Assembly (NCBI GenBank): GCA_018238625.1
Contig: JABCSY010000074.1
Span: 1-19,403 of the forward strand
DNA length: 19,403 bases
Direction of reading: 5' to 3'
Source: Promethearchaeota archaeon
Lineage (GTDB): Archaea > Asgardarchaeota > Lokiarchaeia > Sigyniarchaeales > SOKP01
In this document: one piece after another, positions 1-19,403 of the stretch
How the letters are laid out: each line of letters opens with the position of its first letter
Numbering within the stretch: position 1 is the stretch's first letter
The notes under the pieces: generated by a model
Seen by the model: only the letters and a program-made list of their open reading frames with translations
Told to the model about the DNA's origin: nothing
Database searches by the model: none
Program-made: the position numbers and the translations under genes

Positions 1-10
1 ATCAAATGTC

Positions 11-16
11 ACTCCT
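11..16 (-). promoter_or_regulatory. Shine-Dalgarno-like AGGAGT for a minus-strand gene starting at the left window edge
   Basis: The minus strand reads AGGAGT-GACATTTG-AT and then the window ends. This fits an ATG whose G lies just outside the window. Confidence 0.45.
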
Positions 17-199
17 TTAGGTAGTTTGTGCCTTTGGTCAAAAAAAATCGATTAGTTCGTTGTCTTTTAGAACAAGGCAACTATACTTAATTAAATAAGG
101 TTTAAATTTTAAAGATAATTAATTTTTAGATAATAGTAAAAGCTTAAATTGTAGGCAAAAAATAAAAAAAATAGATAAAACAAAGAAAAACTGATTAAA

Positions 200-736
200 A
201 TGAGCGAAAAAGACATAATTTTGACGTTAAAAATTGCTATGGTAGCTGTTTTTATGGCTGTTGGAATCACGCTAAGTTATCTTAATCCATTTGGATATTT
301 AATGTTGTTCGGTACAAAAATAAATCCATTCGCTCATTTAATAAATGTAATAACGGGAGTTCTAATAGGAGTTACTTTTTCTAGCATTACTGCTTTAGGT
401 ATTGCAAGTATACGGTTTTCAGCTGGAATTGGAACGATCCACGCTTTTCATGGAGGCGTATCTGGCGCGGTTGTTGTTGGAATCGTGTCTCACATTTTAT
501 GGAAAAAAAAACCAGAGTATGTTGAATATGCCGCATTTACAGAACCAATAGGTACTGTTTTCATAGGGGGGACGATTGGAGAGCTCATTATACCAATATA
601 TGGAACTTTCTCGCTTGGAGGTTTATTGCTTTATTGGTGGTTATTTTTTTGGAGTTCTCTAATAGGGTGTATAATCGGATTTATCATTTTAAAAATTCTT
701 AAGCGCTCTGGGTATTCAAGAGATAGGTTTTACTAA
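200..736 (+). CDS. thiW: ThiW-family ECF S-component (thiazole/thiamine precursor transporter)
   Basis: Hydrophobic multi-TM protein with ThiW-like motifs PFAHLINVITGVLIG, GIGTIHAFHGG and EPIGT. Confidence 0.8.
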   Translation: MSEKDIILTLKIAMVAVFMAVGITLSYLNPFGYLMLFGTKINPFAHLINVITGVLIGVTFSSITALGIASIRFSAGIGTIHAFHGGVSGAVVVGIVSHILWKKKPEYVEYAAFTEPIGTVFIGGTIGELIIPIYGTFSLGGLLLYWWLFFWSSLIGCIIGFIILKILKRSGYSRDRFY

Positions 737-766
737 ATAAAAAAAATTTACCATTCCAAAAAATTT

Positions 767-1354
767 ATGAAATTTAATAAAGACTTAAATTTTAGCAATT
801 TAATCGGTCAGAAAACCCTTATCTATGGGGAAACGAATACTGGTAAAACTTTATATACCGCTAATTTTGTTCAATTTCTCCTAGAAAGTCAAAAAATCGA
901 TCCTAAAGAGATTAGCATATTAGATTTTGCTCCAAAGCTAGCTTATTTTAACGATTTAAAAATTGGTGGAAGAGTTCAAGATTATTTCGAAAATAGCGTA
1001 AAATGCAATGACATTAAAGTTATAGAAGAGATTATTCCCCCCCGTCTAAATGCTAAGAATAAACATGAAATGTATAGCAATATTTGTCATAATTTTAAAA
1101 CAATATATGAAATTATAGAAATTTATAACAGTAGCCCAACTTCAGTGTTAATCATTAACGATGTTTCATTATTTTTGCACTTAGGGAGCAACAAATACTT
1201 AATTAGCACGATAAATAAATCAGATACTTTTTTTGGAAATTCTTATTATGGATCATCTATTAGTAGTAAATTCTCGAAACTAATAAGCCTCAAAGAAAAG
1301 AGAAAAGTTGAATCTCTTATAAAAAATGTAGAAAACTCTTTTAGAACAACTTAA
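767..1354 (+). CDS. Small P-loop NTPase of unknown function
   Basis: Walker A GETNTGKT after a hydrophobic strand; Walker-B-like LIIND. Confidence 0.7.
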   Translation: MKFNKDLNFSNLIGQKTLIYGETNTGKTLYTANFVQFLLESQKIDPKEISILDFAPKLAYFNDLKIGGRVQDYFENSVKCNDIKVIEEIIPPRLNAKNKHEMYSNICHNFKTIYEIIEIYNSSPTSVLIINDVSLFLHLGSNKYLISTINKSDTFFGNSYYGSSISSKFSKLISLKEKRKVESLIKNVENSFRTT

Positions 1355-1486
1355 TCCGTTTTTCTTTTAAATTATAATTGTAAACGATAATAATCACTTC
1401 AAATATTTACAATCAAATACCAAATTAGTTTGTGAATTTACTGATTTGATATTAAATATATGAGAAATTTTAAGGTGGATAATAAT

Positions 1487-2326
1487 ATGCCTAGTTTAAA
1501 AGGAAAAACAGCTTTTATTACCGGGGCAAGTCGAGGAATTGGGAAAGCGATCGCTATGAGATTAGCTAAAGATGGCGCGAATATTGCCGTAGTAGCTAAA
1601 ACTAAAGACCCACATCCGACGCTACTTGGAACCGTCTATTCCGCTGTTGAAGATATTGAATCTATTGGGGGTAAGGCAATCCCATGCATTGCTGATATCC
1701 GATTTGAAGAACAAATCCAAACCGCCGTAGATGCAACTATTAAAGAATTTGGTGGGATCGATATCTTGATTAACGATGCAAGTGCGATAAGTCTGACTCC
1801 TACTTTAAAGACTCCAATGAAACGATTTGATCTCATGTTTTCTGTAAATGTTCGTGGAACATTTTTATGCTCAAAGTTATGTATTCCTTACTTAAAGGAC
1901 TCTGATAATCCTCACATATTAAATCTCTCACCCCCTTTAAATATGGACTCAAAATGGTTTACTCATCACGTGGCTTATACTATGTCAAAATACGGTATGA
2001 GCATGTGCGTCCTTGGTATGGCTGAAGAATTCAAAAAGGACGGGATTGCAGTAAACGCTTTATGGCCCAGAACTACTATCGCCACAGCAGCAGTAAAGAA
2101 TTTATTGGGGGGAGAAACTGCTTTCAAGCACGCGAGAAAACCAGAAATCGTAGCTGATGCTGCTTACATAATTCTAACTAGAAATAGTAGAGATTATACA
2201 GGCAATTTTTTCATTGATGATGAAGTGTTAATTGAAGATGGAGTGACCGATCTAGGTAAATATTCTGTTGTACCAAACGCTCGACTTACGCCAGACTTTT
2301 TTCTGTATGGGGGCGGTCAAACTTAG
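1487..2326 (+). CDS. Short-chain dehydrogenase/reductase, HSDL2/citronellol dehydrogenase-like
   Basis: TGASRGIG, KRFDLMFSVNVRGTF, NPHILNLSPPL and catalytic YTMSK motifs. The start is more likely the ATG at 1487, preceded by AAGGTGGA, than the ORF-track start at 1460. Confidence 0.9.
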   Translation: MPSLKGKTAFITGASRGIGKAIAMRLAKDGANIAVVAKTKDPHPTLLGTVYSAVEDIESIGGKAIPCIADIRFEEQIQTAVDATIKEFGGIDILINDASAISLTPTLKTPMKRFDLMFSVNVRGTFLCSKLCIPYLKDSDNPHILNLSPPLNMDSKWFTHHVAYTMSKYGMSMCVLGMAEEFKKDGIAVNALWPRTTIATAAVKNLLGGETAFKHARKPEIVADAAYIILTRNSRDYTGNFFIDDEVLIEDGVTDLGKYSVVPNARLTPDFFLYGGGQT

Positions 2327-2335
2327 TTTTTTTTT
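2327..2335 (+). terminator. Oligo-T archaeal-type terminator
   Basis: T9 run immediately after the SDR stop codon. Confidence 0.45.
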
Positions 2336-2499
2336 AATTTAATTCATAATACTTTAGATGCACTTTTTCTTATGCTTAAATATGATAGAAAATACCTCAT
2401 TCTGATTAACTAATTTTAGTAAATATTATTTAAGAAAGTTATTTAATTCAACCATACTCTTTAATATTAATAAAAAATAATATTCGCTTAATATAAGAG

Positions 2500-3162
2500 A
2501 TGATTAAATTGAAAACAAAAGTGCGAGTAGTTCTGTTCGGACCTCCCGGTAGTGGGAAAGGTACGTTCTCTTCTCAAATAAAGAAAGTTTTACCTGACAT
2601 ACCACATATTAGCACTGGGGATATTTTCCGAGAAAATTTAAAAAATGAAACTTCCCTTGGATTAAAGGCTAAAGAATACATGGATAAGGGTGAATTAGTT
2701 CCGGACGAAGTAACTATTGATATGGTTGGGGATAGGCTGAGTAAAGAAGATGTAAAAGAACATGGATTCATATTAGATGGCTTTCCAAGAACTCTAACCC
2801 AAACTGAAGCTTTAACCGAGATAACTGAAATAGATCTATTCCTTTTATTAGATGTAAGTCGCGATATCATTACAAAAAGAATTTTAGGAAGATACTCTTG
2901 TAAAAAATGCGGTGAAATCTATAATAAATACACTCTTCCACCAAAAACAGAAGGTATTTGCGATAAATGTGGTGCTGAAATTAAGTTTGAGCAAAGAAGC
3001 GACGACAATGAAGAAACTTTAAAAAACCGGTTAGACACTTACGAAAAGAACGCTAAACCGATAATAAAATATTACAAAAAGAAAAAGTTAATGAGAAAGA
3101 TAAACGCTGAAAATACTTTAGAATTAACCGAGAAGGACATTAAAAAGATACTCGAAGTGTAA
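2500..3162 (+). CDS. adk: Adenylate kinase (bacterial-type, Zn-binding LID)
   Basis: GPPGSGKGT, HISTGDIFR, GELVPDE, GFILDGFPRT, LID CKKC...CDKC and QRSDD. Confidence 0.95.
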   Translation: MIKLKTKVRVVLFGPPGSGKGTFSSQIKKVLPDIPHISTGDIFRENLKNETSLGLKAKEYMDKGELVPDEVTIDMVGDRLSKEDVKEHGFILDGFPRTLTQTEALTEITEIDLFLLLDVSRDIITKRILGRYSCKKCGEIYNKYTLPPKTEGICDKCGAEIKFEQRSDDNEETLKNRLDTYEKNAKPIIKYYKKKKLMRKINAENTLELTEKDIKKILEV

Positions 3163-3198
3163 ATTAATTTTTACAATAATTTTTTTTATAGGATTATA

Positions 3199-3954
3199 AT
3201 GAAATATAAGATCTGTATCGCAATTCCAATTAAATCTGCTGATCTTAATATAAATAGAAAATTAATAGAAATATCGCTAGAAAAAAAGCCTGATTTAATT
3301 GAATTTAGATTTGATTACATAAATGAAGTAAAATTTATCACTTTCTCCTTTTTAACAGAATTGTTGAGTCTTATCACTCCTAAAATACCAATAATCTTTA
3401 CTTTTAGGAGAATTCAAGAGCGAGGTCAATATAATCTTAATAAAGATGAACGATTACAAATTTTAAAGTTATTGGTTGAAGCAAAACCCGATTATTTGGA
3501 TATAGAAATGAAGTCTGATATTAAGATTTTGAAAATAATTACAAATTTAGCTTACAAAAACAATGTAGATTTAATTTTCTCTTTTCATGACTTTGATGAT
3601 ACTCCAACATATGAAGAAACAATTTCTCTTATAGATAAGTTTGAGGATAAGTTGGTTCAAGAATGCTCTGTAGATTCAGATAAAATACATGAAAGCGTCT
3701 TTAAATTAATATTTACTCCTCAAAAATTCGAGGATAATTTAAACGTTTTAAAAATTTGTAGAACAATTTCACAAGACGGCAAAAAGATAGTATGTTTTGC
3801 TATGGGCGAATTGGGGATTTTTTCCAGAATTATCTGCGTTAAATTTGGTTCACTATGGACATATGCTTCTCTAAGAGACAAAACAGCTCCTGGACAAATT
3901 AACATCAAAACTTTACGAGAAATGCATCAATTATTATTTAATTCCAATTCTTGA
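3199..3954 (+). CDS. aroD: Type I 3-dehydroquinate dehydratase
   Basis: EFRFD, IIFTFR, DYLDIE, SFHDF, FAMGELG..SR and TAPGQ motifs. Confidence 0.92.
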   Translation: MKYKICIAIPIKSADLNINRKLIEISLEKKPDLIEFRFDYINEVKFITFSFLTELLSLITPKIPIIFTFRRIQERGQYNLNKDERLQILKLLVEAKPDYLDIEMKSDIKILKIITNLAYKNNVDLIFSFHDFDDTPTYEETISLIDKFEDKLVQECSVDSDKIHESVFKLIFTPQKFEDNLNVLKICRTISQDGKKIVCFAMGELGIFSRIICVKFGSLWTYASLRDKTAPGQINIKTLREMHQLLFNSNS

Positions 3955-5449
3955 GATTAATGACATTTCGATCTAAATTAATATCAAAATGAACGGGGAA
4001 TTTTTGACCAACAAGTTCTTGTTTCTCTAATTTAATTAAGATATCTGGTTCAGCATTAATAAAAGCTATAGTACGACGATTACTTTCAAGAGTTCCTATT
4101 ACAATCCCTTGCTTGGGTACGCCAGTTCGATCATAAGTTATTGTATATCCTTCAATGGTAAGTTTTCCATTAGCTTGTTCTATGGGTTTTGGTAATTGTT
4201 TTTCTAAGATAGATTGTTGTATTTTAGCATTATTTTGTTCACCCCATTGTATAAGAGGTGGGTCAGTCCCGTAAATACCAAAGGACTGTTTTGTATTATA
4301 TCCTCCATTTGCTATAACCATTATTTTTAATAAAGGGTTTTTACGAACAAGATTTACAGCAGAAACGATTGCGTGTAAAGAATAATTGCTCCATGGCCCA
4401 CCAAAATATGGAAGCCCACCTGTAATCGATAATGAGCGAGGATCATTTTCCTTTATACCTATTTCCTTTTTAATGATTTCTACAATAGACGGAAAACAGC
4501 TATAAATGTCAAATAAATCAATATCATCAAGTTTAAGTCCAGCTTGTTCTAATGCTAGAATTGCTCCTTCTTTTGCTGCTGGTGAATTATTAAGCTTTGG
4601 ACGTTGGGTAATATTAAAAATGTTTTTAAAGTCTGCACCCCCCATTGGATAAATCCAGAGTTTAGAATCAATTTTGAGTTTTTTAGCGATTCTCTTACTT
4701 GTCATTATTAATGCGCTGGATTGATCTACAAATACATTAGAGCACATAAGTTTAGTATAAGGGTGAGTTATATATCTGTTTTTAAAAGTTGGAGTTATAA
4801 TTTCTTTAGCAGTATAAGAGCGTTGAGTCCAAGCATAGGGGTTATTAGATGCAATCTTTGAGAAATGTTCAAAAATTTTACTTATATGATTTTTATGTTC
4901 TTCCAAGCTTCTACCTGAAGCAGCGCGTATAGCCGTCTCAAAAATGGCGTATGTAAGAAGAGGAAATATCAATCTATATCTATTTGCAAATTCGTTTATA
5001 CCATTCCATAATTTACCCTCCATATATTTAGGAGTCTTCAATTTAGGCCAATTTAATTCAAATTTCCCCTTTTTTGCCTTATATTTGGAATAAGAAGCTT
5101 CTCCACCCGTAATTAAGATTGCTTGACTTTTTCCAGAAGTTATAGCCTTCGCTGCCCTATTTACTAACATTTGAGGACTATCGCCCCCATCCGGTAAATA
5201 AACCTTATGTGTGGGGTTTAAACAGAGTATCTTGCTAAGCTCTTCTGGCGCATCCTCGTAGGACCAACTATTAATATTTACCATATAAACTGAATCAATT
5301 ACATTCTTTAAATTGGGTATTCCAGCATCAGTTAAAGCTATCTTACATGCTTTAGCCATGAGGTTTAGTGGATCAAGGGGATCAAGAGTGTGTTTATCTT
5401 GTGTAAACTGTCCAGCTCCTACAATTATTGGATATGATTTATTACTCAT
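3938..5449 (-). CDS. Thiolase-like protein (acetyl-CoA acetyltransferase-like, with extra C-terminal domain)
   Basis: PIIVGAGQ, GGDSPQ, NPYAW, PYTKLM, DIYSCFPS, TGGLPYFGGP and ANGG motifs. The 3' end overlaps aroD convergently by 17 bp. Confidence 0.85.
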   Translation of the reverse strand: MSNKSYPIIVGAGQFTQDKHTLDPLDPLNLMAKACKIALTDAGIPNLKNVIDSVYMVNINSWSYEDAPEELSKILCLNPTHKVYLPDGGDSPQMLVNRAAKAITSGKSQAILITGGEASYSKYKAKKGKFELNWPKLKTPKYMEGKLWNGINEFANRYRLIFPLLTYAIFETAIRAASGRSLEEHKNHISKIFEHFSKIASNNPYAWTQRSYTAKEIITPTFKNRYITHPYTKLMCSNVFVDQSSALIMTSKRIAKKLKIDSKLWIYPMGGADFKNIFNITQRPKLNNSPAAKEGAILALEQAGLKLDDIDLFDIYSCFPSIVEIIKKEIGIKENDPRSLSITGGLPYFGGPWSNYSLHAIVSAVNLVRKNPLLKIMVIANGGYNTKQSFGIYGTDPPLIQWGEQNNAKIQQSILEKQLPKPIEQANGKLTIEGYTITYDRTGVPKQGIVIGTLESNRRTIAFINAEPDILIKLEKQELVGQKFPVHFDINLDRNVINLKNWN

Positions 5450-5549
5450 ATTTGATTGATTAATGTAAAAATTATTCTAAAAATTAATAATGAAAAGAAT
5501 AAGAAACTCTTATCAATTATTATTTAATAATTAGATAAGAAATTTTTTT

Positions 5550-5753
5550 TTATTGTTCTCTATCAAATACAGCGCCACATGTACCGCATTTTACACGTTT
5601 TTTTTATATATGTAAAGAATCTTTACTTATTTTATAAACGGGGGCGCCCTGCATTGAATAATAGAGTACTTGTGTTTTATCGGGTTCTTCGTGTAATTTC
5701 CGAGGATTTTCTTCCCCACAACTTCCACATTTAGTTCTTTTAGTTTCTGTCAT
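5550..5753 (-). CDS. Small zinc-ribbon protein (57 aa after removal of a 30-nt insert); not in the ORF track
   Basis: Manual translation gives MTETKRTKCGSCGEENPRKLHEEPDKTQVLYYSMQGAPVYK-ISKDSLHI*K-KRVKCGTCGAVFDREQ*. The two CxxCG knuckles are in the same frame on either side of an internal TAA (5606-5604). Confidence 0.8.
5602..5631 (-). other. Candidate 30-nt bulge-helix-bulge (tRNA-type) intron in mRNA
   Basis: Central helix UUAU(5637-5634)/AUAA(5607-5604), AAA bulges at 5633-5631 and 5603-5601, and inner stem AUAAGUAAAG/CUUUACAUAU (9 of 10 paired) with an AUU loop. Cutting after the second bulge nt on each strand removes 30 nt, deletes the stop and keeps the frame. Confidence 0.6.
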
Positions 5754-5790
5754 TTTTTTTTCTCGAAGGTGTTTTGAACAAATAATAGGT

Positions 5791-5798
5791 TTTATAAA
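5791..5798 (-). promoter_or_regulatory. Putative TATA box for the zinc-ribbon gene
   Basis: TTTATAAA about 38 nt upstream of the ATG at 5753. The AT-rich background limits specificity. Confidence 0.35.
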
Positions 5799-5877
5799 TT
5801 TAAATTTGGGTTTTACAATAAATTTGCGTTATACCATCTATAAAAATAAAAACACACGCTTTATTAATTTCACATTT

Positions 5878-6402
5878 TTATTTCATTGTTGCCTTAATAA
5901 TTTCTCCTATAATCTCGTCAATTGTTTTATCTGTGGTGTTAATAATAATTTCTGCTGACATATTATAATAAGGTTCTCTTTGTTTCAATGCGCTTTCGAT
6001 TTCTTTCATTGGACCTTCTTTGTCGATCACTGGTCTAGTTTCTTTCCCATCTTTCATTACTCTATTATAAATTTCTTTTGAGCTAGCTGTTAATAAAACG
6101 ATATGACAGGTTTTTTTTAAATTTTCTACATTTACTTTGTTTAAAACAATTCCTCCCCCGCACGATATAACAGCTTTTTTAGATTTTGCTGCCTTCTTGC
6201 ACGCTTCAACTTCATATTCTCTAAATTTATCTTCTCCATCTTCCGAAAAGATTATAGGGATTGATTTACCTGCCATCTCTACAATTAGTTGATCGGTTTC
6301 AATAAATTTATATTCTTTTCCTAAATATTTCTTCAATTCCTTTCCTACCGTAGATTTGCCTGTAGCCATAAAACCAATCAACGCAATAGATTCTTTAATC
6401 AT
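5878..6402 (-). CDS. aroK: Shikimate kinase (bacterial AroK/AroL NMP-kinase fold)
   Basis: IGFMATGKSTVG, IF...GE..FR.YE, VISCGGG, RP and REPYY motifs. Confidence 0.92.
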   Translation of the reverse strand: MIKESIALIGFMATGKSTVGKELKKYLGKEYKFIETDQLIVEMAGKSIPIIFSEDGEDKFREYEVEACKKAAKSKKAVISCGGGIVLNKVNVENLKKTCHIVLLTASSKEIYNRVMKDGKETRPVIDKEGPMKEIESALKQREPYYNMSAEIIINTTDKTIDEIIGEIIKATMK

Positions 6403-6438
6403 ACCAAATTAAACCAAATAGTATTTTTTGATATCAAG

Positions 6439-6445
6439 AAAAAAA
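6439..6445 (-). terminator. Oligo-T terminator-like run after the flavin reductase gene
   Basis: T7 on the minus strand shortly after the stop codon, followed by the palindrome TTGATATCAA (6428-6437). Confidence 0.3.
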
Positions 6446-6454
6446 GTAGAACAA

Positions 6455-7009
6455 TCATTTCATTGAAAATCCGTGATTTCCTAAAACACCCTTTTGTAAA
6501 CCTATGTAATTTCCATTAATATATGCGAAGCAATTAAATTTTTCAGGGTCTAACCTATTATTCGTTACAAATCGCGAATCAGAATGAGTGGCAACCACTT
6601 CTCCAAAATAACACACATGAGAACCTAGTTCTATTCGTTTTATTACTTTACACTCCATATTCCATGGAAATTCTTTGACCATAGGGACTTGAACTACGAT
6701 ACCTTTTTCTTTAGTTAGGTTTAAATCTTCCCATTTATTCACATCTCTTCCAGAACGCGTCCCACAATAATCCATTTCTCTCAATTGGTCTTTTGTAGGG
6801 TAATTGATCACAAACTCTCCATGTTTTTCAATTAATTTGTAGGAATGGCGCCTAGGTTGTAATGAAATTGCGATAATTGGAGGTTTCATACATACTTTAC
6901 CAACGTAAGCGAGAGTAATTAAATTCGCTTCCTCACCAATCCCTACAGATATGACCGCCGCAGGCATTGGAAACATCGTAATTCCCGTATTAAGAGAAAT
7001 CTTATTCAT
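6455..7009 (-). CDS. Flavin reductase family protein (flavoredoxin/DIM6-NTAB-like)
   Basis: FPMPAAVIS, RHSY..I....EFVIN.P, DYCG..SGRDVNK, ECKV and GSH..YFGEVV motifs. Confidence 0.9.
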   Translation of the reverse strand: MNKISLNTGITMFPMPAAVISVGIGEEANLITLAYVGKVCMKPPIIAISLQPRRHSYKLIEKHGEFVINYPTKDQLREMDYCGTRSGRDVNKWEDLNLTKEKGIVVQVPMVKEFPWNMECKVIKRIELGSHVCYFGEVVATHSDSRFVTNNRLDPEKFNCFAYINGNYIGLQKGVLGNHGFSMK

Positions 7010-7116
7010 TTTTTAAATTCATCCTTTACTTGTTTTCTAATTATAGCTAAATAAATATAAATTAATTTATTCTTAAACATATTAATAGTTTTAAATTTAA
7101 TAATTATAGTAATAAA

Positions 7117-7986
7117 ATGCTAAAAAAACCTTATATAGCAGCTCGTACTAATGTTTTATGTGTTATTGGACACCCAATCGAACATAGTATGAGTCCGATA
7201 ATGCATAATGCTGCCCTTAAAGATCTGTCTCTCGATTATGTATATGTCGCTTTTAATATTCCACCAAACGACCTTAAAAAGGCAGTGTTAGGGTTTAAAA
7301 TGTTTAATATAAAAGGAATAAATGTTACTATTCCATATAAAGAAAATATTATCCCGTATTTAGATGAAATTGACCCACTTGCTGAAAAGATAGGTGCTGT
7401 TAATACTATAAAAAATAAAGGTAAATATTTGATTGGAAAAAACACAGACGCATCTGGGGCTAAAAAAGCTTTATTAGATGCGGGGTGCGAAATAAGTGGA
7501 AAAAAGGCATTAATATTGGGCGCAGGAGGGGCGGCTAAAGCAGTTAGTTTTGCTATATCAGAGGATTTAGATGCGTTATATATAGCTAATAGAACCGAAA
7601 AGCGATCAATAAAATTAGCTAAGGATTTGACTAATAAAACGGCGATTAAAGCGATAGGAAAGAATATGAGTATTGATACGCTAAAAAACTTAGTAAATGA
7701 AGTAGATATTTTAATAAATACTACTCCACTCGGTATGTATCCAGATATTGGAGAATCGCCGATTTCTGAGGAAATACTACACAAAGATTTGTTTGTATTT
7801 GATATAGTATATAATCCTCTCGAAACTCGATTAATAAAAGAAGCTAGCAAAATTGGTTGCAAAACACTAGGTGGGTTAGATATGTTTGTTAATCAAGGCG
7901 CTTTAGCATTTGAATGGTGGACGGGTAAAAAACCAAATTTAAATTTAATGAAAGAAAAAGTAGTTGAATTTTTAGGGAAAAAATAA
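7117..7986 (+). CDS. aroE: Shikimate dehydrogenase
   Basis: IGHPIEHSMSP.MHN, G.NVTIPYK, GAVNT, NTD, GAGGAA, NTTPLGM and DIVYNP motifs. Confidence 0.96.
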   Translation: MLKKPYIAARTNVLCVIGHPIEHSMSPIMHNAALKDLSLDYVYVAFNIPPNDLKKAVLGFKMFNIKGINVTIPYKENIIPYLDEIDPLAEKIGAVNTIKNKGKYLIGKNTDASGAKKALLDAGCEISGKKALILGAGGAAKAVSFAISEDLDALYIANRTEKRSIKLAKDLTNKTAIKAIGKNMSIDTLKNLVNEVDILINTTPLGMYPDIGESPISEEILHKDLFVFDIVYNPLETRLIKEASKIGCKTLGGLDMFVNQGALAFEWWTGKKPNLNLMKEKVVEFLGKK

Positions 7987-8891
7987 TGTTGGGTAAAAAA
8001 TTTACTATTATTGGCGGCTCTGGTGGAATGGGTAAAGTTTTTGGAAGATTTTTTAAAAAACATGGATTTGAAGTAACCTTATTTGCTCGAAACGAAGATA
8101 AATTAATAAAAGTAGCATTAGAGTTGAGCGTTAATTACGAGCTTTCGCTTGAAAAAAGCGTTAAAAACGCCGACATTGTTATGATCTCAATTCCAATAAG
8201 CTCTACTCCTGATATGATAAGAAAAATAGCACCACTTTTGAAAGAAAATGCGATAGTCTTTGATATTACTTCTTTAAAATCTGCCGTTTTTAAAGCCCTA
8301 ACAGAAATAAAAAATAATTTTCCAGTAAATTGCATTTCACTACATCCCATGTTTGGTCCAGGAATTAAAGATATGAAAAATTATTTTATGATGGTATTGA
8401 AAGTTGGAGGAACTGACCAATACGACGAGTTATTTAATGAACTTCTGAATTTATTTAAATTAGATGGATTAGTAATTACTGAAACCTTACCAGAAGTTCA
8501 CGATAAGAGAATAGCTTTAACGTTAGGTGTACCACACATGTTAAACATTCTATTTCTAAATCTTCTTAGAAGTACCGATGAACCATTGAACGAATTAACC
8601 AGATACACAGGCACAACTTTCTTGCTTCAAAAAGTTTTTGCAGAGAGTATTATCCAGAGAGAAATGGAAATGTTTGGAGAAATCCAAATGGAAAATAAAG
8701 AGTTTCTTAAAATCTTAGATCTATTCGAAAAATTACTCAATAAATATAAGAAAATAATAGAAGAAAAAAATGTTATAGGTTTTAGCGAAATTTTTTCTCA
8801 AAGCTTAGAATATTCCAAAGAAGACGATTACTTTGAGAATTCTTACAAGTACTTTTATGAATTTATGAATGTTTTAAAAAAAAGAAAATGA
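7986..8891 (+). CDS. tyrA: Prephenate/arogenate dehydrogenase
   Basis: IIGGSGGMG Rossmann motif, DITSLK, HPMFGP and HD......PH. TAATG stop/start overlap with aroE. Confidence 0.88.
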   Translation: MLGKKFTIIGGSGGMGKVFGRFFKKHGFEVTLFARNEDKLIKVALELSVNYELSLEKSVKNADIVMISIPISSTPDMIRKIAPLLKENAIVFDITSLKSAVFKALTEIKNNFPVNCISLHPMFGPGIKDMKNYFMMVLKVGGTDQYDELFNELLNLFKLDGLVITETLPEVHDKRIALTLGVPHMLNILFLNLLRSTDEPLNELTRYTGTTFLLQKVFAESIIQREMEMFGEIQMENKEFLKILDLFEKLLNKYKKIIEEKNVIGFSEIFSQSLEYSKEDDYFENSYKYFYEFMNVLKKRK

Positions 8892-8902
8892 AAAGAAAAT
8901 AT

Positions 8903-9271
8903 TTAATTAATTTTTGTTCCACAGAACGCACAGAATTTTAACCCTTCTCTCTCAGAAAGTTGTACTCCACAGTTGTAGCAAAACTTGGAATGTTCTTCAA
9001 TTGTGGACTCATTTGATTTGTAAAGATTTACCTCTCGATAACTTTTAGCTTCGTTAGTTTTTAGAGGTGAATAATTATTGGTTTGTTCCGATAAAATGGG
9101 TTGGCAAATAGTTTTACAATGAATACAATGAGTTGGTTTTTTATCGTAGTAAATTGCGAGATAAATAAGTAATCCAAACCCCGCTGTAAATATAAACAAA
9201 ATAATTATCAAACCTAAATCAATTTCTTCTCTCACTGTAAGAACGTTCGTCTTACAATTAGAACAATACAT
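8903..9271 (-). CDS. LITAF-like zinc-ribbon membrane protein with C-terminal double CxxC ribbon (paralog 1)
   Basis: CSNC - hydrophobic stretch - HCIHC, then FCYNCG...FCAFCG. The true start may be ATT at 9280. Confidence 0.75.
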   Translation of the reverse strand: MYCSNCKTNVLTVREEIDLGLIIILFIFTAGFGLLIYLAIYYDKKPTHCIHCKTICQPILSEQTNNYSPLKTNEAKSYREVNLYKSNESTIEEHSKFCYNCGVQLSEREGLKFCAFCGTKIN

Positions 9272-9288
9272 TGTTGTAATTTTTTTTT

Positions 9289-9295
9289 ACCTCCT
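9289..9295 (-). promoter_or_regulatory. Strong Shine-Dalgarno AGGAGGT
   Basis: Lies 8 nt upstream of an in-frame ATT (9280) and 17 nt upstream of the ATG (9271). Confidence 0.6.
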
Positions 9296-9481
9296 TTATC
9301 TATTTTCAGTAATATTATTTCTTCTTTAATTAAAGTTGACTTCAAGAGATTAAAAATAATTTGGAGTCCAATTTTTAAAAGAACATCTAAATTTTGTACA
9401 TATTTTTATTTTAAAATTCGTGAGGTTATTAAAAATTAAGTCAAAATCTAACTATATGAATTTATTTTAGATAGTTCAACA

Positions 9482-9700
9482 ATGGAAAAATTAACATCGT
9501 TTCAGGTCTATAGTGTTGGAAACATTGGAACTCTTAATATTCTGGTTGATAAAATATGGGTAAAAGAGAATAGAATCTATTTTAGAGTACAAAAAGTTCT
9601 ATCAATTGAGAAAACATACTTGAGAAAAGAAAAAACCCCCAATATTTATTCTATCAACGAAAGTGATCTATTTAGTATAAGATGTAAATTGTATTTTTAA
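9482..9700 (+). CDS. Small hypothetical protein (72 aa, beta-rich pattern)
   Basis: ATG-initiated ORF filling the gap between two paralogs, with no competing ORF and no recognised motif. Confidence 0.6.
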   Translation: MEKLTSFQVYSVGNIGTLNILVDKIWVKENRIYFRVQKVLSIEKTYLRKEKTPNIYSINESDLFSIRCKLYF

Positions 9701-9719
9701 TTGGGAATTATTTCATAAA

Positions 9720-10124
9720 TTAAACTTTCGTGCCACAATGTGGGCAAAATTTAGCGTCTTTATTTTCTAAACGCTCTCCACAAAATGGACAGAAATTCGG
9801 TTGTATAGTTTTAACATCCTCAATCGATTCGTTAGCTTTGTATTCAGTTTTTTGCTGCTTTTGGGTTTCAGTCTGAAAGTGATATGGATTTTGAACATTT
9901 CGAGCTTTTTGTTGCACAAGTTGGGCGTTAGGCGCTGTTAATGTTTTAATATGTGAGTGACAGTGAACACAGCGATCTTCAGTTTTGCTATAATAAATTA
10001 TTAAATATATAATAAGTCCAATTCCTCCCGTAAAACATAATAAAATTATTGCTACTGGCCAATCTATCTCTTCTCTAACTAATAAAACATTTTGTTTGCA
10101 ATTGGAACAAAATCCTGTTGTCAT
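9720..10124 (-). CDS. LITAF-like zinc-ribbon membrane protein with C-terminal double CxxC ribbon (paralog 2)
   Basis: CSNC - hydrophobic stretch - RCVHC, Q-rich linker, then FCPFCG...FCPHCG. Clearly homologous to 8903-9271. Confidence 0.78.
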   Translation of the reverse strand: MTTGFCSNCKQNVLLVREEIDWPVAIILLCFTGGIGLIIYLIIYYSKTEDRCVHCHSHIKTLTAPNAQLVQQKARNVQNPYHFQTETQKQQKTEYKANESIEDVKTIQPNFCPFCGERLENKDAKFCPHCGTKV

Positions 10125-10310
10125 ACTTATCGCCTTAATATATTTTTAAATTAACCTATTAATATTGAATACACATTTTCCTTTAAAATTTTAATCAACC
10201 TTAAAACCTAAATTAGTTAAAATTCAAATGATTAATAATTTATATAGAAATTGCAATATTTTCCTATTAATTTTTATAGATTCAAATAATAATTTAACAT
10301 GAAATAAACG

Positions 10311-10925
10311 ATGCAACAAACATTATTTATTGTATTAGATGGAATAGATGGATCTGGCACTACTACTCATAGCAAATTACTGGCAGGCTTTTTAAGCTTG
10401 AAAGGTTTAAAAATCTATTTAACTCATGAGCCTTCAAATAGCGAAATTGGAAAATTATTAAGAGATTTTTTGAAAGACGATAAAATTCCACCGTCAACGG
10501 ACGCCTTATTGTTTGCTGCTGACAGAGACCTTCATTATAGAAATGATATAAAGATGAAGTTAGAAGAAGGTTATATTGTCATATCAGATAGGTATATTGA
10601 ATCTTCTATTATATATCAATCGTGTCAATCTGAAAGTATAACAATTGAATGGGTGAAGAGCTTAAATAAGTTTGCAGGTAAACCCGACTTAACAATTATC
10701 TTAGACATCGATCCTAAAATGTCATTAGCAAGAAAAAATCAAAGGGATTTAGAAAAATTCGAAGATACTTCATTTTTAGAACAAGTAAGAAAACTCTACA
10801 TTACCCGTGCCAAAGAAGAGGGGTATTCTATAATAAATACCGACGATATTATTGAACTTGTTCAAGAAAATATTCAACAGATTGTATTAAATAAATTAAA
10901 AGCTAAGGGGATTCAAGTTAAATAA
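10311..10925 (+). CDS. tmk: Thymidylate kinase
   Basis: FIVLDGIDGSGTTT, THEP, ALLFAADR, VISDRY..SS..YQ and PDLTI.LD motifs. Confidence 0.95.
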   Translation: MQQTLFIVLDGIDGSGTTTHSKLLAGFLSLKGLKIYLTHEPSNSEIGKLLRDFLKDDKIPPSTDALLFAADRDLHYRNDIKMKLEEGYIVISDRYIESSIIYQSCQSESITIEWVKSLNKFAGKPDLTIILDIDPKMSLARKNQRDLEKFEDTSFLEQVRKLYITRAKEEGYSIINTDDIIELVQENIQQIVLNKLKAKGIQVK

Positions 10926-10983
10926 TAAATTTTGTATAATATAATATTTTTTGTGTAAACCAAGAACTTACGCGTGAAACAAA

Positions 10984-12249
10984 ATGAGTTATACAATAGC
11001 AGAAAAAATACTTAAAGAACATTCAAATCTTAAAGAGATATCGCCTGGACAATTTATCGATTCTGATATTGATTTGATAATGGTTCACGAACAATTAGGT
11101 GGAAGAGTACATATAGAATACGAGAAACTCGGAATAGATTATGTATGGGATCCAGACAAGATTTTTTTCATATTAGATCACTGGGTACCTCCTCCCACGA
11201 TATCAGCAGCCCAAATGCACCAAGACGCAAGAAAATTTGCTGAGAAATATAAATTCACTAATAACTACGGTTACCAATTAGACAAAGGTATATGTCATCA
11301 GGTTTTACCTGAAATGGGTTTTGCAAGGCCAGGAATGTTAATAGTGGGCTCTGATAGTCATACAACAACATACGGGGCTTTCAATTGTTTGTCTACCGGT
11401 ATAGGCGCTACAGACGTCTCTGTTGTGTTTGCTACGGGTAAGATGTGGTTAAAAGTTCCCGAATCGTTTAAAATCAATTTATCTGGCACGCTAGACAAAG
11501 GTGTAATGTCAAAGGATTTTATCTTAACTTTGATAGGAGATATTTCCACTAAAGGAGCTATATATAAATCGTTAGAATTTCATGGAAGTGGCTCTCAACG
11601 CTTATCTATTGACTCTAGGATGACAGTGGCAAATATGGTTGTGGAAGCGGGAGCAAAATTTGGTGTATTTTTACCTGATAAAAAACTTGAAGATTGGTTA
11701 GAAAAGAGAACAAAAAAACAATATAATAAAGTTTTACCAGACGGGGATGCGGAGTATGAGAAGGAATTTCATTACAACTTGTCTGAAATTACTCCTGTTG
11801 TAGCTAAACCCTCAAATCCCGGAAATCTGGCTAACATAGAAGATGTAGAGGGATATAAAATAGACCAAGCGTTTTTAGGTAGTTGTACTAATGGTAGAAT
11901 GGAAGACCTTCGAATTGCTGCTAAAATACTAAACGGTAAAAAAATCAATTCCAATACTAGAATGATTGTAACACCCGCTTCAAAAGAAATATACTTGCAC
12001 GCTTTAAGAGAAGGTTTAATTGAAATCTTTTTAAGTGCTGGAGCTATAGTTACTAATTCTACGTGTGGGGCTTGTATTGGGGGACATCTTGGAGTGTTGG
12101 GACCTAAAGATGTTTGTATCAGTAGCACAAATCGAAATTTTATTGGTAGAATGGGGGATCCTTCTTCAGAAGTCTTTCTAGCCTCACCAGCAACCGTAGC
12201 GGCATCAGCCCTAAACGGAAAAATAACTGATCCAAGGGAGGTGTTATAA
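10984..12249 (+). CDS. leuC: 3-isopropylmalate dehydratase/homoaconitase family large subunit
   Basis: GICHQV, GSDSHTTTYGA, GSCTNGR, CGACIG, STNRNFIGRMG and LASP motifs. Exact substrate is uncertain. Confidence 0.85.
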   Translation: MSYTIAEKILKEHSNLKEISPGQFIDSDIDLIMVHEQLGGRVHIEYEKLGIDYVWDPDKIFFILDHWVPPPTISAAQMHQDARKFAEKYKFTNNYGYQLDKGICHQVLPEMGFARPGMLIVGSDSHTTTYGAFNCLSTGIGATDVSVVFATGKMWLKVPESFKINLSGTLDKGVMSKDFILTLIGDISTKGAIYKSLEFHGSGSQRLSIDSRMTVANMVVEAGAKFGVFLPDKKLEDWLEKRTKKQYNKVLPDGDAEYEKEFHYNLSEITPVVAKPSNPGNLANIEDVEGYKIDQAFLGSCTNGRMEDLRIAAKILNGKKINSNTRMIVTPASKEIYLHALREGLIEIFLSAGAIVTNSTCGACIGGHLGVLGPKDVCISSTNRNFIGRMGDPSSEVFLASPATVAASALNGKITDPREVL

Positions 12250-12251
12250 AT

Positions 12252-12743
12252 ATGGATATAATTGAAGGGTATGCCTACATCCTTGGTGACGATATTAGCA
12301 CAGACGACATCATTCCGAGTCATACATTGACTATAAGAGATGAAAATGAAATGGTTAAACACGCTTTAGAATTTATAGACCCTTACTTTTCCAAACATGT
12401 TGACAGAGGAAATATTATTATAGCTGGAGAGAATTTTGGAACAGGAAGTTCTCGTGAAGAAGCAGTCTATGTATTCAAAATTTTGGGAATAAAAGCAATT
12501 ATTGCCAAATCTTTTGCAAGAATTTATTTTAGGAACTTAATAAATAACGGCATTCCAGCAATTACTTTAGAATGGGAATCTGATAATTTTACGAAACAAG
12601 ATAATATAGAAATTTCTTTGGAAAAAGGTGTTCTAATAAACAAATCAAAAAATTTAACTATCAACTTTAAAAAAATACCAAAATTCCTAACAGGTATTAT
12701 AGATAGCGGAGGAATCATAAACCAATTAAAAAAAAAACTTTAA
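12252..12743 (+). CDS. leuD: 3-isopropylmalate dehydratase/homoaconitase family small subunit
   Basis: GDDISTDDIIP, AGENFGTGSSRE and SFARIYFRN..NNG motifs; adjacent to the large subunit. Confidence 0.85.
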   Translation: MDIIEGYAYILGDDISTDDIIPSHTLTIRDENEMVKHALEFIDPYFSKHVDRGNIIIAGENFGTGSSREEAVYVFKILGIKAIIAKSFARIYFRNLINNGIPAITLEWESDNFTKQDNIEISLEKGVLINKSKNLTINFKKIPKFLTGIIDSGGIINQLKKKL

Positions 12744-12752
12744 GTTTCTAAA

Positions 12753-13286
12753 TTATGTTAAATCTTCAATTTCTCTTTGTATTTTTTCAATTCGTTCTTT
12801 AGCTTTAATAAGTATCTGAGTTTTACCATATTTATTGAACCATTTTTCAAATCTCTGTTCGATAGAAACTTCTTTAGTTCCTGCTATATGTTTATCTGCA
12901 AGACAGATAATTTTTTCTTCAAGGGTTTGTGGTAAAAAATCTTTCTCAGGTAACCCAACTCGCTTAGCATCTTCTTTATCTAATCCACCTAAAATATGAG
13001 TTTCACAAATTTTGGCAAGCCGCTCTGGTAAACCTCTTTCTCTAATTATTTTAGCCCCAATTAAGGCGTGATTAAACCCATGGGTTTTACACCTACCAAT
13101 ATCGTGTAAGAGGCCTCCAATTTCAATTAAATCCATATCAACCTCTCTCAACTTAATTCTTTCTGCTAACTCTAAAGCTTTCTCAGCAACTTTTAGAGAA
13201 TGACGCCGTACATTATATGGAACTTTTAACTTTTTCAATAAGTCAAAAGCAAAATCGCTATTAGGTAGAGTTTCTTCGCTTGCCAT
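12753..13286 (-). CDS. HDIG-type HD-superfamily metal-dependent hydrolase (archaeal TIGR00295-like)
   Basis: HS..V, LLHDIGR, HA..GA, E.HI.GG and P.TLEEKII..AD motifs. Confidence 0.85.
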   Translation of the reverse strand: MASEETLPNSDFAFDLLKKLKVPYNVRRHSLKVAEKALELAERIKLREVDMDLIEIGGLLHDIGRCKTHGFNHALIGAKIIRERGLPERLAKICETHILGGLDKEDAKRVGLPEKDFLPQTLEEKIICLADKHIAGTKEVSIEQRFEKWFNKYGKTQILIKAKERIEKIQREIEDLT

Positions 13287-13362
13287 TACACTTTAATAAT
13301 TAATTATTAACTAAAAGGTTTAGTTAAACAAATTCTATCCAATACTTTTTTTGTTTTATAAA

Positions 13363-13851
13363 TTAATAAACTTCTTCATAAGGGCCACTTATGAAACCTC
13401 CTAAGGAACCACCTATAATAGACCCTATAATTGCAGTAATTATTCCTCCAATTGTAACAGATAGTTGAGTTCCTTGAAATAAAGCCATTAAATCTTCGCC
13501 AGATATAACGCTTAACAACATCCAGATTAAAAAATCGATTATAATAATCAGCAAACTTGCGATAAAACCTCTTTTCAAACCTTTCGAAATAGTACCACTC
13601 AAATAACCAATAAAAATACTAGCGAGAAGCTGTGGAGCAAGAACATCGATTATCGTGGACGATCCGGCAAATATTGAAAAGAGATCGTATTTAAAATTAG
13701 CTCCAATTAAAATGATTATAACTTTTAAAACGTCAATTTGTGAATAAAGTTGTAGTTGGATAATTATCTCTTCCATACTAAAAAAGAATGCTGTAAAAAA
13801 ACTAAAAACAATTCCAACAACAATTCCAAGCAATAATCTATACGAAACCAT
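13363..13851 (-). CDS. Hypothetical multi-pass membrane protein
   Basis: Several hydrophobic helices with Gly-zipper-like GxxxG runs near the C-terminus. Confidence 0.75.
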   Translation of the reverse strand: MVSYRLLLGIVVGIVFSFFTAFFFSMEEIIIQLQLYSQIDVLKVIIILIGANFKYDLFSIFAGSSTIIDVLAPQLLASIFIGYLSGTISKGLKRGFIASLLIIIIDFLIWMLLSVISGEDLMALFQGTQLSVTIGGIITAIIGSIIGGSLGGFISGPYEEVY

Positions 13852-14027
13852 TCTCGATCAAATATGTTATTTGAGTTTAATAATAAATTTAATTATTTTG
13901 ATATATTAAATCTTTAGTTCTAAGAGAATTAGAAGATTTCTTTTAATAAAATTTTAAAATTATGTTATTTTATTTAATTTATCTAAGATTGTAATTTGAT
14001 ATACTAATTCTATTATAGGGTATTACA

Positions 14028-14858
14028 TTGGCTAAAAAAAAGAAAAAAATAGAAAAAACTAAGAAAACTCTGAAGGAAGAAGTAAAAGAAAAAGTAAAAG
14101 TAAAAGAAAAAGATATCGAGGAAGATTTCGAAGAAGATTTTGAAGAAGATTTAGATATCGAAAAAGAACTTAATTTGCTTGATACTGACGATATAGACGC
14201 TGAAGTTGAGCAACCTGAAAAAATTATTGACAAGGATGAGGAAAAAAAGCAATTATATCTAAGTTGTGGAATCCACATTGGAACAAAATTATTATCTGGA
14301 GATGCGAAACAATTTGTGTACAGACAAACTAATTACGGTTTGTATGTTATTGATTTGACTAAAACTGACGAACGCCTAAATGTTGCCGCAAAATTCCTGA
14401 GCAAATATGTTGAGGGTGGAAGCGATAAGGTGATCGTATCCTCCGTCAGAAGATATGGAAAAGAACCAGTAAAACAATTTTGCAAAGTGTTAGGATGTAG
14501 AGCAATCACCACGCGTTTTATTCCTGGCTCTTTAACAAATCCTGTCATAGATGATTATATTAAAGATGCGTCGGTGGTAGTTATCGTTGATCCTCATGCC
14601 GATAAAGTAATTTTAAGAGAAGCCCAATTAGCTCGAATCCCCGTCGTAGCATTGTTCGATACTGACGATTTACTTGATGGAATCGACCTCGCAATACCCG
14701 CAAATAATAGAGGGAAGAAAGCGTTAGGCTTAGCTTTTTGGTTGTTAGCACGACAGATTTTGATGGAATTAGGGAAGATTTCAAGCGAAGACGATTTTCC
14801 CTACACTTTAGAAGAATTCACTTCAAAAATCGTGCCTATGTATCGTCAACAACAGTAA
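14028..14858 (+). CDS. rps2: 30S ribosomal protein S2 (uS2, archaeal type) with long charged N-terminal extension
   Basis: YL..GIHIGTK, GLYVIDL.KTDERL, RFIPGSLTNP and IPANNRGKKALGL.FWLLAR motifs; TTG start. Confidence 0.95.
   Translation: MAKKKKKIEKTKKTLKEEVKEKVKVKEKDIEEDFEEDFEEDLDIEKELNLLDTDDIDAEVEQPEKIIDKDEEKKQLYLSCGIHIGTKLLSGDAKQFVYRQTNYGLYVIDLTKTDERLNVAAKFLSKYVEGGSDKVIVSSVRRYGKEPVKQFCKVLGCRAITTRFIPGSLTNPVIDDYIKDASVVVIVDPHADKVILREAQLARIPVVALFDTDDLLDGIDLAIPANNRGKKALGLAFWLLARQILMELGKISSEDDFPYTLEEFTSKIVPMYRQQQ
14118..14153 (+). repeat. 12-bp coding tandem repeat x3 (EEDF EEDF EEDL)
   Basis: GAGGAAGATTTC GAAGAAGATTTT GAAGAAGATTTA, flanked by GATATC on both sides. Confidence 0.85.
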
Positions 14859-14922
14859 TTTTTCTCTTATTTTTCTTCTTTGCTTGGCTAATAATTTATT
14901 TCGTCGTTTTTCTTATTTATTT

Positions 14923-14946
14923 AAAACAATTTGGTTAAATTGTTTT
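14923..14946. terminator. Perfect 10-bp inverted repeat (terminator or operator)
   Basis: AAAACAATTT-GGTT-AAATTGTTTT downstream of rps2. Confidence 0.45.
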
Positions 14947-14982
14947 TATTCTATGAATCACAACTTTTTAATCAATCTAAGA

Positions 14983-15032
14983 TTTTTGGGTGTTTAGGGG
15001 TTTTTGGAGTTTTGGAGTTTTTAGTTTTTGTG
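14983..15032 (+). repeat. G/T-rich degenerate short tandem repeat tract
   Basis: TTTTTGGGTG TTTAGGGG TTTTTGGAG TTTTGGAG TTTTTAG TTTTTGTG; no C on the + strand. Confidence 0.6.
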
Positions 15033-15091
15033 ACTTTCGCATAATAAAACAGGATACTAGGGGGATATCGGGACACGAAAGGGAGATTTAG

Positions 15092-15253
15092 CTTGAAACG
15101 ATAAGGAGTGGGAAGACTCTTATTATCGTGCCCTTTATTTTAGGTTATAACGAGTTCCAAGAATTCATAACAACGGAATACGAAAGATTAACAGGAAAAA
15201 AGTTAGAGAATCGTTCTAAACATGACTGGAGAAGATTTAAACGAAAAATTTAG
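15092..15253 (+). pseudogene. Probable 3' remnant of a gene
   Basis: Open frame LETIRSGKTLIIVPFILGYNEFQEFITTEYERLTGKKLENRSKHDWRRFKRKI* after a TAG at 15089-15091. It is protein-like but has no ATG (only a GTG at 15128). Confidence 0.35.
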
Positions 15254-15284
15254 ATATAAACCCTTATTTTATATCAGATAAAAA

Positions 15285-16064
15285 TTAGATTATTTTTACG
15301 AAAAGCTCTTTTGCAGATTTGTAAAATTTGTTTTCAGCAGAAATATCTAGCAGATTTTTTTCGAGTAAGTTCATTTTACTAATTTCTTCGTCGTTAGGAA
15401 GTAAGCCTAGAAATTTTACCCTATCGTCTTTAATGTTTTCAACTCTTTCGGTTAATAATTTTTTCATGTCTTCGGGAAAACGATTACCGATAACGAGGAT
15501 GTTTTTAAAGTCTAATTGGACTTCGTTGGTTACTTCGACGATTCTTTCGATGGTATGAAATCCCATTTTACTCGCGTCCGTTACGATAACGAGGTCAGTC
15601 ACATCCCGCCCCGTCCTTCGGGCAAAGTGCTCTAACCCAGCGGGACTGTCTATTAGAACGATATCGTAATTTTTGGATAATACATCAATTATGCGTTTGA
15701 GTGAATTATTTACACTGCAATAGCATCCACTACCCTCTCCGCGTCCCATTTCTAAAAGGTCGAAGTCGTCTAATTCTATAAGCGCGCCGAAAACCTCAGA
15801 TTCGATAATTGAATCTTTCGAAACTTCGAGGGGTATTTGTCTTTTCTGAATTTTTTCCTTGAGCGCTGTCATTTTTCCTCCTACCGTTTGTTTGAACCCA
15901 ACGTCTTCACCGATAATGTCTCCGATGTTTGCGTCGGGATCGGCGTCAATAACCAGTATGTTCTCGTATTTTTTCGATTCCAAGATGTGTTTAAGCATGA
16001 GCACTAGCAAGGTAGATTTGCCAACGCCGCCTTTTCCGCTAAATGATACAATTTTTAACGTCAC
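15285..16064 (-). CDS. cooC: CooC/AcsF-type nickel-insertion ATPase (CO dehydrogenase/acetyl-CoA synthase maturation)
   Basis: Deviant Walker A GKGGVGKST, IDADPDAN, GSGCYC metal-binding CxC and D..AGLEH..R motifs; GTG start. Confidence 0.85.
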   Translation of the reverse strand: MTLKIVSFSGKGGVGKSTLLVLMLKHILESKKYENILVIDADPDANIGDIIGEDVGFKQTVGGKMTALKEKIQKRQIPLEVSKDSIIESEVFGALIELDDFDLLEMGRGEGSGCYCSVNNSLKRIIDVLSKNYDIVLIDSPAGLEHFARRTGRDVTDLVIVTDASKMGFHTIERIVEVTNEVQLDFKNILVIGNRFPEDMKKLLTERVENIKDDRVKFLGLLPNDEEISKMNLLEKNLLDISAENKFYKSAKELFVKII

Positions 16065-16318
16065 GATTTTTCTTACTCTCTCTATTTCGTTTAAGCGAGC
16101 TTATGTGAAAAAAAAGGTGCACCTCATATAAGGTTTGATCTTATAAAAACTAAAATTACTCTTTAAAAATATTAATCTTGATACTCAAACTTAAATAAAA
16201 GGTTTGATATAATCATATAAAAATATATAAGGCAAGAACTACCGCTCATAAATTTATCTTACCCAGAGAAAATCGCTCTTATCAAGAAGTAAAAGAGATA
16301 TTTGCAAAAATAATATAG

Positions 16319-16352
16319 AGCTTTTAATTATATTAAAACTCAATTAAAAGCT
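16319..16352 (-). terminator. 11-bp inverted repeat directly after the LVIVD gene stop
   Basis: AGCTTTTAATT...AATTAAAAGCT with a 12-nt spacer, followed on the minus strand by a T-rich stretch. Confidence 0.45.
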
Positions 16353-17551
16353 TATGATTTAGTGATAGATTCGGAAGAATCTAAATTTTTTCTTAATTTT
16401 TTGTGCACATGAAAGATAGCAATCATCGTTGTCAGAGCCAATAGGAAAACGTCAAAACCAGGTATGCTTAGTTCGAATTCTAAATTATCAATTGAAATTA
16501 CGTTTAAGCCACATCCCATAGATGTAAATACCAACAAATTACCAAGAGTTGCGTCTTCGTATAGTTTTGGATACAACGCATAATGTTTACTTCCTCCACA
16601 ATAAATGTCCTGATAATCGTCGTAGAAACCTATCGCTTGTAGAGACGACGGATCGGTAATGTCAACAACAACTATTCCTTCGGCGCAAGCTCCTGCGAAT
16701 AATTTGTTATCGTGAATAGCGATTCCTACTCCGTTAATACCATCGATAAAAATATCTGATAAAAAGGACGCGTTAGTTTTATCTGAGATGTCAATTGATT
16801 TAACATGGGCGCGATGTAAAATCGTTTTTGTACTAATAAGACCCGAAGTATACAACACATTTTCTTCAATAAAATAGCTTTGAGCGTAATACTCCCCTAA
16901 ATCAAACGAACTTATTAAATTTAAATTTGAAGGGTCAGTAGCATTTACAATTTTTAGCTGGTGGGTTGTTGTGCAGATGTAAAGGTAATCCTCAATGAAT
17001 GTTAATGATTCAACAAATTCAGTTAAATTAAGTCTATCTAACTCTACTGGGCTTTCTACATTTGAAAAATTAAAAGATATAATTTCAGTGTAATTATTTA
17101 CGAAAAGAGTAGTTTCCGAAGCGTCAAAACCCCTCGCGTAGCCTAAATCTAACAATCCTTTATATACGGGAGATGCGGGCGAGGAAATATCGATATATTC
17201 GATATTCCAGTCTTGATCCTCCACTACTCTTAAGTATGCAACATCGTTAGCGATTTCAATTTCATAACTGCTCGCTCCGGTTACTGTTCTTAAGGCAGTA
17301 AGAGACGGATTAGAAGGATCTGCTAAAGAGATCACTCTTAAACCCGGTAAACTGGCGTCTGATACATACGCGTATGTACCATTAATTTCAACGTCCTCAA
17401 ACATTACGCTTACTCCTGAAGGTTGATAGTGTCCAATGTGAGCGTTTTTAATTTCTTTGAACTCTGCTGCATATGCGTATTTGATCGAAATAAAAATAAA
17501 AATCGAGGAAATTAATAAAATAAAAACAAATATTGATCGTTTTTGTTTCAT
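16352..17551 (-). CDS. Secreted LVIVD-repeat (beta-propeller-like) protein with Loki-CTERM-like anchor
   Basis: N-terminal basic+hydrophobic signal peptide; repeats LRVISLADPSNP, IDISSPASP, LKIVNATDPSN and IVVVDITDPSS; C-terminal IPGFD+TM+KKLRK. The ATG at 17551 is preferred over the TTG at 17563. Confidence 0.82.
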   Translation of the reverse strand: MKQKRSIFVFILLISSIFIFISIKYAYAAEFKEIKNAHIGHYQPSGVSVMFEDVEINGTYAYVSDASLPGLRVISLADPSNPSLTALRTVTGASSYEIEIANDVAYLRVVEDQDWNIEYIDISSPASPVYKGLLDLGYARGFDASETTLFVNNYTEIISFNFSNVESPVELDRLNLTEFVESLTFIEDYLYICTTTHQLKIVNATDPSNLNLISSFDLGEYYAQSYFIEENVLYTSGLISTKTILHRAHVKSIDISDKTNASFLSDIFIDGINGVGIAIHDNKLFAGACAEGIVVVDITDPSSLQAIGFYDDYQDIYCGGSKHYALYPKLYEDATLGNLLVFTSMGCGLNVISIDNLEFELSIPGFDVFLLALTTMIAIFHVHKKLRKNLDSSESITKS

Positions 17552-17813
17552 ATTACTAGTCAATGCATGTTCGATTTAAAAAATGTATCGCATTACTAAA
17601 AAATAGAATCGTTCATTTTTCTCGTTTATATCTTTATACATCCCTATGAACCGCCTTTCTTTTTTCATAAAAGTATTAAATTTAGCGTCGATCTAAATTT
17701 TTTTTATAAAGTGAAAGATTAATAAACAAAAAAATTAAATAATTATAACTAAATTTTTTTTTGGGGGCTCTATAAAAGGGGAGTTTCTCTTTAAATTAAA
17801 TTAGGAGATTTTA

Positions 17814-19199
17814 ATGAGTGAAAACAAGAAAAAAATTTCATTATTTAATATGCTTTCCTATGGAACGGCAGATTTACTATATTCTCTCTTTAACGGAATT
17901 TTCGGAGGGTTATACTATATATTCTGGGAAGTAGTCGTAGGTTTAGATATTATAATAATAACTCTTGCGTATACCATATTCGCAGTCTGGAATATAATTA
18001 ACGATCCAATTTTTGGATATATTGCAGATCGTCCGAGAAAATTCTGGAGTAGACTTGGCAAAAGATACCCGTGGTTTATAATTGGAGGTATACCAGCAAT
18101 ACTATTTCTTGCTGTTATATTTAGTCCCCCTTATTTAGATCCAGTGGATGCCGCGTGGATATACTTTGCTTGGATATTAATATCGTTGTGTATTTACGAA
18201 CTATTTTATACGATGACACAATTGAGCCATACTGCGTTATTTCCGGACAAGTTCCAGTTAGATAGTGAGAGAAGGAAAGGTGGTTTCTGGCGAATGCTTT
18301 TAGCTGTTCTTGGAACAGCAATTGGATTTATAATCCCTCCTCTTCTCATAGATGTAACTAATCCTTCCTCATTTGTTAGTATGGCATGGATTTTTGTAGT
18401 TGTTAATCTGGTAATTTTTACAGCTTCGATTCCTGGACATCGAGAGAGTAAAGATTTGAAGGATCGTTATGTTAGAGAGCAAGAAAATAGAGAATCTGTC
18501 TCGTTTTTCCACACATTGAAAATCGTTGTAACCCATAAGAATTTCATGGTATTAATTTTAGTGTTTTTGATGGATGGAATAATAGCAGTTAGTCTTACTG
18601 CATCGATCCAATATGTTACTCTTTATATTCTCGAGGAACCACCGAGTTCTGCTATATTGATACTTGTACCGTTTATCCTTGCAGTGATCGTTTCACTTTT
18701 TCCCTGGTTATTATTATCTCAGAAAATGAAAAATAACCGGAAAATGTTGATACTTGGAGTATTCTTGAACACAATAGGGTTATTACCATTTATGTTCACC
18801 CAAACTACAATAGGTTTTATTATAGCTGCATTCATATTAGGAATAGGAGGGGGGGCGATTAGGATTGGAACTAACCCCGTTTTAGCAGATGCGATTGATG
18901 AAGCCGTAGCTGATTCTGGGAAACACATTGAAGGGAGTTTCATGGGTGTTTACACGTTTTTCACCCGATTTTCGCTAATTGCTCAGGGATGGATATTTGC
19001 GATTACCCATACATTAACAGGTTTCGATCCATTCTCACCTACTCAAACAGAATTTGCACAGTTTGGAATACGTTTGCATACTGCATTAATACCAATGATC
19101 TTGACCCTCATTGCTCTTGTCGTTTTTGCGCTTGTTTACGATCTTAATCCTGAAAAGACAAAAGAAATTAAAGAGAAATTAAAAGAATTAAATCTATAA
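17814..19199 (+). CDS. MFS transporter, glycoside-pentoside-hexuronide (MelB-like) family
   Basis: WNIINDPIFGYIADR, LGKRYPW, ADAIDE and EG.F.G motifs; about 12 TM segments; SD AGGAG at 17803-17807. Confidence 0.9.
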   Translation: MSENKKKISLFNMLSYGTADLLYSLFNGIFGGLYYIFWEVVVGLDIIIITLAYTIFAVWNIINDPIFGYIADRPRKFWSRLGKRYPWFIIGGIPAILFLAVIFSPPYLDPVDAAWIYFAWILISLCIYELFYTMTQLSHTALFPDKFQLDSERRKGGFWRMLLAVLGTAIGFIIPPLLIDVTNPSSFVSMAWIFVVVNLVIFTASIPGHRESKDLKDRYVREQENRESVSFFHTLKIVVTHKNFMVLILVFLMDGIIAVSLTASIQYVTLYILEEPPSSAILILVPFILAVIVSLFPWLLLSQKMKNNRKMLILGVFLNTIGLLPFMFTQTTIGFIIAAFILGIGGGAIRIGTNPVLADAIDEAVADSGKHIEGSFMGVYTFFTRFSLIAQGWIFAITHTLTGFDPFSPTQTEFAQFGIRLHTALIPMILTLIALVVFALVYDLNPEKTKEIKEKLKELNL

Positions 19200-19333
19200 T
19201 CTATTTTATTTTTCAGATAATCTATAACAAATAAAATGTATTTGTTCTACTTAATTTTTAACTCATTAACGAGATTTCTTCTACAAAATTTATACATCCA
19301 AAATGATAATTTGAGAAAACTAATCAAAGGTTG

Positions 19334-19402
19334 CTAAAGAAATTCATTAAGGTTCCTATTTCGAAAACGCTTTTCTACGCCATTTTTCATCCCTGGTAAC
19401 TT
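19334..19402 (-). CDS. Possible C-terminal end of a gene entering from the right edge
   Basis: Open frame from the edge: KLPGMKNGVEKRFRNRNLNEFL*. Too short to identify. Confidence 0.3.
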   Translation of the reverse strand, partial: KLPGMKNGVEKRFRNRNLNEFL

Positions 19403-19403
19403 A

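What the first reader, a model, noticed from the sequence alone, without database searches (positions are those of the whole stretch)
5602..5631. Candidate bulge-helix-bulge (tRNA-type) intron interrupting a protein-coding zinc-ribbon gene
Seen in sequence: the minus strand reads ...CCC GTT TAT AA|A ATA AGT AAA GAT TCT TTA CAT ATA TAA AA|A AAA CGT GTA AAA TGC GGT ACA TGT. An in-frame TAA separates the first CGSC knuckle from the second, in-frame CGTC knuckle. The RNA folds into a central 4-bp helix UUAU/AUAA, each strand followed 3' by AAA. These enclose a 10-position inner stem (AUAAGUAAAG/CUUUACAUAU, one A-A mismatch, AUU loop). The outer helix is imperfect (CGU with ACG, two extra As), so the motif is relaxed (BHL-like). 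Established: archaeal splicing endonuclease EndA cuts after the second nt of each 3-nt bulge and RtcB ligates. The well-known mRNA example is the cbf5 intron of crenarchaeotes. Applying that rule removes exactly 30 nt, including the stop, and gives ...QGAPVYKKRVKCGTCGAVFDREQ* (57 aa). Inference: EndA-dependent mRNA splicing in an Asgard archaeon, possibly an on/off switch because the unspliced mRNA yields only a half zinc finger. That would be conceptually similar to Ire1/RtcB-type non-spliceosomal splicing. Caveats: the helix is all A-U, and a one-nt-shifted register would excise 28 nt and break the frame.
Basis: partly seen in the sequence, partly recalled or inferred. Interest (0 to 1): 0.9.

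Follow-up and report, generated by a model that had tools for sequence, protein, structure and literature searches.

The report
Mini-intron splitting an Asgard zinc-ribbon gene
A 30-base stretch carrying a stop codon interrupts a tiny zinc-ribbon gene of an Asgard archaeon, and comparison with many relatives indicates it is a tRNA-type (bulge-helix-bulge) intron cut out of the mRNA, a kind of intron so far documented inside only one other archaeal protein gene.

Summary
On the minus strand, 5602-5631 is a 30-nt insert with an in-frame TAA between the two CxxC knuckles of a 57-codon gene.

Intronless homologs lack exactly these 10 codons. Seven diverged versions of the insert exist, all 30 nt and all with stops. 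In insert-bearing genes exon 2 is as constrained as in intronless genes (pN/pS 0.20 vs 0.18).

The proposed fold is kept with covariation: a 4-bp helix, 3-nt bulges and a 9-10-bp inner stem (87.8% of cells paired vs 33-61% slid). A 32-nt, frame-shifting version at the same site is restored exactly by the cut-after-bulge-nt-2 rule.

In a sister genus, 35 genomes carry a second, 29-nt intron. It splits the invariant Met codon (AU|G) and has strong covariation (97.5% paired).

The host encodes a two-subunit EndA and RtcB.

I obtained no RNA evidence. The outer exon-exon helix is absent, so the motif is relaxed (HBh').

Verdict: very probably a real EndA-type mRNA intron, a new member of a kind known from crenarchaeal cbf5. 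Confidence is about 0.78.

The parts
5632..5753 (-). Exon 1: ATG (5753-5751) to the first two bases of the Lys-41 codon. It encodes the first CxxC knuckle and the invariant LYYSMQG.PVY block.
   Evidence: sequence, ORF; conserved in 30 other genomes of the genus.
5634..5637 (-). Ha: the exon strand (UUAU) of the central 4-bp helix.
   Evidence: 4/4 pairs with Hb; the helix is 92.9% paired over 7 variants, with UUAU/AUAA changing to GUAC/GUAC in L054.
5602..5631 (-). The 30-nt intron, in the register cut after the second base of each bulge. It holds the third base of bulge 1, the inner stem 5630-5621 / 5617-5608, the loop 5620-5618, Hb 5607-5604 and two bases of bulge 2. The in-frame TAA is at 5606-5604.
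   Evidence: It is absent from intronless homologs. Covariation. Model R1 hits only this place in the own genome.
5550..5601 (-). Exon 2: the third base of Lys-41, then KRVKCGTCGAVFDREQ and the stop (5552-5550). This is the second CxxC knuckle. There is no ATG/GTG/TTG of its own.
   Evidence: In insert-bearing genes pN/pS is 0.20 against 0.18 in intronless genes.

Best explanation
Window 5602-5631 (minus strand) is a 30-nt archaeal bulge-helix-bulge type mini-intron inside the coding sequence of a 57-residue zinc-ribbon protein.

Proposed mechanism, with each step marked as shown or inferred:
1. The pre-mRNA folds so that the last exon-1 bases (UUAU) pair with the intron's 3' segment (AUAA). 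An A-rich 3-nt bulge follows each strand, and a 10-position intron stem closes the 5' bulge. The pairing is shown by covariation.
2. The host's two-subunit splicing endonuclease EndA cuts after the second base of each bulge. The genes are shown to be present. The cutting is inferred.
3. RtcB joins the exons. The gene is present. The joining is inferred.
4. This recreates the AAA Lys codon and the reading frame seen in intronless relatives. This is shown in silico.

The motif is the relaxed HBh' form, because the exon-exon outer helix is missing.

The intron is one of at least three intron positions in this small gene across the family. They are present in some lineages and precisely absent in close relatives. 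No function of the intron itself is indicated.
For: (1) Exact indel. In the alignment of 21 of the 36 database hits, 16 full-length proteins lack exactly the 10 codons. In the genus, 29 of the 31 genomes with a match have uninterrupted genes of about 165 nt. Two (own and G047) have an insert with a stop.

(2) Recurrence. There are seven distinct 30-nt variants (window, L036, L049, L054, L056, L059, L060). All have in-frame stops at varying codons, and L049 has two in a row.

(3) Exon 2 stays under selection. pN/pS is 0.199 in insert-bearing genes and 0.182 in 20 intronless genes, at pS about 0.84. Exon 2 has no start codon.

(4) Structure. 87.8% of 98 cells are paired, against 33-61% with partners slid. 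7 of 14 pairs show changes on both sides, and 0 of 500 shuffles reach this. The same register gives H 4/4 in 6 of 7 variants. L060 gives H 4/4 and stem 10/10 two bases upstream.

(5) A 32-nt version at the same site (L096) has the same UUAU/AUAA and AAA bulges and an unrelated 8-bp stem. The cut rule restores frame and a PVYK-TLLKC junction like intronless PVYK-TLIKC. Model R1, not trained on it, finds it at E 1.9e-4.

(6) A second intron occurs in the same gene. It is 29 nt long, in 35 genomes of a sister genus, with H 4/4 in 34 of 35. Only one cut pair restores the gene, and it rebuilds the invariant Met codon from AU + G. 97.5% of 363 cells are paired against 16-51% slid, 7 of 11 pairs change on both sides, and 0 of 500 shuffles reach this.

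(7) Machinery. There are two EndA paralogs of about 200 aa. One is closest to A. pernix chain 3p1z_B (8e-35), with Tyr/His/Lys and a KPR loop aligned to the loop holding K44. The other has Ser in place of the catalytic His. RtcB is present. Passages in PMC5829648 state that Asgard archaea have (alpha-beta)2 EndA with the L1 loop. Passages in PMC3241643 show that loop gives broad specificity. Passages in PMC2738675 give the cut between bulge bases 2 and 3 for cbf5.

(8) The insert is real DNA (run X2).
Against: - There is no RNA evidence. The two RNA runs laid do not cover the junction, so removal at RNA level is inferred.
- The window's own helices are all A-U, and its MFE fold is not better than shuffles.
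- The outer exon-exon helix is absent, so the 3' cut site is not in a closed 3-nt bulge.
- The A-run makes five registers equivalent for the window, so register agreement is a weak test there.
- L060 needs a register 2 nt upstream. L080's site-B insert reaches only H 3/4 in the register with the good stem.
- All seven close variants are exactly 30 nt, a multiple of three, which an intron does not require.
- The sequences are related, so shuffle controls overstate significance.
- A genome-wide scan gave no sign of further mRNA introns in this genome.
Confidence: 0.78

Rival explanations
1. Translational bypass (hopping). The ribosome leaves the mRNA at the AAA Lys codon and lands on an AAA 30 nt downstream, as in phage T4 gene 60 or yeast mitochondrial byps. 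No RNA splicing is involved.
For: The window insert is flanked by AAA on both sides. L054 has a 9-nt direct repeat (UGUACAAAA) at the exon-1 end and the insert end. A stem-loop lies in the gap.
Against: The codon after the would-be take-off site is a sense codon (AUA/GUA), not a stop. In L036 the in-frame landing codon would be AGA. The 29-nt intron of the same gene splits the Met codon. In 34 of 35 genomes the unspliced reading is AUA/AUU, so hopping would give Ile where all intronless homologs have Met, and no matching take-off/landing codon pair exists there. The covarying 4-bp helix with 3-nt bulges is what EndA needs, not what bypass needs. That bypass needs matched codons and a following stop is from my own knowledge of T4 gene 60, not from a call.
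Confidence: 0.05
2. A DNA insertion that killed or truncated the gene. The 30 nt is a small insertion or duplication, the cell makes only the 49-residue half finger, and exon 2 is a decaying remnant.
For: Gene callers report the truncated forms (P0003, P0009, P0021, P0025). The insert is scattered on the gene tree: 6 changes on 55 rows, no more clustered than shuffles (100 of 500 as low), as recent independent events would be. A-rich microhomology lies at both ends.
Against: Exon 2 is intact and in frame in all 7 variants, with pN/pS 0.20 at near-saturated synonymous change. The inserts themselves have diverged while keeping pairing. The 32-nt and 29-nt versions leave exon 2 in another frame, yet the knuckle reads straight on in 33 of the 35 genomes with the 29-nt intron. 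In the other two it is intact behind a second insert. There is no consistent target-site duplication across variants. The element is single-copy: own genome 1 hit, genus 2 of 42 genomes.
Confidence: 0.07
3. Stop-codon read-through or recoding. The insert is translated, giving a 67-residue protein with a 10-residue loop.
For: The read-through product scores 26.2 bits against TIGR02098 (MJ0042-type zinc finger, cut-off 20.9), with the match running through the insert. All seven close variants are multiples of three.
Against: Stops are TAA, TGA and TAG, at codon 5 or 9 of the insert, and L049 has TAA TGA in tandem. A 32-nt version and the 29-nt and 31-nt introns shift the frame. Substitutions in the insert follow base pairing, not codon position. 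Intronless homologs match the related Pfam models only over the second knuckle.
Confidence: 0.02

Closest known systems
cbf5 pre-mRNA intron of Crenarchaeota (Watanabe 2002; Yokobori 2009, PMC2738675, passages read)
   Same: It is a short BHB-type intron inside a protein-coding sequence. The motif is often relaxed. The hosts have hetero-oligomeric EndA. The cut is predicted between bulge bases 2 and 3. Presence and absence are patchy among relatives (gain and loss).
   Different: The host lineage is different (Asgard/Promethearchaeota by record labels). The gene is different (a 57-residue zinc ribbon of no curated family). At least three intron positions occur in one tiny gene, and some genomes hold two introns. 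For cbf5, splicing was shown by cDNA and in vitro cleavage. Here nothing is shown at RNA level.
Non-canonical tRNA introns with relaxed HBh'/BHL motifs, cut by (alpha-beta)2 EndA with the Crenarchaea-specific (L1) loop (PMC3241643, PMC5829648, passages read)
   Same: Size (29-32 nt) and architecture match: a 4-bp helix, a 3-nt bulge and an inner helix, with one outer helix missing. The required enzyme type is the same and is encoded by this genome. This genome's tRNA genes are also intron-rich: 11 of the 19 genes ARAGORN finds.
   Different: The exon context is an mRNA, not a tRNA body. Model searches found no copy of these introns in tRNA genes or elsewhere.
BHB intron in the 5' UTR of HVO_1309 mRNA, Haloferax volcanii (PMC7714728, passages read)
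   Same: It is an EndA substrate in an mRNA.
   Different: That one lies in the untranslated leader and does not interrupt a reading frame. It was shown experimentally.
Ire1/RtcB unconventional splicing of HAC1/XBP1 mRNA (own knowledge, not from a call)
   Same: Splicing of an mRNA by a protein endonuclease plus an RNA ligase, changing the reading frame or product.
   Different: The nuclease (Ire1) and its recognition motif are unrelated, and that splicing is stress-regulated. No regulation is indicated here.

Membership tests
Archaeal BHB (EndA-dependent) intron | Central 4-bp helix between an exon segment and the intron's 3' segment | tested here: met
   Window UUAU/AUAA pairs 4/4. The helix is 92.9% paired over 7 variants, with a both-sides change to GUAC/GUAC. 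The site-A intron is 99.2% paired over 33 sequences.
Archaeal BHB (EndA-dependent) intron | Two 3-nt bulges on opposite strands, each closed by helices on both sides (strict hBHBh') | tested here: not met
   The 5' bulge is closed by H and the inner stem. The 3' bulge is closed only by H, and the outer exon-exon helix has 1 of 4 pairs (2 of 4, not contiguous, in 4 of the 7 variants). This fits the relaxed HBh' class, not the strict motif.
Archaeal BHB (EndA-dependent) intron | Cuts after the second base of each bulge give a functional joined RNA | tested here: met
   In silico only. The rule restores the homolog-like junction and frame for the 30-nt, 32-nt and 31-nt and 29-nt introns. For the 29-nt intron it is the only cut pair that works, and it rebuilds the invariant AUG.
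Archaeal BHB (EndA-dependent) intron | Host encodes a splicing endonuclease able to cut relaxed motifs, and an RtcB ligase | tested here: met
   Two EndA paralogs are present. One is catalytic-type with the loop aligned to A. pernix K44. The other lacks the catalytic His. RtcB scores 556.8 bits. Enzyme activity was not tested.
Archaeal BHB (EndA-dependent) intron | Intron is removed from the transcript in vivo, or cut in vitro | not testable with these tools
   The RNA runs X17 and X19 have no contig across 5601-5632.
Programmed translational bypass element | Matched take-off and landing codons, with a stop or unreadable codon right after take-off | tested here: not met
   The next codon is AUA/GUA. 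The L036 landing codon would be AGA. Site A has no matched pair and splits a codon.

The most novel reading that the evidence does not exclude
This tiny gene records ongoing gain, loss and copying of EndA-type introns inside protein-coding sequence in Asgard archaea.

Each intron carries a 3' segment complementary to the exon bases just upstream of its insertion point. In one genome (G248) a relative of the 29-nt intron sits a second time, 31 nt long, 18 nt downstream, after the same six exon bases (CAGUAU).

This would fit introns that spread to new sites by pairing with the target, for example by reversal of cleavage and ligation on RNA followed by copying back into DNA. It would address how such introns arrive, which the 2026 preprint on Asgard tRNA introns calls the central open problem. 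It would do so in the archaeal lineage closest to eukaryotes.
Probability: 0.2. Interest if true: 0.9.

Novelty: new member of a known kind. Interest (0 to 1): 0.8.

Why it matters
A passage in PMC7714728 (2020) states that cbf5 of Crenarchaeota is the only BHB intron reported in an archaeal mRNA besides the Haloferax 5'-UTR case described in that paper. My six literature searches found no report of one in an Asgard protein gene.

If splicing is confirmed, this gives four things:
- A second protein-coding host gene, and the first in Asgard archaea.
- A gene with several intron positions and natural intron-plus and intron-minus alleles. That is a compact system to test what a broad-specificity EndA accepts in an mRNA.
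- A hint on how such introns move.
- A practical warning: gene callers report the truncated exon-1 peptide for these genes. Small interrupted genes may therefore be mis-annotated in Asgard genomes.

Tried and rejected
**Thermodynamic fold of the window RNA alone.** It is not better than shuffles, so it is useless for an all-A-U motif.

**ARAGORN on the window.** It finds no tRNA.

**Rfam on 5300-6000.** Nothing lies at the intron. There is one chance-level hit elsewhere (E 0.2).

**Pfam, NCBIfam and fold search for the protein's identity.** All Pfam hits are below cut-off. The TIGR02098 hit on the read-through form was judged uninformative, because stops and frame shifts exclude translation of the insert. 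The AlphaFold2 model has pLDDT 83.7, but Foldseek against the PDB finds nothing at E below 0.7.

**RNA evidence.** The run search listed 2 runs on record as RNA and 2 uncertain.
- I laid X17, X19, X20 and the DNA run X2.
- No RNA contig covers the junction. One 74-nt fold-back contig of X17 ends at 5634 and says nothing.
- So there is no support and no refutation from RNA.

**Multicopy or mobile element idea.** Model R1 hits only this locus in the own genome and 2 of 42 genomes of the genus. R2 finds only the gene's own introns in 5 genomes. In each genome only 150 of about 4,000-6,000 first-look candidates were scored.

**Genome-wide search for other ORF-merging HBh' motifs in G000.** There were 93,087 motifs. 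The true cut rule gave 1064 merges, against 997-1108 for four decoy offsets, and there was no excess at any stringency. The top candidate on C199 is false, because the real gene is on the other strand. The window's own intron would not pass this filter (short exon 2, stem mismatch), so sensitivity is low.

**Genus genomes without a match.** In the five I checked (G014, G002, G055, G042, G051), only paralogous zinc-ribbon domains were found. The ortholog was not found with this query.

**Shifting L060 by 2 nt in an alignment.** MAFFT put it back in the sequence-based register, so the counts use the unshifted register.

**Rows dropped.**
- 15 of the 36 hits were not aligned.
- Loci whose gene failed my regular expressions (for example L012, L018, L020) were not analysed further.
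- Duplicates L115/L093 and L116/L092 are the same genomes.

**Closed or unseen sources.**
- Supplements of papers are closed. Those of the 2026 preprint and of PMC5829648 might list non-tRNA BHB candidates that I could not see.

Full report
**1. What is in the window**

Reading the minus strand, an ORF starts at 5753 and encodes MTETKRTKCGSCGEE...LYYSMQGAPVYK. It then reads ISKDSLHI and a TAA at 5606-5604. The same frame continues with KKRVKCGTCGAVFDREQ and a stop at 5552-5550.

- UUAU (5637-5634)
- AAA (5633-5631)
- a 10-position stem (5630-5621 with 5617-5608, one A-A mismatch)
- loop AUU (5620-5618)
- AUAA (5607-5604)
- AAA (5603-5601)

Cutting after the second base of each AAA removes 5631-5602, which is 30 nt, and leaves a 57-codon frame. 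A contig from an independent DNA run covers 5501-5681 without a difference. The insert and its A8 run are therefore real DNA.

**2. Is the fold more than chance?**

On energy alone it is not: z is +0.38 against shuffles.

As a motif at a place fixed by homology, it is. In this 32% GC genome, a 4/4 central helix plus at least 9 of 10 inner-stem pairs at spacing 30 occurs at 4.0e-5 of 8.56 million positions.

**3. Homologs**

A six-frame search of 41 related genomes, and then of all 42 genomes of the genus, found the gene in 31 of the 42. In 29 of these it is an uninterrupted match of about 165 nt. Only the window's genome (TAA) and G047 (TGA) have a stop inside.

The protein database gave 36 hits, of which I aligned 21:
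- 16 are full-length proteins of 56-64 residues that lack exactly the ten residues between PVYK and KR(I/V)KC.
- Four are truncated gene calls that end inside an insert at the same place.
- One (P0032) has an odd C-terminus.

A degenerate DNA pattern for the exon-1 end followed by an Ile/Val/Met codon was scanned in two collections.
- Metagenome contigs: 17 stretches, 7 of them insert-bearing.
- Species-representative genomes: 8 stretches, one insert-bearing and identical to G047.

Together with the window this gives seven distinct 30-nt inserts. All carry stops: TAA, TGA or TAG, at the fifth or ninth codon of the insert, and TAA TGA in tandem in L049. All are followed by an intact, in-frame second knuckle.

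**4. The gene is alive**

| Set | Region | pN/pS | pS |
|---|---|---|---|
| 7 insert-bearing genes | exon 2 | 0.199 | 0.84 |
| 7 insert-bearing genes | exon 1 | 0.124 | not computed here |
| 20 close intronless genes | exon 2 | 0.182 | not computed here |
| 20 close intronless genes | exon 1 | 0.118 | not computed here |

Exon 2 has no ATG, GTG or TTG, so it cannot be translated on its own. The pairs are not independent, and part of the divergence could predate the inserts. However, the inserts themselves have diverged, which argues for long residence.

**5. Structure conservation**

- 87.8% of 98 cells are paired, against 33-61% when partners are slid by 1-3 columns.
- 7 of 14 pairs show changes on both sides.
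- None of 500 shuffles reaches any of the five measures, except that 2 of 500 reach the count of pairs with a change on both sides.

The central helix changes from UUAU/AUAA to UUAU/GUGA, UUAU/GUAA and GUAC/GUAC.

A script over all product-preserving registers shows the same register with H 4/4 and stem 8-9 of 10 in six variants. L060 instead has H 4/4 and a perfect 10-bp stem two bases upstream.

The outer exon-exon helix is essentially absent (one adjacent pair).

**6. A frame-shifting version at the same site**

A phylum-wide search with an intronless homolog (400 genomes, 168 with a match) led to G254 (L096). Its insert at the same position is 32 nt. It has the same UUAU/AUAA and AAA bulges, but an unrelated, G-C-containing 8-bp stem and a 9-nt loop.

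The cut rule removes 32 nt and restores the frame and a PVYK-TLLKC junction. This matches intronless relatives such as PVYK-TLIKC. Model R1, built from the seven 30-nt variants, finds this sequence at E 1.9e-4 and does not hit two intronless genes (best E 0.58).

This excludes read-through. It also shows that the rule predicts the frame where the register is not ambiguous.

**7. A second and a third intron in the same gene**

In the sister genus g22, 35 genomes gave hits to residues 1-35/37 only. I fetched all 35.

Each has a 29-nt insert after ...UAC AGU AU. Exon 2 (G CAG GG. ... QGTPVY..KCG.CG) is intact in the +2 frame.

- The central helix (CAGU/GCUG and variants) is 4/4 in 34 of 35 genomes.
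- Among all cut pairs with at least 3 of 4 helix pairs, only one restores the conserved block (6 loci examined).
- That cut rebuilds the Met codon, which is invariant in all aligned intronless homologs, from AU plus an invariant G.
- In 34 of 35 genomes the unspliced reading would be AUA or AUU.

Pair counts on 33 distinct sequences:
- 97.5% of 363 cells are paired, against 16-51% slid.
- 7 of 11 pairs show changes on both sides (23 cells).
- 0 of 500 shuffles reach this.

G265 carries this intron plus a 30-nt insert near the window's site. The best-stem register there has only 3 of 4 helix pairs, so its exact borders are uncertain.

G248 carries the 29-nt intron plus a related 31-nt copy 18 nt downstream, in the Tyr codon (UA|C). 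This copy follows the same six exon bases, CAGUAU (at E 3e-5, 74).

**8. Machinery**

The genome has two EndA-domain genes of 200 and 201 residues.
- The first is closest to A. pernix chain 3p1z_B (8.2e-35). It keeps Tyr, His and Lys, and has SKPR aligned to the EKPR of the loop that holds K44. Passages of PMC3241643 show that this loop confers broad specificity and that K44 is critical.
- The second has Ser where the catalytic His aligns.

This fits the (alpha-beta)2 enzyme that PMC5829648 (passages) reports for Asgard archaea, and that the 2026 preprint 10.64898/2026.10.13.758758 (passages) infers in 44 of 60 Asgard genomes.

RtcB is present.

ARAGORN finds only 19 tRNA genes in this 98%-complete genome, 11 of them with introns of 5-35 nt. 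This is in line with heavily interrupted tRNA genes.

**9. Distribution and mobility**

On a tree of the exons (147 columns, 55 rows) the insert label needs 6 changes. Only 2 of them are forced by well-supported branches, and the label is no more clustered than shuffled labels. The gene is too short to separate repeated precise loss from repeated gain.

The introns are not multicopy.

A decoy-controlled scan for other ORF-merging motifs in this genome found no excess. Such mRNA introns are therefore rare here, or escape that filter.

**10. Rivals**

- Bypass translation fits the AAA...AAA flanks of the window. It does not fit the sense codon after take-off, the AGA landing in L036, or the split Met codon of the 29-nt intron.
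- A dead or truncated gene does not fit the constraint on exon 2 across 7 + 35 lineages.
- Read-through does not fit tandem stops and frame-shifting lengths.

**11. What remains unshown**

- No transcript data cover the junction.
- Cleavage by EndA and ligation by RtcB are inferred from the motif and the gene content.
- The protein's function is unknown. It is a zinc ribbon with three strands, it matches no curated family, and it has no significant structural neighbour.

**12. Comparison and novelty**

The closest known case is the cbf5 intron of Crenarchaeota. It shares the type of motif, the cut rule, the enzyme type and patchy presence (PMC2738675, passages).

A 2020 paper states that this was the only BHB intron reported in an archaeal mRNA besides the Haloferax 5'-UTR case (PMC7714728, passage). 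Six full-text searches found no report for Asgard protein genes. Subscription journals and supplements were not searchable.

I therefore file it as a new member of a known kind. Confidence in the mechanism is about 0.78, and interest is high.

Noticed in passing
L079-L116 (35 genomes of sister genus g22), e.g. L079 296-331 (+): A 29-nt intron at a different site of the same gene splits the invariant Met codon (AU|G). It shows strong covariation (97.5% of cells paired).
   Followed up: yes
L110 (G248:C20, minus strand), about 12485-12522 of the contig: There is a second, 31-nt relative of the 29-nt intron, 18 nt downstream in the same gene, after the same six exon bases CAGUAU. This looks like an intragenic copy.
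   Followed up: partly
L080 (G265:C52): One 57-codon gene holds two inserts: the 29-nt intron and a 30-nt insert near the window's site. The borders of the second are ambiguous, with the central helix 3/4 in the register that has a 9-bp stem.
   Followed up: partly
L052 and L057 (metagenome contigs): Two diverged copies of the zinc-ribbon gene lie about 370 nt apart on the same strand (tandem paralogs). Both are intronless.
   Followed up: no
G000 C118, C138, C148; G051, G042, G002: A similar CxxC...CxxC zinc-ribbon module sits at the start of open frames of 350-450 residues. These are paralogous fused forms.
   Followed up: no
whole genome G000: ARAGORN finds only 19 tRNA genes in a 98%-complete genome, 11 with introns. 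Most tRNA genes are probably too interrupted to be detected.
   Followed up: no
P0032: A database homolog ends ...PVYKNNAISYIIVKKEN instead of the second knuckle. It may be another interrupted or frame-shifted allele.
   Followed up: no
window 5634-5680 (run X17 record 3): A 74-nt contig of an RNA run covers exon 1 and folds back on itself at 5634, two bases before the predicted 5' cut. It is probably an assembly artefact and proves nothing.
   Followed up: no
window 5554-5753 read through: The read-through product passes the NCBIfam cut-off for the MJ0042-type zinc finger, with the match running across the insert. I judged this a coincidence of a low-information profile.
   Followed up: partly
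window 3938-5449, 5878-6402, 6455-7009 (minus strand): The neighbours are a thiolase-like protein, shikimate kinase and a flavin reductase-like protein. They give no obvious functional link to the zinc-ribbon gene.
   Followed up: partly
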